A stretch of 64,000 nt of DNA from Armatimonadota bacterium. GTDB taxonomy: Bacteria > Armatimonadota > Zipacnadia > Zipacnadales > UBA5352. This document shows, in pieces, positions 1-64,000 of this stretch (position 1 is the stretch's first letter; each line of letters starts with the position of its first letter). The DNA lies in assembly GCA_034722055.1 (NCBI GenBank), contig JAYENL010000314.1:26641-90640 (forward strand), given 5' to 3'. A program made the translations under genes and the position numbers. The notes beneath the pieces are model-generated. The model was not told the DNA's origin. It was given only the letters and a program-made list of their open reading frames with translations, and searched no databases.

Positions 1-1
1 G

Positions 2-208
2 GTGGTGGCCCAGAACGTTCGGGTGCCCGACGGCTACGTCCGGCCGCTGGCGTGGGACCTGGCGCGGCGCATCAGCCGCTCGCTGAGCTTTCAGGGCGAG
101 CGCATCTGGTGCCAGGACAGCAAGCAGCTCGGGATCTGGGGCTACCCCACCACCTTCGTGCCCAACTACCACCATCACTACTGCCTCATCTTCCGGCGCC
201 AGGACTGA
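2..208 (+). CDS. 3' end of an unidentified upstream gene (partial; the ORF runs off the window start)
   Basis: The frame is open from the window edge to the stop at 206-208. The 68-aa C-terminal peptide matches no family I recognise. rimO starts 5 nt downstream. Confidence 0.3.
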   Translation: MVAQNVRVPDGYVRPLAWDLARRISRSLSFQGERIWCQDSKQLGIWGYPTTFVPNYHHHYCLIFRRQD

Positions 209-212
209 GCCG

Positions 213-1550
213 GTGATGGGACACGCGGTGGCGGTGGTGTCGCTGGGGTGCGCCAAGAACCTCGTGGACTCCGAGGTGATGCTGGGGCTCCTGGAGCAGG
301 CGGGGCACGAGCTGGTGGAGGACGTCGAGGATGCCGAGATCATCATCGTCAATACCTGCGCCTTCATCGAGCCAGCGGTGGAGGAGGCGGTGGAGGCGCT
401 GCTGGACCTGGCGGAGCTGAAGGCCGACGGGGCCCAGTGCCTCATCTGCGCCGGCTGCCTCACCTCCCGCTATGGCGAGGAGCTGCTGAGGGAGCTGCCG
501 GAGGTGGACGCCCTCGTGGGGCCGGGCTCGGTGGACCGCATCGCCGAGGTCGTCCAGTGCTGCCTGGCCGGCGAGCGAGTGATGGAGGCCGGGTCGCCGC
601 CCTGCCTCTGCTCGGCGGACACGCCGAGGGTGCGCACCGGCCCACAGTGGCTGGCGCATCTCAAGATCGCCGACGGCTGCAGCCATCACTGCACCTACTG
701 CCTGATCCCGCAGCTCCGCGGGCCCTATCGCAGCCGGCCGCCCGGCGACATCCGGGCTGAGGTGGCGGGCCTCATCGGCGAGGGCGTCCGCGAGATATGC
801 GTGATCGCCCAGGACACCTCTGCGTGGGGCCGCGACCTGACGGGAGAGCACTCCCTGGCGGGCCTGCTGGAGAGTCTGGAGCTGGGCGGCTGGGACGGAT
901 GGCTGCGGCTGCAGTATCTGCACCCCACGGGTATCAGCGACGAGCTGCTTGAGGTGGTGGCGGGCACCGAGCAGATCGTGCCCTACTTCGACATCCCGCT
1001 GCAGCACGCCGACGAGGCCGTGCTGCGGCGCATGGGACGGGGGGGCGATGCCCAGCGGCACCTGGCGCTGCTGGAGCGGGTGAGGGCCGCGGTCCCGGAT
1101 GGGGCCCTGCGGACCACGTTCATCGTGGGGCATCCGGGCGAGACGCGCCAGCGCTTCGAGCGGCTGTTGGCGTTCGTCCGGGAGGCGCGCTTCGACCGCC
1201 TCTCGGCCTTCGTCTACTGGGACGAGCCCGGAACGCGCTCGGAGTGCGTGGGGGAGAAGGTGCCCCGCGAACAGGCCCGCGATCGCCTGGACGAGCTGAT
1301 GCACCTGCAGCAGGAGATCTCGCGGGAGATCAACCAGGGCCTGGTGGGTGAGAGGCTGCGAGTGCTGGTGGAGGAGCCGGGCGATGATCCCGCGACGGTG
1401 GTGGGACGAACCTATCGCGATGCGCCCGGCATCGACGGCAACGCCATCATCCGGCGCGGCCCGCAGGTGCCGCCCGCCGGGCACTTCGTGGACGTGCTGG
1501 TGACCGAGGCGCTGGAGCACGACCTGCGGGGGCGTGCAACTCAACAGTGA
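213..1550 (+). CDS. rimO: Ribosomal protein S12 methylthiotransferase RimO (MiaB-family radical SAM plus TRAM domain)
   Basis: Protein identity: the N-terminal 'VAVVSLGCAKNLVDSE' MTTase motif, a radical-SAM CxxxCxxC cluster ('CSHHCTYC') and a C-terminal TRAM-like region. The length of about 445 aa is typical of RimO. Confidence 0.85.
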   Translation: MMGHAVAVVSLGCAKNLVDSEVMLGLLEQAGHELVEDVEDAEIIIVNTCAFIEPAVEEAVEALLDLAELKADGAQCLICAGCLTSRYGEELLRELPEVDALVGPGSVDRIAEVVQCCLAGERVMEAGSPPCLCSADTPRVRTGPQWLAHLKIADGCSHHCTYCLIPQLRGPYRSRPPGDIRAEVAGLIGEGVREICVIAQDTSAWGRDLTGEHSLAGLLESLELGGWDGWLRLQYLHPTGISDELLEVVAGTEQIVPYFDIPLQHADEAVLRRMGRGGDAQRHLALLERVRAAVPDGALRTTFIVGHPGETRQRFERLLAFVREARFDRLSAFVYWDEPGTRSECVGEKVPREQARDRLDELMHLQQEISREINQGLVGERLRVLVEEPGDDPATVVGRTYRDAPGIDGNAIIRRGPQVPPAGHFVDVLVTEALEHDLRGRATQQ

Positions 1551-1580
1551 GCAGTGCGCTACACGGGAGGACCTGACACG

Positions 1581-3449
1581 GTGGAGATCAGCGACGACCT
1601 TGCACTGAGATACCTTGGCGATCGGCTCTACGGGGCGATCCTGGGCCAGGCCGGGGCGGCGCGGCCGGCCAACCTGGTCCGCTCACTGCCGCAGGGCCTG
1701 CGCATCGGAGTCCCGCTCATTCGGCAGGTGCTGCAGGAGGACGGGCGGTTCGCGGAGGTGGCGGGACGCTTCGATCTCGCGGAGCGGGACTCGCTGGCCA
1801 GGCGGCCCTTCGGCGGCGTGGTGCTGGAGCTGCTGGCGCAGTATGGCCGGCCCATGCCCATTGCGCTGATGATCACCGGCCTGGCCAGCCTGCGCCGCGG
1901 CTCCCCGGAGTACTTCCAGGAGCTGCTGGACGAGTACGAGGAGAGCCGCGACGCCGTCGCCTACATCGAGGAGCAGGTGGTGGACACCGACTGGCTCCTG
2001 GTGATGGAGGGCGACGATGAGGAGGCCGTGCTCTTCTACAACGACCTCCGGGATGACGACGAGCTGCGGGAGCTGTGGCAGGAGTGCGAGGAGCGGGATC
2101 TGCGCAAGCGAGACCCAGGGCTGACCGCCGCCAACATCCTGGAGGCCTTCGACCGGCCACTGGGACCGCGGCAGCTCGCCTTCCTGACGTGGCTGCACCA
2201 TCCGCAGATCTTCGACCCAACGGAGTTCATTGCGCAGACGCTGCAGCGCGATGACGTCATCCCGGCCGCGGGCCTGTGGATGAGCCGCGAGCAGCTCGAC
2301 GCGCTGCACGAGCGGCTGCGGGAGCTGTCTGACCAGCTCTCGGCTGAGGGCGAGGAGCCCGTTCACGTGGACATCGGGGAGGTGCTGGCCAAGGAGCCCC
2401 CTGCCACGCCCTACACACTCGATGATGAGGATCGGGCCAACATCCTGTCAGTGGTCGGCGAGGCCCAGGTGCCGATCGGTCTCGACGAGCTGATCGTCGA
2501 TCTGCTCGAGATCAGCCCCGACCAGAGGAAGTTCGTGGCCGCGGCTCACCGCCTGCAGGAGATGCTGCAGGGAGAACCGGGGCTGCTACAGGTCTCCCTG
2601 GGCCGCTACCTGTCGCGGGAATCCATCCCCGACTGGGTTCGGGAGGTCCCCCAGCCGCTCGTTCCGGTGCGCACGGAGTTCGAGGAGGACGTCCTGGTGG
2701 AGCCGGAGATCCTCCCCGATGAGCTGCTGGAGGAGGTGCGGGACCCCGTCTACGAGGACGTGGCCTGCGGGGTGGAGATCGAGCCCGACGAGGACCTCAT
2801 GGCGGAGGACAGCGCGGACTGCCCGCTGCTGCACCACCACTACGTCATGGGCACGGTGCCGGTGCGGGGCATCGACCGGCCGCTGTTCGACTTCGACGTC
2901 CCGATGACGTTGCTGATACTGCGCGACGCCGAACGGGGCCTCTATCCGGCCTGGCTCAACCTGGACCTGGGTCTGATGTTCGGGCTGTCGCGCTGGTACC
3001 AGCGGTACCTGCCGCCCAGCGGAGCGATCTTCACCATCGCCCGGACCGACGATCCGGTGGCCTACACGCTGGCGTACGATGGCGACACGGACGAGGAGCT
3101 GACGCCGGCCGAGGAGCGCATGGCCGTGCTGGAGCGGAAGCGCGAGCGGGTCAGCCATCGGCCCATCTCGGTCTTCGACCTCATGGTGGAGCTGCTGGGC
3201 GAGCACGAGGATGGCCTGAGCTTCAACGCGCTGTGGGCGGAGATGAATGTCGTGCGCCGCACCTCGCGATGGCAGATCGCGTCGCTGCTGGCCTACTACC
3301 CGTGCTTTGAGGCCGCCGACGGCAAGTGGTCGCTGGACCGGGAGCTGATCCGCGAGCCGGGGTCGGAGGAGCTTGAGGACTTCCTCATCCGAGACGAGGC
3401 CGAGGAGGCGGAGGAGACCGAAGAGGGCAACGAGGCGCCGGAGGAGTAG
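1581..3449 (+). CDS. Large acidic hypothetical protein (about 620 aa), probably cotranscribed with rimO
   Basis: Long ORF on the same strand, starting 4-30 nt after the rimO stop. There is a GTG at 1554. A GTG at 1581 is preceded by 'GGGAGGA', so 1581 is used. The protein is Asp/Glu-rich with a C-terminal 'EAEEAEETEEGNEAPEE' tail. I recognise no domain. Confidence 0.55.
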   Translation: MEISDDLALRYLGDRLYGAILGQAGAARPANLVRSLPQGLRIGVPLIRQVLQEDGRFAEVAGRFDLAERDSLARRPFGGVVLELLAQYGRPMPIALMITGLASLRRGSPEYFQELLDEYEESRDAVAYIEEQVVDTDWLLVMEGDDEEAVLFYNDLRDDDELRELWQECEERDLRKRDPGLTAANILEAFDRPLGPRQLAFLTWLHHPQIFDPTEFIAQTLQRDDVIPAAGLWMSREQLDALHERLRELSDQLSAEGEEPVHVDIGEVLAKEPPATPYTLDDEDRANILSVVGEAQVPIGLDELIVDLLEISPDQRKFVAAAHRLQEMLQGEPGLLQVSLGRYLSRESIPDWVREVPQPLVPVRTEFEEDVLVEPEILPDELLEEVRDPVYEDVACGVEIEPDEDLMAEDSADCPLLHHHYVMGTVPVRGIDRPLFDFDVPMTLLILRDAERGLYPAWLNLDLGLMFGLSRWYQRYLPPSGAIFTIARTDDPVAYTLAYDGDTDEELTPAEERMAVLERKRERVSHRPISVFDLMVELLGEHEDGLSFNALWAEMNVVRRTSRWQIASLLAYYPCFEAADGKWSLDRELIREPGSEELEDFLIRDEAEEAEETEEGNEAPEE

Positions 3450-3598
3450 GGCGCGTTCTCAAGTGTCGGTTCGGCGGGGGGACCGCGCAGCTATCAGCTA
3501 CCGGCTATCAGCTAACGGAAACGGCCGACGGCCAGGCTGGGGAGGCACCGCCAGGTGTCCGCGCTTGCGCTGCGTTCGACCAAGTGGTCGAAGCATTG

Positions 3599-3754
3599 AG
3601 TGGCGCTTCGGGCCACAAGCCGGCGGGGGCGCCGGCTTCCCAGGATGGGGAGGCAGCGGGGGTGCCGGCTTCCGAGGATGGGGAGGCAGCGTGGGCGCGG
3701 CTTCTCAGGATGGCATATCTACCCTTTCTGGGGCGCGGGCGCCCTCGCCCGCGG
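3599..3754 (+). repeat. Intergenic repeat element R1, copy a: three tandem units of about 33 bp (GGCGCCGGCTTCCCAGGATGGGGAGGCAGCG) plus a GGGGCGCGGGCGCCCTCGCCCGC tail
   Basis: Three consecutive units at 3626-3657, 3658-3690 and 3691-3723. The 5' end 'GCCACAAGCCGGCGGGGGCGCCGGCTTCCCA' is identical to the inverted copy at about 15785-15814. It lies in a 775-bp gene-free gap. Confidence 0.8.
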
Positions 3755-4003
3755 GCCGTGTCGTGCGGAGGTCGGGCGTGCCTACGCCCGACGCGGGCCG
3801 AAGCCCCGCAGCCGTTGCCGTTGGAGGGGCCGCACGACGACGGGTGCGACGCACCCGGAGGAGGTCGGCCCAACATCGCGTGCCGTTTGAGGGCCCGCTC
3901 GAATGACAGTCGCGCTTCGCGCGACGGCTGGCCTGGGCAGGCCAGGCCTCCGTACGACACTGAGCCGCAGCGCCGCAACTCCCCGAGCCCATCCGTGTGG
4001 AAC

Positions 4004-4082
4004 TCGGGGGCGCCGGCTTCCCAGCATCGCATACCCATTGGTGCTGGGTTGCAGGCGCCCTCGCCCGCAACGGACAATCTGG
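4004..4082 (+). repeat. Intergenic repeat element R1, copy b (one degenerate unit plus the 'CTGGGTTGCAGGCGCCCTCGCCCGCAACGGACAATCTGG' module)
   Basis: Shares 'GGGGCGCCGGCTTCCCAG' with copies a and c. Shares the 'CTGGGTTGCRGGCG...GACAATCTG' module with 6066-6085. Confidence 0.7.
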
Positions 4083-4225
4083 GGCCGCATCCTGGGGCCG
4101 GTTGCGCGCGCGGCGGAGGACGGGTATGATGAGGACACTGCCCGCGGGCGTCCGCCCCGGGCAGTTCGCTCGCCGGGCAGCGCCGGCGGGCAGCGTCTCG
4201 AGCATGCTGGAAAGGTGACCACAGG

Positions 4226-5725
4226 ATGTCAGAGGTACGCACGCGCTTCGCGCCCGCACCCACAGGGAACCTGCACGTGGGCGGCGCGCATACCGCGCTC
4301 TTCGCCTGGCTCTTCGCCCGCTACGAGGGCGGGGAGTTCGTCCTGCGCATCGAGGACACCGACGAGCTGCGCTCCACCGAGCAGTCCCTGCGCGCCATCT
4401 ACGACGGCCTGCGCTGGCTGGGTATCGACTGGGATGAGGGCCCCGATGTCGGGGGGCCCTACGCGCCCTACATCCAGTCGGAGCGGCTGGAGGTCTATGA
4501 GGAGCACATCGACCGGCTGCTCGACGCCGGCAGGGCCTACAGGTGCTTCTGCACGCCCGAGGAGCTGGAGGAGCGGCGCGAGATCATGCGCGCGCGAGGG
4601 GAGCCCCCTCGCTACGACGGGAAATGCCTGGAGCTGGGAGAGGAGCAGCGGCAGACGCTCCTGGCCGAGGGGAAGCCCTACTGCGTGCGCTTCCACGTCA
4701 AGGAGTCCGGGACCACGGTGGTGGAGGACCTGGTGCGCGGGGAGGTGTCCTTCGACAACTCGCTGATGGGCGACTTCGTCATCCGCAAGACCTCCGGCTA
4801 CCCGACATATCACCTGGCGGTGGTGGTGGACGACCACCTTATGGAGGTCAGTCACGTCATCCGCGCCGAGGAGCACCTCTCCAACACCCCCTCGCACGTG
4901 CAGCTCATGGAGGCGCTGGGCTTTGAGCGCCCGCAGTTCGCGCACCTGCCCCTGATCATGGGCACCGATCGCACGAAGCTGAGCAAGCGCCATGGAGCGG
5001 TGAACCTGCTGGACTACAGGGAGCAGGGCTTCCTGCCGGAGGCGATGCGCAACTTCCTGGCGCTCATCGGCTGGTCGCCGGGGACCGATGAGGAGATCCT
5101 CGACCTCCAGGAGCTGATCGACACCTTCACCCTCGAGGGCGTCAGCAAGTCGCCGGGGGTCTTTGACCTCGAGAAGGCCACCTGGCTGAACGGTGAGTAT
5201 CTCAAGCAGGCCGATCCGGAGTACTTGGCCGACCTCCTGGAGCCGATCCTGCGGGAGGAGGGCCTGATCGAGGAGGACCTCAGCGCCGAGCGGCGGGAGT
5301 GGCTGGTGGCGGTGGTGGACCTGATGAAGGAGCGCACCCGCCTGCTCCGGGACTTCGTGACCTGGGGCCGCTACTACTTCACCAACGACTTCCCCTACGA
5401 CAACCGGGCCCGCAAGAAGTGGCTGCGGCGGGAGGAGGTCCCCGAGCGCCTGGACATGCTGGCTGACAGGCTGGAGACGCTGGAGAGCTGGGACGTGGAC
5501 GGCATCGAGCGGGTCATCAGGGGCCTGGCCGACGACCTCGGCGTGAGCGCCGCGAAGGTCATCCACCCCTGCCGGGCGGCCGTGACGGGACAGACCATCG
5601 GGCCCAGCCTGTTCCACCTCATGGAGCTCGTCCCGCAGCGGGATGTGGTGGCGCGGCTGCGCCGGGCCGCGGAGCTGGGACGGGCGGGGAAGATGGAGCC
5701 GATCCCCGAGCAGGACGAGCAGTAG
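4226..5725 (+). CDS. gltX: Glutamyl-tRNA synthetase
   Basis: N-terminal class I HIGH motif ('PTGNLHVGGAHTALF') and KMSKS-type 'KLSKR'. The 499 aa are colinear with GltX. An 'AAAGGTGA' RBS is present. Confidence 0.95.
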   Translation: MSEVRTRFAPAPTGNLHVGGAHTALFAWLFARYEGGEFVLRIEDTDELRSTEQSLRAIYDGLRWLGIDWDEGPDVGGPYAPYIQSERLEVYEEHIDRLLDAGRAYRCFCTPEELEERREIMRARGEPPRYDGKCLELGEEQRQTLLAEGKPYCVRFHVKESGTTVVEDLVRGEVSFDNSLMGDFVIRKTSGYPTYHLAVVVDDHLMEVSHVIRAEEHLSNTPSHVQLMEALGFERPQFAHLPLIMGTDRTKLSKRHGAVNLLDYREQGFLPEAMRNFLALIGWSPGTDEEILDLQELIDTFTLEGVSKSPGVFDLEKATWLNGEYLKQADPEYLADLLEPILREEGLIEEDLSAERREWLVAVVDLMKERTRLLRDFVTWGRYYFTNDFPYDNRARKKWLRREEVPERLDMLADRLETLESWDVDGIERVIRGLADDLGVSAAKVIHPCRAAVTGQTIGPSLFHLMELVPQRDVVARLRRAAELGRAGKMEPIPEQDEQ

Positions 5726-5997
5726 CCCGCCGGCAGCATGGGCACGGCCTGCGGGCCGATGCAGACGCCGGGAAGTCGGCCTCGCCACCCCTTCCGGGCC
5801 CCAGAGCAGGAGCCGCGGCAGCATCCCACTAACCTCGCTGGCATGGTGAACATTGGGCTCATCGGCTGCGTCTATTCTGACTGAAGACACAAGAGATGTG
5901 CCGGCCACCGAAGGTTTGGTGGGGGATGCGGGTGCTGTCCCCGCCAGCACCCAAATCCCCCGCCGTTGATTCCCCCCCGATGCGGTGTGAATTCCAA

Positions 5998-6085
5998 GTA
6001 TCGGGAGAACGCGCGGGCGAGGGCGCCCGCGCCCCAATACTTACCTGGGTTGCGGGCGAGCTACCTCCACCCGACAATCTGACGC
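5998..6085 (-). repeat. Intergenic repeat element R1, copy d (mosaic and partial)
   Basis: Contains 'GCGGGCGAGGGCGCCCGCGCCCC', which is the reverse complement of the R1a tail, and 'CTGGGTTGCGGGCG...CCGACAATCTG', which is shared with R1b. Confidence 0.6.
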
Positions 6086-6108
6086 CGTACCCCCCTCGAC
6101 GCCTCCAT

Positions 6109-6137
6109 TTGACAGGCCCCGCGTGCTGTGCTAAGGT
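6109..6137 (+). promoter_or_regulatory. Candidate sigma70-type promoter (TTGACA-17bp-TAAGGT) about 250 nt upstream of cysK
   Basis: TTGACA at 6109-6114, a 17-nt spacer, then TAAGGT at 6132-6137. It is oriented toward cysK. This is an AT-rich hexamer pair within 70% GC DNA. Confidence 0.4.
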
Positions 6138-6384
6138 CTCTGGCGGTCAGTTGACAGAGTTGAGCTGATAGCCGCGCGGCCTTGCCCAGGCGGACACGCA
6201 GATGGCAGCGATCACCCGGCGCTCAGCACGGATCGAGGTGACGGGACCGAGGGTCGGCCGCGTGCGACCGCTGGGTATGATGTCGTAGCTTCACAGGGCC
6301 CCCGCCCGGCCGGGATGTGCGGCCGCTCCGGGCATCGGGGCCTGTTTGCATGTACGGGCGGACGGGCAGGGACGCGGGGAGGCG

Positions 6385-7317
6385 ATGGGCGTGAGGATCT
6401 TCGAGGACATCACCCAGACCATCGGCAACACGCCCCTGGTCCGGCTGGCGAGGCTGGACTCGGGTCTGCCCGGGCGGGTGGTGGGGAAGCTGGAGGCGTT
6501 CAATCCCGCCGGGTGCGTGAAGGAGCGCATCGGCTGGGAGATGATCGTCACCGCGGAGCGGGAGGGGCGGATCGAGCCCGACCGCACCACGATCATCGAG
6601 CCCACCAGCGGCAACACCGGGGTGGGGCTGGCGATGGTGGGGGCGGCGCGCGGCTACCGGGTGGTGCTGTGCATGCCCGAGAGCATGAGCCTGGAGCGGC
6701 GCAAGCTCCTGGCCGCCTTCGGCGCGGAGCTGGAGCTGACTCCGGCCTCCGGCGGGATGGCCTCGGCCATTGAGCGGGCGAGGGAGCTGGCGGGGGAGCT
6801 TGAGGACGCCTGGATCCCGATGCAGTTCGAGAATCCTGCCAACCCGGCGGCCCACCAGCGGACTACGGCTGAGGAGATCTGGGCGGACACGGAGGGAGCC
6901 GTGGACGCCGTGGTGGCGGGCATCGGCACCGGTGGGACGGTCACCGGGATCGCGCGCGCCCTCAAGCCCCGCAAGCAGGAGCTGCGCATCATTGGGGTGG
7001 AGCCCGCCGAGTCCGCGGTCATCTCAGGCGAGGAGCCGGGGCCGCACGGCATTCAGGGCATCGGGGCGGGCTTCATCCCGGACGTGCTGGAGGTGGCCCT
7101 GCTGGATGAGGTGGTGCAGGTGACCACCGAGGACGCAAAGGTCATGGGTCGGCGGCTGGCGGCGGAGGAGGGCATCCTGGCGGGGATCTCCTCGGGCGCC
7201 GCCGTCCACGCGGCGCTGGCGGTGGCCGCGCGGGACGAGATGCGGGAGCGGCTGATCGTGGTTATCCTGCCGGACACCGGCGAGCGCTACCTCTCGACGG
7301 ACCTGTTCGAGCGGTAA
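6385..7317 (+). CDS. cysK: Cysteine synthase A (O-acetylserine sulfhydrylase, PLP-dependent)
   Basis: Typical CysK N-terminus ('[17 protein letters not shown]'). The PLP-lysine region '[19 protein letters not shown]', 'TSGNTG' and the glycine-rich '[10 protein letters not shown]' loop are all present. ATG 6385 is preceded by 'GGGGAGG'. Confidence 0.9.
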
Positions 7318-7357
7318 GAGCTGACGCGGCTGGGTCCGGGCGGAAGGAGGTTCGGCG

Positions 7358-7510
7358 ATGCTGGGACGGATACAGCCGGAGGCCGAGGTGATGATCCGTA
7401 TGGCGATGCCCCGGCGCCCCTGGCCGGGGCGCATGCTGAGCCGTGGCGGGCGACGCATCGTGCAGATGACCCGCGTCCGGCATGGCCGATCCGAGCGGGC
7501 GCGGCTGTGA
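7358..7510 (+). CDS. Possible Met-rich 50-aa upstream ORF or leader peptide (speculative)
   Basis: A strong SD 'GGAAGGAGG' lies 7 nt before the ATG. Seven of the 50 codons are ATG, in a 70% GC background: MLGRIQPEAEVMIRMAMPRRPWPGRMLSRGGRRIVQMTRVRHGRSERARL. The ORF ends 13 nt before the probable GTG start of the downstream homocysteine-synthesis gene. Confidence 0.3.
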   Translation: MLGRIQPEAEVMIRMAMPRRPWPGRMLSRGGRRIVQMTRVRHGRSERARL

Positions 7511-7523
7511 GAGAGTGATACCG

Positions 7524-8741
7524 GTGGCGAAGACGTACGACGAGATCAACGAGAGGATCCGGCGGGGAGAGGTCGTGGTGGTCACGGCCGAGCAGATGGT
7601 TGACGTCGTCGATGAGCTGGGGGCGAGTGGGGCTGCGGAGAAGGTGGACGTGGTGACGACAGGCACCTTCGGCCCCATGTGCTCCTCGGGCGCCTTCCTC
7701 AACTTCGGCCACTCCACCCCGCGGATCAAGGTCTCGAAGGCGTGGCTGAACGAGGTGCCGGCCTACGCCGGCCTGGCTGCGGTGGACCTCTACATCGGCG
7801 CGGCGGAGGTGGCGGAGGGCGACCCCCTCAACCGGACGCATCCAGGGAGCTTCAACTACGGCGGCGGGCACGTTATCGAGGACCTTGTGGCGGGCCGGGA
7901 CGTGCGCCTGCGGGCGCGGGCCTACGGCACCGACTGCTATCCGCGGCGAGAGCTGGACACGTGGCTGAACATCGAGGACCTCAACGAGGCCTTCATGTGC
8001 AACCCGCGCAACGCCTACCAGAACTACAACGTGGCGGTCAATACCTCTGCCGACCGCGACATCTACACCTACATGGGCGTGGTCAAGAGGGACCTGGGGA
8101 GCGCCAACTACTGCTCCGCCGGCCAGCTCAGCCCCCTCCTGAACGACCCGCACTACAGAACCATCGGGGTCGGGACGCCGGTCTTCATTGGCGGCGCCCG
8201 GGGGCGCGTGTTCTGGCAGGGCACCCAGCACGACCCCACCACCCCCCGCAACGAGAGGGGCGTGCCCACCGGCGGCGGGGGCACGCTGGCCACGGTGGGG
8301 GACCTCAAGCAGATGGACCCCCGCTTCGTGGTGGGGGTGAGCATGCTCGGCTACGGCGTGTCGCTGGCGCTGGGCATCGGGACGGCGATCCCGATTCTGG
8401 ATGAGGAGATGGCGGCCTTCACCGGCGTCAGCGACGCCGACATAGTGGCCCCGATCGTGGACTACTCCCGCGATTACGGGCACAATGAGGGGGAGCCGCT
8501 GGGCCATGTGTCCTACGTGGAGCTCAAGCGCGGCCAAGTCCGGATTGAGGGCAAGGCGGTCCCTACGGCGTCGCTGTCCAGCTACGTGCGGGCGCGGGAG
8601 ATCGCGGAGACGCTCAAGTCCTGGGTCGAGGCCGGCGAGTTCCTGCTCAACGAGCCCGTGCAGGCGCTGCCCTCCGCCGAGGAGAGCGAGGGCTTTAGGA
8701 TGCTCAACTACCGGCCCGCGGCGCCGGAAGGGGATGAGTGA
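7524..8741 (+). CDS. Homocysteine biosynthesis protein of the DUF39 / MA1821 family (sulfide-dependent homocysteine formation, as described in methanogens)
   Basis: About 400 aa protein colinear with the MA1821/MJ0100 DUF39 core. It has the N-terminal '...YDEINERIRRGEVVVVTAEQMV' and Gly-rich conserved blocks. A gene for the known MA1822-type partner ferredoxin follows with an overlapping stop/start. There is an alternative in-frame ATG at 7482. Confidence 0.55.
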   Translation: MAKTYDEINERIRRGEVVVVTAEQMVDVVDELGASGAAEKVDVVTTGTFGPMCSSGAFLNFGHSTPRIKVSKAWLNEVPAYAGLAAVDLYIGAAEVAEGDPLNRTHPGSFNYGGGHVIEDLVAGRDVRLRARAYGTDCYPRRELDTWLNIEDLNEAFMCNPRNAYQNYNVAVNTSADRDIYTYMGVVKRDLGSANYCSAGQLSPLLNDPHYRTIGVGTPVFIGGARGRVFWQGTQHDPTTPRNERGVPTGGGGTLATVGDLKQMDPRFVVGVSMLGYGVSLALGIGTAIPILDEEMAAFTGVSDADIVAPIVDYSRDYGHNEGEPLGHVSYVELKRGQVRIEGKAVPTASLSSYVRAREIAETLKSWVEAGEFLLNEPVQALPSAEESEGFRMLNYRPAAPEGDE

Positions 8742-9151
8742 GGATGGCGGAGAGCAGAGTCGTGCTGCACTTCCCGAAGCACCTCCTCGACCAGCCGGTG
8801 ACCTCCACGACCGTGGAGCGCTTCAACCTGCACTTCAACATCCTGCGCGCCGACATCACCCAGGACCAGGAGGGCCTGATGGTCCTGGGCCTGGTTGGCG
8901 AGCCCGAGAACATCGAGGGCGCCATCGAGTTCATGCGCGAGCAGGGCGTGCGCGTCCAGCCGCTGGAGCAGGATGTGGTTCGCGACGATGACCGATGCAC
9001 CCACTGCGGCGCCTGCGTCGTGGTATGCCCCACCGATGCTCTGGCCATGGACCCCGACAGCCGCCAGGTCAGCTTCGATGCCGACAAGTGCGTGGCGTGC
9101 GGGATATGCGTGCCGGTCTGCCCGCCGCGGGCGATGTCGATACACTTCTGA
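8738..9151 (+). CDS. NIL-domain / 2x[4Fe-4S] ferredoxin (MA1822-like partner of the DUF39 protein)
   Basis: An N-terminal NIL-like domain of about 75 aa is followed by two CxxCxxCxxxCP motifs ('CTHCGACVVVCP', 'CVACGICVPVCP'). A GTG/ATG start overlaps the upstream stop. Confidence 0.6.
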   Translation: MRMAESRVVLHFPKHLLDQPVTSTTVERFNLHFNILRADITQDQEGLMVLGLVGEPENIEGAIEFMREQGVRVQPLEQDVVRDDDRCTHCGACVVVCPTDALAMDPDSRQVSFDADKCVACGICVPVCPPRAMSIHF

Positions 9152-9327
9152 GGGCACCTGCGAGAGATGCCTCGGCGAACGGCGGCGGGCTGGAAGCCTG
9201 CCTCACGAGGCGAGGGCAGAGAAGCAGATAAGCGGAGGACCACGAGAAACGGGGGACGAGTCTGAAGCCGCGTCCCTCCGAACGGCATCGCGGCTCCGCA
9301 GAGAGTAGGTCGGCGAGCAGTGGTCGT

Positions 9328-9744
<417 letters not shown>

Positions 9745-9904
9745 GTACAGCCGCTCCCTCCTGCGCCCGTGACACACTGCGGGTGCCCCGGGCTTAGGGG
9801 ACATCCGGTGTGCGCCGATTATATCAGAGCCCCCCTGTCGTGTCAAACTGCTCGGATTGGCGCTCGGCCCCGCTCAGGGCCTCCAGGACCGCCGCGAGGC
9901 AGTC

Positions 9905-11452
9905 CTAGGTGTCCCCCTCCGCGCCCTCCACGAGTCTGGCCGCCTCGTCGTAGCTGGACTCCACCTGCCGGTAGAGCTGCTGGTACAGCCGATGGTATCC
10001 GCGGTAGAGCTGGTGGCTGCGCTCATCCACGCGCGGGGCGTCAACGGTGCGGATGGTGGCCTCGCAGGCCTCCTCCACAGATGCGTAGAGCCCGGCGCCC
10101 ACCGCAGCCAGCAGAGCCACGCCGTAGGCCGGGCCCTCATCGACGTTGATGAGGCAGTGCGGGTAGCCGGTGACGTCGGTCTGAATCTGCCGCCACAGCC
10201 GACTGCGCGCGCCGCCGCCGGAGGCCCGAACCTCGCTGATCTGCACGCCCATCTCCTCGATGATCTCAAAGGAGTCCCTCAGCCCGTAAGCCACGCCCTC
10301 CAGCACCGCGCGGATGAGGTGGGGCTTGCCGTGGCGGAGGCTGAGGCCGAAGAACATCCCGCGGGCGTTGGGGTTGGGATAGGGCGTCCGCTCGCCGGTG
10401 AGGTAAGGGAGGAAGACCAGCCCCTCGCTGCCCACCGGTGCCTGCGCGGCCTGCTCGGTCATCAGCTCGTAGGCGTCGATGCCCATGTTGCGGGCGATCT
10501 CCACCTCCGCGTCACAGAGGGTATCACGGACCCAGCGCAGGGAGCCGCCGGCGGAGAGCATCACGCCCATGACGTGCCATCTGCCGGGCACCGCGTGGCA
10601 GAAGGTGTGAGTCCGGAGCTTCTCATCCACCCTCGGCTCGTCGAGGTGTGCGAAGACCACGCCGGAGGTGCCGGTGCTCACCGACACGACCCCCGAGCGG
10701 ACGATGCCGTTGCCCACGGCGCCGGCGGCCTGGTCGCCGCCACCGCCCACCACCGGCGTGCCCTCGGCCAGCCCCGTCAGACCGGCGGCCTCGGCGGTGA
10801 CGTGCCCGCTTACCTCGGGGGACTCGTAGACCTCCGGCAGCCAGTCGCGGGGCAGCTCCAGGCGGTCGAGGATCAGCTCCGACCAGCGCCGCCGGGGGAC
10901 GTTGAGCAGTGAGGTCCCGGACGCATCCGAGACCTCCGTGGCGTACTGGCCGGTGAGCTTCAGCCGCACGTAGTCCTTGGGCAGCAGCACCTTGCGGACG
11001 CGGGCGTAGGCCTCCGGCTCCTCGTCCCGCAGCCAGATGATCTTGGGGGCCGTGAAGCCCGTGAGCACGGGGTTGAGGGTCTCGGAGACGACCTCCTCGG
11101 CGCCCACGGCCTCGGTGATCTCGTCGCACTGGCGGGCGGTGCGCTGATCGCACCACAGTATCGCCGGCCGGATGACCTGGTCGCTCTCGTCGAGGAATAC
11201 GGACCCGTGCATCTGGCCCGAGAGGCCCACGCCGGCGATGTGCCCGGCGCGCACGCCGGACTGCTCGATGAGCGCCGTAACGCTGGCGATGGTGGCGGTC
11301 CACCAGTCGGACGGGTCCTGCTCGGCCCAGTTCGGCCTGGGGGTGGAGAGGGGGTACTCGGTGGCATCACTGGCCACCGTGGCACCATCCTCGTCGATCA
11401 GCAGCGCCCGGGTGCTGGTGGTGCCCACATCGATGCCCAGCAAGTAACTCAT
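9905..11452 (-). CDS. xylB: Xylulokinase (FGGY carbohydrate kinase family)
   Basis: 'LLGIDVGTTSTRALLID' N-terminus, an FGGY N-domain, 'GGGDQAAGAVGNG' and a C-terminal FGGY domain. About 515 aa. Confidence 0.8.
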   Translation of the reverse strand: MSYLLGIDVGTTSTRALLIDEDGATVASDATEYPLSTPRPNWAEQDPSDWWTATIASVTALIEQSGVRAGHIAGVGLSGQMHGSVFLDESDQVIRPAILWCDQRTARQCDEITEAVGAEEVVSETLNPVLTGFTAPKIIWLRDEEPEAYARVRKVLLPKDYVRLKLTGQYATEVSDASGTSLLNVPRRRWSELILDRLELPRDWLPEVYESPEVSGHVTAEAAGLTGLAEGTPVVGGGGDQAAGAVGNGIVRSGVVSVSTGTSGVVFAHLDEPRVDEKLRTHTFCHAVPGRWHVMGVMLSAGGSLRWVRDTLCDAEVEIARNMGIDAYELMTEQAAQAPVGSEGLVFLPYLTGERTPYPNPNARGMFFGLSLRHGKPHLIRAVLEGVAYGLRDSFEIIEEMGVQISEVRASGGGARSRLWRQIQTDVTGYPHCLINVDEGPAYGVALLAAVGAGLYASVEEACEATIRTVDAPRVDERSHQLYRGYHRLYQQLYRQVESSYDEAARLVEGAEGDT

Positions 11453-11491
11453 GGCCGGCCTCCTTTGCGCGAACGGTCGGGTCCAGCGAGG

Positions 11492-11863
11492 TCAGGCCCT
11501 CTCGATGACCACCGTGGCCCCGGACGGGACCTGCTTGAGCGGCTCCAGGTCCCCGGTCATCTTGCCGATGACCGTCACCCCGCTGGCGGGCCGGATCTCC
11601 TCCTCCGTGCTCTCCGGCGTCATGCCGAAGAACATGCAGAACGCTGAACCCGGTGGCCAGTAGGCCAGGTCGCCGAGATCCACGACCTGCTGCAGGTCCT
11701 CGCCGGGGCAGTCAACGTCGATGCTGAAGTAGATCTCCTCGCCCCAGGTCCCGGCCGTGCCCTCGATGGGCAGCGCCTCGGCGATCATCTGCGCGCAGTC
11801 GGTGTCATTCAGCTCCGCCTCGATCTCGACGTCCCCAGCCGTGATCGTGATGGGTGTGGGCAT
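11492..11863 (-). CDS. Cyclophilin-like fold protein (DUF369 / PF04126-like), function unknown
   Basis: 123-aa acidic protein. Its pattern is 'ITAGDVEIEAELNDTD...YWPPGSAFCMFFG', as in the small cyclophilin-like family. It sits between xylB and a TIM-barrel isomerase. Confidence 0.45.
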   Translation of the reverse strand: MPTPITITAGDVEIEAELNDTDCAQMIAEALPIEGTAGTWGEEIYFSIDVDCPGEDLQQVVDLGDLAYWPPGSAFCMFFGMTPESTEEEIRPASGVTVIGKMTGDLEPLKQVPSGATVVIERA

Positions 11864-11924
11864 GCGGTCGTCCTCCTCCTGTCCAACTGCGGATGGCAGG
11901 ATGCTTTCGCTGCAATCGAGCGCC

Positions 11925-12770
11925 TCAGGCGAAGATGCGGAGGTAGTTGAGCCCCTTCACGAAGCCCTCCTCGCGCCCCAGCGCCCTGTCCTCATGCTCG
12001 ATGCTCAGCACGCCGTTGTAGCCGTTGTCGCGCAGCCGCGCGATGTACACGCCCCAGTCGATGTCCCCGTAGCCGGGGATGCAGTAGCGCCACCAGCCGC
12101 GCCCCGCCTGGTTGCCCAGCCACGCCAGCTTGTGCTGCACGACCTCTGTGTCCTTGGCGTGGCTGTGGAAGATGCGGTCGGCGAAGGCCTCCATGGCGTG
12201 CAGGTAGTCGATCCCCTGCCAGTAGAGGTGTGAGGGGTCGAAGTTCAGGCCGAAGTTCTCGGCCGGCACGGTCTCGAATACCTGCTCCCAGTGACCCAGG
12301 TGCATGATGTTGGTGGCGAACCAGTTCTCCATCGCCAGCCGTACACCGCGGTCGGCCGCGATAGGGCAGAACTCGTTGTAGAAGGGCCCCGCGATCTGCT
12401 CGATAGTCTCCTCCCTGGACATGCCCTCCGGCGGGCGGCCCGCCAGGCAGCCCACCACCTCGATCTCGTTGGCGGAGGCCATCTCGACCGCGCGGGAGAG
12501 CGCGTCCTGGTACTGCTGGCGCTGGCCCTCGTCGGCGTCGCTTATGTCGAGGTAGCAGGCCAGCATGCTGACCTCCAGGCCGGCGTCGCGAACGCGGCTG
12601 ATGACGTCGGCGGCCTGGCCCTCATCGAAGTCCACGTTGAGGTGCTTGCAGCCGGGCCTGACGTCGATCTCGAGGGCGTCGAAGCCGGCCTCGGTGGCGA
12701 ACTTCACGATGGTGTCGATGGACTCGTTGCGGAACGGCGCGGTGAGCAGTCCTACCTGCATCTCAGTCAT
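11925..12770 (-). CDS. Sugar phosphate isomerase/epimerase (xylose isomerase-like TIM barrel)
   Basis: AP-endonuclease-2 / XI-like TIM barrel. Conserved Glu/His/Asp metal ligands ('LSIEHED', 'HAKD'). 281 aa. Confidence 0.7.
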   Translation of the reverse strand: MTEMQVGLLTAPFRNESIDTIVKFATEAGFDALEIDVRPGCKHLNVDFDEGQAADVISRVRDAGLEVSMLACYLDISDADEGQRQQYQDALSRAVEMASANEIEVVGCLAGRPPEGMSREETIEQIAGPFYNEFCPIAADRGVRLAMENWFATNIMHLGHWEQVFETVPAENFGLNFDPSHLYWQGIDYLHAMEAFADRIFHSHAKDTEVVQHKLAWLGNQAGRGWWRYCIPGYGDIDWGVYIARLRDNGYNGVLSIEHEDRALGREEGFVKGLNYLRIFA

Positions 12771-13935
12771 CTCCTGTGGAGTGCGGCTGGGCGGCCCCGC
12801 GTGCGGCCAGGAAGCACCGGACCATCTGCTGGGCCGTGAATGCGATCATCTCTGTGGCGACTTCGGGCCGCATGGCCTCGCTCAGCGCCATGGGCCTGTT
12901 GAGGATACACGCCAGGGCCTCGAAGCCCCGCTCATGGAGGCTGACGGCGTCCAGGGCGACCCCGCCGCCGATGGCGATGACCGGCGCCCCCTCGCGCTCG
13001 GCCACGGAGGTGACGCCCGCGGGAGTCTTGCCGAAGGCCGTCTGGCTGTCGATGGCCCCCTCCCCGGTGATGCACAGGTCGGCGCCGCGCATCCGTCCCG
13101 GCAGGTCCACGGCGTCGATGACGATCTCCACGCCCGGCTCCAGCGTGGCTCCGCAGAACGCCACCAGCCCCGCGCCGAGGCCGCCGGCCGCACCGGCACC
13201 CGGGATGTCCCGCACATCCAGGCCCAGGTCGCGCTGCACCACGTCCGCGAACAGTCGCAGATTCTCGTCGAGCAGCTCGACGTCCTCGAGCGAGGCGCCC
13301 TTCTGGGGGCTATAGACGTGAGCCGCGCCGCGCTCCCCGTAGAGAGGGTTGTCCACGTCGCAGGCCACGCGCACCTCGGTCTCATTCAGGCGGGGGTCGG
13401 CGCCGGCCATCTCGATGGCGGCCAGCCGGCCCAGCTCCGCGCCGCCGAAGCCGATCTCCTCGCCGTCCTCGTCCAGCAGCCGCACCCCCAGAGCCTGGGC
13501 CATGCCGGCGCCGGCGTCGGTGGTGGCGCTCCCGCCGATGCCCACGATGAGCTTGCGGCGGCCCCGGTCGAGGGCAGCGCGCATCAGCTCGCCGGTCCCG
13601 TAGGTGGTGGTCGTGAGGGGATCGCGCCGGTCCTGGGGCACCAGCGGGAGGCCGGAGGCGGCGGCCATCTCGATGACCGCCGTCTCCCCGTCGCCCAGCA
13701 GCCCGTAGGTGGCCTCCACCGGCTCGCCCAGCGGGCCGGTGACACGCTCGGTGATGAGCTGGCCGTCGGTGGCATCGACCAGCGACTGCACGGTTCCCTC
13801 ACCGCCGTCGGCCATGGGCACCTGTACCAGCTCGAACTCATCGTCGATGGCCGAGATCCCCTCGGCGGCGGCCTGGCAGACCTCCAGGGCGGTGAGGCAG
13901 CCCTTGAAGGAGTCCGGCGCGATGACGATCCTCAA
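12763..13935 (-). CDS. Glycerate kinase (GlxK/GarK family)
   Basis: 'MRIVIAPDSFKG' N-terminus and glycine-rich nucleotide-binding loops ('GIGGSATTDAGAG', 'GAGAAGGLGAG') typical of PF02595. Confidence 0.8.
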   Translation of the reverse strand: MRIVIAPDSFKGCLTALEVCQAAAEGISAIDDEFELVQVPMADGGEGTVQSLVDATDGQLITERVTGPLGEPVEATYGLLGDGETAVIEMAAASGLPLVPQDRRDPLTTTTYGTGELMRAALDRGRRKLIVGIGGSATTDAGAGMAQALGVRLLDEDGEEIGFGGAELGRLAAIEMAGADPRLNETEVRVACDVDNPLYGERGAAHVYSPQKGASLEDVELLDENLRLFADVVQRDLGLDVRDIPGAGAAGGLGAGLVAFCGATLEPGVEIVIDAVDLPGRMRGADLCITGEGAIDSQTAFGKTPAGVTSVAEREGAPVIAIGGGVALDAVSLHERGFEALACILNRPMALSEAMRPEVATEMIAFTAQQMVRCFLAARGAAQPHSTGDD

Positions 13936-14006
13936 ACTCTACGCACTCCCTACAGGGCGGCCGCAGCCGCACCCGCGGCTGGCGCGGAACCGGACACTCC
14001 CGCCGC

Positions 14007-14954
14007 CTACAGCATCGACCAGGCTGCATGGAAGGCGCGCTTGGTGCCAGCGACAACCAGATCCGGGTCCTCGTCGGCGATGGTGGAGACCTCGAAGGTC
14101 ACCACCGGCTTGTCGGTGGGCAGATCGTCCCTGTCGAAGTAGCCCACATAGATCAGCGTCTCCAGGAAGCGTGCCAGCTCCGGAACGTCGTTCTCGCTGC
14201 CCGGATAGCCGAAGCCGGGGTGCTTGTCCCCGTAGCCCTCCATGGACTCGTCGGCCATGATGGCGTTGCCCACGTGCACGTGGATGAGGTGGTCGATGGT
14301 GGGACTGAGCATCTCCTGCGGCGTCTCGCCCAGCAGCGGCATGTGCGACAGGTCCTGAGTCAGGCCGAAGTTGTCCACCTGCTCCTTGACCCGCTCGGCC
14401 AGCTCCGCCGCTCGCTCGCTGGGACCGATGAGGCACTTCTTGTCGATGGTGTCGTCGAACTGCTCCAGTGACAGCCACACCGGCTGGCCGTCGCCGGCCT
14501 TGCTGGTGGAGTACTCGCACAGCTCGACGCACGAGTCCACGAGCGCGGACATGGCGTCCTCGCGCCTGCTGTCCTCAACGTCCGGACCGCTGAGGAAGGC
14601 GCAGATGCGGCAGTCGAGCTCGTAGGCGGCGTCGATGGACTTCTTCACGTCGTCCACGGCCCTCTGCCGCTCTGCGTCGTCCAGAGAGTTCACGTCCAGC
14701 CCGCCCAGCAGCAGCGGCGGCTGGGCGCCCAGTCCGAGGCTGAGGTGAGCGGTCGTCGCCATCTGCTTCAGCCCGTCCATGACTTCCTGGTGCTGGCTGC
14801 GGCGCACCTCCAACACATCGAAGAAGTCGTCCTCAGCGATCCTCTGCGCCGTCTCCAGGATCATCTGAGGATCGTCGTCTTGGATGATGGGGTAGGCCAT
14901 GAAGTGCACTATGCCCAGATCCATCATGTCCCGCCAGTGCCTGTCCGCGTACAT
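14007..14954 (-). CDS. Sugar phosphate isomerase/epimerase (xylose isomerase-like TIM barrel)
   Basis: XI-like TIM-barrel signature. The probable start is 'MYADRHW' at 14954; the ORF itself extends to 15017. Confidence 0.65.
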   Translation of the reverse strand: MYADRHWRDMMDLGIVHFMAYPIIQDDDPQMILETAQRIAEDDFFDVLEVRRSQHQEVMDGLKQMATTAHLSLGLGAQPPLLLGGLDVNSLDDAERQRAVDDVKKSIDAAYELDCRICAFLSGPDVEDSRREDAMSALVDSCVELCEYSTSKAGDGQPVWLSLEQFDDTIDKKCLIGPSERAAELAERVKEQVDNFGLTQDLSHMPLLGETPQEMLSPTIDHLIHVHVGNAIMADESMEGYGDKHPGFGYPGSENDVPELARFLETLIYVGYFDRDDLPTDKPVVTFEVSTIADEDPDLVVAGTKRAFHAAWSML

Positions 14955-15473
14955 GTTGGCTCCTCCCGTCGAGCCGCCTCCAGGGCGGCCAGAACTCGTA
15001 CTGTGGCAGTAGCACACGTCCCGGCGCGGAGGCCGACACGTGCTCTGCGCATGCTTTCCGTAGACTATACTTCCCGCCCCGAGAGAGGGATTCCTTCAGT
15101 GCGGCACATTTGGCTCGCAAACCGGCGGGGCTCGATGTCCGCGGGGCCGGCTTGGCGCGCCTGGCAGCCCTCCTCAGGAGAGCTACTCCGGCGGCGTGTG
15201 CCGGGCCGTTTGGAGGGGCGCGACTACGCCCGCGCCCGGTCGTCGTGCCGTATGGAGGGGCCGGACCACTGTCCGGCCCGGCCTTCTCTCTGGCTCTGGA
15301 TTACCCACAACTTCCGGAGGAAGGCCTGCGATGGAGTTGAGCAAGAGCTCAACCGTGTCGTCGTTCGGAGAGGCCGCCCGAACGGAGCGAGGGTGCCGCC
15401 CGGCCTGCCCGTTAGGTAGTCGAGGCCCCCCGCCTTCACGCCGTTCAGGCCTCTCCAGAGAGAGGTGTCCTGG

Positions 15474-15496
15474 GCCGGGGTGGAACCTTCGGCCTG
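15474..15496 (+). repeat. Intergenic repeat R2 module (GGGCCGGGGTGGAACCTTCGGCC), copy a
   Basis: The same 16-23 bp palindromic core recurs at 48123-48140 and as an inverted pair at 51914-51977. A flanking 'CGGCGGCCCCTCCATCACGGCAAC' is shared with 52040-52070. Confidence 0.75.
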
Positions 15497-15556
15497 TTCG
15501 CTGCGCTCACTGGCCTCACCGGGCGCTACGCGCCCGGCGGCCCCTCCATCACGGCA

Positions 15557-15620
15557 ACCGGCTTTGCCGCGCAGCGTGGGCACGGGCCCTCCACGAGCGC
15601 GGCAGATGTGGGTAATGCAT
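15557..15620 (-). repeat. Intergenic repeat R3 module (ATGCATTACCCACA...CTGCGCGGCAAAGC), copy a
   Basis: Its reverse complement matches 37459-37525: 'ATGCATTACCCACA', 'GCGCGCTCG' and 'CTGCGCGGCAAAGCGGTT'. A second block, 'GGCACCCTCGCT..GGGCGGCCTCTC', is also shared. Confidence 0.7.
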
Positions 15621-15627
15621 AGCTCTC

Positions 15628-15814
15628 TCTGGAGGGCCCGCGCCCCAGCGAAGGTGTTCCATCCTGGCAGGCCGGCGGCCCCCTGGCCCACTGCATCTTC
15701 GGGAAGCCGGCGCCCCCGCCGGCCCACTCCATCCTTGGGAAGCCGGCGCCCCGGCCGGCCCACTCCATGTTTGGGAAGCCGGCGCCCCCGCCGGCTTGTG
15801 GCGCACAGCGCCAC
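15628..15814 (-). repeat. Intergenic repeat element R1, copy c (three tandem units of about 33 bp, inverted orientation)
   Basis: Three 'GGGAAGCCGGCGCCCCCGCCGGCCCACTCCATCCTT' units. The end 'CCCCCGCCGGCTTGTGGCGC' is an exact reverse complement of the R1a 5' end. It lies in a 900-bp gene-free gap. Confidence 0.8.
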
Positions 15815-15922
15815 TGTGGTGATGGCGGGCAGGTGATGCCGAAGCGGCGGGGAATAGCGGTACGGCCTCCATCTGCGGTCCCGTCGCCGACCGAGGCGGG
15901 GCTGGCATGGGAGGGAGCGACC

Positions 15923-17230
15923 GTGAGGCGGACTGCAGTGGCCATCGCAGCGGCACTGATGCTCATCCCGGCGGCGCGTGCGCAGGAGGCGGGCGAACAG
16001 CCCGACCAGCCTGCCGAGCGGATTCTGGCTACCGTTGACGGCGAGGAGATCACCGACCGCGAGCTGTGGTGGTACATGGAGCAGACCGCGGGCGGGAAGC
16101 TTCTCGACGAGCTCATCCTGCGCCACCTGCTGGCCGCCGAGGCAGAGGGGCAGGGCGTGAAGGTGGGCACTCCGGAGGTGGATGAGGCTGTCGCCGCGCT
16201 GAGGGCCGAGCACGGCTCCGAGGATACCTTCGAGGCCTGGCTGCGCGAGACGGGGCAGACCATGAAGGGCCTGCGCATGCAACTGCAGCAGGAGCTGCTC
16301 ATCGACAAGCTCCTGGAGCAGCGCATGGGGCTGACTGAGGAGGGCATCCGGGAGTATTACGAGGCCCATCGGGAGGAGTTCACCGAGCCATCGCGGGTGC
16401 ATCTGATGGACATCGTGACCCTGTCGCTGGTGGAGGCCTTTGAGGCCCGGGAGCGACTGGCCGCGGGCGAGCAGTTCGCCGCGGTGGCGCGGGAGATGTC
16501 ACACGATCCCACCGCCGAGCAGGGCGGGGACCGCGGCTGGATCACGCCCGACGACGTCCTCAATGAGCACGTGGCGGACGTGGTCTTCGCCATGGCTGAG
16601 GGGGAGATCTCCGACCCAGTGGACTGCGAGGACCACTGGCACGTGTTCTGGGTGAAGGAGGTCGAACGAGGCCGGGCTCTGTCCCTGGAGGAGGCTCGGC
16701 CACAGGTGGAGGAGCGCATCATTAAGCTGCGAGGCATCTCCCGGGAGCTGTTTCTGACGCTGCTGCGCCGGCGGGCGGAGATCGACGTGCGGTGGGAGGC
16801 GCACGACTACCTGAAGCAGGTCTACGCCGACCTGCGTATGATCAAGGTCGTTGTTGACGGCCAGCGCCTGGAGCTGCCGACGGCGCCGGTGATGGTGGCG
16901 GGGTCACGCCTGCTCGTCCCGGCCAAGGACCTGCTGGAGGCTCTGGGCGCCGAGGTGAGCTGGAACGCGGAGGCCGGGGTCCTGGAGGCAACCAGAGACG
17001 GCACGAGGGTCACGCTGGTGAGGGGCCTGCCGGTGATGGGCGTCGGCGACGAGGAGATCGAGATGAAGGAGCCGCCGCAGATCCGCGAGGGGGTGCTGAT
17101 GATCGCGCCGCGGGCGCCGGTGCAGGCGCTGGGGGGCAGCCTCCTGTGGAACCGGACGGAGAACACGTTGTATGTAGAGTCCCACCCCGAGGCGGAACAG
17201 GCCCCGGAGGGCGCCGAGACTGCCGGGTAG
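15923..17230 (+). CDS. Secreted SurA-like peptidyl-prolyl isomerase (PpiC/parvulin domain) fused to a copper-amine-oxidase-N-like stalk domain
   Basis: Signal peptide 'RRTAVAIAAALMLIPAARAQEA', then a SurA-N-like helical region. The parvulin block is 'FAMAEGEISDPVDCEDHWHVFWVKE'. The C-terminal 'VVVDGQRLELPTAPVMVAGSRLLVPAKDLLEALGAEVSW' is a Cu_amine_oxidN1-type motif. A GTG start follows a GGGAGGGA SD. The track ORF starts earlier, inside the repeat. Confidence 0.65.
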   Translation: MRRTAVAIAAALMLIPAARAQEAGEQPDQPAERILATVDGEEITDRELWWYMEQTAGGKLLDELILRHLLAAEAEGQGVKVGTPEVDEAVAALRAEHGSEDTFEAWLRETGQTMKGLRMQLQQELLIDKLLEQRMGLTEEGIREYYEAHREEFTEPSRVHLMDIVTLSLVEAFEARERLAAGEQFAAVAREMSHDPTAEQGGDRGWITPDDVLNEHVADVVFAMAEGEISDPVDCEDHWHVFWVKEVERGRALSLEEARPQVEERIIKLRGISRELFLTLLRRRAEIDVRWEAHDYLKQVYADLRMIKVVVDGQRLELPTAPVMVAGSRLLVPAKDLLEALGAEVSWNAEAGVLEATRDGTRVTLVRGLPVMGVGDEEIEMKEPPQIREGVLMIAPRAPVQALGGSLLWNRTENTLYVESHPEAEQAPEGAETAG

Positions 17231-17259
17231 GTGTGCGCGAAGAGCTCACCACGCTGTGA

Positions 17260-18783
17260 ATGACGGGGTGGCCGCCCTTGCGGCGGCTGCCCCCTCTGTT
17301 TCGACGTGCGGGCCGACAGGCGAGGAGAGCAGTGCCCCAGAGGAGCCAGCCCGAGAGCGAGGTCCCGGTTCTGCGCATCCTCCACGAGCGCCCGGAGGAG
17401 TGCGCTTTCCAGACCCTCACCAGGGGGCAGAGAGTGGCCGGTCTGGGCCTGCTGGCCGCGCTGGTGGGGGCCCTCATCCTCCGGCCGCTGCCCACGCTGA
17501 TCGCGGTCAACGGGGCGCTGATCGTCTTCTACGTGGTGCACTCGGCCTACAAGTTCTACCTGGTGTGGGCGTCGCTGGAGCGGCCGGTGCTGCTGTCGGC
17601 GACCGAGGACGAGATGCGCCAGGTCGATGACGCGTCTCTGCCCACCTACACCGTGCTCATCCCCCTGTATCGGGAGGCGGCGGTGCTGGGGCGGCTGGTG
17701 GAGGGCCTGCAGCGGCTGGACTACCCGCCCGAGAAGCTGGACGTGATGCTGCTGCTGGAGGAGGACGACGCGCAGACCATCGCGGCGGCCCAGCGGATGG
17801 ACCTGCCGGCGCACATCCGCCCGGTCATCGTCCCCGACAGCCGGCCTAAGACCAAGCCCAAGGCCTGCAACTGGGGCCTGTTCACCTGTGATTCGGACCT
17901 CCTGGTCATCTTCGACGCCGAGGATAGACCTGAGCCCGATCAGCTCAGGAAGGCCGCTATCGCCTTCCGGAAGATCCCGGACAACGTGGTCTGCCTGCAG
18001 GCGCGGCTGAACTACTACAACCAGCGCCAGAACCTGCTCACGCGGTGGTTCACAGCGGAGTACTCCGTATGGTTCGATCTCTTCCTGCCGGGGCTGACGG
18101 CCACCGGCGCGCCGATTCCGCTGGGCGGCACCAGCAATCACTTCCGGGTGGAGCCGCTCAAGGAGCTGGGCGGCTGGGACCCCTTCAACGTGACGGAGGA
18201 CTGCGACCTGGGCGTGCGGCTGCACAAGCACGGCTGGAGCACGGCCATGCTGGCCTCCACCACGTGGGAGGAGGCCAACGGGGCATTCTTCTCGTGGTTC
18301 CGCCAGCGCTCCCGGTGGGTGAAGGGCTACCTGCAGACCTGGCTGGTGCATATGCGCCGGCCGGTGAGGCTGGTCGGGGAGCTGGGCCCGGGGGGCTGGT
18401 TCTCGTTCCAGATGACCATCGGCGGCACGCTGCTGTGCTTTTTGATCAACCCCATCTACTGGCTGATGACGCTGGTCTGGCTGCTCACGCAGGCCACCGC
18501 CATAGCGGCGCTGTTCCCGGCCGGCATCTACCTGCTGGGCAGCTTCTGTCTCTTCGGCGCCAACTTCGTCTTCGTCTACATGGCGGTGGCCGGCTGCATG
18601 CACCGCGGCTACTGGGACCTGGTGAAGTACGCCGTGCTGACGCCCATCTACTGGCTGATGATGAGCATCGGGGCCTACAAGGCCATCGCCCAGATCGCGG
18701 TGCGCCCGCACTACTGGGAGAAGACCGATCACGGCATCTTCGACCTGGAGGGCGCGGTCAGCGACGCCGGTGAAACGCCGTGA
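17260..18783 (+). CDS. Family 2 glycosyltransferase, processive synthase type (DXD and QxxRW motifs, N- and C-terminal TM helices)
   Basis: 'YTVLIPLYRE', 'FDAEDRP' (DXD) and 'FRQRSRWVKG' (QxxRW). Hydrophobic segments flank the catalytic domain. The start is uncertain, with an alternative GTG near 17332. Confidence 0.75.
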   Translation: MTGWPPLRRLPPLFRRAGRQARRAVPQRSQPESEVPVLRILHERPEECAFQTLTRGQRVAGLGLLAALVGALILRPLPTLIAVNGALIVFYVVHSAYKFYLVWASLERPVLLSATEDEMRQVDDASLPTYTVLIPLYREAAVLGRLVEGLQRLDYPPEKLDVMLLLEEDDAQTIAAAQRMDLPAHIRPVIVPDSRPKTKPKACNWGLFTCDSDLLVIFDAEDRPEPDQLRKAAIAFRKIPDNVVCLQARLNYYNQRQNLLTRWFTAEYSVWFDLFLPGLTATGAPIPLGGTSNHFRVEPLKELGGWDPFNVTEDCDLGVRLHKHGWSTAMLASTTWEEANGAFFSWFRQRSRWVKGYLQTWLVHMRRPVRLVGELGPGGWFSFQMTIGGTLLCFLINPIYWLMTLVWLLTQATAIAALFPAGIYLLGSFCLFGANFVFVYMAVAGCMHRGYWDLVKYAVLTPIYWLMMSIGAYKAIAQIAVRPHYWEKTDHGIFDLEGAVSDAGETP

Positions 18784-20300
18784 GCCCGCGTGCGGGTCGC
18801 GCTGAGGTCTGGGTGGTCTTCGGCCTGGTGACGCTGCTGACGCTGGGCATCGGCCTGCGAGGGCGGCTTGCCGAGCAGCGGGTCAACTGGGATGGGCTGG
18901 CGGCGGTGGCGCACGCCAATGACGTCTTCCGAGCTGAGCGGGGGGCGAACCTGGCGATGATCGGCTTCGTGCAGCCGCCGCTGCCGGCGCTGCTGCAGCT
19001 TCCCGTGGTGCTCCTCGTGCCGTCCCTGGCGACCGGCGGGATGGCGGCGAACCTGCTGGGGGCGGTGGTGGCCGGGGTGGCGGCGGCGCTGCTGCTGGGC
19101 ATGTGCGTGGAGGTGGGGCTGCCGGCGGCCTGGCGCTGGCCGCTGGTGGCGCTGTTCGCCCTGCACCCGATGATCCTGGGACCGGCCGCCTGCGGAGCGC
19201 CCATGGCGCTGCTGACGGCGCTGTTGCTGGGCGCGGCCTGGGCCCTGCTGCGGTGGTCGCAGGCGGAGGGCCTGCGGGAGCTGATCACCGCCAGCGTGCT
19301 GCTGGCCGCGGCCCTGATCACCCGCTACGAGGCGGTCTTCATCGTAGCGGGCGCGCTGATCTACCTGGCGTGGCGCACGCTGCGCGGCGACGGCTCGTGG
19401 AGCAAGCTGGAGGGCACGCTGATCACCTTCGGCCTGCCCATCGCCTACGTCGCCGGCGTGTGGGTCATCGCCAACTGGGCCATCATGGGCGATCCCTGGC
19501 ACTTTTTGCGGGAGACATTCGCCTCCCGGGGCCGCGCGGACGCCGCGGAGATGCTCTCGTTGTCCCTGCGCCTGACCATGGTGTGGTTTTTCCCCGCCCT
19601 GGCCCTCGTGTATAATCAGATGCGAGGTGTGGGCAGGCGGCCGGCGGCGGCCCGACCGGTGGCATGGCTGGTGCTGGCCGCGGTCGTGGCCCCCGCGCTC
19701 TTCCCGGGTGTCTTCGCCTCGTTAGGGCCGGCCGGGGACTGGAGCCGCCTGGCGACGGTCCTGTCTATGGTCCTGGCCGGGGGCTACGCCATGGTAGCGG
19801 TGCTGGCGGGTGAGCGCGTCCGTGGCGAGGCGAACGGCGGCCCCATGCACGGCACGGTGGTCATCGCCGCCGCGAGTCTGGGCGTGGCGCTGTGGCTGGT
19901 TGGCTCGGAGGGCCTCCTGGCGAGCGCCGGGGCGCCCTATCTGGGCGGCGGCCTGCTGACGGACTCCGCCCGCGCGGAGCTCTCCGCGGCCGAGCTGCTC
20001 CGCGACACGGAGCTGCCCGCAGGCCGGAGGCACATGATCGTGGGCTGGCCGGGATTCGCGGTGGTGCTCTTCTCGGGTCGAACCGGGGAGATGGCCGTGC
20101 TCCGGACGGAGGACCTGCCTGACCACTGGGAGGACCTGTGGATCGGCAGCCGGATCGTGCTGCTGGTGGGCGAGGAGCATGGCGGGGTGCCGGCCACAGT
20201 GGTGCAGGACGACCTGGGGCTGGGGCCGCGCCTGCACCTGGACCCGAAGTGGGGGGCCGGGCCCTGGGAGTGCTACGCGGTCGGCAGCGGCTCGGACTGA
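18780..20300 (+). CDS. Polytopic membrane protein, possibly a GT-C-like glycosyltransferase or synthase partner
   Basis: Its start overlaps the GT2 stop. About 10 predicted TM helices in the first 330 aa, then a C-terminal soluble domain. No confident family assignment. Confidence 0.5.
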   Translation: MSPRAGRAEVWVVFGLVTLLTLGIGLRGRLAEQRVNWDGLAAVAHANDVFRAERGANLAMIGFVQPPLPALLQLPVVLLVPSLATGGMAANLLGAVVAGVAAALLLGMCVEVGLPAAWRWPLVALFALHPMILGPAACGAPMALLTALLLGAAWALLRWSQAEGLRELITASVLLAAALITRYEAVFIVAGALIYLAWRTLRGDGSWSKLEGTLITFGLPIAYVAGVWVIANWAIMGDPWHFLRETFASRGRADAAEMLSLSLRLTMVWFFPALALVYNQMRGVGRRPAAARPVAWLVLAAVVAPALFPGVFASLGPAGDWSRLATVLSMVLAGGYAMVAVLAGERVRGEANGGPMHGTVVIAAASLGVALWLVGSEGLLASAGAPYLGGGLLTDSARAELSAAELLRDTELPAGRRHMIVGWPGFAVVLFSGRTGEMAVLRTEDLPDHWEDLWIGSRIVLLVGEEHGGVPATVVQDDLGLGPRLHLDPKWGAGPWECYAVGSGSD

Positions 20301-20355
20301 TGTCGTGACAGCAATATCGACGGGCTTGCGGGGCGCCTCACATCAGGAGGACGCC

Positions 20356-23262
20356 ATGGTGCGCCGGATCGTCATCGCTGTGATGGCTCTGAGCATGGTC
20401 GCGTTGTGCGTGGCGCGGGACGAGGAGTACCGCGCCGTGCGCGCCGAGCTGGAGGGGGCCACCTCGCTGTGGACCGTGGACACGCCCGTTCTGGAGACCA
20501 CCGAGGATGCCAAGTACCAGACCGAGCGCTACGGTGAGGACTTCACCTACGTCCTGCACGGCCTGCCGCCCGGCCCGGCGCGGCTGAAGCTGGGCCTGTG
20601 CGAGAATCGCTGGACTGAGCCGGGGGAGCGCGTCTTCGACGTCCAGGTGAACGGGCGCACGGTGATTGACGACTATGACATCCTCGAGCACACCGCGATG
20701 AACGAGGCGGTGACCGTAAGCGCGGACATCACCATTCCCGAGGGCGAGCCGCTGCGCGTCCGGTTCGTGGCCGAGACGGATAACGCCAAGGTCAACGTCA
20801 TCCGCATCTACACCGCCGAGTGGGTGCTGGAGACCACGCCCCGGGACGAGAAGAGCGCCGCGCTGCAGCCCGAGCAGCGCGACCTGCCAGCCTCCGAGGA
20901 CGTCTGGGAGACGCAGCTTGGGAGGCTGGGCAGCCGCGTGGCCATCAATCCTCGGCCCCAGCGGGGCGTCTGGTGGCAGAGCCCTTTGGGCCATGCCGAG
21001 TATCGCAGCGCGTACTTCGACCCCGAGACCGTGGACTTCGCGCAGCAGCCCGCCCGGTACATCTTCGGGGTGAAGGTAGGGGACCTGGCGATCTCGATGC
21101 CCTTCGATGACCGCCTGCCCCACTTCTCGAAGATCGACCAGAGCGAGACCATGACGCGCCTGAGCTACGAGTGCAGCTCCCCGGAGCTGCCTGTTGACGT
21201 GCGCTTCACCTGGGGGGCACCATTCTATCCGCAGGACGTGAAGCTCTCGGTGGCTCCCTATCTGACGCTGGAGGTGGCGGTGACCGGCAACGACCCGCAG
21301 GAGCAGTCCGGACAGGTGCTCATCGGCCGCTCCCTGCCCATCGGCGATCCCATGATGGCCTTCTCCCACGAGGGAATCACCGGGCTGCGCCGCACTCCGG
21401 AGGTCTTCGAGATCCCCACAGAGGAGCGGTGGGTGGTTGACGAGACGGAGGGCGTGCACCTGCACACCACCGGCCTGCCCCTGGGCGAGGGGCTGCCCGA
21501 GGACTCCGGCGCCACGGAGAAGGACAGTGACGGGCGGGTCATCCTGCCGCTGATGTGGGACCAGCCCTACGGCGGCCTGGCATGGGACTTCACGGTGCAG
21601 CCGGGGGAGACGAGGCGCTGCCGCATCGTCTACATCGGCTGGGTCGATGGCACCGTGCAGACGATCAATGACGTGGAGCACCGCTTCAAGTACCACGAGC
21701 TGTTTGACAGCCCCGATGTCCTCGCACGCTACGCCTTCGACAACTGGGATGAGATCCAGCGGCGCTGCGCGGTGTTCGAGCGCACGGTCTCGGAGGCCAC
21801 CATCCCCGAGGCATTGCGCCAGTTCCTGGCGTTCGCAACGCACAGCTACCTGGTCAACACCTGGTGGACCATCTCCCCCGAGGGGCGGGACTGGTTCACC
21901 GTCTGGGAGGGCTGCTGCCAGCTCCAGTCCACCGTCGATGTGGAGTACAACGTCGCGCCGCTGTACTTCCACATGTGGCCGGAGCTGCTGCGCATGGAGC
22001 TTGACGAGTGGGTGGGGCATATCTGGGACGGCGTGCTGGCCCACGACATGGGGGTCGGCCTGCAGGTGGATCAGATGGCCTACTGGCACCCCATGGAGAT
22101 CGAGGAGAACACCAACTTCGTGCTGCTGTTGCACCAGTACTGGGCCTGGACCGGCGACGAGGAGGCGGTGCGGCGGCACTTCGAGTCCGTCCGGGAGCTG
22201 CTGAAGTGGGTGACCGACGCGGACACGGACGGCGACGGCTTCCCGGAGCAGGGCCTCTACAACACCATCGACCAGGGCTCGGCGGCCATCCAGTACGCCT
22301 CGGATCAGGTCTACCTGGCGGTCAGATCGATGGCCGCCTACGCCGCCGGGGCGCGCATGGCCGAGCTGGTGGGCCGGCCGGAGGACGCCACCCGCTGGAC
22401 GCAGCGGGTGCGGCTTACGGCCCGCACGCTGGCCCAGGAGGGGTGGCTGGACGACCACTACGTAGTGGCGCTGAACCAGACGCGCGATGTCGAGCCGGCG
22501 GCGGCCCCGGCCGGGCCGCCGGTCGAGGACTATGGCATGGGCGGGGACTTCGGCATGATGGATGGCGGGGCCGGGGAGTACGCCGGCTACGACCCGGTGA
22601 GCATGACGGAGACGGCCCAGCCGATCAGCGGCTGGGACAGCTACTCCATCTACACCACCAACGGGCTGCTGTATCCGATGCGCTCGGGGATGGAGGTTGG
22701 CGGCCTGGACCTGGAGCGCCTCCGCCGCGACCTCCGGCGCGCCGCCGGGGAGACCATGCAGGGTTACGGCTCCCCGCACACCAGCCACGAGGAGAACATG
22801 TGGGTGTCGCAGAACATCTGGCGGGACATGGCGGCGGCCTACCTGGGCATCGACTACGTGGACAACATCGAGCGCTACTGGGACCTGCAGCGGTACATCA
22901 ACACCCGCAAGTTCGGGGCCTTCACCGATGTCTACGTCTATGGCAGGGATTCCACCTCGCTGGACTACTACCCCCGTGGCGTGGCGGCGTACGGGCTCTA
23001 TGCGGCGCTGGCGGGTCTGCAGTTTGATCGCACTCGCGGGGTGCTCTCGCTCTCGCCCCTGCGCACGCCGCTGCGCCTGCCCCTGACCATGTTCGCGGAC
23101 TGGGAGGCGGAGCGCATCCCGTGGCTGATCGTGGAGGGCGACCCCTCGGAGCCGGCAGTTCGGATCGAGGGCGGCGAGCTGCCAGAGGGGATGCAGGTGC
23201 GACTGCGCCCGCGCGGGCAGCCCTTCGCTGATGGTGAGCGCATCCAGCTCGGTGGCGAGTAG
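20356..23262 (+). CDS. Secreted glycoside hydrolase-like protein with an N-terminal malectin-like carbohydrate-binding domain and an (alpha/alpha)6-barrel-like catalytic region
   Basis: ATG at 20356 follows an AGGAGG SD. Signal peptide 'MVRRIVIAVMALSMVALCVA'. The malectin-like block is 'ERVFDVQVNGRTVIDDYDIL'. The long C-terminal region has the acidic-residue content and length of GH52 / glutaminase-A-like six-hairpin hydrolases. The 1688-aa antisense ORF overlapping it has no recognisable homology. Confidence 0.6.
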   Translation: MVRRIVIAVMALSMVALCVARDEEYRAVRAELEGATSLWTVDTPVLETTEDAKYQTERYGEDFTYVLHGLPPGPARLKLGLCENRWTEPGERVFDVQVNGRTVIDDYDILEHTAMNEAVTVSADITIPEGEPLRVRFVAETDNAKVNVIRIYTAEWVLETTPRDEKSAALQPEQRDLPASEDVWETQLGRLGSRVAINPRPQRGVWWQSPLGHAEYRSAYFDPETVDFAQQPARYIFGVKVGDLAISMPFDDRLPHFSKIDQSETMTRLSYECSSPELPVDVRFTWGAPFYPQDVKLSVAPYLTLEVAVTGNDPQEQSGQVLIGRSLPIGDPMMAFSHEGITGLRRTPEVFEIPTEERWVVDETEGVHLHTTGLPLGEGLPEDSGATEKDSDGRVILPLMWDQPYGGLAWDFTVQPGETRRCRIVYIGWVDGTVQTINDVEHRFKYHELFDSPDVLARYAFDNWDEIQRRCAVFERTVSEATIPEALRQFLAFATHSYLVNTWWTISPEGRDWFTVWEGCCQLQSTVDVEYNVAPLYFHMWPELLRMELDEWVGHIWDGVLAHDMGVGLQVDQMAYWHPMEIEENTNFVLLLHQYWAWTGDEEAVRRHFESVRELLKWVTDADTDGDGFPEQGLYNTIDQGSAAIQYASDQVYLAVRSMAAYAAGARMAELVGRPEDATRWTQRVRLTARTLAQEGWLDDHYVVALNQTRDVEPAAAPAGPPVEDYGMGGDFGMMDGGAGEYAGYDPVSMTETAQPISGWDSYSIYTTNGLLYPMRSGMEVGGLDLERLRRDLRRAAGETMQGYGSPHTSHEENMWVSQNIWRDMAAAYLGIDYVDNIERYWDLQRYINTRKFGAFTDVYVYGRDSTSLDYYPRGVAAYGLYAALAGLQFDRTRGVLSLSPLRTPLRLPLTMFADWEAERIPWLIVEGDPSEPAVRIEGGELPEGMQVRLRPRGQPFADGERIQLGGE

Positions 23263-23277
23263 CCGGAGGTGCCGACA

Positions 23278-25512
23278 GTGGCGGAGTGCATGCGCGAGCG
23301 AACCACCGACAGCTACGACATCTGCGTGGTGGGCGGGGGGTTGGCAGGCATCTGCGCCGCGCTGGCCGCGGCCCGCCACGGCGCGCGCACGGCGCTGGTG
23401 GATGACCGCCCGGTGCTGGGAGGCTGCTCCAGCACGGAGCTGCGCGTGCCGGCCTGCGGGGCGGGCTATCACAACCCCTGGGGCACCGAGACGGGGATCA
23501 TCCACGAGCTGATTCTGGAGGACCGCGCCCGCAACCACGCCGAGGTCGGCTACGGGCAGGCGAACGCCATCTGGGAGATGGTGCTCTATGACGCCTGCCG
23601 CCGGGAGCCGAGCCTGGAGATGCATCTCAACACCTGCATCGACGAGGTGCAGATGGCCGACGCCCGCGCCATCGGGCTGGTCAGCGGCCCCCAGTCGCAC
23701 AGCGGCACCAGGCTGCGCATCCCCGCGCGGCTGTTCATCGACTGCTCCGGCGACGGCTGCGTGGGTGTGGGCGCCGGAGTGCCCTTTCGCGTCGGCCCGG
23801 AGGCGCGCGGGGAGTACGGTGAGAGCTTCGCGCCCGAGGAGCCGGACGATTTCGTGATGGGCTCCAGCCTCATCTTCCGGGCGGTGGACACCGGCCGGGA
23901 GGTGCCCTTCGAGCCGCCGGAGTGGGCGGAGAGGTATGACTTCCCCGACGGCATCCCGTATCGCTCCACGCGCGACTTCACCGGCGGCTACTGGTGGATC
24001 GAGATCGGCTGGCCGCTGGATACCCTCCACGATGACCCGCAGATCCGCGACGAGCTGCTGAGCCACCTCTTCGGCGTCTGGGATCACATCAAGAACCGCG
24101 GCCGCGAGCGCGAGGAGGCGCGCACCTGGGCACTCGACTGGGTGGGCTTTCTGCCCGCACGGCGGGAGAGCCGGCGCTTCGTCGGCGCACACGTGCTGAC
24201 CCAGCAGGAGATCCAGGGCGCGGAGCGCTTCCCCGACACCGTCGCGGTCGGTGGCTGGTCGATCGACGATCACACGCGGGGCGGGATCACCGCGCTGGAC
24301 AAGCGCCCCTCCTTCGACCGCGTGCGGGTGGCGGACTACCTGGTGACGCCCTACCCGGTGCCGCTGCGCAGCCTCTACGCCGAGGAGGTCGAGAACCTGC
24401 TCTTCGCCGGGCGGGTGCTCAGCGCCAGCCGGGTGGCCTTCTGCTCTCTGCGCGTGCAGCAGACGCTGGCGACCACGGGCCAGGCGGCGGGCACGGCCGC
24501 CGCCTGGTGCATCGAGCGCGACTGCCGGCCGCACGAGATCGATGACCCCCGGCCCATCCAGCAGCGCCTTCTGCGGGATGACGCCTGGCTGCCGGGAGTG
24601 CAGGAGGACAATCTGGCGCGGGACGTGCGCGGCGCGCGGGCCTCGGCCTCGAGCGAGGCCGCCCTGCGCCCGGAGGCGGCGCAGGACGGCGCCGACCTGG
24701 CGGCCCAGCCTGCGGGGCTGATGCCGGTCTCCGAGGACCGCATTGAGCGCGTGGCCCTGTTCCTCGACAACCAGGAGGGCGAGGCGGAGATCACGCTGCG
24801 CATCTATCGGGCGTCGAACGTGTGGGACCTGGATGCGCTTGAACGCGAGCCGCTCGCGTCGGCGACCGCCGCGGTCCCCTACGGCAGCGGGTGGGTGGAT
24901 GTGAGCATTGACATGGACGCCGAGCCCGGGGCCCTGTACTGGTTCCGCGCTGAGGGCCCCGACGAGATCATGTGGCGGTTCGCCGAGGAGATGGCGCCGG
25001 GGACGGCCGCGTGCCACCTGCGGCCGGATGGCACCCGCTGGTTCGCCGGTGGTGGTCGGGGAGGCTGGCGATCCATGGCGCTGCGCGTCGCCCCGGAGAG
25101 CCGGCCCTTCGGACCTGACCAGGCCATCAACGGCTGCGCCCGGCCCGACCGGGCCGCGAACCTGTGGATCTCCGATCCTCACCAGCCGCTGCCGCAGTGG
25201 CTGGAGGTTGAGCTGGCTGAGCCCACCGAGATCGACGCTGCTGCCATCATCTTCGATACGAACCTGTCGCGTACCAACGGCGCCATGCCGGGACTGATGC
25301 GCGCGCCCGAGTGCGTTCGCGACTACCGGCTGGAGGCTGAGGCGGACGGCGGCTGGGAGGAGCTGGCGCGAGTGACGGGCAACTACCACAGGCGCCGGGA
25401 GCACCGCTTCGAGCCGGTGATCGTCCGACGCGTGCGCCTGACCGTCGAGGCCACCAACGGCGATCCCTCGGCGCGCGTCTGCGCTTTGAGACTCTACCGT
25501 GACGGGCGATGA
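23278..25512 (+). CDS. FAD-dependent oxidoreductase (PF12831-like) with a C-terminal discoidin/F5-8-type-C-like domain
   Basis: 'YDICVVGGGLAGICAALAAARHGARTALV' Rossmann dinucleotide-binding motif at the N-terminus. About 740 aa. A GTG at 23278 sits 9 nt after 'GGAGG'; alternatives are 23269 and 23290. Confidence 0.65.
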   Translation: MAECMRERTTDSYDICVVGGGLAGICAALAAARHGARTALVDDRPVLGGCSSTELRVPACGAGYHNPWGTETGIIHELILEDRARNHAEVGYGQANAIWEMVLYDACRREPSLEMHLNTCIDEVQMADARAIGLVSGPQSHSGTRLRIPARLFIDCSGDGCVGVGAGVPFRVGPEARGEYGESFAPEEPDDFVMGSSLIFRAVDTGREVPFEPPEWAERYDFPDGIPYRSTRDFTGGYWWIEIGWPLDTLHDDPQIRDELLSHLFGVWDHIKNRGREREEARTWALDWVGFLPARRESRRFVGAHVLTQQEIQGAERFPDTVAVGGWSIDDHTRGGITALDKRPSFDRVRVADYLVTPYPVPLRSLYAEEVENLLFAGRVLSASRVAFCSLRVQQTLATTGQAAGTAAAWCIERDCRPHEIDDPRPIQQRLLRDDAWLPGVQEDNLARDVRGARASASSEAALRPEAAQDGADLAAQPAGLMPVSEDRIERVALFLDNQEGEAEITLRIYRASNVWDLDALEREPLASATAAVPYGSGWVDVSIDMDAEPGALYWFRAEGPDEIMWRFAEEMAPGTAACHLRPDGTRWFAGGGRGGWRSMALRVAPESRPFGPDQAINGCARPDRAANLWISDPHQPLPQWLEVELAEPTEIDAAAIIFDTNLSRTNGAMPGLMRAPECVRDYRLEAEADGGWEELARVTGNYHRRREHRFEPVIVRRVRLTVEATNGDPSARVCALRLYRDGR

Positions 25513-25532
25513 CGCACCGGGAGGCGACCTTC

Positions 25533-26927
25533 ATGTCTGACCTGCGGGCGGGAGTCGCGACCATCGACATCACGCCACCCATCGGGCTGACCATGGCGGG
25601 CTATGGCGCGCGCACGCGGCCCTCCGACGGCATCGAGGACCCGCTGCTGGCCTACGCCCTGGCGCTGGAGCAGGGCGACGAGGCCTCCGCGATGGTGGTG
25701 GGCGACCTCATCGGCGTCCCCGAAGAGCTGTGCGGCAGAATCCGCGAGCGGGTGGAGGAGCTGTGCGACCTCGACGGCGATCGGGTCCTTGTATGTGGCA
25801 CTCACACGCACTGGGGGCCGGTGCTGCAGGCGACCGGGTACCTTCCAGAGGACCTGCGCGAGGCGGTCTCCGAGGACTACACGGCGACGGTCGTCCGGCA
25901 GATGGCCGGCGCGGTGGCGGAGGCGTGGCGTCTGCGGGAGCCGGCCACGGCGCTGGCGGGGACCGGCCATGCCGACCTGGTGAAGTTCAACCGGCGGCCC
26001 GTGAACGCCGGGGGAAAGACGGAGATGAACCTGCGGCTGCCTCTGGAGCAGGCGCTGACGGCATCCCGTGTGGGGGCGGAGCTGGCGGAGACCTGGGAGC
26101 CAGGCGGCGGGCCGGGCGAGCGCCTCAGCGAGCCCCTGGATGAACTGGACGGGCTCCGCGTGGGGCCGGCCAACACCGACCTGCCGGTGCTGAAGCTGAT
26201 GCGACCGGACGGCTCGCCGCTGGCGGCCGTCATGGTCTTCGGCTGCCATCCCGTCTGCGGCGCTGACCCGGACACCACGTTCTACCGCTACTCGGCAGAC
26301 TGGCCGCGCTACGCCCGGCGCGTGGTGGAGCTGACGCTGGGCTGCCCGGCGATGCTGCTGCTGGGCTGCGCCGGGGATCAGGTGCCCGTGCGCCGGGGCG
26401 GCGAGTCCCGGCAGCGCACCGGGCACTCCGTGGGCGCGGAGGCCGTTCGCGTCTGGGAGCTCATCGAGGGGGAGTCAATCGGGCCGCTGCGGATCGCCAG
26501 CCGGACGGTGGAGCTGCCTCTGCGGGACCTGCCCAGCGTCGAGGAGGCGCGGGCGGCGCTGGAGGCCACCGACGATCCCGAGGGCAAAGGCGCCATGCGC
26601 GAGCGCCACACCCTCTCGCAGGCCGAGCGCTTCGAGGGGATGGAGGCCGTGCCTGTGCAGGCCTGGGGCATGTCGCTGGGCGAGCAGTGGGGACTCGTGG
26701 GGCTGCCGGGCGAGGTGCTGTGCGAGTTCGAGCTGCAGATTCGCCAGCGGACGCCCTTCGCGAACACGGCGGTGGTGGAGCTGGCGCTGGGGAGCCCCGG
26801 GTACCTGCCGACCGACCCGTCCATCGACGAGGGCGGCTACGAGCCGGGCTGGTCGCCCTTCGGCAAGGGCACGGAGGCGGCGGCCGTGGAGGGGGCTGTC
26901 GCGACACTCGAGGAGTGCGCGGGCTGA
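25533..26927 (+). CDS. Neutral/alkaline ceramidase-like hydrolase (PF04734-like N-terminal domain)
   Basis: 'GVATIDITPPIGLTMAGYG' and 'VLVCGTHTHWGP' fit the ceramidase-family signature blocks. ATG 25533 sits 8 nt after 'GGGAGG'. The ORF overlaps the upstream stop when started at 25509. Confidence 0.5.
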   Translation: MSDLRAGVATIDITPPIGLTMAGYGARTRPSDGIEDPLLAYALALEQGDEASAMVVGDLIGVPEELCGRIRERVEELCDLDGDRVLVCGTHTHWGPVLQATGYLPEDLREAVSEDYTATVVRQMAGAVAEAWRLREPATALAGTGHADLVKFNRRPVNAGGKTEMNLRLPLEQALTASRVGAELAETWEPGGGPGERLSEPLDELDGLRVGPANTDLPVLKLMRPDGSPLAAVMVFGCHPVCGADPDTTFYRYSADWPRYARRVVELTLGCPAMLLLGCAGDQVPVRRGGESRQRTGHSVGAEAVRVWELIEGESIGPLRIASRTVELPLRDLPSVEEARAALEATDDPEGKGAMRERHTLSQAERFEGMEAVPVQAWGMSLGEQWGLVGLPGEVLCEFELQIRQRTPFANTAVVELALGSPGYLPTDPSIDEGGYEPGWSPFGKGTEAAAVEGAVATLEECAG

Positions 26928-26945
26928 GCGTGGAGGAGGCACGGC

Positions 26946-27500
26946 GTGAGCATGTCGGAGCGGATCGGCCGCCACGCTGAGATGGAGTGCGTCTCCCGCC
27001 TGGCGACCGAGGAGGACCTGCCGGTGCTGGCCATCTTCGAGCGGGAGCTGGCCCGGCTGTCGTTCCCCGAGGACCCCATCCTGGACCTGGAGTATCACAC
27101 CGAGAAGCTGCAGCGGGCCATAGAGCGGGAGCCGGAGGGCATGATCGTGCAGACGGTGACCTCCGAGGAGTCGGTCGCCGGTGATGAGATCGCCGCCTGG
27201 ATGTGGCTGATGACGAAGAGGACGCTGGCGACCGGCGAGCCCTACGGCGTGCTGCGCAGCCTCTACGTGCGGCGGCGGTACCGGCGGCACGGGCTGGCGC
27301 TGAGCCTGGCGGAGTATGCCCTGCGCTACTTCGCCCGGCGCGACGTGAAGAAGATCATGGCCAAGGTCCACACTGAGAACAAGCCGGCGGTGCAGGTGCT
27401 GCGGCGCGTGGGCTTCGAGCCCCTGCACACCACGCTGCAGTACCGCCTGCAGCCCGGCGAGCCCTACTTCTTCGACGAGGAGGACGAGGAGGAGCTCTGA
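26946..27500 (+). CDS. GNAT family N-acetyltransferase
   Basis: 184 aa. Acetyl-CoA-binding motif 'LYVRRRYRRHGLALSLAEYAL' (R/Q-x-x-G-x-G/A). Confidence 0.7.
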   Translation: MSMSERIGRHAEMECVSRLATEEDLPVLAIFERELARLSFPEDPILDLEYHTEKLQRAIEREPEGMIVQTVTSEESVAGDEIAAWMWLMTKRTLATGEPYGVLRSLYVRRRYRRHGLALSLAEYALRYFARRDVKKIMAKVHTENKPAVQVLRRVGFEPLHTTLQYRLQPGEPYFFDEEDEEEL

Positions 27501-27504
27501 CGGC

Positions 27505-30123
27505 TCAGCCCTCCGCCGTCCGCAGCAGCGTGTCGGCGATATGGAAGCGGCAGGGTCTGGGGATGCCCCAGCCGGGGTAGTACATCATCTTGATGAGCTC
27601 CCCGCGTATCTCCATCCCCGGCTCGTCTCGGGAGTAGATCATCGAGCCGGTCTCCCTGGCCTCCACGCGGTCGATGATGAAGGCCTGCGTCAGCGTCCCG
27701 CCCAGGTCCACCACCAGGCACCGTCCCTCCAGCCCCTCCGGCAGCTCCGCGTCGGTCTCGAAGGCGTCGAACTCGTCGCCGGCCTCGACTCGATGCGTGG
27801 CGATGACCTCACCCTGGTGCCAGCCGGGCCCGGAGAGGTCGATGTCCCCTGCGGCCAGGCGCGTGGCGTCAACCCCGTAGGCGTGCACGGGCCGGTCGCC
27901 GTCGAAGCGCAGGTGGGCGAAGCGGCCCGCGAAGGTCACGCCGCCGGCGGTGGCGTGTTCGGCGAAGGGGCCGTCATCGGCGGAGCTGAGGATCAGGTCG
28001 GTGCGGCCGTCGGCCAGCGTCACCCGCAGGCCGACGTCCATCGGCCCGCCCCACTGGACGGGCTCGATGGACTGCACGTTCGGCCGCCCCTGGAAGGCAT
28101 CGTGGACCGCCACGAAGACCGACTCCCCGCTGGTGCGGCGCACGTCGATGAAGTCCGCGTATCCCTCGTGGCGCATGGCCGGGCCGCGCGCGACGATCAC
28201 TCGCGTCCCCGGCGCCCCCAGCACGTGCGTCCGGAGGCTGGAGCCGGCCTGGTAGTCGAACTGCGCGGTCCACCCCTCTCCCGTGTCCGCGGCCCGCAGC
28301 ATGTCCAGGTACTGGTGCAGCACGCCCTCCATGGGCGTGAGGTCCAGCGAGGTCGTCAGCGTGTAGGGGTCCTGCAGGCAGCCGTGCAGCATCCAGTCAT
28401 GCGTCTCCCCGCCGCGGACGCGGAAGATGTCCACCGCGTAGACCTGGCTGCCGTCTATGCGCACCAGGGCCACCGTGCGGCGGTAGATCTCCGGCTCCGG
28501 ATACCACGCGCGCTCGCCCTCGGCCTCCGCCACCTGCACGGTATCCCAGTCGGGGCAGAAGCAGCGCAGCTTGGGGTCATTGAGTGCGTTCCCGTGGCCG
28601 CCGTCCCGGTAGCGCCAGTTGGGGATGTCGATGGTCATGCCGGCGTGCTGCGAGATGCCCTCCATGGCGTCGGCCTCGGTAATCGGCCGCCGGTGGCTCT
28701 CGTGCGGGAAGCGCCCCTGCTGGTTCTGCTCGTCGATGACCACCGTGTTGTGCCCCGCGGTCATGGTCTGCCACTCGCGGGTGGAGGGCCAGTCGTCTGG
28801 GGCGCGGTACTTGGTCTCCGAGAGGTGCTCGCGGCCCCCGGCGAAGAGGATGATGCTCAGGGCGTCGTAGTGCTCGTGGCCGTGGGTGCCGGAGTAGTGG
28901 AGGTGAAGCTGCGCCTGGTCGTCGCCCTCGCCAGTCCCCAGGATGGCGTGCCCCATGCAGCCAAGGATGCGCGGGTAGGAGCGCTGGGGCTTGCTGTCCC
29001 ACCAGGCGCCGTGGGGGAATGAGGCGTCGTGGAGCTTGGCGTAGTCCTTGTTCGGGAAGGTCAGCTTCTTGAGGGCGTCCCACATGCGCTGGTGCTGGCG
29101 GGCGTACTCCGCCGCCAGGTCCAGGTGGTCGTATCGCGGCAGGTCGATCTCGCAGGTGTAGCCGGGCGGGTCGGAGTAGCCCTCTACCGCCGCCGGCGCC
29201 CTCCGGGTCAGGCCCACAGTAATGTCTTTATGGTAGCTCGGCGAGCCCTCATGCCAGAATCCGTCGGCGTAGTACATGGCGTTGATGATATAGCGATAGC
29301 GCTGCACGGCGATGTGCACGTAGTGGGGCTCGGGGATGGCCATGCCATACAGCGGCAGCGAGCGGAGCATGTAGTGCGTGAGGTTCCCCAGGCCCAGCGG
29401 CCGCTCCAGGTAATGCTCGGGGATGTGGCGGATCAGGTCTCGCTCGATCTGCTCCACCGCGCCCAACTGCTGCATGGCGCCCGAGGCGTGGATCATGTCA
29501 AAGGCCCGGACCACGGGCAGTCCGAACTCGATGTCGGAGACGAACCACACGCCCCACAGGCCGTTGGCGTCCCACGCCCGGCGGTAGGCCTCATCGTCCT
29601 GGTCGCGCAGCTGCCCCTCGCGCGTGACCAGCGGCCACTGCGGCATGACCTGTGCGTAGCGCTGCAGGATCAGCGCGCAGCGGCGGGCGGCGTTGGCGTC
29701 GCCGGTCAGCCGCCACAGGCGGGCCAGGTCCCAGGCCACCAGCCGCATGGCGATGTTGCTGTCATCCAGCGCACCGCGCTCGGTGATCTGCGCCCGCAGC
29801 TCATCCTCGGAGACCTCCAGCCAGGGAGCCGTCAGCGCCGCCAGGATTCGCGCCGCCCGCTCCCCGGGGTCCGCCTCTCCAGTGGTCTGGTGTAGCCGGA
29901 AGAGCAGGTCGGCCGCCGCGCGGGGCGGCGCGTTCTCCTCCGCGAGCGGCTGGCGCGGCTTCACGCTCGCCAGCAGCTCATCGTCGCTCTGCGGGAAGCG
30001 ATCCTCGAGCCGCTCCCGCGTCGCTTCAGGATCGCACTCGTAGCTGAGGAACGGCCGCTGCGCCACGGCCTGTATCGTCGAGCTGACCAGGAGCACGACT
30101 GCCACCAGCAGCATTGCACGCAT
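27505..30123 (-). CDS. Secreted heparinase II/III-like polysaccharide lyase (alginate-lyase-like alpha toroid plus heparinase II/III C-terminal domain)
   Basis: Signal peptide 'MRAMLLVAVVLLVSSTIQAVAQ'. Heparinase II/III hallmark 'HYSGTHGHEHYDALSIILFAGGREHL...AGHNTVVID'. The true start is the ATG at 30123; the track ORF extends further upstream. Confidence 0.7.
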   Translation of the reverse strand: MRAMLLVAVVLLVSSTIQAVAQRPFLSYECDPEATRERLEDRFPQSDDELLASVKPRQPLAEENAPPRAAADLLFRLHQTTGEADPGERAARILAALTAPWLEVSEDELRAQITERGALDDSNIAMRLVAWDLARLWRLTGDANAARRCALILQRYAQVMPQWPLVTREGQLRDQDDEAYRRAWDANGLWGVWFVSDIEFGLPVVRAFDMIHASGAMQQLGAVEQIERDLIRHIPEHYLERPLGLGNLTHYMLRSLPLYGMAIPEPHYVHIAVQRYRYIINAMYYADGFWHEGSPSYHKDITVGLTRRAPAAVEGYSDPPGYTCEIDLPRYDHLDLAAEYARQHQRMWDALKKLTFPNKDYAKLHDASFPHGAWWDSKPQRSYPRILGCMGHAILGTGEGDDQAQLHLHYSGTHGHEHYDALSIILFAGGREHLSETKYRAPDDWPSTREWQTMTAGHNTVVIDEQNQQGRFPHESHRRPITEADAMEGISQHAGMTIDIPNWRYRDGGHGNALNDPKLRCFCPDWDTVQVAEAEGERAWYPEPEIYRRTVALVRIDGSQVYAVDIFRVRGGETHDWMLHGCLQDPYTLTTSLDLTPMEGVLHQYLDMLRAADTGEGWTAQFDYQAGSSLRTHVLGAPGTRVIVARGPAMRHEGYADFIDVRRTSGESVFVAVHDAFQGRPNVQSIEPVQWGGPMDVGLRVTLADGRTDLILSSADDGPFAEHATAGGVTFAGRFAHLRFDGDRPVHAYGVDATRLAAGDIDLSGPGWHQGEVIATHRVEAGDEFDAFETDAELPEGLEGRCLVVDLGGTLTQAFIIDRVEARETGSMIYSRDEPGMEIRGELIKMMYYPGWGIPRPCRFHIADTLLRTAEG

Positions 30124-30152
30124 TGTCGCACGCTCCCGTCCCGTTTCCGCGG

Positions 30153-32144
30153 TCACTCCACCACCAGCGAGGGTGCCGGGAAGAAGTAGTGCACCACGAT
30201 CCAGAACGTCAGGATGACGCTCACGCCCAGGATGAGGCCGAATGCCAGCGGTCGAAGGCGATTGAAGGCCCGGAAGCCGCCGAACTTGACCACGGTGACC
30301 TTCCACAGCCAGCCGATGAAGATCGACATCCAGTAGCGGCTGATAGGCCAGCCCAGCCAGGCCACGTATCCCAGCGGATGCAGCGGCCACCACACGAACC
30401 GCCGGCGCAGGGCCACCAGGCTCCAGGTGAGGCCCGCACCCAGCGCCAGGCCGATCCAGTCCGCCAGGCCCATCGCCGAGGGCGTCTGCAGATACCGGGC
30501 CAGGCGGGTGGTGGTGTTCAGACCCGAGCCGCTGGGCCACCAGCCCAGCTTGGGCACACTCCAGTTGTAGATAACATACAGCGACGTCACATGGCTGCAG
30601 AGAATGGCCACAATGACCGCCAGCATGGCCACCAGGACGATCTGGGCGCGATGGGCCTTCATCTCCGCGCCGACCTTCAGCCCCTGCGCCACCGCCGCCA
30701 TGTTCATGGTGGCAGTGGAGCGGATCTGCGTCCAGCTCGTGGCGGTCATCAGCGCGATGTTGTGTGCTCCCACGCGCTCGGTGCCGGCGATCTCGAAGAT
30801 GGCCTCGTTGAGCCGGAAGGGGCTGGAGTAGATGAACATGCCGGCCTCGCAGACCACGCGCGCCACGACCATCCCCACCAGCGGGAAGGCGGCATACTGC
30901 ACGATGGCCCACAGCGTGTCCATGCCGACGTATGAGCACCACCACACGATGAAGGCGAAGGCGCCCAAGAACCCCAGCACGGAGAGCCGGTAGGGCTCAT
31001 CCGCGTCAGCCGCCTCCGGCCTGCGGCGGACCGTGCCGAAGGCGACGCCCACGGCCTTGCGGAGGTGGTCGCGGGCCGACCACAGCAGGGCCCCGGCCAG
31101 AACCGCATAGCCCCCGATGGTCTGGAACTCGAAGAACTGGTAGTGGCCCACATCCACGCCCACAGCGATGCGCACGAACTGCTGGATTCGCTGGAACCAC
31201 CAGAAGAACCACAGCGAGAAGCCCACCTCGGCGGTGAGAAGGTAGGCGATGCCGACCATCTCGGGGTAGAGGTGCCTGGGGATGTTGTTGAAGGCCGACC
31301 ACGGGCCGCCGAGGGTGGTGCGGATGGTTTCCTGCAACTGGATGTCGGGGATGGCCGGCCAGTAGGCGTGCAGGCCCTTGATGGAGTAGAGGATGCACGC
31401 GGAGGCGAAGGCGATCCACATCAGGGGGCTGTGCATCAGCTCCGCGGCGCCGCTCGGCTCCCCCTCCACCACCTCCACCGGCACCTGCACCAGCGGGTAC
31501 AGCAGACGCTCCTCCCGCTCCCACCGATGCGCCAGGGCGGTCATGAAGCACAGGACCATCCAGTAGATGGCGAAGAAGAACGGCGTCCACACCAGCAGCG
31601 GGGTCACCCAGGCCCGCCAGGGGACGCTCCGGCCCGGCGGAAGGCCCTCGTAGGCCCAGCGGACGGCCGCGGCCTCCGGGGCGGTGTCAGGCACGAGCAT
31701 GGGGTTGAGGTCCTCGAGATACAGCTCCGGCGGCGCGATGTCGGGCGTGGCGTAGTACACGATGCCCAGCAGGTTCAGGTAGACGTGCTGGGCGAACTCC
31801 TGGCCGGCGATGGCTCCCACCACCAGGAGCATCAGGAAGACCAGCAGCAACTCCCGAGCATTGAGCCGCAGTCGCCTCGTGACGCGGCCGATCAGCCGCA
31901 TGGCGGCGTTGGCGCCGATCAGGGCGAGGAGGATGCACACGGCGCCGCGCGGGAGGTAGCCGGTGCCGATGATCTCGTAGCGGAGGAAGACCCCGAAGCA
32001 GCCCACCACGGTGAAGAAGACCACCATGATGAGGCCCACGATGACGGCGCGGGCGGTGACCCCGGAGAGCCCCGCCCGCTCCTCGGCCTCCGCAACCACC
32101 TGCTCATCGGTGCTGGAGGGGGTATCCAACGCCAGCGCGCTCAC
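30153..32144 (-). CDS. Large polytopic membrane protein of unknown function (about 14 TM helices), upstream of the lyase in the same operon
   Basis: 663 aa and highly hydrophobic throughout. The 30-nt gap to the lyase start implies co-transcription. Confidence 0.6.
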   Translation of the reverse strand: MSALALDTPSSTDEQVVAEAEERAGLSGVTARAVIVGLIMVVFFTVVGCFGVFLRYEIIGTGYLPRGAVCILLALIGANAAMRLIGRVTRRLRLNARELLLVFLMLLVVGAIAGQEFAQHVYLNLLGIVYYATPDIAPPELYLEDLNPMLVPDTAPEAAAVRWAYEGLPPGRSVPWRAWVTPLLVWTPFFFAIYWMVLCFMTALAHRWEREERLLYPLVQVPVEVVEGEPSGAAELMHSPLMWIAFASACILYSIKGLHAYWPAIPDIQLQETIRTTLGGPWSAFNNIPRHLYPEMVGIAYLLTAEVGFSLWFFWWFQRIQQFVRIAVGVDVGHYQFFEFQTIGGYAVLAGALLWSARDHLRKAVGVAFGTVRRRPEAADADEPYRLSVLGFLGAFAFIVWWCSYVGMDTLWAIVQYAAFPLVGMVVARVVCEAGMFIYSSPFRLNEAIFEIAGTERVGAHNIALMTATSWTQIRSTATMNMAAVAQGLKVGAEMKAHRAQIVLVAMLAVIVAILCSHVTSLYVIYNWSVPKLGWWPSGSGLNTTTRLARYLQTPSAMGLADWIGLALGAGLTWSLVALRRRFVWWPLHPLGYVAWLGWPISRYWMSIFIGWLWKVTVVKFGGFRAFNRLRPLAFGLILGVSVILTFWIVVHYFFPAPSLVVE

Positions 32145-32300
32145 TCCCCATTCGGATCTCTCGGGTCCATGCCCAGGGGCGGGAGCCCTATCATTCCGTC
32201 CTCACCGGCCGCACACCTGCCGGCACCGAAGGGGGGAGCGGCGGCGGCGGCGAATACTTCACTGTCGGCATCACTGGGATTTCGCGGAGAAGCGACTCTC

Positions 32301-35177
32301 ATGGGGCGTCTGCTCGACCGCAGTGTGCCGGAGCGCCTTGGCCTGGCCGTAGGGCTGAGCCTCTTCCTGCTCGTGCTGCTGTTGGATGGCCTGGGGCGAC
32401 TTCAGGGCCTGGAGAACACGCTCCTGGGCGTGCGCTACGAGCTCCGTGGCCCCCGCGATCCCGCCGCGGAGGTCGTGCTGATCCCGTTTGAGGAGGGCAG
32501 CATTTTCGCCGGGGAGGGCGCTCTGCCATGGTCGCGGCAGGGCCTGGCGGGAGTGGTGGCGCGGCTGGATCAGGCCGGCGCTGCCGTCATCGGCCTGGAC
32601 CTGCCGGCGCTGGCCGGGGGGGTCATCCCCCCGCTGAGACCGGGCGAGGATCGGATGCTGGCGGCGGCGATGAAGGCGCATGGGGGGGTGGTGCTGCCCA
32701 TGGTCATCCGGGAGACGGCCTCCGCGGCGCCGCCATCAGACGCCGCGAACCGCTTCGCGCTGGGGCCGGGGAGGCTACCCAGGCCCGCGCACCTCCGGCC
32801 GGGCCATCTGGCGGTGCCCTCCAGGACTCTGTGCGAGGCGGCCGCGGGGCTGGGCACCACGAACATCTACCCCGACCTCGACGGCTCCACCATCGAGGCG
32901 CCTCTGGCGGCCTCCTGGGGGAGCACCATCTACCCGTCATTCTGGCTGGAGCTGGTGCGGGTGCTGGAGGGGCTCCCACCCGGCGCCGCCGAGATGGCCG
33001 AGGGCGAGGTTCGCGTGGGCCCCCGGAGCTACGCCGTCGATCCCCAGGCGGAGATCCTGATCAACTACGTGGGCAAGTACCGTCAGTTCCCGCGCCTTCC
33101 CTACCACTCCGCGACCGAGATGCCTCTGGCGAACCTTCGCAGCGTTGTCGAGGGGAGGATCGTGCTGGTAGGCAACGACCTGGCGGGCGTGACATCCATG
33201 CTGCGCACGCCGACCTCGCCGCTGATGCCGGGCGTTGAGATCGCCGCCACCGTGACGGAGAATCTGGCGGCGGCCACCATGCTCCGGCGGGCGCCGGCCT
33301 GGCTGGTGTGGGTGGCCACGCTGGTGCTGGTGCTGTGCGCGGGATGGATGACGGCCCGGGCGTCGCCGCTGGGCGGGGTGTTCATGACCCTGATACTGCT
33401 GGGCGTTACGGCGGTCGCGGGTCTAGCGCTGTTCATGGTGGGCGTCTACGTGGCGGTCGTCCCGGCCTTGCTGGCCGTGGCCCTGACGGGCGGGACTCTC
33501 ACGGTCACTTCTGCCGCGGAGGCCGAGCGCCACCGGACAGAGGCGGAGGGGCGGCTGCAGTCGCGGCTGCAGGCCATCGCCGGCATCGGCCGCCTGGTGA
33601 ACTCCAGCCTGGACGACGAGCAGCTTCTCGTGGAGATCCTCCGCTGGGCGGAGAGCGAGATCAACGCCGAGGCCTGCTCGCTGCTTCTCATGGAGCCGGA
33701 CGGTGAGACGCTGCGGTTTGAGGTGGCGCTGGGCGAGAAGGGGCACATGCTCAAGGACATCCGCCTCCGCGTTGGCGAGGGCCTGGCCGGGACGGCAGCA
33801 GCTACCCGCGAGCCCATCGTGGCCGACGACGTGACAGGCGATGAGCGCTGGAGCCGGGATGTGGCCTACGCCATCGACTACGAGACCGAGTCCATCGCCT
33901 GCGTGCCCATGGTGCTGCGGGACGAGGTCCTGGGCGTGATCGAGGTCATCAACAAGCGGGGCGGGAGGTTCGGCGACTACGACATCCAGCTTCTGCAGGT
34001 GATCGCCCACCAGTCGGCGCTGTTCCTGGAGAACGCGCGTCTGTATCGGGCGCTGTCGGAGAAGGTGGACCTGGCCAACGAGGAGCTGCGGCAGGCCAAC
34101 GAGCGCCTGCAGTTCGAGATGGCGCGCATCGCCACTCTGGTGGACGAGATGGGTGATGCGGTGGTGGCCACCGACGAGGCCGACCAAGTGGTGATCTTCA
34201 ACAACGCTGCGGAGCGCATCTTCGGCATCAAGGAGAGCGAGGCTCGCGGTCGGCAGGCGGTCACCGTCTTCGATCATCCTGAGCTGGCCAGGCTCTTCGG
34301 CATGCCCCTGTCGCCGCACGGTGGCTCCTACGAGACGGAGATCACCCTCGACGGGGCTCAGCCGCTGGTGGTGCGGGCCCAGATCGCGCTTATCGAGCAG
34401 CCCGGTCAGGCGGAGGTGGGCAAGTGCGCGGTGTTCAGCGACATCACGCACCTCAAAGAGCTGGACCGCATGAAGACCGACCTCATCTCGTTCGTCTCCC
34501 ACGAGCTGAAGAACCCCATCTCGTCGCTGCAGGGGGCTTGCCGCCTGCTGCACGACCGCCTGGACGTGGAGGACCCCCGCACCGGAAGGCTGCTGGAGAT
34601 CGCCTCCCGACAGGGGCGCCGGATGCAGCACCTGGTGCAGGGCTTCCTGGACCTGTCCCGGATCGAGGCCGGGCACCCGCTGGAGCTCAACTGGGAAGAG
34701 GTGACTGACCTTCGGGGGCTGATCGGGGAGGTGATGTCCTTGATCCGCGGCATGGGCTCGGAGCACCACCTGCACGCTGAGGTGGATGAGGACCTGCCGG
34801 CCTTCTGGGCCGACCGTGAGAAGCTGGAGGCAGTCCTCATCAACCTCATTGACAACGCGGTCAAATACTCACCGGACGGCGGCGATGTCACGGTCCGGGC
34901 CCTGCTGCGCGATGAGCGGGTGATGATTGAGGTGGAGGACGAGGGAGTGGGGATCCGGGAGGAGGACCTTCCCAAGCTCTTCAAGAGCTTCCAGCGGATC
35001 CACGACTCCACCTACGGGCGGGTGAGCGGCACCGGCGTGGGACTCTACATCTGCAAGCACATCATTGAGGCGCATGGGGGAGACATCACGGTGGAGAGCA
35101 CCTGGGGGGAGGGATCCATCTTCCGCCTGCACATCCCCCTGCGCGAGGCGCCGCCGGAGGGCGCGGCGGACCGATGA
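32301..35177 (+). CDS. CHASE2-TM-GAF-PAS sensor histidine kinase
   Basis: ATG at 32301. N-terminal TM helix plus an extracytoplasmic CHASE2-like domain, then 3-4 TM helices ('WLVWVATLVLVLCAGW...'). A GAF domain ('LLLMEPDGETLRFEVALGE...GLAGTAAAT') and a PAS-like segment follow. HisKA H-box 'FVSHELKNPISSLQG' and HATPase_c N/G boxes ('LINLIDNAVKYS', 'GTGVGLYICK') are present. Confidence 0.85.
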   Translation: MGRLLDRSVPERLGLAVGLSLFLLVLLLDGLGRLQGLENTLLGVRYELRGPRDPAAEVVLIPFEEGSIFAGEGALPWSRQGLAGVVARLDQAGAAVIGLDLPALAGGVIPPLRPGEDRMLAAAMKAHGGVVLPMVIRETASAAPPSDAANRFALGPGRLPRPAHLRPGHLAVPSRTLCEAAAGLGTTNIYPDLDGSTIEAPLAASWGSTIYPSFWLELVRVLEGLPPGAAEMAEGEVRVGPRSYAVDPQAEILINYVGKYRQFPRLPYHSATEMPLANLRSVVEGRIVLVGNDLAGVTSMLRTPTSPLMPGVEIAATVTENLAAATMLRRAPAWLVWVATLVLVLCAGWMTARASPLGGVFMTLILLGVTAVAGLALFMVGVYVAVVPALLAVALTGGTLTVTSAAEAERHRTEAEGRLQSRLQAIAGIGRLVNSSLDDEQLLVEILRWAESEINAEACSLLLMEPDGETLRFEVALGEKGHMLKDIRLRVGEGLAGTAAATREPIVADDVTGDERWSRDVAYAIDYETESIACVPMVLRDEVLGVIEVINKRGGRFGDYDIQLLQVIAHQSALFLENARLYRALSEKVDLANEELRQANERLQFEMARIATLVDEMGDAVVATDEADQVVIFNNAAERIFGIKESEARGRQAVTVFDHPELARLFGMPLSPHGGSYETEITLDGAQPLVVRAQIALIEQPGQAEVGKCAVFSDITHLKELDRMKTDLISFVSHELKNPISSLQGACRLLHDRLDVEDPRTGRLLEIASRQGRRMQHLVQGFLDLSRIEAGHPLELNWEEVTDLRGLIGEVMSLIRGMGSEHHLHAEVDEDLPAFWADREKLEAVLINLIDNAVKYSPDGGDVTVRALLRDERVMIEVEDEGVGIREEDLPKLFKSFQRIHDSTYGRVSGTGVGLYICKHIIEAHGGDITVESTWGEGSIFRLHIPLREAPPEGAADR

Positions 35178-35383
35178 GAGATCACCGGCTGCGGGAGGGG
35201 GACGTGGTGCGCCTGAAGAAGCCCCATCCCTGTGGGGCCAATGCCTGGGAGGTCATGCGGCTGGGCATGGACATCAAGCTCCGGTGCACCGGCTGCGGAC
35301 ACATCATACGCATGGCGCGGTCGCGCCTGGAACGTCGCATTCGGGGGTACGTGGAAGACGACGGGGACGGTGGGGAGGCGTGA
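35174..35383 (+). CDS. DUF951 family small protein
   Basis: Its 'DVVRLKKPHPCGANAWEVMRLGMDIKLRCTGCGH' block matches the DUF951 consensus from memory (database confirmation still needed). An ATGA start/stop overlap with the kinase gene. Confidence 0.65.
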   Translation: MRDHRLREGDVVRLKKPHPCGANAWEVMRLGMDIKLRCTGCGHIIRMARSRLERRIRGYVEDDGDGGEA

Positions 35384-35853
35384 AGGAGGCGCAGTTCTTG
35401 CGCCAGACCTTCGCCAGGCTGCCCACGGCCGATTGTGAGGGCTGCCACGGCTGCGCCTCGCGCTGTGTGGGCAATCTTCGCATCACGCGGACCGAGTTCG
35501 AGGCCATTGGCGACTACCTCGGTGGCGGGATGTACTTCCCCGCCGCTCGGACCAACGCGCAGATGGTGGTGCCGTGCGAGTTCAGCGAGCCGGATGGGCC
35601 GCACTGTGTCATCTACCCGGTGCGACCGCTGATCTGTCGCCTCTTCGGGATAGTGCCGTGGCTGCCGTGCCCGCTCGGGCGGGCCCTGCCGACGGTCCCC
35701 GACGCGGCGGAGATCATGCAGCAGTATCAGCAGTTCGAGCGCCACAGCTTCCGGCAGTGGCTGCGCTGCGGCCCATCGCGCGGGACCGTCCTGGCGCCGG
35801 ATGCAGCGACACGCACAGGAAGGATGCAGACATCGAGACATGGCAACAGTTGA
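35380..35853 (+). CDS. Cysteine-cluster protein (YkgJ/UPF0153-like putative Fe-S or Zn-binding protein)
   Basis: GTG start overlapping the DUF951 stop. 'CEGCHGCASRC' plus a downstream 'CEF...C...C' cysteine cluster. Low-similarity call. Confidence 0.4.
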   Translation: MKEAQFLRQTFARLPTADCEGCHGCASRCVGNLRITRTEFEAIGDYLGGGMYFPAARTNAQMVVPCEFSEPDGPHCVIYPVRPLICRLFGIVPWLPCPLGRALPTVPDAAEIMQQYQQFERHSFRQWLRCGPSRGTVLAPDAATRTGRMQTSRHGNS

Positions 35854-36283
35854 GAGCATGGTGCAGATCGACGCTTCCGTTGACCGCGTGTATGAGATCG
35901 CCCGCGACATCGAGGCCTTCCCGGAGTTCATGGATGACGTGGTTGAGGTGGAGATCCTGGAGCAGACCCCGGAGCGGCAGGTGAGCCGCTGGGTGGGGCT
36001 GATCAAGGAGTTCAATCGCACCATCGAGTGGACCGAGGAGGACCTCTGGGACGCCGAGGAGCGGAGCTGTCGCTTCTGCATGCTGGAGGGCGACTTCACC
36101 GCCTACAGCGGCATCTGGCTCTTCGAGGAGGTTGACGGCGGGACGGTGGCGAACCTCACCGTGGAATACGAGTACGATGTCCCGCTGATCGGTCCGCTGA
36201 TCAAGAAGCTCCTGCACCGCAAGGTTCAGGAGAACTGTGATAACATGCTCGAGGCCATCAAGGACAGGGCCGAGAGCGAGTGA
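35840..36283 (+). CDS. SRPBCC-superfamily protein (polyketide cyclase/dehydrase-like, START/Bet v1 fold)
   Basis: 147 aa, 'VDRVYEIARDIEAFPEFM...'. Its length and hydrophobic periodicity are typical of PF03364/PF10604. Confidence 0.55.
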   Translation: MATVESMVQIDASVDRVYEIARDIEAFPEFMDDVVEVEILEQTPERQVSRWVGLIKEFNRTIEWTEEDLWDAEERSCRFCMLEGDFTAYSGIWLFEEVDGGTVANLTVEYEYDVPLIGPLIKKLLHRKVQENCDNMLEAIKDRAESE

Positions 36284-36427
36284 GTCGTGGACTGCTCCCG
36301 GCCGGAGCATCGTGATCGCCGGCGCAGTGTTGTGTCGGCCGCAGCTTGAGCGCGGGGTGCGGTTGTGATATACTGCGCCGGAGGCTGCATCGGATCCGGC
36401 CGGGCGCATCGAAAGGTGAGGTGCGAG

Positions 36428-37333
36428 ATGCAGATTCACCGCAACTATCGCACTGGGTTTGCAGTCATCGTCTCCGTGCTGTGCTGTCTTCTGGTGGTGG
36501 GCGTTGCGGACGCGCGCGAGGTGCAGCTTGCGGGCATCCGTCTCGGCCAGCACGCCGTGAACCTGCTGGACATCTACGGGCAGCCCATGGGCATCGCCAC
36601 CGGCCAGGGCCAGGCCTTCGCCGGTGGGGGGGCCGGCGCCGGCATGGGCGCCGGAATGGGCATGGGCGCTGAGATGCCTGGAGCGGCCATGGGCGCTGAG
36701 ATGCCAGGGATGGGCCCCGGGATGGGCCCCGGCATGGGTATGGAGCCGGGTATGGGCGCGATGCCGGCCGGACCTGAGGCCGGCATGGCCCCGGAGGCCG
36801 GGATGATGGGGCCCGGCGAGTTCCCGGGAGCCGAGATGGGCGCGCCCGGTGCCGGGCCGGCGGTCGGCGCTGCAGCCGCGGGCGCCGGGGTCCAGCGCGG
36901 CGCCTACCCCACGTGGGCCCTCCCGGTGTGGGTGGACCTGGGCTCGAACGAGATCCAGTGGCTGTATCGCGTGCGAGGCGTGGTGCTGGGCTTCGTGCTG
37001 GATCGCGACGGCTACATCAACTCCATTGCCATTGCCGGCGAGGAGTGTGACTTCGCCCGCACCAGCCTGTGGCAGCCACATCAGTACGTGAAGCTCGGCG
37101 ACACCTACAAGCATGTGATCTACCGTTACGGCTGGCCGGACGAGACCCTGACCTACTTCTCGCAGGGGCAGGGCGAAGTGGGGACGGGCGGCGGGCCGGT
37201 CAGCGTTACGTTCGGCGGCACGGTGCGCGAGTTCTCCCGCGACTCCATCCTGCGCTACACCGAGCACAATAACGTGGAGTTCACCTTCCACGATATGAAG
37301 TGTGTCCGCATCCACATCTGGACCCACGAGTGA
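36428..37333 (+). CDS. Secreted protein with a Met/Gly/Pro-rich low-complexity region and a C-terminal globular domain (unknown function)
   Basis: ATG 36428 follows an 'AAAGGTGAGG' SD. Signal peptide 'MQIHRNYRTGFAVIVSVLCCLLVVGVADA'. Residues about 70-150 read 'GMGAGMGMGAEMPGAAMGAEMPGMGPGMGPGMGMEPGMGAMP...', encoded by nucleotide-level tandem repeats at 36640-36850. Confidence 0.6.
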   Translation: MQIHRNYRTGFAVIVSVLCCLLVVGVADAREVQLAGIRLGQHAVNLLDIYGQPMGIATGQGQAFAGGGAGAGMGAGMGMGAEMPGAAMGAEMPGMGPGMGPGMGMEPGMGAMPAGPEAGMAPEAGMMGPGEFPGAEMGAPGAGPAVGAAAAGAGVQRGAYPTWALPVWVDLGSNEIQWLYRVRGVVLGFVLDRDGYINSIAIAGEECDFARTSLWQPHQYVKLGDTYKHVIYRYGWPDETLTYFSQGQGEVGTGGGPVSVTFGGTVREFSRDSILRYTEHNNVEFTFHDMKCVRIHIWTHE

Positions 37334-37458
37334 GCGGCGCAGCACGTAGACCGAACAGGCCCCCGGACTCCCGGGGGCCTTTGATTTGGCTATGCACTAC
37401 GTACCTGCTGGACGGCAACGGCGCGGGCGGGCAAGCAAGTCCGCCTCCTCTTGACGCC

Positions 37459-37525
37459 ATGCATTACCCACACCCGGCGCGCTCGCGCGAGTCCCTCGGC
37501 CGCACTGCGCGGCAAAGCGGTTCGC
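37459..37525 (+). repeat. Intergenic repeat R3 module, copy b
   Basis: Matches the reverse complement of 15557-15620. Further similarity, 'GGCACCCTCGCT', extends to about 37640. Confidence 0.7.
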
Positions 37526-37768
37526 AATGTCGTTGCTGACGGCGAGCGGCAGACCGCCGGGATAGAAGCCGCCGCCTGCGCAAGACGGCTGCGCACGCGG
37601 CACCCTCGCTACGCTGGGGCGGCCTCTCAGTGCAACAACAGGCCTGAGCCCCGCCTCCGTCACAGGCCTCGGCCAGGATGTGGCTAATGCAGGGCCGTAC
37701 GGCTGGGCGACGGTAAAACGACAATAGCCGGGCGGGTGAGATCGCTTGCGATCTCCGGAAGGGCGCGC

Positions 37769-37928
37769 TCACTGTTCCGTGGGCGGCGACGGCTCCTGCT
37801 GGCTATCACCTTCGGCGCCTCCGGCGGCCGGGACCCGCGACGCCCGTCCCTGCGAGAGATAGAGGACCAGCAGCAGCATTGCCAGCGCCATGTCGAGGCC
37901 GGTTATGTGTGTCAGCAGATGGTGCATT
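37769..37928 (-). CDS. Possible small hydrophobic protein (52 aa), speculative
   Basis: A perfect SD 'AAGGAG' lies 8 nt upstream of the ATG (37928 on the minus strand). MHHLLTHITGLDMALAMLLLVLYLSQGRASRVPAAGGAEGDSQQEPSPPTEQ. It lies in an otherwise gene-free 800-bp gap. Confidence 0.3.
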
Positions 37929-38079
37929 GGTCTCGCTCCTTCCGCCGAACATCGGTTCGTAGTATACGTGGGCCGCCGACGAGAGTCAAGCCCGAGCGAA
38001 TGTTCGTTCGAAAGGAGTCCGCCATGTGGCGGGGCCGAGGCTACAGATGATGCCGAGGGACTCTGCCATTGCCCTTGAC

Positions 38080-38127
38080 GACACTCCTATAATAGTGTAA
38101 CCTGATGGGCACTCTCATAGGAGTGTC
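38080..38127 (+). promoter_or_regulatory. 11-bp perfect inverted repeat (GACACTCCTAT-N26-ATAGGAGTGTC) within an AT-rich promoter-like island upstream of sat
   Basis: Arms at 38080-38090 and 38117-38127. 'TTGACG' (38075-80) and 'TATAAT' (38088-93) lie within or adjacent, but the hexamer spacing is not canonical. It sits 50-95 nt upstream of the sat start. Confidence 0.45.
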
Positions 38128-38175
38128 ACGTCGCGGGGCTGACGGCCATTGATTGAGGGAGGAAGCACACGCACC

Positions 38176-39330
38176 ATGATCGCACCGCACGGTGGAGAGC
38201 TCGTCAACAGCGTGCTGGAGGGGGAGGCCCTGGAGGAGGCGCGCGCCAGGGCGGCGGAGTTGCCGACGCTGGTGGTGCCGGAGGAGGCCATCAGTGATGT
38301 CCGCAACCTGGCGCGCGGAGTCTTCAGCCCCCTGCAGGGCTTCGTGACACGGGAGCAGTTCCTCGGGATCGTCAACGACGAGCGTCTGCCGGACGGCACC
38401 ATCTTCCCCATCCCCATCTTCCTCACAGTCGATGATCCGGATCAGGTGCAGGGGGGCGGTGAGGTCGCCCTGGTGAGCGAGGCCGACCCGGACACGCCGG
38501 TGGCCCTCATGACGGTGCAGGAGGTCTTCGAGTGGGATAAGTCCGCCGCGGCGGCGGCGGTGTTCGGGACCGACGACATGGCACACCCCGGCGTGGCGGG
38601 CTACCACGCTCGCGGCGACTATATGGTGGGCGGCACGGTGGAGCTGCTGCACAACGGTCGCGGCCCCTTTGCCGAGGTGAACCTCTTCCCGGCGGAGACC
38701 CGGGAGCTGTTCGCCGATCGCCGGTGGCGGACCGTCTGTGCCTTCCAGACCCGGAACGTGCCGCACGTGGGCCACGAGGAGCTGCAGAAGACCGTGCTGG
38801 GGCTGGTTGACGGCCTCATGATCCAGCCGGTCATCGGGAAGAAGAAGACGGGTGACTACCAGGACGAGGTCATCATCGCGGCCTACCAGGCGCTGATCGC
38901 GAGCTACTTCCACCCCGACCACGTGCTGTTGAACATCCTCCCCACCGAGATGCGCTACGCCGGCCCCAGGGAGGCCATCCTGCACGGGATCATGCGCAAG
39001 AACTACGGCTGCACACACATCATCATCGGCCGCGACCACGCCGGCGTGGGGGACTACTACGGCGAAGAGGAGGCCATTGAGAAGTTCGAGGCCATGGCCG
39101 ATGAGCTGGAGATCCAGCCCATCACCATCCGCGGGGACTTCTGGTACTGCCGCACCTGCGGCAGGGTCGCCTCCAGCCGTACCTGCCCCCATGAGGGCGA
39201 GGCGCGCCTGTCGTTCAGCGGGACCGAGATACGGGCGATGATCAGCGAGGGCACACCGCCGCGGCCGGAGGTCATGCGGGCGGAGGTCTTCGAGGTCATC
39301 GAGCAGTTTGACCAGCCGTTCGTGTCGTAG
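38176..39330 (+). CDS. sat: Sulfate adenylyltransferase (ATP sulfurylase)
   Basis: 'MIAPHGGELVN' N-terminus, 'QTRNVPHVGHEEL' (the QTRN...H motif) and 'GRDHAGVGDYYG'. About 385 aa. There is an alternative ATG at 38149. Confidence 0.9.
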   Translation: MIAPHGGELVNSVLEGEALEEARARAAELPTLVVPEEAISDVRNLARGVFSPLQGFVTREQFLGIVNDERLPDGTIFPIPIFLTVDDPDQVQGGGEVALVSEADPDTPVALMTVQEVFEWDKSAAAAAVFGTDDMAHPGVAGYHARGDYMVGGTVELLHNGRGPFAEVNLFPAETRELFADRRWRTVCAFQTRNVPHVGHEELQKTVLGLVDGLMIQPVIGKKKTGDYQDEVIIAAYQALIASYFHPDHVLLNILPTEMRYAGPREAILHGIMRKNYGCTHIIIGRDHAGVGDYYGEEEAIEKFEAMADELEIQPITIRGDFWYCRTCGRVASSRTCPHEGEARLSFSGTEIRAMISEGTPPRPEVMRAEVFEVIEQFDQPFVS

Positions 39331-39358
39331 CCGAATCCGGGCGGACGAGGAGAGCATC

Positions 39359-39916
39359 ATGCAGAGCGGAGTCGTCATCTGGTTCACGGGCATTCCGGCC
39401 TCTGGCAAGTCCACGCTGGCCACGGCGGTGCAGGAGCGGCTGGAGGCCATGGGCCTGCCGGTCGAGAACCTCGACGCCGACGAGGTGCGGGCCAACCTCA
39501 GCCCCAACCTGGGCTACACGGAGGAGGCCCGCGACGAGAACACCAAGCGCCTGGCGTGGTTCGCGCAGAAGCTGGCGGGGTACGGGGCGAACGTGATGAT
39601 CGCGGCGGTGGCCCCCAAGCGCCGCTACCGGGCCCGCGGCCGCCAGTGGTGCGACAGGTTCGTGGAGGTCTACGTGGAGTGCCCGCTGGAGGTGTGCCAG
39701 CAGCGCGATCCCAAGGGCCTCTACGCCCGCGCCGCGCGCGGCGAGGTCAGCGACATCGCCGGCCTGCACCAGCCCTACGAGGCGCCGGAGGCCCCGGAGG
39801 TGCACGTGACGACCTCCGAGTCCACCATCGAGGAGTGCACCGACGCCGTGATGGCCGCGCTGGCGGAGCTGGGCCATCTGTCCCTGGAGCCGGCCATGAG
39901 GCAGGCGAGCGAGTGA
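39359..39916 (+). CDS. cysC: Adenylylsulfate (APS) kinase
   Basis: 'VIWFTGIPASGKSTLA' P-loop at the N-terminus. About 185 aa. ATG 39359 follows an AGGAGA SD. It lies immediately downstream of sat. Confidence 0.9.
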   Translation: MQSGVVIWFTGIPASGKSTLATAVQERLEAMGLPVENLDADEVRANLSPNLGYTEEARDENTKRLAWFAQKLAGYGANVMIAAVAPKRRYRARGRQWCDRFVEVYVECPLEVCQQRDPKGLYARAARGEVSDIAGLHQPYEAPEAPEVHVTTSESTIEECTDAVMAALAELGHLSLEPAMRQASE

Positions 39917-39917
39917 C

Positions 39918-41261
39918 ATGCTTCGCTGGTTCAGGCGCGGACCGCAGCGGAAGCTGGTCATCATCGGCCTCGACGGCGTCCCCCACTCCCTGCTCACGGA
40001 GCTGATGGAGGCCGGTGAGATGCCCACGCTGGCCCAGATGGCGGGGTGCGGCGACCTCCGCCCCGCTCGCTCCACGCAGCCGACCGTCTCCTGCGCGGCG
40101 TGGACGTCCTTCGTCACCGGCGTGAACCCCGGCGTCCACGGCGTCTTCGGCTTCGTGGATCGCCGGCCCGGCTCCTACCAGCAGTACATCACCGGCGCGC
40201 CCCACGTGAAGTCGCCGCAACTGTGGCGGATGGTGGGTGAGCGCGACCACCGCGTCATCATCATGAACGTGCCGGTCACCTCTCCGCCACCGGAGGTCAA
40301 CGGCCTCCTGGTGGGCGGCTTCCTGGCGCCGAAGCTGGAGGGCGCCACCCACCCGCCGGAGCTCGCCACTCGGCTGGAGCGCCTCGGCTACCGCATCGAC
40401 ATCGACCCCTGGCAGGCCCGGCAGTCCCTGGACCTGCTGCTGGAGGACCTCGACGCCACCCTCGCTGGGCGGGTCGCCGGGGCCACGGAGCTGCTCTCGC
40501 GTGAGCGGTGGTCCCTGGCGATGGTGCACATCATGGGGACCGATCGCATCAACCACTTCCTGTGGGCCAAGTGGGATGACAAAGACCCCCAGTACGCCCC
40601 GCGCTTCGTCGAGTACTACTCCAAGGTGGACGCCGCGGTGGCGCAGATCGCGGAGGCGGCGGGCGACGACGCGGAGTTGCTGCTGCTCAGCGACCACGGC
40701 TTCACGCGCACGGTTCACGAGATCAACCTCGACGTGTGGCTGCGGGAGCGCGGCTACCTGAGCGTCCCGGTGTCGGAGGAGGCCGGCATTGGCGACGTGG
40801 ATGAGCGGACGCGCGTCTTCTCGATGACCCCGGGGCGCATCTACGTCAACCTTCGCGGCCGCGAGCCGCAGGGCAGCGTCGAGCCGGGTGAGGAGTATGA
40901 CGCCTTGCGGGCGGAGGTGGCAGCGGAGCTGATGGAGCTGACCGACCCGGACTCAGGCCAGCCGGTGCTGCAGAGCGTGCAGCCGCGGGAGAAGCTGTTC
41001 TCGGGGGCGGCGCTGGAGCAGGCGCCGGACCTGCTGGCGATCCCCCGCGACGGCTACGATCTCAAGAGCGCGCTGGGCGGCGAGGAGCTGTTCACCTCCA
41101 GCCCCATCACCGGTATGCACACCTTCGACGACGCCTTCTGGCTGATCCGCGGCAGGCAGTTCGCGGACGGCACCCCGCGCGTGGAGGACGGCGCCCCAAC
41201 CGCGCTGGCGCTGCTGGAGGAGGAGATCCCCGGGCACATCGAGGGCCGCCCCATGGCATGA
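39918..41261 (+). CDS. Alkaline-phosphatase-superfamily protein (type I phosphodiesterase / nucleotide pyrophosphatase-like, PF01663)
   Basis: Its start overlaps the cysC stop (TGACATG). 'KLVIIGLDGVPHSLL' and 'SDHGF' metal-ligand blocks are typical of the AlkP core. Confidence 0.6.
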   Translation: MLRWFRRGPQRKLVIIGLDGVPHSLLTELMEAGEMPTLAQMAGCGDLRPARSTQPTVSCAAWTSFVTGVNPGVHGVFGFVDRRPGSYQQYITGAPHVKSPQLWRMVGERDHRVIIMNVPVTSPPPEVNGLLVGGFLAPKLEGATHPPELATRLERLGYRIDIDPWQARQSLDLLLEDLDATLAGRVAGATELLSRERWSLAMVHIMGTDRINHFLWAKWDDKDPQYAPRFVEYYSKVDAAVAQIAEAAGDDAELLLLSDHGFTRTVHEINLDVWLRERGYLSVPVSEEAGIGDVDERTRVFSMTPGRIYVNLRGREPQGSVEPGEEYDALRAEVAAELMELTDPDSGQPVLQSVQPREKLFSGAALEQAPDLLAIPRDGYDLKSALGGEELFTSSPITGMHTFDDAFWLIRGRQFADGTPRVEDGAPTALALLEEEIPGHIEGRPMA

Positions 41262-41399
41262 GTCATGGCGAACCGAACGCGCGCGGCCGCGACAGCAACG
41301 GCCGTGGCGTGGCCAGAGACGCGCGCGGTGGCTGCGGTGAAACCTCGCGCGCCGCACGCAGCACCTCACGCCTCCCGCCAACGACTCGCGATGGCCGGG

Positions 41400-41688
41400 A
41401 CGTCCCCGCGCAGGCCATCACCACGTCGGCCGCCCCGTCCTGATCGCTGCTGACCCAGCCCCAGCTCCCCACGCCGGCGGTGCAGTGCTTGACCGCCATG
41501 TCCATGTCCAGCCACTGCGGCTGCTCCTGCTTGCCGGCCACGATGACGTTGACGTACTCGCGGCTGCGCAGGCAGTGGTCGGCCACCGACAGCAGCGTGT
41601 TGGCGTCCGGCGGCAGGTAGATGCGGATGACGTCGGCCTTCTTGTTGACTACGTGGTCGATGAAGGCGTTCGTCAGCGGCCATGGCGG
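41400..41688 (-). pseudogene. Phosphoketolase (xfp) gene remnant, an internal C-terminal fragment of about 95 aa
   Basis: Minus-strand translation '[95 protein letters not shown]' is colinear with the XFP C-terminal domain. A stop lies directly upstream, and a 1-nt frameshift and loss of similarity follow 'GDVP'. No remaining gene body is present. Confidence 0.6.
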
Positions 41689-41815
41689 CTACCTCCTCGA
41701 ACGGCCTGACACACGTGCGGCCCTCTTTGCGCAGAAGAGGACATGGCCTCGGCAGTGACGAACCTGCGGGCGTTGGGCACATCCAGCACGCAGTAACTCC
41801 TCGCGGGGAGGTCCT

Positions 41816-42892
41816 ATGATGGGCTATCACATCCAGCTTCCGGACGGGGCGTATCACGTCGTGACTGCGCTCGAGCACTGCGCCTGGCCGAACCTGACGC
41901 CCATGCCGAACGGGGAGATCGGGGCGGTTATCTACAGCCACCCCAGCCATGGCTGGCACGAGGGCGATCCGGAGCTGTGGGTCAGCGCCGACGGCGGCTA
42001 CACCTGGGCGCTGCGCAGCGAGGTCACCGAGCACGAGCCGCCGACGGTGCGCATGAACGTGGCGGCGGGCCTCAACGCCCAGGGCCACCTGGTGGCGCTG
42101 GTGAGCGGCTGGAGCCTGCAGGGGGAGGAGCGCGGCGGCCGCGGCCATGTCCTCAAGCCCTGGGTCTGCATCTCCACCGACGAGGGGCACACCTGGGAGC
42201 AGGTGGGCGAGGTGGCGCCGGCCGCCGGCGAGCTTCCCGGCTTCCAGGATGCGCCCACGCTGATCCCCTTCGGCGACGTCTGCCCTGCCGGCGACGAGGT
42301 CGTGGTGAGCTGCTACGGGTCCGCCGACTGGGAGACCGACAGCCGGCGCCACAGCGTCCTGCTGCGCAGCGCCGACGGCGGCCGCACCTGGGGCGACGGC
42401 TCCATCATCGGCGAGGGCAACTACAACGAGACCGACATCCTGGTGCACAGCTCCGGGCGCTGGCTGGCGCTGTGCCGCACCTGGGGCGTGCGCACCGACG
42501 AGCCCGGCGTGGTCCTGCCCGCGAACGTGCGCCTGTTCGTCTCCGAGGACAGGGGGCGCACCTGGCAGCCGAGCCACCACCTGGGGCTCCCCGGCCAGCA
42601 CCCCGGGCACCTGCTGGAGCTGGGCGACGGGCGCGTCCTGGCCAGCTACGGGAGCCGCATCCCGCGCTTCCGCGGCGTCTGCGGTCGCATCAGTGACGAT
42701 GCGGGTGAGACCTGGTCCGCGCCCTTCGTGATCGTGGGCGGGCTGCTGGAGGGCGACCTGGGCTACCCCTCCAGCGTGCAGGTCGATGACGACGAGATCG
42801 TCACCTGCTACTACTCCAACTGCTCGCCGTGGCACCAGCGCTATCACATGGGCGTGGTGCGGTGGAGCCTGGATGCCGTGCCGCTGGACTGA
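41816..42892 (+). CDS. BNR/Asp-box repeat protein (sialidase-like beta-propeller glycosidase)
   Basis: Four Asp-box motifs: 'SADGGYTW', 'STDEGHTW', 'SADGGRTW', 'SEDRGRTW', plus 'DDAGETW'. A GGGGAGG SD is present. Confidence 0.75.
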   Translation: MMGYHIQLPDGAYHVVTALEHCAWPNLTPMPNGEIGAVIYSHPSHGWHEGDPELWVSADGGYTWALRSEVTEHEPPTVRMNVAAGLNAQGHLVALVSGWSLQGEERGGRGHVLKPWVCISTDEGHTWEQVGEVAPAAGELPGFQDAPTLIPFGDVCPAGDEVVVSCYGSADWETDSRRHSVLLRSADGGRTWGDGSIIGEGNYNETDILVHSSGRWLALCRTWGVRTDEPGVVLPANVRLFVSEDRGRTWQPSHHLGLPGQHPGHLLELGDGRVLASYGSRIPRFRGVCGRISDDAGETWSAPFVIVGGLLEGDLGYPSSVQVDDDEIVTCYYSNCSPWHQRYHMGVVRWSLDAVPLD

Positions 42893-42957
42893 ATGGCGGG
42901 GGAGAGGACACAACGGCGTCGCGCGTGAACCCGCCACGAATGGGGTCAGGCCGCGAT

Positions 42958-43052
42958 CCGTTCCGTGGCATGGGCACTCCTGCCCGTGCGCCGTTTCGTA
43001 CGTGCGGGGCTTTCAACGGCCGACGGACAGGAGTGTCCGTCGCACGGAACGG
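42958..43052 (+). other. Large imperfect palindrome (about 95 nt) between convergent genes. Candidate bidirectional terminator or REP-like element
   Basis: The left arm 'CCGTTCCGTGGCATGGGCACTCCTGCCCGTG' pairs with the right arm 'GACGGACAGGAGTGTCCGTCGCACGGAACGG' at about 25 of 31 positions. Confidence 0.45.
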
Positions 43053-43212
43053 CTAACGATCGCGAGTGACGCTGCTCAGGATCGCTGGATGTGCGCGAAC
43101 TCCCAGGTCTCCGTTGATTCGAGGGCGGCAAGGGCGGTTGTGGTAGAGCGGCAGGCGGCCCGGGTGCCCTCCTCCGAATTCCTCCCGCGCTGGGGCGTCG
43201 TGGGGCGGGACG

Positions 43213-44052
43213 CTACCCCGCGCCCTGCCACAGCCGCTGGAGGTGCCGGAGGCTGTGGTGCAGGGCGGCCTGTGTGCGCTCCATCGGGGCGTGCTCCACG
43301 TTGATGACGTGCACGCGATCTACCTGCTGTCCCCTGGCGGCCTCCACGTACCGTTGCAGCGGGGCGTCGCCGGTGCCGAGCTGCACCGACAGGAAGGGGC
43401 GCTGACCGTCGGGGTCCGGCCGGTGGTCCTTCCAGCCGATGACCGGCACGCGGCCGGGATGGCGCTCCAGCAGCTCCCAGCCCGGCTGCTCGCAGGTGGT
43501 CATGTGGCCCGTGTTGAGCAGGATGCCGGCACGCTCGGAGGACAGCTCCTCCAGGTAGCGCTCGCAGTCGGCCACGCTCTCGATGACGCCGTGGTAGTGC
43601 GCATCGACGGCAAAGAGCATGTCGCCGAACTCCCCTGCCACGGCGTCCACGATCCGCGCCAGCCGGCGGATCTGCTCCAGCTTCTCCTCGGGGGTCAGCC
43701 CGGCCGCCTCGGCGCGGCCGCCCGAATGCCCCACATGCCGGCAGCCGAGGCCCTCGGCCGCCCGGCAGGCGTCGCGGAGGTGCGTCACGCTCTCGTCGAA
43801 CGCGGCCTCGGAGGTCGGATCGACGCCTGAGCCGTAGAGGCCCACGATCTCCATGCCGGCCTCATCCGCGATGGACTTCACCAGGTCCAGATCCGACTGT
43901 GCGAGGTCCAGCAGGCAGGCCTCGGGCGTCTCTTGCGCCGTGAGCGCCGGGCGGCCGGGGATGGACATGAGCATGACGCCCTCGAAGCCGGCGTCGCGCA
44001 GCACCTGCAGCGCCGCCGGCAGCGACATGGTGTCGCGGCCCTCGTAGGTCAT
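43213..44052 (-). CDS. Sugar phosphate isomerase/epimerase (xylose isomerase-like TIM barrel)
   Basis: XI-like TIM-barrel motifs. The probable start is 'MTYEGRDTMSLPAAL' at 44052; the ORF extends to 44124. Confidence 0.65.
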   Translation of the reverse strand: MTYEGRDTMSLPAALQVLRDAGFEGVMLMSIPGRPALTAQETPEACLLDLAQSDLDLVKSIADEAGMEIVGLYGSGVDPTSEAAFDESVTHLRDACRAAEGLGCRHVGHSGGRAEAAGLTPEEKLEQIRRLARIVDAVAGEFGDMLFAVDAHYHGVIESVADCERYLEELSSERAGILLNTGHMTTCEQPGWELLERHPGRVPVIGWKDHRPDPDGQRPFLSVQLGTGDAPLQRYVEAARGQQVDRVHVINVEHAPMERTQAALHHSLRHLQRLWQGAG

Positions 44053-44075
44053 GGCGTGGATGATGGCCGAGAAGC

Positions 44076-45032
44076 TCACTGCGGAGCACCCTCTTCGCGG
44101 AGCCGATGGAGGATGGCCTCGCACAGCTCCATGGTGCGAACGGTGTCCTCGACAGGCGCGATGTCCTGCTCCTCACCGCGCACCGCCGCGAGGAAGTTGG
44201 CGACGTCGTCGTGGTAGCCCCACCAGTCGATCAGCCGCTGGGGATTCCACGTGCCCATCTGCATGCAGATGTCGTCGGCCTCCGGTCGATGGTAGCGCAG
44301 GTCGCCGTCGTGGGAGAAGACGGTGTGGCCGGCCCGGCCGGTGATCTCGAAGTAGATGAACTCATCGCCTGAGTCCATCTCCGACGTGACGTTCAGCGAC
44401 GCCAGCGCGCCGCTGGCGAGGGTGATGGCCGCCACGTAGCCGCGAACGCCCTCCTGGGCCAGCGGCGTAGCCTGCACGCTTTTCCAGTCGCCCAGCAGAT
44501 GCAGAATGGTGTCCACCGCATGCACGTTCTGGTCAGTGATTGCGCTGCTCCACGTCCTCCCGGCCATCAGCCCGTAGCGGAAGACCATGAGCGTCGGCGC
44601 CCCGAACTCGTCGGCCGTCAGGATCTCGCGGGTCCGCCGAACCGCAGGGGCGGACCGGAGGTTGAAGCCGACGTGGCAGACCACGCCGGCCTCATGCGCC
44701 GCCTCGGCCATCTCCCGCACCGGCGGGGATGACGAGGCCGCCGGCTTCTGCACGTAGAGTGGGAAGCCAGCGCGGAGCACGTCCAGGCCCACCTCGCACT
44801 GCATCTGCGGCGGCCCGACGCAGAAGACAGCGTCGGGCCCCTCGCGCTGCAGCATCTCGCGGAAGTCCACGTAGACGCTCTCGAAGCCGTGGCGGTCCGC
44901 CGCTCGCCGGGCCCTCTCCTCCACCAGGTCGCAGACGGCCGCGAGCTGAACGTCATGGCGGCCAAGCTGCGGGAAGATGAACCGGCTGCTGAAGCTGCCG
45001 GCGCCGATGTAGGCGATGCGCAGGCTCATCAT
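44076..45032 (-). CDS. Gfo/Idh/MocA family NAD(P)-dependent oxidoreductase
   Basis: 'MSLRIAYIGAGSFS' Rossmann N-terminus and a GFO_IDH_MocA C-terminal domain. The start is at MMSL (45032). Confidence 0.8.
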   Translation of the reverse strand: MMSLRIAYIGAGSFSSRFIFPQLGRHDVQLAAVCDLVEERARRAADRHGFESVYVDFREMLQREGPDAVFCVGPPQMQCEVGLDVLRAGFPLYVQKPAASSSPPVREMAEAAHEAGVVCHVGFNLRSAPAVRRTREILTADEFGAPTLMVFRYGLMAGRTWSSAITDQNVHAVDTILHLLGDWKSVQATPLAQEGVRGYVAAITLASGALASLNVTSEMDSGDEFIYFEITGRAGHTVFSHDGDLRYHRPEADDICMQMGTWNPQRLIDWWGYHDDVANFLAAVRGEEQDIAPVEDTVRTMELCEAILHRLREEGAPQ

Positions 45033-45039
45033 CAGTCCC

Positions 45040-46014
45040 TCACGGTGCGCTGGACTCCTCGGGGCCCGGGAACAGCTCGCACAGGGCCTCGTAGACGTCA
45101 TCGGGCACGTCGGCGTCGGCGGCCTGGATGTTGTCCTCGAGCTGGCTCACCTTGGTGACGCCGCTGATGACCGACGTCAGGGCCGGATGCCGCAGGCACC
45201 AGGCCATGGCGAGCTGCGCGGCGGTCAGACCCAGGTCGCCGGCCATCTCCTCCAGGCGCTTGGCCTTTCGCAGGATCTCGTCGGTCCAGTAGAGGTCCAT
45301 CAGGATCTTATTCTGGGCCTCGTCGGCCGCGCGCGTGCCCTCCGGTGGCGGCTCGCCGGGCTCGTACTTGGCGGTCAGCACGCCGTGCGCCAGCGGCGAG
45401 AACACCACGTTGCCCAGGCCGTTGTGCAGGCAGGTGGGGAAGACCGCCTCCTCCGGCTCGCGCCACAGGAGGCTGTAGCGGGGCTGATTGGAGACCGGCG
45501 GGCGGCAGTTCATCATCTTCGCCAGGTCCACGGCCTCCTGGATCAGCTCCGCCGGCCACTCGCTGGTGCCCCAGTAGAGGATCTTGCCCTGCCGGGCGAG
45601 GTCCTCCATGATGCGGATGGTCTCCTCCAGCGGCGTCTCCGGGTCGGGCCGGTGGCACTGATACAGATCGATGTAGTCGGTCTGCAGGCGCCGCAGGGAC
45701 GCGTCGCACTGCTCGAAGACGTGCTTGGCCGAGAGCCCGCTGTCGTTCGGCCCCTCGCCCATCGGCGCCCAGACCTTGGTGGCCAGCACGTAGTCGTCGC
45801 GATCATAGTCCTGCAGGATCTTGCCGAGCGCGATCTCGGCCTGGCCCCGGTTGTAGGCATTGGCGGTGTCGATCCAGTTGATGCCCCCGTCGAAGGCCAC
45901 CTTCACGCACTCGGCGGCGGTCTCGTCATCGACGTGCATGCCGATGGTCAGGTAGCTGCCGAGGCCGATGGTGCTGAGCTTCACGCCCCACTTGCCCAGA
46001 TTGCGGTACTCCAT
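45040..46014 (-). CDS. Aldo/keto reductase
   Basis: 'MEYRNLGKWGVKLSTIGLGSY' and 'IDTANAYN'. The catalytic tetrad context 'DLYQCHRPD' is present. 324 aa. Confidence 0.85.
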   Translation of the reverse strand: MEYRNLGKWGVKLSTIGLGSYLTIGMHVDDETAAECVKVAFDGGINWIDTANAYNRGQAEIALGKILQDYDRDDYVLATKVWAPMGEGPNDSGLSAKHVFEQCDASLRRLQTDYIDLYQCHRPDPETPLEETIRIMEDLARQGKILYWGTSEWPAELIQEAVDLAKMMNCRPPVSNQPRYSLLWREPEEAVFPTCLHNGLGNVVFSPLAHGVLTAKYEPGEPPPEGTRAADEAQNKILMDLYWTDEILRKAKRLEEMAGDLGLTAAQLAMAWCLRHPALTSVISGVTKVSQLEDNIQAADADVPDDVYEALCELFPGPEESSAP

Positions 46015-46086
46015 GCTCTACACCCTTTCTTGCCAACGGTGCGGTGGTGAGCAGCATTTCGTCGCACTGGTTGCCTCGTCCTCCGT

Positions 46087-47205
46087 TCAGCCGGGCGGGC
46101 CCACCTCCTGGAAGGGCGCGGGAGGCGCGCCGCAGTGCCTCCGGATGCGGTCCATGAACTTCCACAGCGCCCCGTAGTGGCAGATCGGGGGCAGACCGTG
46201 GTCCACGCTGGGGAAGTAGCCGCCGTGCTCCAGCATCTGCGGCACCTTGGCGTCCACCTCGGCGATGGCCGTCTCGCCCGTGGGATCGACCATGGCGTGC
46301 TTGTCCAGCCCGCCGCAGATGACGAAGCGCGGCAGCTCGCGGCGGATCTGCAGGATGTCGGAGCCGCCGTGGGTCGGCTCGAAGGCGTGGCACATGTTCA
46401 CGCCCGCCTCCCACAGGCAATGCACCAGCTCGCTGACATCACCGTCGCAGTCAATGTCCACCACCGCGGCACCGACCTCGCGCGCGAAGTTGGCCACCTC
46501 GCGGTAGTAGGGACCGCAGAACTCGGCGAAGGCCTCCGGTGAGATGAGCATCCCGCCGCGGTAGCACATGTCCTCCCAGCCGCAGATGGCGTCGATCTGG
46601 ATGCGATCGGCCACCCACCGGGCCTGGTCGAGGAACAGGTCGGTCTGAGCGCGGTTGATCTCGTGGATCAGGTCGGGGTCGTCGTGCATCAGGTAGCTGA
46701 TACGGTCGATCCCGAACCAGCTCCGCAGCCTCCCCCAGTAGCTGGGGCAGCTCACCGCCAGCGGCTCATCGGGCTGCTCGTCAGGAAGCTGCGGCCGGCC
46801 GCGGTCGGGGTGTGCCGGGTCCCAGCGCGGCCGCATCTGTAGCTCCCAGTCGCGGCGGTCCTCGAACATGTAGCTCTGGAACTGGGGCATCATATAGTGG
46901 TCGGGGTTGTCGGCCAGCTCCCGCGTCTCGGCCTTGTAGCAGCGCACCAGCACGTATCCGTCGCCGAGGTCGATGCGCTCCACCTCGAAGGCCGGCACGA
47001 AGCCGGTGTGCAGCCCGATCTGGTGGTAGCCCTCCACCCCCCAGAACTCTTCGACGGACTCGAAGTCGCTGGGATAGCCCTCCTCGTGCTGCCACCGGGC
47101 GATGGTCTCGCGATGGGCGATGCCGATGCCGGGCGCCCACCAGTAGGGGACGTAGTCAGGCTCCTCGAACCTCGCCACCGCCAGGAAGCGCTCGCGGGTC
47201 GTCAC
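46087..47205 (-). CDS. Uroporphyrinogen decarboxylase (URO-D)-fold family protein (non-haem paralog; function unknown)
   Basis: 372 aa with a URO-D/MtaA-like TIM-barrel pattern. It lies within a sugar-catabolic operon rather than a haem locus. Confidence 0.45.
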   Translation of the reverse strand: MTTRERFLAVARFEEPDYVPYWWAPGIGIAHRETIARWQHEEGYPSDFESVEEFWGVEGYHQIGLHTGFVPAFEVERIDLGDGYVLVRCYKAETRELADNPDHYMMPQFQSYMFEDRRDWELQMRPRWDPAHPDRGRPQLPDEQPDEPLAVSCPSYWGRLRSWFGIDRISYLMHDDPDLIHEINRAQTDLFLDQARWVADRIQIDAICGWEDMCYRGGMLISPEAFAEFCGPYYREVANFAREVGAAVVDIDCDGDVSELVHCLWEAGVNMCHAFEPTHGGSDILQIRRELPRFVICGGLDKHAMVDPTGETAIAEVDAKVPQMLEHGGYFPSVDHGLPPICHYGALWKFMDRIRRHCGAPPAPFQEVGPPG

Positions 47206-47990
47206 CTGCGCCCCTCCAGGACTATCGTCTCGCCGGGCTGAGGCATGTGCGTGTCGGGGAAGATCTCTGTGGTCGCGGCGAGCACCTCCTCGCGATCCCC
47301 AGCGCCGATGTGCACGAGCGCCAGCATGGCGGCCCCCGCGTCGGCGGCGATGCGCGCGGACTGGAGGGCGCTGGAGTGACCGGCGCTGCTATCCGGGTCC
47401 GGATCGGTGAGGCCGGTCGAGCCCTCCATGACCAGCAGGTCCACGCTCCGGAAGAAGTCTGCCAGTTCGGGGAGGTAGGCGGTATCGCCTGAGATGCCGA
47501 TCGTGGCCCCTGTCTGCGTGTCGCAAAGCCGGTACGCGAGGCCCTGCACCGGATGGCGGGTGGGAGCCGTCTGCACCTCCAGTTCGCCCACGCGGAGACT
47601 CTCGCCGGGCTGCAGTGGCAGGACCTGCGGCCGGGCGCTGACGGACGCGAAGCGGTCGGCCTGCAGGTAGTCCAGGGCCAGGTCCACCACGCGCTCGATG
47701 TCCTCGGCCGGGCCGGCGACGGCCAGTTCGGCGGCGTCCTCGAGTCGCGACGCCTGCATAGCCCGGTAGAACAGCACGCCGGCCAGGCCCATGTAGTGGT
47801 CGTGGTGGCAGTGGGTGATCAGCACATGCGAGAGGTCGGTGGCGTCTCGCTCGGACCGCCGCAGCATCGACAGGGCCGCGCACCAGCCGCAGTCGATCAG
47901 CACATGCTCGTTGAGCAGGAAGCAGGCGGTGTCATCGTCCGCCGGCGGCGTGCAGCTTGCGGTTCCGATGAAGGTCAGCGTCGTCGGCAC
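47202..47990 (-). CDS. MBL-fold metallo-hydrolase
   Basis: 'HVLITHCHHDHYMG' (the HxHxDH motif). 262 aa. Its stop overlaps the start of the URO-D-like gene. Confidence 0.7.
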   Translation of the reverse strand: MPTTLTFIGTASCTPPADDDTACFLLNEHVLIDCGWCAALSMLRRSERDATDLSHVLITHCHHDHYMGLAGVLFYRAMQASRLEDAAELAVAGPAEDIERVVDLALDYLQADRFASVSARPQVLPLQPGESLRVGELEVQTAPTRHPVQGLAYRLCDTQTGATIGISGDTAYLPELADFFRSVDLLVMEGSTGLTDPDPDSSAGHSSALQSARIAADAGAAMLALVHIGAGDREEVLAATTEIFPDTHMPQPGETIVLEGRR

Positions 47991-48122
47991 GGCGCGTCAC
48001 CTCTCGTGTTCAGTGCCGGGAATTCGCTTACCTTGCCGCACCCGCCACGATGCCCGCGCCCACCATGGAGTGGCCGCCGCGAGCGAGCGGGGCGCGGTCA
48101 GGAGCGGGAGCGAGTGACCGCG

Positions 48123-48140
48123 CAGGTTCCACCCCGGCCC
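48123..48140 (+). repeat. Intergenic repeat R2 module, copy b
   Basis: 'CAGGTTCCACCCCGGCCC', with the flanking 'CCGCGAGCGAGCGG...GAGCGAGTGACC' shared with 51866-51912. Confidence 0.7.
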
Positions 48141-48155
48141 GCGTCCTCCGAGCAG

Positions 48156-48875
48156 TCACTGATCCTTGTCACGCCCGCCCCAGCCCGCCGAGATGCGCTC
48201 GATGCAGCCCTCGGGCCGGTAGTCGGCGGGATCGACGCCCAGCCCCAGCTCATCGCGGATGGCCTGCAGCTCCCGGAGGCGCTCCGCCGAGAGAGCGTCC
48301 GCGCCGCCGAGCTGCTGGATAACCGCGGCCACCTGCGCCCCCTGCTCCACCCACTCCATGCGGTGGTGCGCCTCCCAGATATCCCGGCCCACCGCCACGA
48401 CGCCATGGTTGCGCAGCAGGAAGGCGTCGGCCTGCTGCAGCATCGGCAGGGCGGTCTCAGGCACCTCCGGGCTGCCGGGCGGGGCGAACCGCGCGCAGGG
48501 CACCTCCCAGAGCGTGACCGCGACCTCCGTGATGTAGTGCGTGGGCAGCGGCCGGCCCAGCGCCGCGAAGGCCGTGGCGTAGGGCGGATGAGCGTGCACG
48601 ACCGCCCCTACGTCGCGCCGGGCGCAGTAGCAGACCAGGTGCAGCATGGCCTCCGAGGACGCTTCCCCCGGACCGATCACTCGCCCATCGGGGGTCATCA
48701 TGACGATCTGGTCGGGCGCCATGAAGCCCTTGGAGACGCCGGTGGGGGTGCAGAGGATGTTGCCATCGGCCATCCGGGCGCTGATGTTCCCGTCGGTGGC
48801 CGCCACCTGTGAGCGGGCCCACAGGCGCTGGCCAACCTCGCAGATGGCCTTGCGAAGCTCCTGCTCGCTCGCCAT
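48156..48875 (-). CDS. Class II aldolase/adducin family protein (fuculose-1-phosphate aldolase / ribulose-5-phosphate 4-epimerase-like)
   Basis: 'ATDGNISARM' and 'TPTGVSKG'. The zinc ligands lie in 'AVVHAHPPYATA'. 239 aa. Confidence 0.8.
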   Translation of the reverse strand: MASEQELRKAICEVGQRLWARSQVAATDGNISARMADGNILCTPTGVSKGFMAPDQIVMMTPDGRVIGPGEASSEAMLHLVCYCARRDVGAVVHAHPPYATAFAALGRPLPTHYITEVAVTLWEVPCARFAPPGSPEVPETALPMLQQADAFLLRNHGVVAVGRDIWEAHHRMEWVEQGAQVAAVIQQLGGADALSAERLRELQAIRDELGLGVDPADYRPEGCIERISAGWGGRDKDQ

Positions 48876-48892
48876 CTCGCTCTCCTCGTCCG

Positions 48893-49864
48893 CTACAGGT
48901 CGCTGAGCATCACTGGCTCGCCGGAGTCGGCCGACTGGTTGGCGGCGAGGCTCACGGCCAGGGACTCGATGCCGTCGGAGTAGTCCGACAGGATGAGCGA
49001 CTGGTCACCGGTCTCGACGGCCTGCACGAATGCCTCACTCTCCCGGAAGTGTGCGGAGATGGGCTGGAAGGTCTTGGTCTCGCTGCCGGCCCGGGTGCGC
49101 AGCTCGAAGTTGGACTGATCGAAGACCACCGTCTTGCGGTCACCGATGATGCACAGCCCGTTGCGCCATCCCGGCGGCACGCAGGAGTTGGTGATGTTGC
49201 CCACCGCACCGCTCTCGAAGCGGAGGTTGACGGTGCCCACGTCCGGCACCGAGATGTTCTCCACGTCCGTCATCGCCCGCAGGGCCATCTCGGCGTACAC
49301 CCGCTCCACGTCGCCCGCCAGATAGCGGGCCATGTCCACGATGTGCGTGGTCTGCTCCACGATCTGGCCCCCGGACTGCTCCTTCACGCGCCACCACGCC
49401 ACCCCCGGCAGCCCGCCCATCCACCACCCCAGGACCATGGCGATGGTCTCGCCCTCCAGGGCCTCCTGCGCCCACCTGGCTGTGTCGTGATAGCGCCAGT
49501 GGTAGCCGACGCAGTTGATGACGCCGGCGCGCTCGATGGCGGCCTCGATCTCCCGAACCTTCGCCATGCTCAGCCCGATGGGCTTCTCAACGAAGATCGC
49601 CATGCCCGCCTCCGCGGCCATGATCTCCTGATCCTCGTGCGCGAAGGGCGGCAGGCAGATGTAGACGGCGTCCATCTCCACGCTGTCGTACATCGCCTCA
49701 TGGGTAGCGAATGCCCGGCCGCCGTACTCCTCCGCGGCCGCCTCGGCCTTCTCCTCCACGATGTCGCTGAAGGCCACCATCTCCGCGTCCTCGATCTTGG
49801 CGAGGTTGCGCATGTGCGCGTTCGCGATCCCGCCGCATCCGACGAATCCGATCCTCACTGCCAT
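48893..49864 (-). CDS. Gfo/Idh/MocA family oxidoreductase
   Basis: 'MAVRIGFVGCGGIANAH'. ATG 49864 is preceded by GGGAGGAG. Confidence 0.8.
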   Translation of the reverse strand: MAVRIGFVGCGGIANAHMRNLAKIEDAEMVAFSDIVEEKAEAAAEEYGGRAFATHEAMYDSVEMDAVYICLPPFAHEDQEIMAAEAGMAIFVEKPIGLSMAKVREIEAAIERAGVINCVGYHWRYHDTARWAQEALEGETIAMVLGWWMGGLPGVAWWRVKEQSGGQIVEQTTHIVDMARYLAGDVERVYAEMALRAMTDVENISVPDVGTVNLRFESGAVGNITNSCVPPGWRNGLCIIGDRKTVVFDQSNFELRTRAGSETKTFQPISAHFRESEAFVQAVETGDQSLILSDYSDGIESLAVSLAANQSADSGEPVMLSDL

Positions 49865-49968
49865 GTGGTGCTCCTCCCTCTTCTTCTCGGGCCGTTCCAC
49901 GGCCCGATGCGCTGGCTGTTCGCTGCGACAGCAGTACGCTTCTGCAGTAGTTCGCAGCCCCGGCGACG

Positions 49969-50727
49969 TCACCTGCCTGCGGGGCGCAGACGGTCGCGGC
50001 CCGCGGCCAGCGCCGCCTCGAGATCGGCCACCAGCCCTCGGACGGCCTCTGAGGCCTCATCGAAGAGCCGCGCCCGGTGCAGCAGCAGGACCTCCGCGAG
50101 GTGCCGGTCAGCGACCTGGCGCTCCAGCGCCGGACAGGGAGGTACCTGCAGCGAGCGGATCTCGTCGAAGCTGAGGTTCGCCGGCCCCACGCCGTTGAGC
50201 AGCCGGTGGATCTGCGCCCATCCAAAGCGGGTGCGCAGGAATGCGGCCACGTAGTCAGGATCGAGGCCGCCGAGGCGCACCAGGTCCACGAAGCAGTCCA
50301 CGACCGCTGGCTCCTCGGCGTGATAGACCGCCAGGCGGTTGCGCTCCAGCGATCCCGCGCCGGAGCGCGCGATCAGGAGGTCACCGCGACGCACCATGGC
50401 CCTCTCGATGGCCCAGGGGGAGCCCCGGGCCACGTGCACCGCGCCGGCCATGTCAACGCCGCTGGTGCCGAGGGCTCCCTGGCCGATCATGGGGATGCCG
50501 CCGCGCGTCATCTGGGGCCTGCGGCCCGTGACGATGGCCCCGTAGGTGATGTGGTCGATGAACTCTCCCAGCGGCCGCAGAGGGAGCTGGCACCCGGCCA
50601 GCACCTCATCGTAGCCGGTGTGCCAGTATGACGGGTCCAGGCGGCGGATGAGCTTGTCGTCCTGAGCGCGATGGGTCAGAAACACCTGCGGACCTCCTGC
50701 CGGCGGCTGGCAGTCGATGGAGGACAT
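49969..50727 (-). CDS. Type I restriction-modification specificity-subunit-like protein with a single target-recognition domain (orphan HsdS-like)
   Basis: 'LGEFIDHITYG...GIPMIGQG' and the conserved C-terminal region 'NGVGPANLSFDEIRSLQVPPCPALERQVADRHLAEV' fit the Methylase_S pattern. No hsdM or hsdR is in the window. It is the first gene of a minus-strand sugar operon. Confidence 0.5.
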   Translation of the reverse strand: MSSIDCQPPAGGPQVFLTHRAQDDKLIRRLDPSYWHTGYDEVLAGCQLPLRPLGEFIDHITYGAIVTGRRPQMTRGGIPMIGQGALGTSGVDMAGAVHVARGSPWAIERAMVRRGDLLIARSGAGSLERNRLAVYHAEEPAVVDCFVDLVRLGGLDPDYVAAFLRTRFGWAQIHRLLNGVGPANLSFDEIRSLQVPPCPALERQVADRHLAEVLLLHRARLFDEASEAVRGLVADLEAALAAGRDRLRPAGR

Positions 50728-50815
50728 TCGCCGGCGGAGCGAGAATCGCCTACGCTGCCAGGCAGATGGATTGCACGGCCGACGCGGCTGAGACCACAAT
50801 CAAGGAGGGACACCA

Positions 50816-51736
50816 ATGGCTTTCATGCCGGAGCAGGCTAGGTTCATCGATTTCAGGGACGCGGCAGAGTGTGCGCGCGTTCGGGCCATCACCAAGGAGG
50901 AGATCACCGACCACCCCAATCCGGACTTCCAGATCAGTGTCGTTGAGGATGCGGCAGAGTTCTACGGCCGGTTCGCAACGGACATCGTGCTGCGTATCGT
51001 CCAGGCCCGAGACGAGGGCCGGGAGTGTGTGCTGATTCTGCCCGTGGGCCCGGTACCACAGTACGCCATCGCGGCGGAGATGATCAACCGGATGGGCATC
51101 GACTGCAGCCACCTGGTGACCTTCAACATGGATGAGTACGCCGACGAGGACGGCACCACCGCCCCGGCCGAGTGGGAGGGGTCCTTCGCCACCGCCATGT
51201 GGGGGAACCTCTTCGGCCGCATCGACGAGAGCCTGCGGCCCCCGGACGAGAACATCCACTTCCCCGACAGCGACAACATCGACGACTACTCGCAGATGAT
51301 CGCCGACTACGGCGGCGCGGACTGCTGCTACGGGGGGATCGGGTGGTGCGGGCATATCGCCTTCTGGGAGTCGCACATGGGGCACCGGTACGACACCATG
51401 GAGGAGTACAAGGCCGCCCAGGCCCAGATTGTGGAGCTTCACCCCATGACCATCATGCAGAACGCCCTGCACAGCTTCGGCGGCGACTGGTCGTGGGTGC
51501 CGCCCAAGGCCGCGACCATCGCCCCAGCCGACATCATGGGCGCGAAGCACCGCAGCTTCTGGCTGGACGGGATGTGCGGGCCGGCCACGCCCATGAGCTG
51601 GCAGCGCTTCATCGCCCGGCTGGTGGCGCACGGGCCGGTCAGCAAGTTCATCCCCGGCTCCATCCTGCAGGAGGCCCGGACGGACTACACCATCCTCGGC
51701 GGGGTGGCCGACAACGTCGAGATCGAGATGGCGTAG
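50816..51736 (+). CDS. Glucosamine-6-phosphate deaminase (NagB)-like / SugarP-isomerase fold protein
   Basis: 'CVLILPVGPVPQY' and 'VTFNMDEYADEDG' (the NagB 'FNMDEY' signature). AAGGAGG SD. 306 aa. Confidence 0.65.
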   Translation: MAFMPEQARFIDFRDAAECARVRAITKEEITDHPNPDFQISVVEDAAEFYGRFATDIVLRIVQARDEGRECVLILPVGPVPQYAIAAEMINRMGIDCSHLVTFNMDEYADEDGTTAPAEWEGSFATAMWGNLFGRIDESLRPPDENIHFPDSDNIDDYSQMIADYGGADCCYGGIGWCGHIAFWESHMGHRYDTMEEYKAAQAQIVELHPMTIMQNALHSFGGDWSWVPPKAATIAPADIMGAKHRSFWLDGMCGPATPMSWQRFIARLVAHGPVSKFIPGSILQEARTDYTILGGVADNVEIEMA

Positions 51737-51913
51737 CGGCCTTGCGATCGGCAGGATGGACGATGCCTGGAAACCGTTGCATGGCTGTGCCTTCCGCGCA
51801 TCTTGCGCGCCGCTTCCGAGCGACAACGGTCTCGATTGCTGTCGTTGCGTGGAGGGGCCGCCGCGAGCGAAGCGAGCGGTGGGAGGTCGGGAGCGTAGCG
51901 AGTGACCTCACAG

Positions 51914-51977
51914 GTTCCACCCCGGCCCATTTCGTTTGATTCCGCGAAGCGGCAGACGGCCGGGCCGGGGTGGAACC
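51914..51977 (+). repeat. Palindromic R2 element: a 16-bp perfect stem (GGTTCCACCCCGGCCC / GGGCCGGGGTGGAACC) with a 32-nt loop between convergent genes. A likely REP or bidirectional terminator
   Basis: Arms at 51914-51929 and 51962-51977. The same 16-mer is present at 15474-15496 and 48123-48140. Confidence 0.75.
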
Positions 51978-52148
51978 TTCGGCCCTTGCGGGCCTCACTC
52001 CTCGCGCCAACGCTTCGCATTGGACGCTCGCAGCGGCCCCTCCATGCGCCACAGGCAACGACCGTGCCTCTCGTAGACGCCCCAGCCTGAGGCAGCACTG
52101 GGGCGTACGTAGCGCAGGAGAGCTGTGGAGTTGTGCGTAGAGGCCAGG

Positions 52149-53282
52149 TCAGATGCGCGTACCGGAATGCTTGATGAGGGTGAACTGCAGCGTGCTCTCC
52201 TCGGCGGCAGGCACCTCCAGGCGCATCACCACACGCCCCGCTTCGGTCACATACAGAGCCTGGGTCTCGAAGTCCCAGGTGTCCAGGACGGTCTCGACGA
52301 CCTCGAGCTGCGCCCTCCGGTCCGTGTGATTGCTCACCCGCAGCTCGTAGCGCTCCACGGTGTCGAAGCCGCAGACGCGGCCGAGGCGGTCGAACTCCAG
52401 GCGCACCTTCGACCGCTCCAGCAGCCTGCGCTCGACCAGGATGTCGCGCTCGGCGCCCAGCGGCACCTCCATGGACTCCCCCGCGGCGTAGCTTAGCTCC
52501 CCCCGAACCAGCTCCCAGGTGGCCTCCTCGTCCTCGATGGCCACGCTCAAAGGCCCCTTGGGCAGCGCCTCGCGCTCGAGGCCCCCCGACTGCGGCGGCT
52601 CCACCACGAGGATGCGCTCGACCCGCTCGGGGGCTTGCTCGGAGTCGATGCGGTGCAGGAGCCGCGCGCGCAGGGACACGGGCGGGAGGAAGCCGGCGCG
52701 CACCGCAGTGCCCTGCGGCAGCGCGTCCACGCCCATGATGGGGAACGTCGGCTGCGCGGGCTCGCCGACGGCCATCCCCGGCCGCCCCAGCACGACCTCG
52801 GCCGTGATGGGGTCGAGCTTGACGCCGCTGCCGTTGGTGACCGTCACATAGCCCCGCAGCAGCGCCTCCTCGGCCCCGGGCGCCCACGTCATCCGGTAGC
52901 TGGGGCTCCAGGAGATGCCCTTGAGCAGGTAGCTCACCGTCACGGGGTACTCCCCGGCGTCGCGGGCCGTGACCGTCCATCGGAGGCTCTTGCCGCCCCC
53001 GGAGGGGCGGACGGTCTCGCCGAGGCTGAGGCCCTCGGCGGCGCGCAGCCTCACCGAGCCGGCGTCCAGGTTGTCGCTGGACCACGAGAAGGTCAGCACG
53101 CTCTCGCCCTCGCGCATCTGGGCGGTAACGTGCTGGCGGATGAGCGCATCGGAGGTCTCCGTGCAGAGCGCGACCTCCGAGGGCATGGGCGCGGCGACCT
53201 GATGCACCTCCGGCGCCGCCTCCGCCGTCGCCCACCCGATCACCGCGATCGCGGCCGTCAGTGCGTGCAGCCTTCTGATCAT
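52149..53282 (-). CDS. Secreted hypothetical protein, DUF4139-like (mucoidy-inhibitor MuiA-like) domain
   Basis: The ATG at 53282 begins a signal peptide 'MIRRLHALTAAIAVIGWATAEAAP'. The C-terminal 'VERYELRVSNHTDRRAQLEVVETVL' resembles the DUF4139 block. This is a weak call. Confidence 0.4.
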   Translation of the reverse strand: MIRRLHALTAAIAVIGWATAEAAPEVHQVAAPMPSEVALCTETSDALIRQHVTAQMREGESVLTFSWSSDNLDAGSVRLRAAEGLSLGETVRPSGGGKSLRWTVTARDAGEYPVTVSYLLKGISWSPSYRMTWAPGAEEALLRGYVTVTNGSGVKLDPITAEVVLGRPGMAVGEPAQPTFPIMGVDALPQGTAVRAGFLPPVSLRARLLHRIDSEQAPERVERILVVEPPQSGGLEREALPKGPLSVAIEDEEATWELVRGELSYAAGESMEVPLGAERDILVERRLLERSKVRLEFDRLGRVCGFDTVERYELRVSNHTDRRAQLEVVETVLDTWDFETQALYVTEAGRVVMRLEVPAAEESTLQFTLIKHSGTRI

Positions 53283-53295
53283 GGCCCCGCTCCTG

Positions 53296-56046
53296 TCATC
53301 GTACTGCGAACGAATCCGTGGCTGTGGCGCCGGCAACGCCCTCGACGCTGACCCGCACGGTGTGCTCTCCCTTGCCGATGGTCTCCTCACCGGCCCACTG
53401 CACCGTGACGGCCTCCCCGGCCGGCACCTGGACACTCTTCGCCGCCGGGAACCCCCTGGCCTCCAGCAAGGCGCAGTGTACCGTGGCCTCGACCGGCTCC
53501 TCGCAGCCCCAACTGCGGAGCGTGGCGCTGACCTTCCAGGGCTTGCCCCACTCTATGTCCGCTGCCGACACTTCGGTTACGACCACCGGCAGGCGAGGCC
53601 CCGGGAGGACCGCCACCTCAATCGGCAGGGCGGCGTGCGCGGGGACAGTGCCGCGCGCCGTGGCCTCGGCCCGCAGCATGGCGGGCCCCGGCCGCCGGCC
53701 CTCCGGGCGCCAGGTGAACTCGGCGTCCGCGCGCCCATGGGGACCGACGCTCACCCGGCGCCAACGCGGGATGACCGTTCCGGAGGGCGCCGCCACCGTC
53801 ACCTCCACCTCGCGGGCCGTCCCCGCGGCGTTGGAGACCGCCAGGCGCAGGTTCAGGGCATCCTCAGGGGCGACCGACGGCTCGTCAGTCACCAGCGTCA
53901 ATTCGAGCTGTCGCGGCGAGCCCCAGCCGGCGGCCAGGCAGCGCCCCACGTCCGCGGTCCAGTCGTAGGTGCATCCCGTGGCCATGACATTGACGACCTG
54001 GAAGCCGGCGACGTCGGGCGCCACGCCCGGCGGACAGGCGAACTGGGCCCGCCCGTCCTCATCCGTGGATGCCGAGGCCACCGCCTCGCCGTCGGCCCAC
54101 CATCTGCCCGTCACGCGGGCGGTGTGCACCGGCGCGCCGCCGGCGTCGGTCACCCGCACTCGAGCCGCGGGGCGGCCGCTCGCCTCGCTGAGCGTGAGCT
54201 CAGCCACGTGGATGAGGCGATGGTGCTCGGGCTCCTGGACGAGCACGCGGCGGAGCTGGTGGCCGCGGTCGATGCGCCAAGCGTCGTCGAAGAAGCCGGC
54301 CTCCACGAAGTACGCCGCCTCATAGCAGGTCACCGGTGGCTTGTTGTTCACGTTCAGCACAAACGGCAGCTCCGACTGATCGTTGTTGAACACGAGGTAG
54401 TCCGGATAGGCCCAGGGCAGCTTCTCCAGGTCGTAGCCCAGCAGTTGGGGCGAGCCCCCATCGGGCTTCATGTACATGCGGCGGTTCGCGATCACGAGGT
54501 AGGTCGAGAAGTCGGTGAGGGGGTTCGGGTAGCACATCAGCGCCCCGAACTTCTCGCCGAGGTATCGCCGGTCTCCGTGCTGGGGATCGTGCACGATGAC
54601 GCCGTCATCGCGCACCTCCACCGGGAAGGGATGTGCGGCGTGGGCGCGGCGCAGCAGGCGGCTGCTGTCGATGCTGCCGAAAAGCACGATGGTGTGGGAG
54701 GCCAGGTCGGCGGGGTCGATGCCGTCCTCCGGGACCGCCTCGACCGCCTCCGCGTGGACCATGAAGCCGTTCCAGCTTTCGGCGAACTGCTCCGCCTCCA
54801 GCCGGTGGCGGGCGACCTCGTCGGCTCCTCCCGCGGTTGCCCAGGCCACCACGAAGGGCGACAGGAAGGCGTGCCCCACCGGCCCGCAGAGGTCCGGATG
54901 CTTGCGCAGCGCGTTCATCCGCGGGCGGCGGTGCCATCCGATGACCATCCCGGCAGCGTCCACGTCGGCCTCCAGGCTGATGGTTCCGGGAAAGCCCTCG
55001 TAGCAGGGGAAGCCGTCGGCGTAGACGCGCACCCACCCCTCGGCGGCTGACGGACTCGCCGCCAGGTGCAGCGTAAAGGCCCTCAGGTTCTCGGTACGCA
55101 CGGCCACGGCGTCGCCCTCGGCGTAGGCCTCGAGCTGGCCGGAGAGGCCGTCGATCAGCAGGTCCTCGATGCGGCCCCAGTAGAGCTGCGCGTGGGGGAG
55201 GACGGTGCTCTGGACGGTGAAGCCTGCCGGCCACCGGATGCGGCGGCGGCCCACGAAGAAGCCGTAGATGGCGCGGTAGTCGGTGCCGCCGCCGTGGCCG
55301 AGGGTCGGGTTGAAGATCAGCCTGTAGTCGTAGGCGCCCGGCTGCTTCGCCGACAGCTCCCAGAGCCGCTGGCGCAGGCGCAGGCCGTTCTCGGGAAGCA
55401 CCGTGGTGTCGCTGCCATCGACGATGTGCCCGACCGCGCCCCACCTCCCTCGCTCAGCCCAGTACAGCGGGGAGGCCGCCTCCAGCAGCGGCCTGCGGAA
55501 CTCCTCGATGAGGTCGCGATAGTCCGTGCGGGCGTACCAGTGGTGGTGCCAGAGGCGGAAGTCGGTCCAGCCATCCACGCCCATGACGGCCGCGAAGACG
55601 TCCGGATGCCGGAGCCCGTGCCGCAGGGCGCCGGTGCCGCCCATCGAGCCGCCGGTCATGTAGACGCGGTCGCGGTCGATGCCGAAGCGGGCCGCAGCGT
55701 CGTCCACCACGCGCAGCGTCTCCAGGTCGCCCACGCCCTCGTAGAAGTTCGGCCCGCGGGCGTTGAGATGGATCATCACCCAGCCGTGCTCGTCCGCCCA
55801 CTGCCGCTGGAAGCCGGAGAAGCTGGTGCTCACGCGCCACCCGTACCCGTGGCCATGCAGCACCGCGGGGTAGCCCTGCTCCGAGGGCGGAGGCGAGCCC
55901 GGCAGGTAGACGCCGTAGGCCTGGATGGAGTCATCGAGGGGCGACCGGTACTCGACCAGCCGCGAGACGCCCTCGGCCGGGGCGCCGGCACACGCCAGGC
56001 AGCCCAGAAGGGCGGCGAAGCCGGTGGCGCGCAGTGACAGCATCAC
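53296..56046 (-). CDS. Large secreted alpha/beta-hydrolase-fold protein (esterase or S9-peptidase-like N-domain) with C-terminal beta-sandwich domains
   Basis: Signal/lipobox-like 'MMLSLRATGFAALLGCLACAGA'. A nucleophile elbow 'GGSMGGTGA' (GxSxG) follows the 'HGHGYGW' block. 916 aa. Confidence 0.6.
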   Translation of the reverse strand: MMLSLRATGFAALLGCLACAGAPAEGVSRLVEYRSPLDDSIQAYGVYLPGSPPPSEQGYPAVLHGHGYGWRVSTSFSGFQRQWADEHGWVMIHLNARGPNFYEGVGDLETLRVVDDAAARFGIDRDRVYMTGGSMGGTGALRHGLRHPDVFAAVMGVDGWTDFRLWHHHWYARTDYRDLIEEFRRPLLEAASPLYWAERGRWGAVGHIVDGSDTTVLPENGLRLRQRLWELSAKQPGAYDYRLIFNPTLGHGGGTDYRAIYGFFVGRRRIRWPAGFTVQSTVLPHAQLYWGRIEDLLIDGLSGQLEAYAEGDAVAVRTENLRAFTLHLAASPSAAEGWVRVYADGFPCYEGFPGTISLEADVDAAGMVIGWHRRPRMNALRKHPDLCGPVGHAFLSPFVVAWATAGGADEVARHRLEAEQFAESWNGFMVHAEAVEAVPEDGIDPADLASHTIVLFGSIDSSRLLRRAHAAHPFPVEVRDDGVIVHDPQHGDRRYLGEKFGALMCYPNPLTDFSTYLVIANRRMYMKPDGGSPQLLGYDLEKLPWAYPDYLVFNNDQSELPFVLNVNNKPPVTCYEAAYFVEAGFFDDAWRIDRGHQLRRVLVQEPEHHRLIHVAELTLSEASGRPAARVRVTDAGGAPVHTARVTGRWWADGEAVASASTDEDGRAQFACPPGVAPDVAGFQVVNVMATGCTYDWTADVGRCLAAGWGSPRQLELTLVTDEPSVAPEDALNLRLAVSNAAGTAREVEVTVAAPSGTVIPRWRRVSVGPHGRADAEFTWRPEGRRPGPAMLRAEATARGTVPAHAALPIEVAVLPGPRLPVVVTEVSAADIEWGKPWKVSATLRSWGCEEPVEATVHCALLEARGFPAAKSVQVPAGEAVTVQWAGEETIGKGEHTVRVSVEGVAGATATDSFAVR

Positions 56047-56102
56047 GCCCCGGTGGCTCGCGCCTCGGGTTTCGCCGCGGCCTCTCGCGCTACCGACGGG
56101 GG

Positions 56103-58286
56103 TCAGTCCGAGGCCTCCTCGGCGTCCGCGAGGCTGAAGAGGATCTCCCGCAGCCTCCGCAGTGCCTGCTCCGCCGCGCCGGCATCAGTGTCCTCCGGCG
56201 CGCGCGCCGCGAATCGAGCGCCCACGTACTTCTCGGTGAGCACCGAGAGGTCCTGCGCCACCGCCGGGCGTGCCGCCGTCACGTCCCGCGCGAACTCCCA
56301 GGGCGCATCCGACGGCTCCCGGGCCAGGCCCTCCCCCTCCAGCCACCGCAATGCCTGGCGGTAGGCGTGGAGGATACGCCCCTCAGCGGAGACCCCCGGT
56401 CGCAACGGCCGGATTCTCCACCGGTACCAGCGTCCCCCGACGCCCAGCGCGATCACGACCACCACCAGGCCGATGCCCAGTGCCAGGAGGATGATCCTAT
56501 GGGCGACCGCCCATGCGCCGGCGCTGCCCAGCACCTGGCGAATCTGCCAGGCGGCGCCCCCGGCCTCGCCCTCCTCCTCTTCCGGCTCCTCCGGCTCCGG
56601 CGTGGGGTCGAGGTCGATCCAGCCGGCGCGCGACAGGAAGACCTCCACCCAGGCATGGGCGTCCTGATCGCGGATCTCGTAGACCTGGCGCTGGGGACGG
56701 AACTCGCCGGACGTGAAGCCGGTTACCAGGCGAGTCGGCACGCTTAGGGTCCGGAGGAGGACCGCGGCTGCGGAGGCGAAGTGATTGCAGTAGCCCGTCC
56801 GGCTCTCGAAGAGGAAGTGGTCCACGTAGTCCCTGCCCTCGGGCAGGGGCGGCGCCTCCAGGTCGTACTCGTACTCGGCCTTCACGTAGTTGGTGATGGC
56901 GAGTGCTATGCCGGTCGGGTCCTCCGCCCCGTCCTCCGCCACGATCCGCCGGGCGAGCCGGCGCACACGGTCGGGGAGGCCGTCCGGGAGCTGCAGGGCG
57001 TATTGCATGTCCACGGGTTTCGGAGGCTCGGCGCCGGGAGGCGCCATGACCGCCGCGGGTGAGGCGATAACCCCCCTGTACTTCTCGCCGAGCATGAAGT
57101 GGCCGGTGAACATGACCATGCCGGAGCGGTCGATGCGCATCGAGGGCACGTCTACCTCCAGGTAGCGGGGGCACCACGCCACCGGCAGCGTCCCCAGGAA
57201 GCCGTAGGCGCTGGTGACCTCTACGTCCAGCTCATCGATGACGGCCGGTGACAATCCCATCTCCTCGACGGCCGGGAACTGGTAGCGACCGCCCGCCTCC
57301 GGCCGCAGACGCCGCCACTGGCGCTGGCTCTGCCGCCAGCGGTCGCCCTCGTAGATGTCGTAGGTGCCGGTGCGCATCCTCAGCGGGCCCTCGGCCTTCA
57401 CGATCAGCATGAGGCGGTCGCGCGGCTCCGGAGCGGGGCCGCCCAGTTGCAGCGACCGCTCGGTCATGTGCGGCGGCGGCCCCTCGCGGATCATCAGCCG
57501 CGCCAGCCGCCAGGCGAGCTGCCGGCGCAGCCACCGACCAGCCAGGTTGGAGGGCTCCAGCCGGGCCGCGACCGAGGCCATGATGACCGCTGCGACCGCC
57601 GCGGCAAGCATCAGGGCCAGCCAGGAGTTGACCGTCGGCCGCCACCGTCCGCCTCGAATCCGATCCGACGCCACCCGAGCGTCAACCTCTTCGAGGCGCT
57701 CGGCGGCGTGCTCGCCGGCCAGCATCCCCAGGGTTCCGCCTATGACCACAACCGTCCCCGCTATGGCGGTCGTTGTGGGCACCGACAGGAGCACCAGCAG
57801 CAGCCCCGAGCAGGCCGGGAGCGCCGTCTGAGTGAGGTCCCGCGTGGAGCGCATGGCGAAGGCCCGGAAGGCCATCACCCAGTAGAAGGCCACCACCAGG
57901 AAGCGGTAGCTGAGCACCAGCCTGGAGACGCCGGACGCGCCGCTCAGCCAGCCCATCTTCAGGTGCACGATGCCCAGCGCAACCGCGGCGATGAAGGTAA
58001 TCCAGTTGGGCCAGAAGCGGGGGAGACTCGAGAAGTGCAATCGCCACACGACCGGGAAGGCGGCCGTGATGATCACCGCCAGCTCCACAATGACGAGTAC
58101 GTTGGCGACCAGGGCCGTGGCGGCCAGCAGCGCCCCGTACATGGTCAGCCACCCGGCGAGCATCAGAGCCAGCCAGCGCCGGCGCTCGGCCGGGGTCTCC
58201 GCCGGCGGCCTGTGCGGCACCGGAGTGAAGCGGTGGCGCTCCAGGAAGCCCCAGACGCGGCCCGAGAGGGAGGCGACCGAGGCCAT
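56103..58286 (-). CDS. Transglutaminase-like membrane protein (TgpA-type: DUF3488 TM region, transglutaminase core, DUF4129)
   Basis: Cys-His-Asp core 'GYCNHFASAAAVLLR...AHAWVEVF...DLDPTP'. About 7 N-terminal TM helices and a C-terminal TM plus tail. Confidence 0.75.
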   Translation of the reverse strand: MASVASLSGRVWGFLERHRFTPVPHRPPAETPAERRRWLALMLAGWLTMYGALLAATALVANVLVIVELAVIITAAFPVVWRLHFSSLPRFWPNWITFIAAVALGIVHLKMGWLSGASGVSRLVLSYRFLVVAFYWVMAFRAFAMRSTRDLTQTALPACSGLLLVLLSVPTTTAIAGTVVVIGGTLGMLAGEHAAERLEEVDARVASDRIRGGRWRPTVNSWLALMLAAAVAAVIMASVAARLEPSNLAGRWLRRQLAWRLARLMIREGPPPHMTERSLQLGGPAPEPRDRLMLIVKAEGPLRMRTGTYDIYEGDRWRQSQRQWRRLRPEAGGRYQFPAVEEMGLSPAVIDELDVEVTSAYGFLGTLPVAWCPRYLEVDVPSMRIDRSGMVMFTGHFMLGEKYRGVIASPAAVMAPPGAEPPKPVDMQYALQLPDGLPDRVRRLARRIVAEDGAEDPTGIALAITNYVKAEYEYDLEAPPLPEGRDYVDHFLFESRTGYCNHFASAAAVLLRTLSVPTRLVTGFTSGEFRPQRQVYEIRDQDAHAWVEVFLSRAGWIDLDPTPEPEEPEEEEGEAGGAAWQIRQVLGSAGAWAVAHRIILLALGIGLVVVVIALGVGGRWYRWRIRPLRPGVSAEGRILHAYRQALRWLEGEGLAREPSDAPWEFARDVTAARPAVAQDLSVLTEKYVGARFAARAPEDTDAGAAEQALRRLREILFSLADAEEASD

Positions 58287-59539
58287 CAGAAGGCCCCCAC
58301 GGCCGAGCGGCGCGCGGTGGCGGCAGCGGCGAGGGCCTCGGTAATGTCGGCGGGGGACCGGAGCACGGCCACCTGGATGCCGGCGGCCCTGGCGGACTCG
58401 ACGGTCCGGCGGGGGATCACCGCGAAGCGTTCGGGAGCGCCCTCAAGATCGCCACGCACCACCACCAGCGTCACGGAGCCGGCTGCGCCGGATCGGGCCG
58501 CGATGACCTCCACCAGCGGCTCCTCGACGGCGGTGGTGACGACGAAGACCGAGGCGCCGCGGGGCACGGAGCGGAGCTGTGACGCCAGCGACGCGGCGAA
58601 CGCACCGTCCTCCACCAGCCGGGCCTCGGCCAGCGCCACCATGATGCGGTGAAGATGCGGCTGGCCGGACCCGGACCGGCTGACCGCCTGCGGCAGCCCC
58701 TCCCCGAAGACCGCCACCGACCGCTGCTCCGCGAGTCCGGCGCGGGCGATCGACGCCGCGGCGGAGATGGCTGTCTCCAGCGTGCTGACCGCGCCCTGGC
58801 CGTAGTGGTTGCCGGCCAGCAGGTCGAGGTGCACCGAGATGAGGTCGTGGCGGATGGGCTCGTACTCCTTCACTGCCAGCTCGCCCACGTGGGCGGTGAC
58901 CTTCCAGTGCACATGGCGCAGGTCATCGCCGGGGGTGTGCTCCCGGATGCCGCGGAACTCGCCCTGGTCCCGGCGGGCGTCACGCCCGCGGAAGGCGTAG
59001 CGCCCGTAGCCGGCCTCCCAGGCCGCCACCGGCGGCAGGTCGTAGGTGCGGGGGAAGACCACCAGCTCGTGGGCCTCGCCCCGCTCGCGGCGCTGCTCGA
59101 ACATGCCGATGGGATCGGTGTCGATCAGGGCTGGAGGCCGGAGGCGGTACCGTCCGCGCAGTGGGGGGGCCAGCTCAAGCTCCAAGTCCAGTTCCGAGAG
59201 CGGTGGCATGGGTGGGAGGAGGAACCGGCGGCGGAGCGTGACGCCCTCCACCGTCAGGTTCTCCAGCGTCGCCTCCACGGCCGCGGAGCCGACGGTGATG
59301 CCGCCGACGGACCGCACGTGCAGCTCGGGCCTGATGGGAGCGCCGGCCACGGCATTGCGGCCCGGCGGCGACATCTGCACGCGCAGACGGGTCAGGGCGA
59401 GCTGCGACAGCAGAAAGGCGACGAGCATGACCGCACCGCAGACGCCCGCCAGCACGTACATCACGCGGGCGTCATTCATGGCGCCGACGGCCCAGAGGAC
59501 CACGGCGGCCAGGGCGAAGATGCGGAAGTTGCGGCTCAT
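58286..59539 (-). CDS. DUF58 domain protein (vWA-like), partner of the MoxR ATPase
   Basis: DUF58 signature 'EFRGIREHTPGDDLRHVHWKVTAHVGELAVKEYEP' and an N-terminal TM segment. Confidence 0.7.
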   Translation of the reverse strand: MSRNFRIFALAAVVLWAVGAMNDARVMYVLAGVCGAVMLVAFLLSQLALTRLRVQMSPPGRNAVAGAPIRPELHVRSVGGITVGSAAVEATLENLTVEGVTLRRRFLLPPMPPLSELDLELELAPPLRGRYRLRPPALIDTDPIGMFEQRRERGEAHELVVFPRTYDLPPVAAWEAGYGRYAFRGRDARRDQGEFRGIREHTPGDDLRHVHWKVTAHVGELAVKEYEPIRHDLISVHLDLLAGNHYGQGAVSTLETAISAAASIARAGLAEQRSVAVFGEGLPQAVSRSGSGQPHLHRIMVALAEARLVEDGAFAASLASQLRSVPRGASVFVVTTAVEEPLVEVIAARSGAAGSVTLVVVRGDLEGAPERFAVIPRRTVESARAAGIQVAVLRSPADITEALAAAATARRSAVGAF

Positions 59540-59560
59540 GATCGACCCTCGCCTGACGGC

Positions 59561-60517
59561 TTACGATGGGACGGGAACGCTGTGCAGCAGCTCGTCCACG
59601 ACCTGGGCGCCCGTCACGCCGCTGACGCGGGCCTCGGGGCGCGGGATGAGTCGGTGCGCCAGTGCCGCCCGAGCGATGCCCTTGACATCGTCCGGGCCTA
59701 CGAAGTCCCGGGCCCCGACGGTCGCCACCGCCTGCGCGCAGCGCACCAGCGCCAGACTCCCCCGCGGCCCGGCGCCGAGGTAGAGCTGATCGGACTGCCG
59801 CGTCCTCTCGATGAGCTCCAGGACGTAGTCGTAGATCTCCTCCGAGACGTGGCAGCGGGCCGCCGTCTGCTGCACCGCCGCGACGTCCTCGGAGGCCGCC
59901 ACCGGCTCCAGCTCCTCCACGGGGTGGCCCAGGAGCTGCTCCTGGACGATCTGCTTCTCCTCGTCCCGCTGGGGGTAGCCGATGGAGAAGCGCAGCAGGA
60001 AGCGGTCGAGCTGGGACTCGGGAAGCGGGTAGACGCCCTCGTACTCGATGGGGTTCTCGGTGGCGATGACCATGAAGGGCCGCTGCAGGGGGTGAGTGAC
60101 GCCGTCCACGGTGACCTGCCGCTCCTCCATGGCCTCCAGGAGGCTCGACTGCGTGCGCGGCGAGGCCCGGTTGATCTCATCCGCCAGCACGATGTTGGCG
60201 AAGACCGGCCCCGGCCGGAAGACGAACTCGGCCTCCTTCTGGTCGAAGATGGAGACGCCGGTGACGTCGGTGGGCAGAAGGTCCGGGGTGAACTGAATGC
60301 GCCGGAACTGGCCCCCGATGGAGGCGGCCAGCGAGCGGGCCAGCATGGTCTTGCCCACGCCGGGAACGTCCTCAAGCAGCACGTGGCCGCGGGCGATCAT
60401 GGCCACCAGCACGCGCTCAACGGCCTCGCGCTTGCCGATGATCACCCGCTCCACGTTGTCCGCGATGCGATTGCAGACGGCCGCGGCCTCATCGACCGTC
60501 ATCGCCGTCCTCGGCAT
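59561..60517 (-). CDS. MoxR-family AAA+ ATPase
   Basis: Walker A 'GVPGVGKT', Walker B 'LADEINRA', and 'TENPIEYEGVYPLPESQLDRF' (the MoxR signature). 318 aa. Confidence 0.9.
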   Translation of the reverse strand: MPRTAMTVDEAAAVCNRIADNVERVIIGKREAVERVLVAMIARGHVLLEDVPGVGKTMLARSLAASIGGQFRRIQFTPDLLPTDVTGVSIFDQKEAEFVFRPGPVFANIVLADEINRASPRTQSSLLEAMEERQVTVDGVTHPLQRPFMVIATENPIEYEGVYPLPESQLDRFLLRFSIGYPQRDEEKQIVQEQLLGHPVEELEPVAASEDVAAVQQTAARCHVSEEIYDYVLELIERTRQSDQLYLGAGPRGSLALVRCAQAVATVGARDFVGPDDVKGIARAALAHRLIPRPEARVSGVTGAQVVDELLHSVPVPS

Positions 60518-60543
60518 TCATCCCCACGCTCCAGTGTGCTGCG

Positions 60544-61362
60544 CTACCCGGTGGCCTGTGCGATGTACTCCCGCATGACCCCGGCGTCGTGCGGCAGGAC
60601 CTCCTCGGGCTCAAAGGCTCTGATCCACTCGCCTGAGAGGAGGCCGTCGTAGTCGATGCTCGCCAGCAGCCCGATGGCCTCGTCGTGCGGAATCTCGCCC
60701 TCGCCCATCAGGGCGATCTGCCAGCCGGCGGGGCCGCCGTCCTCGGGCGGCACGCCGTCGTGCACGTGGCAGTGCCGGACGAAGTCCCTCACGTTGCTGA
60801 AGGCCGTCTCCATGTCCTCTCCGTGGCGCCAGGGGTGCATGATGTCCCAGGTGATGGCCACGTTGGGGTGATCGGCCATGCGCACCGTCTCCGCGCAGTC
60901 GGCGGAGAGGCTGTAGGCGTCGTGGGTCTCCACGCACAGGTAGACGCCGCACTCGCCGGCGTGCTGGCCGCACTCGTGCAGGGCCTCGGCGACCACCTTC
61001 TTGGCGTCCGCGAAGTCCATGCCCTCCGGGGTCATGCCCCCGAAGACGCGGATGTTCTGCGCGCCCAGGTCTGCGGCCAGGTCGCAGTACTGCCTGGTGA
61101 GATCGATGCTCTCCTGCAGCTCGTGGTCGCTGTCGAGGGCGTAGCGGCGCGAGGTGGCGATGGTGTGCAGGTCCACGCCGCAGTCTGCGAACTGCTGCTT
61201 GATGGCGGCGCGCTGCTTCTTGGTCGTGTCCAGCTCCACGCCGTGGTTGTGATCCGCCTCACAGCGTGGCTCCACGGCGTCGTAGCCGTAGCGGATGGCG
61301 GCGGCCAGGTGCTCCTCCAGCGACCAGTCGGGAGCCACGAAGGTCATGAAGCTGATCCTCAT
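60544..61362 (-). CDS. Sugar phosphate isomerase/epimerase (xylose isomerase-like TIM barrel)
   Basis: XI-like TIM-barrel pattern ('LCVETHD', 'HCHVHD'). Confidence 0.65.
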   Translation of the reverse strand: MRISFMTFVAPDWSLEEHLAAAIRYGYDAVEPRCEADHNHGVELDTTKKQRAAIKQQFADCGVDLHTIATSRRYALDSDHELQESIDLTRQYCDLAADLGAQNIRVFGGMTPEGMDFADAKKVVAEALHECGQHAGECGVYLCVETHDAYSLSADCAETVRMADHPNVAITWDIMHPWRHGEDMETAFSNVRDFVRHCHVHDGVPPEDGGPAGWQIALMGEGEIPHDEAIGLLASIDYDGLLSGEWIRAFEPEEVLPHDAGVMREYIAQATG

Positions 61363-61368
61363 GCAGAT

Positions 61369-62052
61369 TCACCTTTTCTCGTGATCTACCGGCGCATCAG
61401 TCTTCGGCGGCCGCGACACCCAGGGGCAGTCGGGCAGCATGTAGCGCAACATCAGCTCCTCGCCGCTTCCCTCGGCCAGCCCGATGCGTGTGGTGACCAG
61501 GATCTCATCGGGCCGGTCAGGGCCCGGCGCTACGAACAGCTCGCCGCCGGTGACCCGCCCGCGATTGTGCTCGATCGACACGCCGAACGCCTCTACGAGT
61601 TTCGCCGGGCCGCTGCAGAGGTCCTTCACTCGGCGGCGCCCGCGCCGCCTGCGCATCTCCTCAATACCCGCGATCGGCTGGGCGGAGCGCAGCAGCACCG
61701 CCTCGGGCGTGCCCTCCGGCTGGGTCACAATGTTCAGGCACAAATGCATGCCGTATATCAGGTAGATGTAGATGGTGCCGGGCGGGCCGAACATGGGGTC
61801 ATTGCGCTCGGTTCTTCCGCGCGCAGCGTGGCAGCCCGGATCGTTCTCGGCCAGGTAGGCCTCGGTCTCCACCAGCCGGCCCACCACGTGCGCCTGCTCG
61901 CTGCGGTGCACCAGGAGGCAGCCGAGGAGGTCCCTGGCGACCGCAGGGGTGTCCTGAAGGTAGAACTCCGGCGGAAGGGGCCGGAGCTGTTCGACGGGCG
62001 GCGAGCTGTCCTCAGGATTGGGGTTAGCCACGGGCCATCTCGGGTATACCAA
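61369..62052 (-). CDS. DNA-3-methyladenine glycosylase (Mpg/AAG family)
   Basis: 'VGRLVETEAYLAENDPGCHAARGRTERNDPMFGPPGTIYIYLIYGMHLCLN' matches the AAG-family core. Confidence 0.8.
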   Translation of the reverse strand: MVYPRWPVANPNPEDSSPPVEQLRPLPPEFYLQDTPAVARDLLGCLLVHRSEQAHVVGRLVETEAYLAENDPGCHAARGRTERNDPMFGPPGTIYIYLIYGMHLCLNIVTQPEGTPEAVLLRSAQPIAGIEEMRRRRGRRRVKDLCSGPAKLVEAFGVSIEHNRGRVTGGELFVAPGPDRPDEILVTTRIGLAEGSGEELMLRYMLPDCPWVSRPPKTDAPVDHEKR

Positions 62053-62231
62053 TCATGGTCGAGCGAGAGCGAGACCTCGGAGACAGAGTACGCGCGGCAC
62101 CGGGCCGCGCAAGGCAGGTTCGCCGGCACCTACAGACGCCCTCCCAGGTTTGCACGCCGGCGCCTGCAGACAGCGCCCACCATCTCCGGTGGGCGCTGTC
62201 ACTTCGTGGCGGCCCGCTCGCCGACGCGCCG

Positions 62232-62777
62232 TCAGGGCCCCAGGGGCTGCTGCAGTCCGGCGCCCATCTCATCGTGCTTGATACCGCCGCTGCCGCCCCC
62301 GGCGATCTCCGACTGCACCGCGCAGAGCACCCGCCGGCCGCTGTCCACCACGCCGAAGACCAGCAAGGCGCCCATCTTCAAGGGGTCCTCGTCGGCACCC
62401 ACCGCCTGGATCAGCCGCTGCTGGATCTGCTCCATCTGCCGCATGGTCCGCTGGCGCCTGCGCAGGTACTCCTCGACCGCCGCGGCCCGTGCCTCACGGG
62501 GCTCGGCGTCGTCGAGCACCGCCACCGCCATCGCCTCCAGATCGGCCCGGAGGCGCTCCTGGAGGCGATGCAGGTGGAACTTGGTGCCGAAGACCATCCG
62601 CATCTGCTGCTCGGTGAAGCCCGCGCTCTTGCCGAAGTCGATGCGCGCCTGGCGAACGTTGTCCTCGCCCAGCTCCGCGCCCAGGTCGGTAACCGGGCCT
62701 GCCTCATCCGCCTGCGCCGCACTCCCGAGCACCAGGACCACGGCTGCGATCACCCACACACCCGCTGCTATCCTCAC
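62232..62777 (-). CDS. Hypothetical periplasmic protein (signal peptide; weak Spy/CpxP-like LTxxQ resemblance)
   Basis: GTG start before 'VRIAAGVWVIAAVVLVLGSAAQA'. 'FTEQQMRMVF'. Helical and charged. Low confidence in function. Confidence 0.35.
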   Translation of the reverse strand: MRIAAGVWVIAAVVLVLGSAAQADEAGPVTDLGAELGEDNVRQARIDFGKSAGFTEQQMRMVFGTKFHLHRLQERLRADLEAMAVAVLDDAEPREARAAAVEEYLRRRQRTMRQMEQIQQRLIQAVGADEDPLKMGALLVFGVVDSGRRVLCAVQSEIAGGGSGGIKHDEMGAGLQQPLGP

Positions 62778-63212
62778 CGTGCCAGCACCTCCTGCATCGG
62801 ATTCAGCCGGCTCTATTGGCGTCAGACGCTCCACGTGGCGCAGGGTTCAGTATTCTGCCGCATTATTGCGTTTCCCAGCAGGGCGAGGCGACGATATGTG
62901 ACGAAAGCGTACCATGAGCGGGAGGCGTCGCGCAGGGCCGGCTTTCCCAAGCCGGCCATCGCCCGGAGGCGCTTACGCGCCTCTCCCCGCGGCGACAGCC
63001 CCGCCCGAAGGGCAATTGTCGTGCCAACAACGACGACGGCTGTGGCCTTCGGCTCCTCCCGCAGGGCGGACTTGCGCGTCCCTCGACTGAACCCCAACAA
63101 GCCGTTCCGGCGACCATGAACCGGCGGCACCAAACGCGCCGCAGGACTCGGGCCGCTGGCGGGGAATGCTGACTCGGCAGGCAAAAACAGGCACTCCCGG
63201 GAGGACAGTGTG

Positions 63213-64000
63213 ATGCGGACCCCGCGCGATTCGGACATCTCGGTGCTGGACACTGACATCATCCTGGAGCCACAGCAGGCCCGCACGCCGCTGAAGTTCG
63301 GTGCAGTGGTGGTGGAGAGCGTGCCGTTCTGCAAGGTGCGGGTGACGGTGGAGAACGGGAACCACGACGTGGCGGAGGGATGGGGCGGGATCTTCCTGAT
63401 GGACCAGTGGGGGTGGCCGGACCCCTCGGTCTCCCACGAGGACAAGCAGCGGGTGATGCAGCGCGTGGTGGAGGACTACGTGCACCTGGTGGCCACCCAT
63501 CCGGGCAACTGCCACCCCATCGACATCTTCACGGACCTGGAGGACGACCTGGCGCGGGTCAGCCGGGAGGCCTGCGAGATGGAGGGCGTCGATGCCCAGC
63601 AGCCCTTCCTGAGCGCCCTGATCTGCGCGTCACCGACGGACGCGGCGCTGCACGACGCCTTCGGCAACGTCAACGCCATCGACACCTACGATGGCTACGG
63701 GCCGGAGCTGATGGATGACCTCAGCAAGTGGCTGGGGCCTGAGTTCGAGGCCGAGTACCCCCAGCAGTACATCCGCGACGAGTATCTCCCCAAGGTGCCC
63801 ATCTTTCACCTGGTGGGCGGGCTGGACAAGCTCACCCGCGACGAGCTCGACGAGTCCGACCCCGACGACGGCCTGCCCAACTGCCTGGCGGACTGGATCG
63901 CGCACGAGGGGATGTACTGCCTGAAGGTCAAGCTGCGCGGTGACGACCTGGACTGGGACGTCGAGCGCATGATCGCCGTCCACGACGTGGGCCGGGAGGA
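63213..64000 (+). CDS. Enolase-superfamily (mandelate racemase / muconate lactonizing enzyme-like) protein, N-terminal about 260 aa (partial; runs off the window end)
   Basis: Open frame from ATG 63213 to the window end, but not in the supplied ORF track. N-terminal capping-domain-like sequence, then 'GMYCLKVKLRGDDLDWDVERMIAV' (the KxK barrel motif). Confidence 0.45.
   Translation, partial: MRTPRDSDISVLDTDIILEPQQARTPLKFGAVVVESVPFCKVRVTVENGNHDVAEGWGGIFLMDQWGWPDPSVSHEDKQRVMQRVVEDYVHLVATHPGNCHPIDIFTDLEDDLARVSREACEMEGVDAQQPFLSALICASPTDAALHDAFGNVNAIDTYDGYGPELMDDLSKWLGPEFEAEYPQQYIRDEYLPKVPIFHLVGGLDKLTRDELDESDPDDGLPNCLADWIAHEGMYCLKVKLRGDDLDWDVERMIAVHDVGRE

Follow-up and report, generated by a model that had tools for sequence, protein, structure and literature searches.

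What fills the long gene-free spacer in front of gltX, and does it represent a mobile repeat family, the product of a local duplication, or sequence with a function of its own? The spacer lies in a 64-kb stretch of Armatimonadota DNA (hereafter the window), in which a preliminary description had recognised a repeat family, R1, with modules shared by four intergenic loci. All of these modules are indeed found at the places claimed, in numbers that were not matched in 100 shuffles. The unit 18-mer CGGGGGCGCCGGCTTCCC occurs six times with up to three mismatches, compared with 0.82 occurrences expected, and none of the 100 shuffles reached six. For the tail CTGGGGCGCGGGCGCCCTCGCCCGC, found at 3728 (+), 4044 (+, three mismatches) and 6013 (-), and for the right arm CTGGGTTGCRGGCG...GACAATCTG, found at 4044 and 6045, the expectation is 0.00 (0/100 shuffles in each case). 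Furthermore, TRF reports a 33-nt period repeated 2.8 times at 3623-3713 (88% matches) and a 36-nt period repeated 3.5 times at 15671-15795, and the 44-nt end at 3599-3642, i.e., the head including unit 1, is 93% complementary to 15772-15815.

Anatomy of the R1 elements

The four copies and their parts are as follows.

R1-A, 3599-3752, + strand: head hairpin, three units, spacer and tail
R1-A head hairpin, 3599-3616, + strand: AGTGGCGC-TTCG-GGCCAC, common to R1-D
R1-A unit array, 3617-3713, + strand: head-to-tail units 3617-3648, 3649-3681 and 3682-3713
R1-A spacer, 3714-3727, + strand
R1-A tail, 3728-3752, + strand: CTGGGGCGCGGGCGCCCTCGCCCGC
R1-B, 4005-4093, + strand: unit 4005-4029, 14-nt spacer, variant tail 4044-4068 and right end
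R1-B right end, 4069-4093, + strand: AACGGACAATCTGGGGCCGCATCCT
R1-C, 6013-6095, +/mixed: inverted tail 6013-6037, 7-nt loop, arm and right end
R1-C arm, 6045-6072: CTGGGTTGCGGGCGAGCTACCTCCACCC
R1-C right end, 6073-6095: GACAATCTGACGCCGTACCCCCC, common to R1-B
R1-D, 15629-15815, - strand: head, four units, spacer and tail
R1-D head, 15815-15798, - strand
R1-D units, 15797-15765, 15764-15729, 15728-15693 and 15692-15659, - strand
R1-D tail, 15648-15629, - strand: truncated or diverged

The two full elements, R1-A and R1-D, run from a head hairpin through three or four head-to-tail units of 32-36 nt and a spacer to a tail. The three tandem units of about 33 bp that the preliminary description gave for the family apply to R1-A, whereas R1-D has four units of 33-36 nt. 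The core of the unit is a palindrome, GCCGGCG-GGGG-CGCCGGC, followed by TTCCCAG, and the tail palindrome is GCGGGCG-CCCT-CGCCCGC. Allowing for a 4-nt insertion, the tail agrees with the reverse complement of that core at 18 of 21 positions; it is in effect an imperfect, inverted unit core, and thus the two ends of an element can pair. R1-A and R1-D can be read as a head followed by n units in direct orientation and a last one inverted (the tail), R1-B as a unit-tail hairpin (arms 4005-4026 and 4042-4063, 82% complementary) and R1-C as an inverted tail pair. The mosaic structure and the two orientations noted earlier were both confirmed: the head is present or absent, there are two tail types, and R1-A and R1-B lie on the + strand, with R1-D on the - strand. 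Among the eight units, the perfect 7-bp stem is kept in A1, D1, D3 and B1, the D2 stem has one mismatch, and the stems of A2, A3 and D4 are degraded. The basic R1 element is about 90-100 nt long and consists of a head hairpin, one unit of about 33 nt, a short spacer and a tail.

Gene context

The gene map of the window is based on GC3, with gene starts refined by comparison with relatives, and on this map every R1 copy falls in a spacer. Three gaps are concerned.

Gap 1, 3450-4225: between the gene for a 630-aa protein of unknown function and gltX; holds R1-A and R1-B
Gap 2, 5726 to about 6384: between gltX and the PALP-HcyBio-NIL/Fer4 operon; holds R1-C
Gap 3, 14955-15922 (refined starts): between a divergent AP_endonuc_2-family gene and a SurA-like gene; holds R1-D

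R1 had been said to fill these long gene-free gaps. Its intergenic location stands, but the elements take up only about 245 of the 776 bp of gap 1 and about 190 of the 968 bp of gap 3, and the rest of these two gaps consists of other short repeat families and hairpins. As to other short repeats in the window, a motif, TGGAG[GT]GG[CG]C followed by a variable GC hairpin, has 8 of its 11 matches in the intergenic 10.5%, and the D units begin with a similar sequence (ATGGAGTGGGCC...). One small repeat family links 15471-15494 with 48109-48141 and 51912-51984, and another links 15368-15399 with 37597-37628.

A plausible gltX promoter (TTGCGC at 4102-4107, a 17-nt spacer and TATGAT at 4125-4130) lies within a conserved 129 bp. 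The promoter of the PALP operon (TTGACA-N17-TAAGGT at 6110-6138) is kept in relatives together with its leader, and a 50-nt nested hairpin at 5916-5965, in gap 2, is kept in all of them. The four R1 copies lie within 12.2 kb (3.6-15.8 kb), and nhmmer profiles found no copy in the other 48 kb of the window, several long spacers included. No transposase, RAYT, Y1 transposase or IS was found in the 64-kb window (the Pfam scans covered 40 of the 43 ORFs supported by GC3; the other three are annotated in synteny tables).

Comparison with related genomes

The GltX protein of the window is 100% identical to MEA3403793.1, from an Armatimonadota MAG. A sister MAG (GCA_049975765.1) provides two loci for comparison, L120 (GltX 91% identical) and L248 (AP_endonuc 88% identical), and more distant lineages are represented by L121/L122, L123/L124, L249/L250, L251 and L252 (76-84% identical).

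In the sister MAG, the whole gap 1 spacer is 131 bp long and corresponds to window positions 4095-4223 at 90% identity; L121 (165 bp) and L251 (174 bp) likewise have spacers without R1. Window positions 3450-4094 (about 645 bp, including R1-A and R1-B) have no counterpart in the sister MAG, and the right end of R1-B lies 1-2 nt from the point, 4095, at which homology to the sister MAG resumes. Since the conserved 129 bp carries the plausible gltX promoter, the block was inserted into the very short stretch that separates the stop codon of the upstream gene from the -35 box. It is composed as follows.

Block of about 645 bp, 3450-4094, no strand assigned: R1-A, three or four other GC hairpin modules (3755-3990) and R1-B
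Hairpin modules within 3755-3990, at 3822 and 3887: two 'TGGAGGGGCC/TTGAGGGCCC + hairpin' modules
Left part of the block, 3450-3598: GCTATCAGCTA duplication

R1-A and R1-B sit in this one block with other modules, where a compound event, recombination and separate insertions are indistinguishable. At the R1-C segment (about 5970-6090, some 110-130 bp), L120, L121 and L123 have about 30 nt instead, with conserved blocks on both sides. Filled and empty sites were compared for target-site duplications (TSDs) at gap 1 and at R1-C, which gave only short ambiguous junction matches, GGGC and CCCCCC.

In gap 3, the sister MAG has an R1 element at L248:7545-7635, in the same orientation as R1-D, with a head, one unit, a spacer and a full A/C-type tail. 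Because the flanks of this one-unit element are conserved (81% for window 14960-15126, 79% for 15774-15921), it is orthologous to R1-D. The unit number at the orthologous site is therefore four in the window versus one in the sister MAG. Beside the D tail, the window also has other repeat modules inserted, about 500 bp in all. Outgroup spacers at gap 3 measure 270-292 bp and are without R1. In nhmmer searches with head+unit and unit+spacer+tail profiles, covering 125 kb from at least five related lineages, R1 was found only in L248: the 37 kb of the sister MAG hold this single copy, and the approximately 88 kb from more distant relatives hold none. Of the copies in relatives that the preliminary description had anticipated for a dispersed family, the R1-D orthologue was thus recovered, but nothing else in the 125 kb.

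By parsimony, R1-D was gained before the split between the window and sister lineages, and R1-A, R1-B and R1-C were gained after it, in the lineage of the window and at new intergenic sites. The copies thus arose at different times. The motifs of the other spacer modules are absent from the scanned spacers of relatives (L120, L121, L123, L248 and L249), and the genome of the window has thus accumulated such modules recently.

These data bear on whether R1 is a dispersed mobile family or the result of local segmental duplication or gene conversion between neighbouring spacers of one 12-kb region. The latter would fit the restriction of all four copies to positions between 3.6 and 15.8 kb, the lack of copies in the further 48 kb of the window and, apart from the D orthologue, in 125 kb of relatives, as well as the absence of a transposase nearby and the empty translated (protein) and viral-contig searches. 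However, the sequences flanking the copies are not duplicated, the copies are mosaic and in both orientations, and they lie precisely between conserved flanks at three separate spacers. Moreover, R1-D predates the sister split, whereas R1-A, R1-B and R1-C postdate it. An origin of R1 by local duplication is consequently considered unlikely.

The number of units appears to have changed within the arrays themselves. The first units, A1 and D1, are 91% identical. Within an array, the internal units reach 85% (A2-A3) and 89% (D2-D3) identity, compared with only 69-75% between arrays (A2/A3 vs D2/D3). A and D units differ by indels of 2 nt and 1 nt. That internal units are closer to their array-mates, together with four units versus one at the orthologous locus, indicates that units have been duplicated or lost in place.

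The units are regularly spaced and lie a short distance upstream of promoters (gltX, 4100-4130; PALP operon, 6110-6138; the divergent pair in gap 3), as might be expected if each 33-36-bp unit were one site recognised by a DNA-binding protein, such as a nucleoid protein or a regulator, or if the units were iterons. Such an array of binding sites is very improbable, as the same promoters occur in the sister genome without R1-A, R1-B and R1-C, the number and sequence of units drift freely, and the flanking genes have no common functional theme.

Folding and coding potential

The preliminary description also suggested that R1 could encode structured RNAs. Multi-hairpin sRNAs, or 5'/3' UTR elements with a role in transcript stability or termination, would be examples, and their hairpins would be selected at the RNA level. 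Folding of the units gave a divided result. As DNA, the head with the first unit forms two adjacent hairpins (z = -4.1 in R1-A, and -4.5) and R1-B forms one long hairpin (z = -3.76; 0/200 shuffles as good), whereas the RNA folds of whole elements are at shuffle level (z = -1.3 for R1-A and +0.3 for R1-D). The strong local hairpins are compatible with an RNA function, R1-A and R1-B lie between co-directional genes, where read-through from the upstream gene is expected, and there is a precedent in REP and BOX elements, which act at the RNA level when transcribed (PMC3733652, PMC3049150). Nonetheless, apart from the shuffle-level folds of the whole elements, no sigma-70-like promoter or intrinsic terminator was found in or beside them, the internal unit hairpins have decayed (three of the eight units have degraded stems), R1-D is located between divergent promoters, and the sister genome keeps the genes and promoters without R1-A, R1-B and R1-C, i.e., without three of the four copies. 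A search of the window against Rfam 15 gave no match at gathering thresholds; at E<=10 there were only chance microRNA-hairpin matches, on R1-B (24 bits, compared with a 94-bit threshold). The lack of a matching Rfam family agrees with the earlier statement that R1 is not a described element, and it also speaks against structured RNAs, a suggestion that found no support and that we now regard as improbable.

Two further candidates were rejected. R1 is not a terminator, as there is no T-run, and it is not a degenerate CRISPR, as the segments between palindromes are conserved and there are no cas genes.

It might also be argued that the arrays encode repeat peptides, given that the periods of 33 and 36 are multiples of three and that several open frames run through R1-A and R1-D. 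However, no frame has the coding signature of the genome (GC3 of 0.68-0.85 and GC2 of 0.68-0.85 in the frames of the elements, compared with 0.94 and 0.40, respectively, in gltX), and the indels between A and D units break the frame. Related proteins were found neither with the six frames of R1-A to R1-D, concatenated, which had no match at E<=10 in an index of 5.8 billion proteins, nor with the best GC3 frame of R1-D, for which the seven weak matches among 1.8 billion representatives were all long, unrelated Gly-rich repeat proteins. With the coding signature absent, indels between units and no related proteins, peptide coding is effectively refuted.

Searches of sequence collections

In a scan of genome contigs with the 18-mer CGGGGGCGCCGGCTTCCC, the matches inspected among those listed were mostly nuoF codons for RGGAGFP in unrelated high-GC genomes, and the remaining ones inspected were single and apparently due to chance. 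A scan of metagenome contigs with CGCCGGCTTCCCN{15,30}GCCGGCTTCC returned at least 120 loci, comprising other tandem repeats and coding repeats, with no R1 among the matches listed. Both of these large DNA scans used patterns that are too unspecific for R1. The 14-mer that R1 has in common with the GTAG-tagged arrays from the metagenome scan stems from the search pattern itself and thus says nothing about kinship. Viral contigs scanned with the 24-nt tail gave no match.

Logan contigs of the same organism were also considered. The ends of L001 lie at 4049, in the tail of R1-B, and at 6035, in that of R1-C, and three contigs end in hairpin modules at 15234-15269. The other ends of these contigs lie within genes, so low coverage explains the breaks, and contig ends were rejected as a proxy for R1 copy number because contigs also end inside genes.

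Relationship to known repeat systems

BOX elements, which measure 67-637 bp, have a tandem array with a variable number of boxB units between boxA and boxC; they carry terminal inverted repeats (TIRs) and cluster with other repeats, and their boxB number varies between strains (PMC3049150). Among known elements, the pneumococcal BOX comes closest to R1 in architecture. R1 resembles the BOX elements of S. pneumoniae and S. suis in having a fixed 5' module, variable tandem internal units and a fixed 3' module (head, three units and tail in R1-A; head, four units and tail in R1-D; head, one unit and tail in the L248 orthologue). In both systems, the elements have complementary ends, are intergenic and non-coding, have a size set by unit number, cluster with and insert beside other small repeats, and differ in unit number between strains or lineages. 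However, the likeness is confined to architecture. The sequence of R1 is unrelated to boxA, boxB and boxC, R1 is extremely GC-rich whereas BOX comes from a host with 40% GC, and the host phylum is Armatimonadota rather than Firmicutes. Moreover, the R1 tail pairs with the unit itself and not with the head, which is a self-contained hairpin, no clear TSD is seen at the junctions, and no IS with matching ends was found in the window.

REPs, as in Pseudomonas, are reiterated in tandem and clustered, although most REP families have few or no head-to-tail dimers (PMC3733652), and these families can be species-specific (PMC3733652, PMC2817692). R1 shares with REP, BIME and REPIN elements the short, GC-rich extragenic palindromes of 20-40 nt (unit core, tail and head hairpin all qualify, and every copy is in a spacer) that occur singly, as inverted pairs or in clusters; R1-B and R1-C resemble REP dimers or REPINs. 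The two REP superfamilies are defined by an unpaired GTAG (GT[AG]G) or CGTC tag, which R1 does not carry consistently. The head and D units 2-4 do have GTGG in front of their palindromes, but it lies inside the predicted stem, and it is missing from A units 2-3, R1-B and the tails; a CGTC tag occurs nowhere in R1. The head-to-tail order that is rare in REP families dominates in R1-A and R1-D. With respect to the alternation typical of BIMEs, R1-B and R1-C are inverted pairs, whereas R1-A and R1-D are direct arrays capped by one inverted unit. Hallmarks of REP/BIME systems are a high genome-wide copy number (typically above 100) and a RAYT (Y1_Tnp) gene flanked by its REPs.

Classic MITEs have TSDs, TIRs that match a resident IS, and no internal tandem array. 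Like MITEs and Correia/NEMIS elements, R1 is small, non-autonomous and insertion-polymorphic, with imperfect inverted repeats and a long hairpin. In contrast to a classic MITE, it has an internal array, and it shows no clear TSD at its junctions and no parent IS in the window. The unit core and tail could be regarded as a TIR pair (18/21 complementary), but the head hairpin of R1-A and R1-D lies outside it. MIRU/VNTR minisatellites, i.e., intergenic tandem units of tens of bp in a high-GC genome with a lineage-variable copy number, are a further point of comparison; mycobacterial interspersed repetitive units (MIRUs) often carry small ORFs coupled to flanking genes. Intergenic tandem units that vary in number at the same locus are common to R1 and MIRU/VNTR, whereas MIRUs are devoid of head and tail modules and of an inverted-repeat architecture, and R1 also occurs as single-unit hairpin elements.

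Hence, the earlier MITE- or BIME-like reading is borne out insofar as R1 is modular, palindromic, non-coding, strictly intergenic, present in both orientations and polymorphic for insertions or deletions relative to close relatives, as MITE-, BIME- and BOX-like elements are, but not with regard to a consistent GTAG/CGTC tag. Since the architecture is BOX/REP-like and the sequence and tag are not, R1 is best likened to these elements and filed under neither.

Proposed origin and spread of R1

Taken together, we find it rather likely that R1 is a young, lineage-restricted, non-autonomous family of composite palindromic repeats of a BOX- or BIME/REP-like kind. New copies would arise through a transposase or single-strand DNA nuclease that acts in trans and whose gene lies elsewhere in the genome, for which a RAYT/IS200-like enzyme, or an IS with matching inverted ends, is a candidate. 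Unit number might change in place by replication slippage or unequal recombination. Copies would persist only where they are harmless, that is, just upstream of the -35 box (gltX and the PALP operon) or between divergent promoters, and any effect of R1 on expression would be a by-product. The elements are probably selfish or neutral DNA.

A wider relationship is conceivable, though doubtful. R1 and the other modules of the window might belong to an undescribed superfamily of tagged palindromic repeats in Armatimonadota, in which a conserved (T)GGAG/GAGGG-GGCC motif is followed by a variable GC-rich hairpin. Amplification would be mostly head-to-tail, the enzyme that spreads such a superfamily would not be one of the known GTAG-specific RAYTs, and its members would have expanded in this lineage since the sister split.

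Significance

Small intergenic repeats of the REP/BIME or BOX kind are nothing unusual in bacteria. Proteobacteria and Firmicutes have well-known examples of small composite palindromic repeats, and Armatimonadota are known mostly from MAGs; our literature search found no description of such repeats for this phylum. The GC-rich hairpin arrays inflate spacers to 0.8-1 kb, and their positions match those of contig ends where this organism was assembled from short reads, which matters for the assembly and annotation of MAGs. R1 also provides a dated example, with one copy common to the sister lineage (one versus four units) and three gained since the split, and thereby offers a timed view of the spread of such elements and of the growth of their internal arrays.

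Further repeats in the intergenic spacers

In addition to R1, the composite intergenic repeat built of a head hairpin, tandem units and an inverted tail, the spacers of the window hold other short repeats.

Repeats in the window spacers
3822, 3887, 15211, 15253, 15548 (minus strand), 15593 (minus strand), 15630, 48066, 51850 and 52044 (minus strand): gccgt(n)TGGAGGGGCCGC family
15471-15494, 48109-48141, 51912-51929 and 51962-51984: short intergenic repeat family
15368-15399 / 37597-37628: further short intergenic repeat family
3488-3518: duplicated GCTATCAGCTA(A/C)CG motif, period 14, 2.1 copies, on the left side of the 645-bp block

Members of the gccgt(n)TGGAGGGGCCGC family consist of a conserved motif followed by a GC-rich hairpin, in which pairing is preserved though the stem sequence varies from copy to copy. 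Intergenic DNA makes up 10.5% of the window and holds eight of the 11 matches to the strict motif. The family was not found in the relatives' spacers that were scanned, i.e., those of the sister MAG (L120 and L248) and of more distant lineages (L121, L123 and L249). One of the two short repeat families is GGGCCGGGGTGGAACCTTCGGCC-like, and at least four repeat families make up the mosaic of gap 3 (14955-15922). The core of the duplicated motif at 3488-3518 is palindromic.

A different insert of approximately 290 bp (L123:9562-9850), bounded by the inverted repeats GACCGAATTATGTAGGT ... ACCTACATTATTCGGTC, occupies the same spot upstream of gltX in a more distant relative; therefore, this spacer is a recurrent landing site.

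Likeness to sequences elsewhere

The sequence of the R1 unit 18-mer, CGGGGGCGCCGGCTTCCC, exactly matches the codons that high-GC genomes usually employ for RGGAGFP, a conserved motif of NuoF. Among the genome matches listed, most are nuoF genes of unrelated high-GC bacteria and the remainder are chance-like in appearance. The likeness of the 18-mer to nuoF is a coincidence and a pitfall for pattern searches. Among the metagenome matches listed, a GTAG-tagged hairpin repeat, GTAGCGCCGGCTTCCCAGCCGGCTGT, forms head-to-tail tandem arrays (L225:4217-4392 and L161:2031-2114; also L141, L150, L184, L198, L205, L216 and L220), one with 5.9 copies of 29-30 nt and another with 2.9. These arrays show that tandem REP arrays occur in nature; their kinship with R1 cannot be inferred because the common 14-mer came from the search pattern.

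Conserved and putative regulatory elements

Elements adjoining genes
38070-38135: promoter-like TTGACG...TATAAT upstream of the ATP-sulfurylase/APS-kinase genes
5916-5965: nested hairpin of 50 nt downstream of gltX, TTGGTGGGGGA..GGGTGCTG-TCCCCGC-CAGCACC..TCCCCCGCCG
6108-6384: conserved promoter and leader of approximately 250 nt upstream of the PALP-HcyBio-NIL/Fer4 (homocysteine/cysteine) operon
6110-6138: leader promoter, TTGACA-N17-TAAGGT
6234-6241: invariant leader motif CGAGGTGA
Within the leader: covarying stem GGTCG/CGACC
6296-6343: terminator-like hairpin of the leader, then TGTTTGC

At 38070-38135, the promoter-like sequence shares positions with a possible operator, the 11-nt inverted repeat GACACTCCTAT / ATAGGAGTGTC. 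The nested hairpin is 89-92% identical in relatives, compared with only 80% for their GltX, and in L121, from a more distant lineage, GCTG/CAGC is replaced by GCCG/CGGC, a compensatory change; this hairpin is a candidate terminator or regulatory element.

In the PALP operon leader, the promoter, CGAGGTGA, the GGTCG/CGACC stem and the terminator-like hairpin are each kept in five lineages, whose GltX proteins are approximately 80-91% identical where gltX is syntenic. Compensatory changes occur at 10 predicted pairs, and a comparison with Rfam gave no match to the leader, even at E ≤ 10. The leader is a candidate for an unrecognised riboswitch or attenuator, and its interest possibly exceeds that of R1.

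Follow-up and report, generated by a model that had tools for sequence, protein, structure and literature searches.

A conserved methionine-codon leader upstream of HcyBio genes in Armatimonadota, possibly a methionine-sensing attenuator without a terminator

Results

Gene context of the leader

In a 64-kb stretch of Armatimonadota DNA (the whole of which is hereafter called the window), genes for a cysK-like PLP enzyme, for an HcyBio/DUF39 protein of the L-aspartate-semialdehyde sulfurtransferase family and for its NIL-ferredoxin partner follow one another on the same strand, and a short leader ORF lies between the first two (Table 1). HcyBio makes homocysteine, the direct precursor of methionine, and the NIL-ferredoxin gene is found after it at every locus examined. 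The listed ORF of the cysK-like gene begins at TTG 6346, its likely start is ATG 6385, and the homologous upstream genes encode proteins of 306-314 aa. In the clade to which the window does not belong, the leader follows a different gene; therefore, the leader belongs with HcyBio and not with cysK.

Table 1. Features of the leader region and of the flanking genes, in window coordinates.
Feature	Position	Strand	Remarks
cysK-like PLP enzyme (PALP)	6385..7317	+	Pfam PALP, E = 3e-71; upstream gene of the operon in the window's clade
Leader Shine-Dalgarno (SD) sequence, GGAAGGAGG	7342..7350	+	7-nt spacer from AGGAGG to ATG 7358
Leader ORF	7358..7510	+	50 codons, MLGRIQPEAEVMIRMAMPRRPWPGRMLSRGGRRIVQMTRVRHGRSERARL; stop TGA 7508-7510
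Met-codon cluster with preceding SD-like GAGGUGAU	7384..7408	+	E-V-M12-I-R-M15-A-M17; ATG 7391, 7400 and 7406
Hairpin P1	7414..7432	+	GCGCCCC-UGGCC-GGGGCGC, -14.8 kcal/mol
HcyBio ribosome-binding region of the window's clade, GAGAGAGUGAU	7509..7519	+	overlaps the leader stop codon
HcyBio/DUF39	7524..8741	+	GTG start; Pfam HcyBio, E = 2e-148
NIL-ferredoxin partner	8738..9151	+	Pfam NIL and Fer4; GTG start overlaps the HcyBio stop (GTGA)

The HcyBio gene starts at GTG 7524 and not at ATG 7482. Of 37 related loci, nearly all have alignments that begin at residue 1-3 of the GTG-7524 form, the exceptions being two truncated loci; close HcyBio homologues are mostly 404-408 aa long; and the Pfam HcyBio domain starts at residue 31 of the ATG-7482 form. 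Moreover, ATG 7482 lacks an SD sequence and its 14 extra residues are without counterpart beyond the pair formed by the window and one relative, L001. The original prediction, which was made from the sequence alone and read the ORF as a Met-rich leader, had named beforehand two outcomes that would refute it. A start at ATG 7482 was one of them, and the alignments, homologue lengths and Pfam position all favour GTG 7524 instead.

That prediction placed an ORF with a strong SD sequence at 7358-7510, and this held: its 50 codons, its coordinates and the 13-nt gap from its stop to GTG 7524 were all confirmed. It also counted 7 ATG codons among the 50, which failed, as six are in frame (codons 1, 12, 15, 17, 26 and 37) and the remaining ATG trinucleotide between the two genes, at 7482, lies in another frame. 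The 164-bp gap that it gave between cysK and HcyBio is valid only for a start at ATG 7482; with the GTG 7524 start, the gap is 206 nt. The Met fraction in five neighbouring genes is 1.7%, and the chance of finding at least five internal Met in 49 codons is P ~0.0015, that of three Met within six codons P ~0.002. The leader is the sole short ORF with both a strong SD sequence and a Met cluster in the 64-kb window, and no other Met-cluster leader was found elsewhere in it.

The leader is associated with HcyBio

We picked 18 Armatimonadota loci by HcyBio similarity alone, disregarding the leader, and 14 of them carry the leader upstream of HcyBio. A blind metagenome scan, using a DNA pattern that ignored the downstream gene, returned 14 leader-like matches; all 13 for which downstream sequence was present precede HcyBio, located 96-156 nt after the motif. 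When 5.8 billion proteins were searched with a leader profile, only 14 small 'hypothetical proteins' were recovered, all of the leader family, and both of those that were looked up precede HcyBio. The annotation of an NCBI Armatimonadota MAG includes the 50-aa peptide unchanged, as a 'hypothetical protein' (P0126). Of 27 HcyBio loci that lack the leader motif (24 in other phyla, three in leaderless Armatimonadota), 26 showed no Met cluster in any frame within 400 nt upstream, and the other phyla yielded none.

In other phyla, SAM-I and SAM-I/IV riboswitches are found in the same position before HcyBio operons, presumably for the same physiological purpose: a SAM riboswitch lies directly upstream of the leader-less HcyBio of L026, and SAM-I/IV elements lie ~1 kb upstream of HcyBio in L024, L028 and L029. 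Since SAM riboswitches precede some HcyBio loci, feedback from the Met/SAM pool can be regarded as the normal logic for this gene. Unlike these riboswitches, the Met leader is translated and contains a single simple hairpin, and no SAM riboswitch model matched anywhere in the window.

That the leader is translated is supported by its initiation signals and by its mode of variation. Nearly all loci with the leader have a strong AGGAGG-type SD sequence, with the in-frame ATG 5-7 nt downstream; the divergent loci L128 and L130 have weaker SD-like sequences. In about 30 loci, the Met cluster shares without exception the frame of an ATG with an SD-type sequence, from which it is separated by 11-14 codons free of stops, and leader indels are multiples of three. 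Over codons 1-21, the window differs from L002 at six synonymous and two nonsynonymous positions. The N-terminal and C-terminal parts of the leader vary freely; the N-terminus is free in most subclades and is under purifying selection within the window's own subclade. This selection, together with the small residue between the invariant Mets, hints at a constraint on the peptide itself, which remains a possibility only. The leader is thus conserved and in frame, and it is exclusively associated with HcyBio.

It could be argued that such an ORF arises by chance in GC-rich DNA, as fifty-codon open frames are common at 70% GC and shuffled versions of the relevant stretch remain open in 40-98% of cases, or that it encodes a small protein with its own function, given that some MAGs list the peptide as a hypothetical protein. 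Both explanations can be all but dismissed: chance is excluded by the conservation of the SD sequence, frame, Met cluster and hairpin across about 30 loci, and a folded functional protein is argued against by the unconserved length (32-68 aa), by the lack of conservation in the C-terminal two thirds and in most of the N-terminus, and by the absence of any Pfam match to the leader peptide.

A Met-codon cluster and a hairpin form the conserved core

The family consensus of the cluster is (V)V-M-x-M-[A/G]-M, with (V)V present before the Met residues in most sequences. M15 and M17 are invariant in 23 aligned leaders, and M-[A/G]-M does not vary in any leader locus seen, the divergent L128 and L130 among them. 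The conserved cluster has three Met codons in a span of 5-6 codons, or four in some lineages; L041/L122, L123 and L078 have acquired additional Met codons adjacent to it. The x codon is free, the extra codon of the window's clade being an in-frame 3-nt insertion, and the Ala codon varies synonymously (GCG, GCC or GCU). The Mets of the window's leader that are conserved in relatives are only M1, M12, M15 and M17; M26 and M37 are absent already in the closest relative, L001.

The hairpin P1 begins 5 nt after the last AUG of the cluster in every locus examined. In the window, its 5' arm consists of the last base of codon 19 and the codons for Arg20 and Pro21. Across 21 aligned sequences, 98.5% of the cells are paired; pair 33-63 is UA in 12, CG in 5 and UG in 4 of them, never CA, and compensated variants are found in L121, L123, L128, L131 and L132. 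L130 has a different GC hairpin (GGGCC/GGCCC) at the same 5-nt position. P1 is kept by compensatory changes while its codons shift from Arg-Pro to Arg-Ser, Arg-Leu or Arg-Arg, and its 3' arm falls in different reading frames at different loci. Its loop varies in sequence and length and tolerates inserted hairpins. The residues following the Met cluster vary (P/R, any, R, then P/S/L/R), and their conservation tracks the hairpin and not the peptide. Conservation of the leader centres on the Met codons and the geometry of the hairpin.

The other outcome that would have refuted the original prediction, absence of the ORF or of its Met bias from orthologous loci, was not met either, but only the three internal Mets of the cluster are conserved. 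Both outcomes thus came out in favour of the Met-rich leader reading, which is supported. Neither the conserved hairpin 5 nt past the last Met codon nor the extension of the leader ORF into the HcyBio start region (see below) had been noticed.

Some candidate motifs were discarded. Arg-Pro was considered as an arrest motif and rejected, as Ser, Leu or Arg takes the place of Pro at some loci, with compensating changes in the hairpin. A longer P1, in which AUGGC would pair with GCCAU, is confined to one sub-branch. A 'CAUCAY...CAGGCGC' box seemed frame-independent, but it is present in only ~11 of 27 loci and is a subclade feature.

Searches for further RNA structure

At gathering score, no Rfam family was found in the whole window; at E <= 10, the region 7000-7900 gave only chance-level microRNA-like, lncRNA and snoRNA matches and one weak match to the L31 leader. 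No intrinsic terminator or promoter was detected in 5700-9400, and no U-tract follows P1 or any later hairpin; the earlier statement that there is no room for a terminator or antiterminator held insofar as neither was found. RNAalifold yielded no consensus second helix, and neither a second conserved helix nor a pseudoknot partner for P1 was found. The leader downstream of P1 does not exceed dinucleotide shuffles in structure (mean z = -0.06), and the MFE of 7318-7540 is no better than that of shuffles (z = -0.48). Duplex tests of alternative pairings were also null (z-scores ~-0.3), thermodynamic prediction being weak evidence for or against in RNA of 70% GC. With the same reservation, the predicted accessibility of the HcyBio ribosome-binding site (RBS) over 20 loci averaged 0.48 in free RNA and 0.46 with a ribosome on the cluster, without consistent shift.

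A trp-like 1:2 / 2:3 / 3:4 scheme, in which an 'H2' helix would precede the RBS and a GCGUCC repeat would pair with the P1 3' arm, was abandoned for lack of support: it has no consensus and only shuffle-level stability, its duplex z-scores are null, and a parked ribosome leaves the accessibility of the RBS unchanged. A frameshift into the HcyBio frame at hungry codons was also discarded, as that frame meets a stop at ~7437 in the window and frame relations vary among loci.

We also considered that the element acts purely as RNA, its translation being incidental, either as an undescribed riboswitch or as a site for a TRAP/HutP-like protein reading NUG triplets near a hairpin. In favour of this, P1 is under RNA-level selection, the triplets form a GUG-GUG-AUG-nnn-AUG-nnn-AUG array with 6-nt periodicity, and some orthologues elsewhere do use riboswitches. 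However, even at E <= 10 Rfam gives no meaningful match, no second conserved helix or pseudoknot partner was found, and the P1 loop, being variable and tolerant of inserted hairpins, is not a ligand pocket. Moreover, an RNA-level element would have no need for an in-frame SD sequence and ATG, for 3-nt indels or for synonymous variation of the Ala codon. This explanation thus appears very unlikely.

The leader runs into the start of HcyBio

The ribosome-binding region of HcyBio in the window's clade is invariant in 16 aligned clade-A loci except L121, and the starts that follow it are mostly GUG, whereas leaderless HcyBio genes have an ordinary GGAGG and ATG. Clade-B loci keep the leader though HcyBio there has its own strong SD sequence and mostly ATG starts. 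The leader runs on for 21-47 codons past the cluster, and its stop lies between 29 nt past and 42 nt before the HcyBio start (29 nt past to 26 nt before in 19 of 20 lineage representatives). The gap from stop to start is 0 in L131 (UAA-UUG), -1 in L128 (UAGUG), -8 in five loci (AUGGCUAA), 5-6 in seven loci and 13 in the window. L130 is the exception: there, the leader stops right after the cluster, ~100 nt before HcyBio. The ORF is held open up to the HcyBio start more than expected by chance (product of chance probabilities ~10^-2.7). Such a layout is classic for positive translational coupling, though any functional coupling would be an inference from the layout alone.

One use of this arrangement would be a constitutive coupling leader, an ORF that merely delivers ribosomes to a poor HcyBio start by termination-reinitiation, a role suggested for many leader genes, the cluster and hairpin fixing the flux without any sensing. 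The recurrent juxtaposition of stop and start supports this explanation, as does the failure to find a second regulatory structure, and Korolev et al. 2016 (PMC4833913) reported that leader genes end in excess at ~10-11 bp before structural genes. Nevertheless, it leaves unexplained why an invariant Met-codon cluster precedes a Met-pathway gene, why Met codons have been gained and a compensated hairpin is held at a fixed 5-nt spacing, and why clade-B loci retain the leader when their HcyBio genes have a strong SD sequence of their own. We thus consider constitutive coupling unlikely.

Discussion

A possible methionine-sensing attenuator

We propose that the leader is a ribosome-mediated attenuator without a terminator, which ties expression of HcyBio and of the NIL-ferredoxin to methionine supply; in our estimate, this reading, though the most likely of those considered, may as well be wrong as right. 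That Met-tRNA is the signal, which way the response goes and which step is controlled are all inferred from anatomy and by analogy, and there are no expression, Ribo-seq or mutational data. Ribosomes would load at the strong SD sequence and reach M-x-M-[A/G]-M at codons 12-17, where a scarcity of charged elongator tRNA-Met would make them stall. When the last AUG occupies the A site, the front edge of the ribosome would enter P1, 5 nt further on, and the stalled ribosome would melt P1 and hold back the stream of leader ribosomes. When methionine is plentiful, ribosomes would instead cross P1, translate the rest of the leader and run over, or terminate on, the HcyBio RBS. Stalling would thereby raise HcyBio expression, a direction which is inferred because it is the logic of every known codon-run leader and also that of the SAM riboswitches controlling HcyBio elsewhere. 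The output is presumed to be post-transcriptional and not to involve an intrinsic terminator, acting on access to or initiation at the HcyBio start, or through protection from Rho or RNases.

Several points speak against this attenuator. Under simple coupling, stalling would lower and not raise the synthesis of HcyBio, contrary to the inferred direction. Moreover, no second helix was found, the duplex tests were null and a parked ribosome did not move the predicted accessibility of the RBS.

The proposed attenuator resembles the classical ones (trpL, hisL, leuL, thrL, pheL and ilvL of proteobacteria, and actinobacterial trp) in that an efficiently initiated short ORF precedes a biosynthetic gene and carries a cluster of codons for its own pathway just before a hairpin that a stalled ribosome would invade. 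Unlike them, the Armatimonadota leader uses methionine codons and has neither a terminator hairpin with U-tract nor a supported antiterminator; and classical leaders stop shortly after the regulatory codons, whereas the Met leader continues to the regulated gene (L130 excepted). A precedent for translational attenuators without terminators is found in the mycobacterial polycysteine sORFs (Canestrari et al., bioRxiv 10.1101/834739), in which, similarly, a codon-rich small ORF precedes genes of the matching sulfur amino-acid pathway, no intrinsic terminator is present and stalling is proposed to control downstream translation. The polycysteine sORFs are leaderless, their Cys-codon tract pairs with the downstream SD sequence and they end right after the tract. 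The Met leader, in contrast, has a strong SD sequence, shows no supported pairing between the Met region and the HcyBio RBS and continues to the HcyBio start, and its conserved structure is a local hairpin 5 nt past the cluster.

In ermCL / cat-86 and SecM / MifM, as proposed for the Met leader, a ribosome stalled in one ORF alters initiation of the gene that follows, and no terminator takes part. In those systems, the hairpin harbouring the SD sequence of the following gene is within ~20-40 nt of the stalled ribosome; unlike the ermCL type, the Met leader would stall ~100-130 nt from the HcyBio start, and P1 contains no SD sequence.

An arrest peptide as an alternative

Alternatively, the leader could encode an arrest peptide that senses a metabolite, with HcyBio positively coupled to it in translation. 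In this model, nascent V-M-x-M-[A/G]-M, together with P1, would arrest the ribosome at high Met, SAM or homocysteine and keep ribosomes off the leader stop, so that no reinitiation would occur at the weak HcyBio start; at low ligand, ribosomes would run through and HcyBio would be made. In a bolder form, equally unlikely in our view, P1 would act as a brake at the mRNA entrance of a bacterial arrest peptide for free methionine, SAM or homocysteine that switches off the coupled HcyBio. In 19 of 20 representatives, the leader stop falls at or on the HcyBio start, and the ORF is kept open beyond chance; both observations fit this model, as do the mostly GUG starts and non-canonical RBS of clade-A HcyBio, compared with GGAGG and ATG in leaderless genes. 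The invariant M-[A/G]-M, with always a small residue between the Mets, the constant distance of 11-14 codons from start to motif and the sensible feedback logic under coupling also support it. However, little of the peptide is conserved other than two Mets and the small residue, conservation past the cluster follows the hairpin and not the peptide, and gains of extra Met codons fit codon sensing better. Furthermore, the L130 leader ends ~100 nt before HcyBio, and coupling is therefore not universal.

Short upstream or N-terminal peptides with a conserved motif are indeed known to control metabolic genes in TnaC, SpeFL, eukaryotic CGS1/MTO1 and the AdoMetDC uORF MAGDIS, and CGS1 is a precedent for sensing of the Met/SAM pool by a nascent chain. 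These peptides have many conserved residues and bind their ligand in the exit tunnel; unlike them, the Met leader is invariant only in M-[A/G]-M, its flanking conservation follows RNA pairing and it shares no sequence similarity with them. To our knowledge, no bacterial arrest peptide sensing Met or SAM has been described. If true, the arrest-peptide reading, unlikely as we judge it, would make the leader a prokaryotic counterpart of plant CGS1/MTO1 and the first bacterial small-molecule-sensing arrest peptide for the Met/SAM pool.

Significance

Known controls of methionine biosynthesis are SAM riboswitches, Met T-boxes and protein repressors. In Actinobacteria, a systematic survey (PMC1262725), which mentions the S-box, identified no RNA-level element for Met operons. 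We found no described methionine leader peptide in the literature searched: the Met-codon leader peptide is absent from those descriptions, and ribosome-mediated attenuation itself is already known. Should sensing of Met-tRNA prove true, this type of attenuation would extend to another amino acid, in the little-studied phylum Armatimonadota, and with a terminator-free layout whose leader is translated into the start of the gene that it regulates. It would also provide a compact testable system (~170 nt) for the interplay of a stalled ribosome, a nearby hairpin and translational coupling.

Independently of its function, recognising the leader corrects the start of the HcyBio gene family. Gene callers often overlook the leader, or wrongly extend HcyBio into it, giving products of 419-433 aa.

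A Met-rich leader ORF precedes the homocysteine gene HcyBio

The original prediction described a Met-rich ORF of 50 codons with a perfect SD ahead of the homocysteine gene (HcyBio/DUF39, L-aspartate-semialdehyde sulfurtransferase family). Its coordinates, SD and length held, but its count of seven Met codons did not: six ATGs are in frame (codons 1, 12, 15, 17, 26 and 37), the seventh of the region, ATG 7482, lying in a different frame. Relative to the Met content of neighbouring genes (1.7%), five internal Mets in 49 codons have P ~0.0015, and three within six codons P ~0.002. Besides this leader, no strong-SD short ORF with a Met cluster was found in the 64-kb window. The peptide is annotated as a hypothetical protein in an Armatimonadota MAG (P0126, 100% identical).

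Features of the leader locus (window coordinates)
Feature	Position	Strand	Remarks
55-nt block	5912-5967		hairpin ~5922-5959; flanked by gltX (ends 5725) and cysK (ATG 6385), ~660 nt apart
cysK-like gene (PALP)	ends 7317	+	upstream neighbour of leader
Leader SD GGAAGGAGG	7342-7350	+	7 nt upstream of ATG 7358
Leader ORF	7358-7510	+	50 codons; stop TGA 7508-7510, 13 nt upstream of GTG 7524
GGUGAU	7386-7391		leader Val-Met codons
Hairpin P1	7414-7432	+	GCGCCCC-UGGCC-GGGGCGC, -14.8 kcal/mol, begins 5 nt after last AUG
GUGAU	7514-7519		HcyBio RBS; GUGAUC in most relatives
GTGA	8738-8741		NIL-ferredoxin GTG start overlapping HcyBio stop
Single-domain response regulator	9328-9846	-	downstream of HcyBio/NIL-ferredoxin, opposite strand
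FGGY sugar kinase	9905-11452	-	downstream, opposite strand

The leader is associated with HcyBio

Armatimonadota HcyBio upstream regions have a block in common, GUG-GUG-AUG-nnn-AUG-GSN-AUG-CSN-SRG-CGY-CCC. When loci were selected by HcyBio similarity alone, the leader was present in 7/10 from the genome scan and 7/8 new ones from protein look-up; the Armatimonadota loci L006/L035, L008 and L125 were without it. A metagenome scan with the DNA pattern only, blind to the downstream gene, matched 83 stretches, 14 of them leader-like, and HcyBio lay 96-156 nt beyond the motif in all 13 with enough downstream sequence. The other matches were chance or a Met/Pro-rich repeat protein. Searching 5.8 billion proteins with a leader profile recovered nothing but 14 short hypothetical proteins belonging to this family; both of those looked up lie upstream of HcyBio and its partner gene, NIL-ferredoxin, and these two genes are adjacent in every locus examined. 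The gene upstream of the leader is cysK in one clade and usually AbpE-like (Thi4-like in one locus) in the other, thus the leader belongs to HcyBio. Motif-less HcyBio loci number 27 (24 from other phyla and three leaderless Armatimonadota); in 26 of them, no frame of the upstream 400 nt contains a Met cluster. A SAM riboswitch lies directly upstream in one motif-less locus and SAM-I/IV ~1 kb upstream in three.

The first, L026 (Acidaminobacter MAG), carries SAM-I riboswitches at 2312-2413 and 1633-1734, one directly upstream of HcyBio and a second copy further up; in L024, L028 and L029 (Fermentibacteria and Hyd24-12 MAGs) the element is at ~1420-1560, and a cobalamin riboswitch is present downstream in L024, on the opposite strand. 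The Met/Pro-repeat family, unrelated to the leader, consists of 340-390-aa proteins with tandem repeats (e.g. MAMPQRPEMPQMD many times over; contigs L039, L042, L051, L057, L063, L073, L077, L085, L087, L088, L092, L094, L107, L117 and L118).

The leader is likely translated

Leaders have an AGGAGG-type SD 5-7 nt upstream of the ATG (weaker and SD-like in divergent L128 and L130), followed by 11-14 free codons up to the cluster in 23 aligned leaders (25 in L130). Their consensus is (V)V-M-x-M-[A/G]-M-[P/R]-x-R-P, then a variable tail (32-68 codons in total), and only two Mets flanking one small residue are invariant. Extra Met codons were gained beside the cluster in L041/L122 (M-V-M-R-M-A-M), L123 and L078. 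Several observations lead us to infer, from sequence alone, that the leader is likely translated: in every leader the cluster is read from the SD and ATG without a frame change or a stop; the window's subclade has a 3-nt in-frame insertion in the cluster (M-I-R-M-A-M); the x codon is free and the Ala codon varies (GCG/GCC/GCU); and of the first 21 codons 8 differ between the window and L002, 6 of them synonymously. Outside the window's subclade the N-terminal residues vary without constraint, a pattern shared with classical leaders. An element acting only as RNA is very unlikely, being disfavoured by the conserved frame and SD.

The GGUGAU and GUGAU elements are both conserved. Assuming that the universal 16S rRNA 3' tail sequence GAUCACC also applies in Armatimonadota, both would be complementary to it. 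Lying inside the ORF just ahead of the Met cluster, the SD-like GGUGAU could detain elongating ribosomes or permit internal initiation at M15.

A hairpin at a fixed distance from the Met codons

P1, the hairpin downstream of the Met cluster, is paired in 98.5% of cells across 21 sequences, compared to only 34-58% in slid controls; its variable pair is UA in 12, CG in 5, UG in 4 and never CA. The 5' arm consists of Arg-Pro codons, and where these change the 3' arm compensates (L121, Arg-Ser; L123 and L132, Arg-Leu; L128, Arg-Arg). L130, whose leader ends M-A-M-A-M-R-stop, has a different GC hairpin at the same 5-nt distance. Moreover, the 3' arm's reading frame differs between loci, and the loop may be as short as 4 nt or hold an inserted sub-hairpin. 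Selection therefore preserves the Met codons together with the geometry of the hairpin; since the codons vary while P1 compensates, we rejected Arg-Pro as a selected peptide feature and regard it as a by-product. Judging from a standard ribosome footprint, the leading edge of a ribosome with the last AUG in its A site would reach the first P1 base pairs.

No other structure was supported: the leader region matched no Rfam family and the leader/HcyBio locus has no terminator-like site. Trp-like alternative helices (another hairpin upstream of the RBS, with GCGUCC/GGACGC arms common with P1) were not supported: RNAalifold gave no consensus for this scheme, the P1-to-RBS stretch did not exceed dinucleotide shuffles in stability (mean z = -0.06), duplex tests for alternative pairing were null, and forcing a ribosome onto the Met cluster left predicted HcyBio RBS accessibility unmoved (0.48 vs 0.46). 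Two further candidate boxes/helices were restricted to subclades.

The leader frame extends to the HcyBio start region

In 19/20 lineage representatives the leader frame has no stop until it is within 30 nt of the HcyBio start, and it ends from 29 nt past this start to 26 nt before; assuming independence, the chance probabilities multiply to ~10^-2.7. Stop and start read UAA-UUG in L131, UAGUG in L128 and AUGGCUAA in five loci, and the stop precedes the start by 5-6 nt in seven others and by 13 nt in the window. The HcyBio RBS region GAGAGAGUGAU is invariant in the window's clade apart from L121, and most starts there are GUG; in HcyBio genes lacking the leader, GGAGG and ATG are present instead. 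This junction is arranged as in translational coupling (compare PMC4833913), its function as such being inferred.

A HcyBio start at ATG 7482, which would have refuted the original prediction, was not borne out. The evidence favours GTG 7524: residues 1-3 of this form are the alignment start for nearly all 37 related genome-collection loci (the exceptions being two truncated loci), close homologues are mostly 404-408 aa, and the Pfam domain starts at residue 31 of the ATG-7482 form. Database versions of 419-433 aa are gene-caller extensions into the leader, and public HcyBio starts in the window's clade are probably mis-annotated.

HcyBio is often called from an in-frame ATG inside the leader region (window 7482-7523; P0001, 419 aa; P0003, P0011 and P0013, 423-433 aa), and the leader itself is only sometimes called (e.g. 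L126 2327-2494, L131, L132). The overlap of the NIL-ferredoxin start with the HcyBio stop suggests that this pair is likely translationally coupled as well.

A putative sensor of methionine supply

The best-supported reading, which we consider as likely wrong as right, is that ribosomes translating the leader act as a sensor of methionine supply. This inference rests on the cognate codons, the strong leader RBS, a hairpin where a stalled ribosome would invade, the exclusive Met-pathway association and SAM-riboswitch feedback on HcyBio elsewhere. Met-tRNA shortage would derepress HcyBio after transcription initiation: the stalled ribosome would melt P1, and stalling would cut off the flow of leader ribosomes, which in its absence would pass across the HcyBio RBS or terminate there. 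The coupling layout is the weak point of this model, as positive coupling would mean that stalling lowers HcyBio synthesis. In that case the logic would be rescued only by an arrest peptide, stalling at high Met or SAM and so restoring feedback, or by a pure delivery role, the leader merely bringing ribosomes to HcyBio; we find either unlikely.

Among systems characterised by experiment, the closest relative of the proposed Met sensor is the polycysteine sORF attenuator of mycobacteria (10.1101/834739). It also lacks a terminator; however, its codon tract pairs with the downstream SD, a pairing unsupported for the Met leader. The full-text literature searched contained no methionine leader peptide or attenuator, and for Met operons a systematic Actinobacteria survey reported no element acting at the RNA level (PMC1262725). 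So far as this literature shows, the leader-peptide principle is therefore familiar, and what is new is the amino acid, the phylum and an uncommon layout, in which a terminator is missing, a hairpin is fixed 5 nt past the cluster and the leader frame continues into the start of the regulated gene.

Conserved neighbourhood

The order gltX / cysK / leader / HcyBio / NIL-ferredoxin / response regulator / FGGY kinase is kept in the window's clade. The 55-nt block is ~92% identical in seven loci (L002, L003, L007, L122, L124, L126; L001 80%), whose HcyBio proteins share only ~75-85% identity with that of the window. The block does not correspond to a tRNA, and Rfam gives only a chance microRNA-like match. 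Its fold is a long GC hairpin (GGGGGAUGCGGGUGCUG...CAGCACCCAAAUCCCCC), and it might be an undescribed RNA element or the gltX terminator.

Follow-up and report, generated by a model that had tools for sequence, protein, structure and literature searches.

Histidine kinases commonly lack an adjacent response regulator, which is not unusual as such, and orphan kinases beside small genes are also common. Some kinases act with small-protein partners, such as KinA with Sda or KipI and PhoQ with MgrB or SafA; to our knowledge, no known kinase modulator is related to the DUF951, YkgJ-type, or SRPBCC proteins, and we know of no member of the YkgJ/UPF0153 family (PF03692) with a defined signaling role. 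The CHASE2 domain is found in receptors that include adenylate cyclases, diguanylate cyclases, Ser/Thr kinases, and histidine kinases (PMC13001267, PMC10581220). For DUF951 there is essentially no literature, and neither of its two full-text mentions concerns function. The family occurs widely among Gram-positive-type phyla and is possibly the minimal-genome protein YyzM (Bacillus subtilis BSU40939; MMSYN1_0873 of JCVI-syn3.0), which we take to be DUF951; a matching rpsF/ychF neighborhood is the one observation behind this equivalence. YyzM has been described in Bacillus and Mycoplasma as a persistent protein of unassigned role, possibly in gene expression, and is among the minimal-genome unknowns (PMC4993169, PMC6629657).

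The locus considered here lies in a 64,000-nucleotide stretch of DNA from an Armatimonadota bacterium, which we refer to as the window, and contains five consecutive genes on the plus strand (Table 1). The reading that we favor, to which we give an even chance judging from the sequence, is that the first four genes form a lineage-specific operon that would tie an orphan membrane sensor kinase to three small cytoplasmic accessory proteins through coupled translation. Similar to KinA- and PhoQ-type kinases, the window kinase has intact HisKA and HATPase_c domains and is encoded together with small proteins that are potential modulators, with no response regulator gene next to it.

Table 1. Genes and putative signals at the kinase-DUF951 locus (coordinates count from the first nucleotide of the window)
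Feature	Coordinates	Strand	Details
CGAATAC motif	32251..32257	+	putative operon -10 element, ~44 nt 5' of kinase ATG
Sensor histidine kinase	32301..35177	+	958 aa; ATG 32301; TGA stop 35175-35177
DUF951 protein	35174..35383	+	69 aa; ATG 35174; stop 35381-35383
YkgJ-type CxxCxxCC cysteine-cluster protein	35380..35853	+	157 aa; GTG start 35380
SRPBCC/START-like protein	35840..36283	+	147 aa; ATG start 35840
Promoter-like site TTGAGC-17-TATACT, TG extension	36346..36374	+	5' of Met-rich gene; consensus match only
Met-rich secreted protein	36428..37333	+	301 aa
Terminator-like hairpin, then TTGATTTGG	37357..37380	+	10 bp (9 G-C), 24 nt past Met-rich stop

In the order kinase, DUF951, Cys-cluster, and SRPBCC, successive genes overlap by 4 to 14 nt. 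The kinase TGA stop lies within an ATGA shared with the DUF951 ATG at 35174, the DUF951 stop lies within a GTGA shared with the Cys-cluster GTG at 35380, and the Cys-cluster and SRPBCC genes overlap by 14 nt at the SRPBCC ATG (35840). A preliminary description of this DNA had given the gene coordinates and the first two overlaps, which were borne out when the window was reread, and had placed the SRPBCC and Met-rich genes downstream of the Cys-cluster gene, which was confirmed with starts refined to 35840 and 36428. The start at 35840 is supported by the SRPBCC N terminus, which is conserved from residue 1 in relatives. For the Cys-cluster gene, GTG 35380 is preferred because a start overlapping the DUF951 stop recurs in eight of nine relatives (six carry GTGA, one carries TTGA, and the eighth uses an ATG lying 14 nt upstream); at locus L004, the overlapping start is the only start codon available. 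A TTG at 35398, with AAGGAGG 8 nt upstream, would be plausible taken alone, but the comparison favors GTG 35380. The overlap between kinase and DUF951 genes is mostly 4 to 11 nt (L004, L005, L007, L050, L063, L086, and L134), and in L136 it was called as 38 nt. The proposal that the kinase is tightly co-expressed with DUF951 and the Cys-cluster protein is thus supported, as the overlaps are conserved and the gene order recurs in Armatimonadota.

No promoter-like or terminator-like site was found at the gene junctions from kinase to SRPBCC, nor was any terminator-like site found on the plus strand between the kinase start and the hairpin downstream of the Met-rich gene. The region scanned contains 4 promoter-like sites, where shuffled sequence would be expected to give 0.5. 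Upstream of the kinase, the CGAATAC motif starts 49 to 54 nt from the kinase ATG in all seven close-clade loci compared (five measured automatically at 49 to 50 nt; L015 and L016 counted by hand after start-codon reassignment), and the intergenic sequence around it diverges among these loci. We infer that this motif functions in a promoter, probably as the -10 box of the operon. Since only two copies occur in the 64-kb window, as expected by chance, CGAATAC is uninformative as a regulon marker past its local conservation. Searches for RNA elements returned no Rfam match in the window or in the 37.3- to 38.2-kb gap and no tRNA.

The kinase consists of a transmembrane (TM) segment, CHASE2, three TM segments, GAF, PAS, HisKA, and HATPase_c (Pfam), its N-terminal part being the sensor module also seen in described CHASE2 receptors. 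The CHASE2 match (PF05226, 3.1e-37) extends across residues 22 to 348 and is flanked by hydrophobic segments at about residues 8 to 37 and 328 to 404, and GAF and PAS match at 6e-19 and 4e-7, respectively. HisKA (PF00512, 1.8e-16) carries the H-box HELKNP at residue 734, while HATPase_c (PF02518, 4e-30) has intact ATPase boxes: N (NLIDNAVKY, 848), G1 (DEGVGI, 880), F (FKSF, 894), and G2 (GTGVGL, 910). With all autophosphorylation motifs present, the protein is a HisKA-type sensor histidine kinase, in agreement with its original description as a CHASE2-GAF-PAS kinase. NCBIfam returned sub-threshold matches only, confined to the kinase core. PADLOC, run on all five proteins, matched the kinase alone, and there only weakly through generic HATPase models; an anti-phage defense identity for the five genes was rejected on this ground.

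The absence of an adjacent receiver-domain gene, also claimed at the outset, holds as well. The sole receiver domain located in the 64 kb by six-frame profile search, tblastn, and HMM search is a stand-alone receiver at 9328-9744 on the minus strand, 23 kb from the kinase. The flanks of 22 related loci yielded no receiver domain, and a receiver 4.4 kb from the operon in L134 is not orthologous to that of the window.

Among the small proteins, DUF951 matches its Pfam family above the cutoff (PF06107, 90.5 bits against 25, 7e-26). It is predicted to be a strongly basic small beta-barrel with a zinc site. Seven residues are invariant in 26 sequences (K15, K16, H18, C20, G21, C38, and C41, forming a KKxHxCG...CxxC core), and the window protein is like DUF951/YyzM in Pfam family, in size, and in the H-x-C...C-x-x-C and KK motifs. 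The Armatimonadota proteins retain every one of these residues and show no sign of specialization. The Cys-cluster protein shares with the YkgJ/UPF0153 family an N-terminal CxxCxxC and a C-terminal CxIYxxRPxxCR; its assignment is marginal because 23.2 bits (1e-4) hardly exceeds the PF03692 cutoff of 23.0. Eight of its cysteines, within CxxCxxCxxxC, CEF, CxIYPVRPLxCR, and WLPCP, are invariant in 10 orthologues, and a homologue with 35% identity and a clear PF03692 match occupies the same slot in L141.

The third small protein, which has a lipid-binding fold, is acidic (pI 4.2) and matches SRPBCC families over its full length (PF03364 Polyketide_cyc, 71.6 bits, 9e-20; PF10604, 61.9 bits, 1e-16). 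Several orthologues are labeled "RatA family toxin" by NCBI and JGI, and the window protein matches the RatA model weakly (1e-6), as might be expected if SRPBCC were a ribosome-association toxin with a neighboring small protein as its antidote. We find such a toxin module scarcely credible. The score against the RatA (YfjG) equivalog NF007999 is 28.9 bits where the cutoff is 258, and RatA identity was rejected accordingly. The closest solved relative is instead the START/SRPBCC protein TTHA0849 of Thermus thermophilus (PDB 2D4R, 1.2e-25), which is of equal size and similar over the full length. Furthermore, the neighboring proteins match no toxin-antitoxin family, the PADLOC matches are of the generic kinase-ATPase kind noted above, and the SRPBCC gene is not mobile, being stably inherited with the kinase. 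An SRPBCC orthologue with 61% identity (L138/L139) follows two amidohydrolase genes, with neither kinase nor DUF951.

The fifth gene is separated from SRPBCC by 144 nt, within which lies the promoter-like site listed in Table 1. Its product, which is specific to Armatimonadota, is predicted to be secreted, with a signal peptide followed by a domain resembling the small envelope domains of BamE, BLIP, DUF4309 (YjgB), and YfeY; it differs from these in matching no sequence family (Pfam and NCBIfam gave none, and a PDB sequence search nothing meaningful) and in being uniquely split by a Met/Gly/Pro/Ala-rich linker of about 100 residues (~63-160) that is predicted to be disordered and varies in length. 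The suggestion that these genes might handle metal drew on this linker, in which Met makes up 16% of the residues and recurs in MGM and MxM-type repeats. A copper module could be envisaged in which the Met-rich protein binds periplasmic Cu(I), the Cys-cluster and DUF951 proteins bind cytoplasmic metal through their conserved Cys/His clusters, with the CHASE2 kinase as the sensor of metal stress. Met-richness does recur in most homologues; however, the Met content varies from 7 to 22 per 130 residues, homologue P0293 is nearly Met-free, the folded part of the protein resembles protein-interaction domains, and no copper or metal family or fold, including those of the CopC/PcoC, CusF, and CueO insert types, was matched. 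The Cys/His clusters look structural, and no metal efflux or chaperone gene lies nearby. We consider a copper module very unlikely, and the metal-handling claim was not supported. Nor was the inclusion of the Met-rich protein in the module, given its own promoter-like site, its absence at five distant loci (L050, L063, L086/L140, L134, and L136), and the presence, in at least one genome, of a homologue elsewhere on the same contig (508 kb, L134). It is best read as an adjacent, separately promoted cell-envelope protein peripheral to the operon core.

We asked how far the linkage of DUF951 to the kinase extends, using the best 80 DUF951 loci found in 185,579 species genomes. Among these, the kinase is adjacent only in the 11 Armatimonadota loci, and in all 11, which are species-representative loci recovered via DUF951, the kinase lies upstream and SRPBCC downstream. 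The order kinase-DUF951-(Cys-cluster)-SRPBCC persists in seven distinct flanking contexts (the window clade, L050, L063, L086/L140, L134, L136, and L141), across which kinase identity drops to about 38 to 43%. The Cys-cluster gene is present at its slot in two deeply diverged lineages, the window clade and L141, and absent from the other five contexts. Because the order recurs in seven flanking contexts, the linkage withstands scrutiny for conserved association within the Armatimonadota lineage. The operon-bearing genomes are MAGs labeled Armatimonadia or "Ca. Zipacnadia." They may all belong to one or two classes, and therefore shared ancestry accounts for part of the conservation.

Outside Armatimonadota, the 66 DUF951 loci analyzed (of 69) have no orthologue of the window kinase adjacent. 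Their neighbors (Pfam) are SIR2, S1, ACT/DUF711, and MscS upstream and M23 peptidase, S6 (rpsF), and YchF downstream; in Bacillota and Coriobacteriia in particular, the genes adjoin rpsF, ychF, MscS, S1, or M23 peptidase, whereas translation of DUF951 coupled to a kinase occurs only in the lineage of the window. Since DUF951 is widespread without the kinase, its core function is independent of any kinase. A reverse search from the CHASE2 domain in metagenomes gave 45 loci among the matches listed: three close relatives repeat the operon as far as their sequence reaches, and the 42 distant ones lack both DUF951 and SRPBCC in their vicinity, a difference between the window kinase and other CHASE2 receptors. 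The recurrent linkage that the preliminary description set out as a check thus stands within Armatimonadota, and a general association of DUF951 with kinases was rejected on the loci analyzed and the CHASE2 matches listed.

These distributions also bear on the possibility that the arrangement is a historical accident, in which a housekeeping DUF951 gene, perhaps along with SRPBCC, became attached 3' of the kinase in an Armatimonadota ancestor and has persisted because a compact operon with overlapping genes is costly to break up, without the proteins working together. The varied neighbors of DUF951 at the 66 loci, the distant CHASE2 proteins among the matches listed that lack it, the unspecialized sequence of the Armatimonadota protein, and the standing of YyzM as a persistent protein with a possible role in gene expression are all consistent with such an origin. 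However, the order outlasts at least seven independent rearrangements of its two flanks, at kinase identities down to about 38%, and three different small genes, not one, are retained jointly. Gene order that survives flank rearrangement usually marks functional coupling. We therefore regard accident as possible but somewhat doubtful.

Under the favored reading of an operon of functionally associated genes, one mRNA would yield, by translational coupling, the kinase, DUF951, the YkgJ-type Cys-cluster protein, and the SRPBCC/START-like protein. CHASE2 would sense something outside the cytoplasm, and GAF and PAS something inside; the kinase would autophosphorylate on His734 and phosphorylate in turn a response regulator whose gene lies elsewhere. 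The small proteins would all be made alongside the kinase as accessory partners in this pathway. SRPBCC, alone or together with the Cys-cluster protein, may bind a hydrophobic or redox-active ligand or otherwise handle it. DUF951 would probably keep its cross-phylum role, with nucleic acid or a large cellular machine as its likeliest binding target, but with its amount tied to kinase expression. A direct partnership between kinase and DUF951 is plausible. A fuller version, which we consider unlikely, would make DUF951 a direct non-receiver partner of the kinase, as output or modulator, such that the kinase controls a general nucleic-acid- or machine-binding factor without a classical response regulator and the SRPBCC and YkgJ-type proteins provide ligand or redox input.

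If true, the reading of DUF951 as a kinase partner would give this family its first functional handle. The conservation of gene order despite reshuffling of the flanks is a rare clue to the partners of DUF951, for which the CHASE2 kinase, the START-like protein, and the Cys-cluster protein are candidates. As evidence that extends to co-expression within one lineage, the operon adds one modest clue about DUF951, and it supplies a defined orphan kinase in a poorly known phylum.

The kinase that opens the operon is a normal membrane sensor kinase and is probably active, given its Pfam domains, its hydrophobic segments (residues ~8 to 37 and ~328 to 404), and an intact H box (HELKNP, residue 734) accompanied by equally intact N, G1, F, and G2 boxes. 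Its TGA stop codon sits inside an ATGA that holds the start of the DUF951 gene, the DUF951 stop codon sits inside a GTGA that holds the start of the Cys-cluster gene, and the SRPBCC start codon overlaps the Cys-cluster gene, lying 14 nt before its stop. The operon is compact and is very probably co-translated, and the coordinates, overlaps, and domain calls of the preliminary description proved correct with respect to open reading frame (ORF) positions, ATGA/GTGA junctions, and Pfam matches.

Features of the kinase operon and its surroundings in the window
Feature	Position (nt)	Strand	Length	Remarks
Stand-alone receiver	9328-9744	-	138 aa	
Heparinase II/III-like protein	27505-30123	-		Upstream side
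DUF6785 + DUF6784 protein	30153-32144	-	663 aa	Large membrane protein, divergent from kinase
(A/G)ACCTGC motif	32215-32220			Kinase/DUF6785 intergenic region
CGAATAC motif	32251-32257			
Kinase	32301-35177	+	958 aa	ATG start; CHASE2 (3e-37), GAF, PAS, HisKA, HATPase_c
DUF951 protein	35174-35383	+	69 aa	PF06107, 7e-26
Cys-cluster protein	35380-35853	+	157 aa	CxxCxxCC/YkgJ
SRPBCC protein	35840-36283	+	147 aa	ATG start
Promoter-like site	36346-36374	+		TTGAGC-17-TATACT + TG extension; in 144-nt gap before Met-rich gene
Met-rich secreted protein	36428-37333	+	301 aa	Met-rich middle; begins 144 nt past SRPBCC
Terminator-like hairpin	37357-37380	+		Strong, T-rich tail; 3' of Met-rich gene
52-aa ORF	37769-37927	-	52 aa	
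Sigma-70-like promoter of 52-aa ORF	37989-37961	-		10/12 match
ATP sulfurylase	38149-39330	+		
APS kinase	39308-39916	+		
Phosphodiesterase	39918-41261	+		Alkaline phosphatase family

We searched a DUF951 alignment against 185,579 species-representative genomes and kept the best 80 loci. Among these, all 11 Armatimonadota loci carry the same full-length kinase directly upstream of DUF951 and an SRPBCC gene downstream. Eight are fairly close relatives (57 to 85% kinase identity) sharing a neighborhood of ceramidase, acetyltransferase, divergent DUF6785, kinase, DUF951, Cys-cluster, SRPBCC, and Met-rich genes; the three distant loci (L050, L063, and L086; kinase ~40% identical) retain kinase-DUF951-SRPBCC alone, between different flanks. 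SRPBCC homologues led to four additional contexts: L134/135 and L136/137 (41 to 43% kinase identity, new flanks), L140 (an L086-type context), and L141 (38% kinase identity, new flanks), the last with a CxxCxxCC gene, 35% identical to the Cys-cluster protein, in the same slot. Altogether, seven distinct flanking contexts contain the order kinase-DUF951-(Cys-cluster)-SRPBCC, and the kinase stop/DUF951 start overlap is mostly 4 to 11 nt, with L136 called at 38 nt. A counterexample is L138/139, where an SRPBCC gene (61% identical) follows two amidohydrolase genes without a kinase or DUF951. We conclude that the operon is kept together by selection in this Armatimonadota lineage. Since the Cys-cluster gene occurs in two deeply diverged lineages, the ancestral operon may have had four genes, with losses occurring later.

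Several irregularities were seen among these loci. In L086, a 308-nt noncoding gap (6808 to 7114) separates DUF951 from SRPBCC at a site that measures 13 nt in its relative L140 and holds the Cys-cluster gene in other lineages; no trace of the Cys-cluster protein could be detected by similarity in the gap. Two pairs of near-identical contigs from different assemblies (L005 and L006, L007 and L008) differ by apparent frameshifts, which disrupt the Cys-cluster gene in L005 and truncate the SRPBCC gene in L007, whereas the twin contigs carry both genes in intact form. The differences probably reflect faulty assembly rather than pseudogenes. The labels "candidate division WS1," "Acidobacteriota," and "Bacteroidota," attached to L015 and to the database names of two homologous proteins (P0160 and P0230), stand within otherwise Armatimonadota-only families, and since the loci behind them carry the typical Armatimonadota operon, mis-binning or mislabeling seems likely.

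Beyond the Armatimonadota, immediate neighbors were analyzed at 66 of 69 DUF951 loci (Bacillota, Coriobacteriia and other Actinomycetota, and Chloroflexota), and at none of the 66 did a kinase, SRPBCC, or Cys-cluster gene of the Armatimonadota type adjoin DUF951. Upstream genes included those for SIR2 (7), S1 domain (7), ACT/DUF711 (7/5), and MscS (4) proteins, and downstream genes included those for M23 peptidase (16; Coriobacteriia-type loci, mostly convergent), ribosomal protein S6 (7), and YchF (2). A reverse search of metagenomes with a CHASE2-domain alignment gave at least 45 loci, which represent a sample; among the matches listed, three close relatives repeat the operon wherever the sequence reaches far enough, and around 42 distant CHASE2 proteins no DUF951 or SRPBCC gene lies within reach. 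Both surveys indicate that DUF951 does not pair with CHASE2 kinases in general. The recurrent kinase linkage that the preliminary description proposed to look for holds within Armatimonadota but not at the loci analyzed outside them, and it is a feature of a single kinase orthogroup of Armatimonadota.

We regard as evenly balanced the proposition that the operon encodes a kinase together with accessory partner proteins. The three small genes have been kept together through at least seven rearrangements of their flanks, which argues for such a partnership; against it, the conserved residues of DUF951 are unchanged, several other phyla have DUF951 unaccompanied by a kinase, an SRPBCC gene can stand by itself, and loss of the Cys-cluster gene is frequent. 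Alternatively, the genes may be coexpressed without functional coupling, a reading that we hold to be possible but somewhat doubtful. As for a phosphotransfer partner of the kinase, a receiver profile run over six frames of the window found a single stand-alone receiver, flanked by genes for an FGGY sugar kinase and homocysteine biosynthesis, and the flanks examined at 22 related loci contained none. The L134 operon has a stand-alone receiver at a distance of 4.4 kb, which is not orthologous to the one in the window. The kinase is a true orphan; the preliminary description had already noted the lack of an adjacent receiver. Orphan kinases are common.

Literature on DUF951 is almost nil. We take YyzM/MMSYN1_0873 to be the DUF951 member of Bacillus subtilis/syn3.0, an identification that fits the rpsF/ychF neighborhood at Bacillota DUF951 loci. 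YyzM/MMSYN1_0873 has been listed among persistent proteins of unknown function, with the remark "features of nucleic acid binding" (PMC4993169), and a computational assignment placed it under "expression of genetic information" (PMC6629657). The Cys-cluster protein barely passes the Pfam CxxCxxCC/YkgJ cutoff (23.2 versus 23.0 bits); its eight Cys residues are invariant in 10 orthologues, in the YkgJ-type pattern CxxCxxCxxxC...CxIYPVRPLxCR...WLPCP, and no relative of solved structure was found. The Met-rich protein has no family match in Pfam or NCBIfam. It belongs to a family of ~150 members, none with a Pfam domain, and nearly all of those bearing a source name are labeled Armatimonadota. Its members share a conserved N-terminal segment and a conserved C-terminal domain, between which runs a variable-length linker with abundant Gly, Met, Pro, Ala, and Glu; this linker contains 7 to 22 Met residues across compared loci and has almost no Met in one homologue. 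The suggestion that these genes form a metal-handling module finds little support, and we consider it improbable. The nearest solved protein to the very acidic SRPBCC protein (pI 4.2) is the START-like TTHA0849 (1.2e-25). Some databases name some of its orthologues "RatA family toxin"; the protein fails the RatA equivalog model (28.9 bits versus a cutoff of 258). A toxin module has little support and is very improbable. The operon proteins match no known defense system.

The window has a G+C content of ~69%, and exact protein matches assign it to a metagenome-assembled genome of Armatimonadota; samples of the SRR269019xx series include the identical contig. The kinase-to-SRPBCC junctions were scanned, and promoter-like or terminator-like sites were absent from them. 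The motif CGAATAC, a predicted -10-like promoter element, starts 49 to 54 nt upstream of the kinase ATG in 7/7 compared relatives (hand-counted on printed sequences at L015 and L016), among which the surrounding intergenic sequence has diverged. A first transcript would likely start at ~32.26 kb, cover the genes up to and including SRPBCC, and perhaps extend further, and the Met-rich gene likely has a second transcription start of its own. The motif (A/G)ACCTGC is also present at all seven compared loci, at a variable spacing of 30 to 158 nt from CGAATAC, and may serve as a binding site for a regulator or belong to the divergent promoter.

The DUF6785/DUF6784 protein keeps its position throughout the close clade (70 to 90% identity), and a 38%-identical copy is found in L138, ~5 kb from the SRPBCC gene that lacks a kinase. 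Two contexts that otherwise differ have a ceramidase-family gene (neutral/alkaline; PF04734) 5' of the kinase: it is directly adjacent in L134 (2388 to 3662) and lies at a distance of three genes in the window clade (e.g., L004, 1012 to 2406). Just 3' of the Met-rich gene, an otherwise empty 815-nt gap without Rfam or tRNA matches contains a 52-aa ORF (MHHLLTHITGLDMALAMLLLVLYLSQGR...) with one hydrophobic helix and a ribosome-binding site (GGAAGGAG) ~8 nt upstream, which may encode an unannotated small membrane protein. Beyond it is a tight cluster of ATP sulfurylase, APS kinase, and phosphodiesterase genes. This cluster and the heparinase-like gene on the other side suggest that metabolism of sulfated polysaccharides may be encoded nearby.

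Taken alone, the kinase is an unremarkable representative of a familiar type. In the searchable literature, a conserved coupling of DUF951, YkgJ-type, and START-like proteins to an orphan CHASE2 kinase is undescribed. The value of the operon is mainly as a lead on DUF951, through a link that is limited to one lineage.
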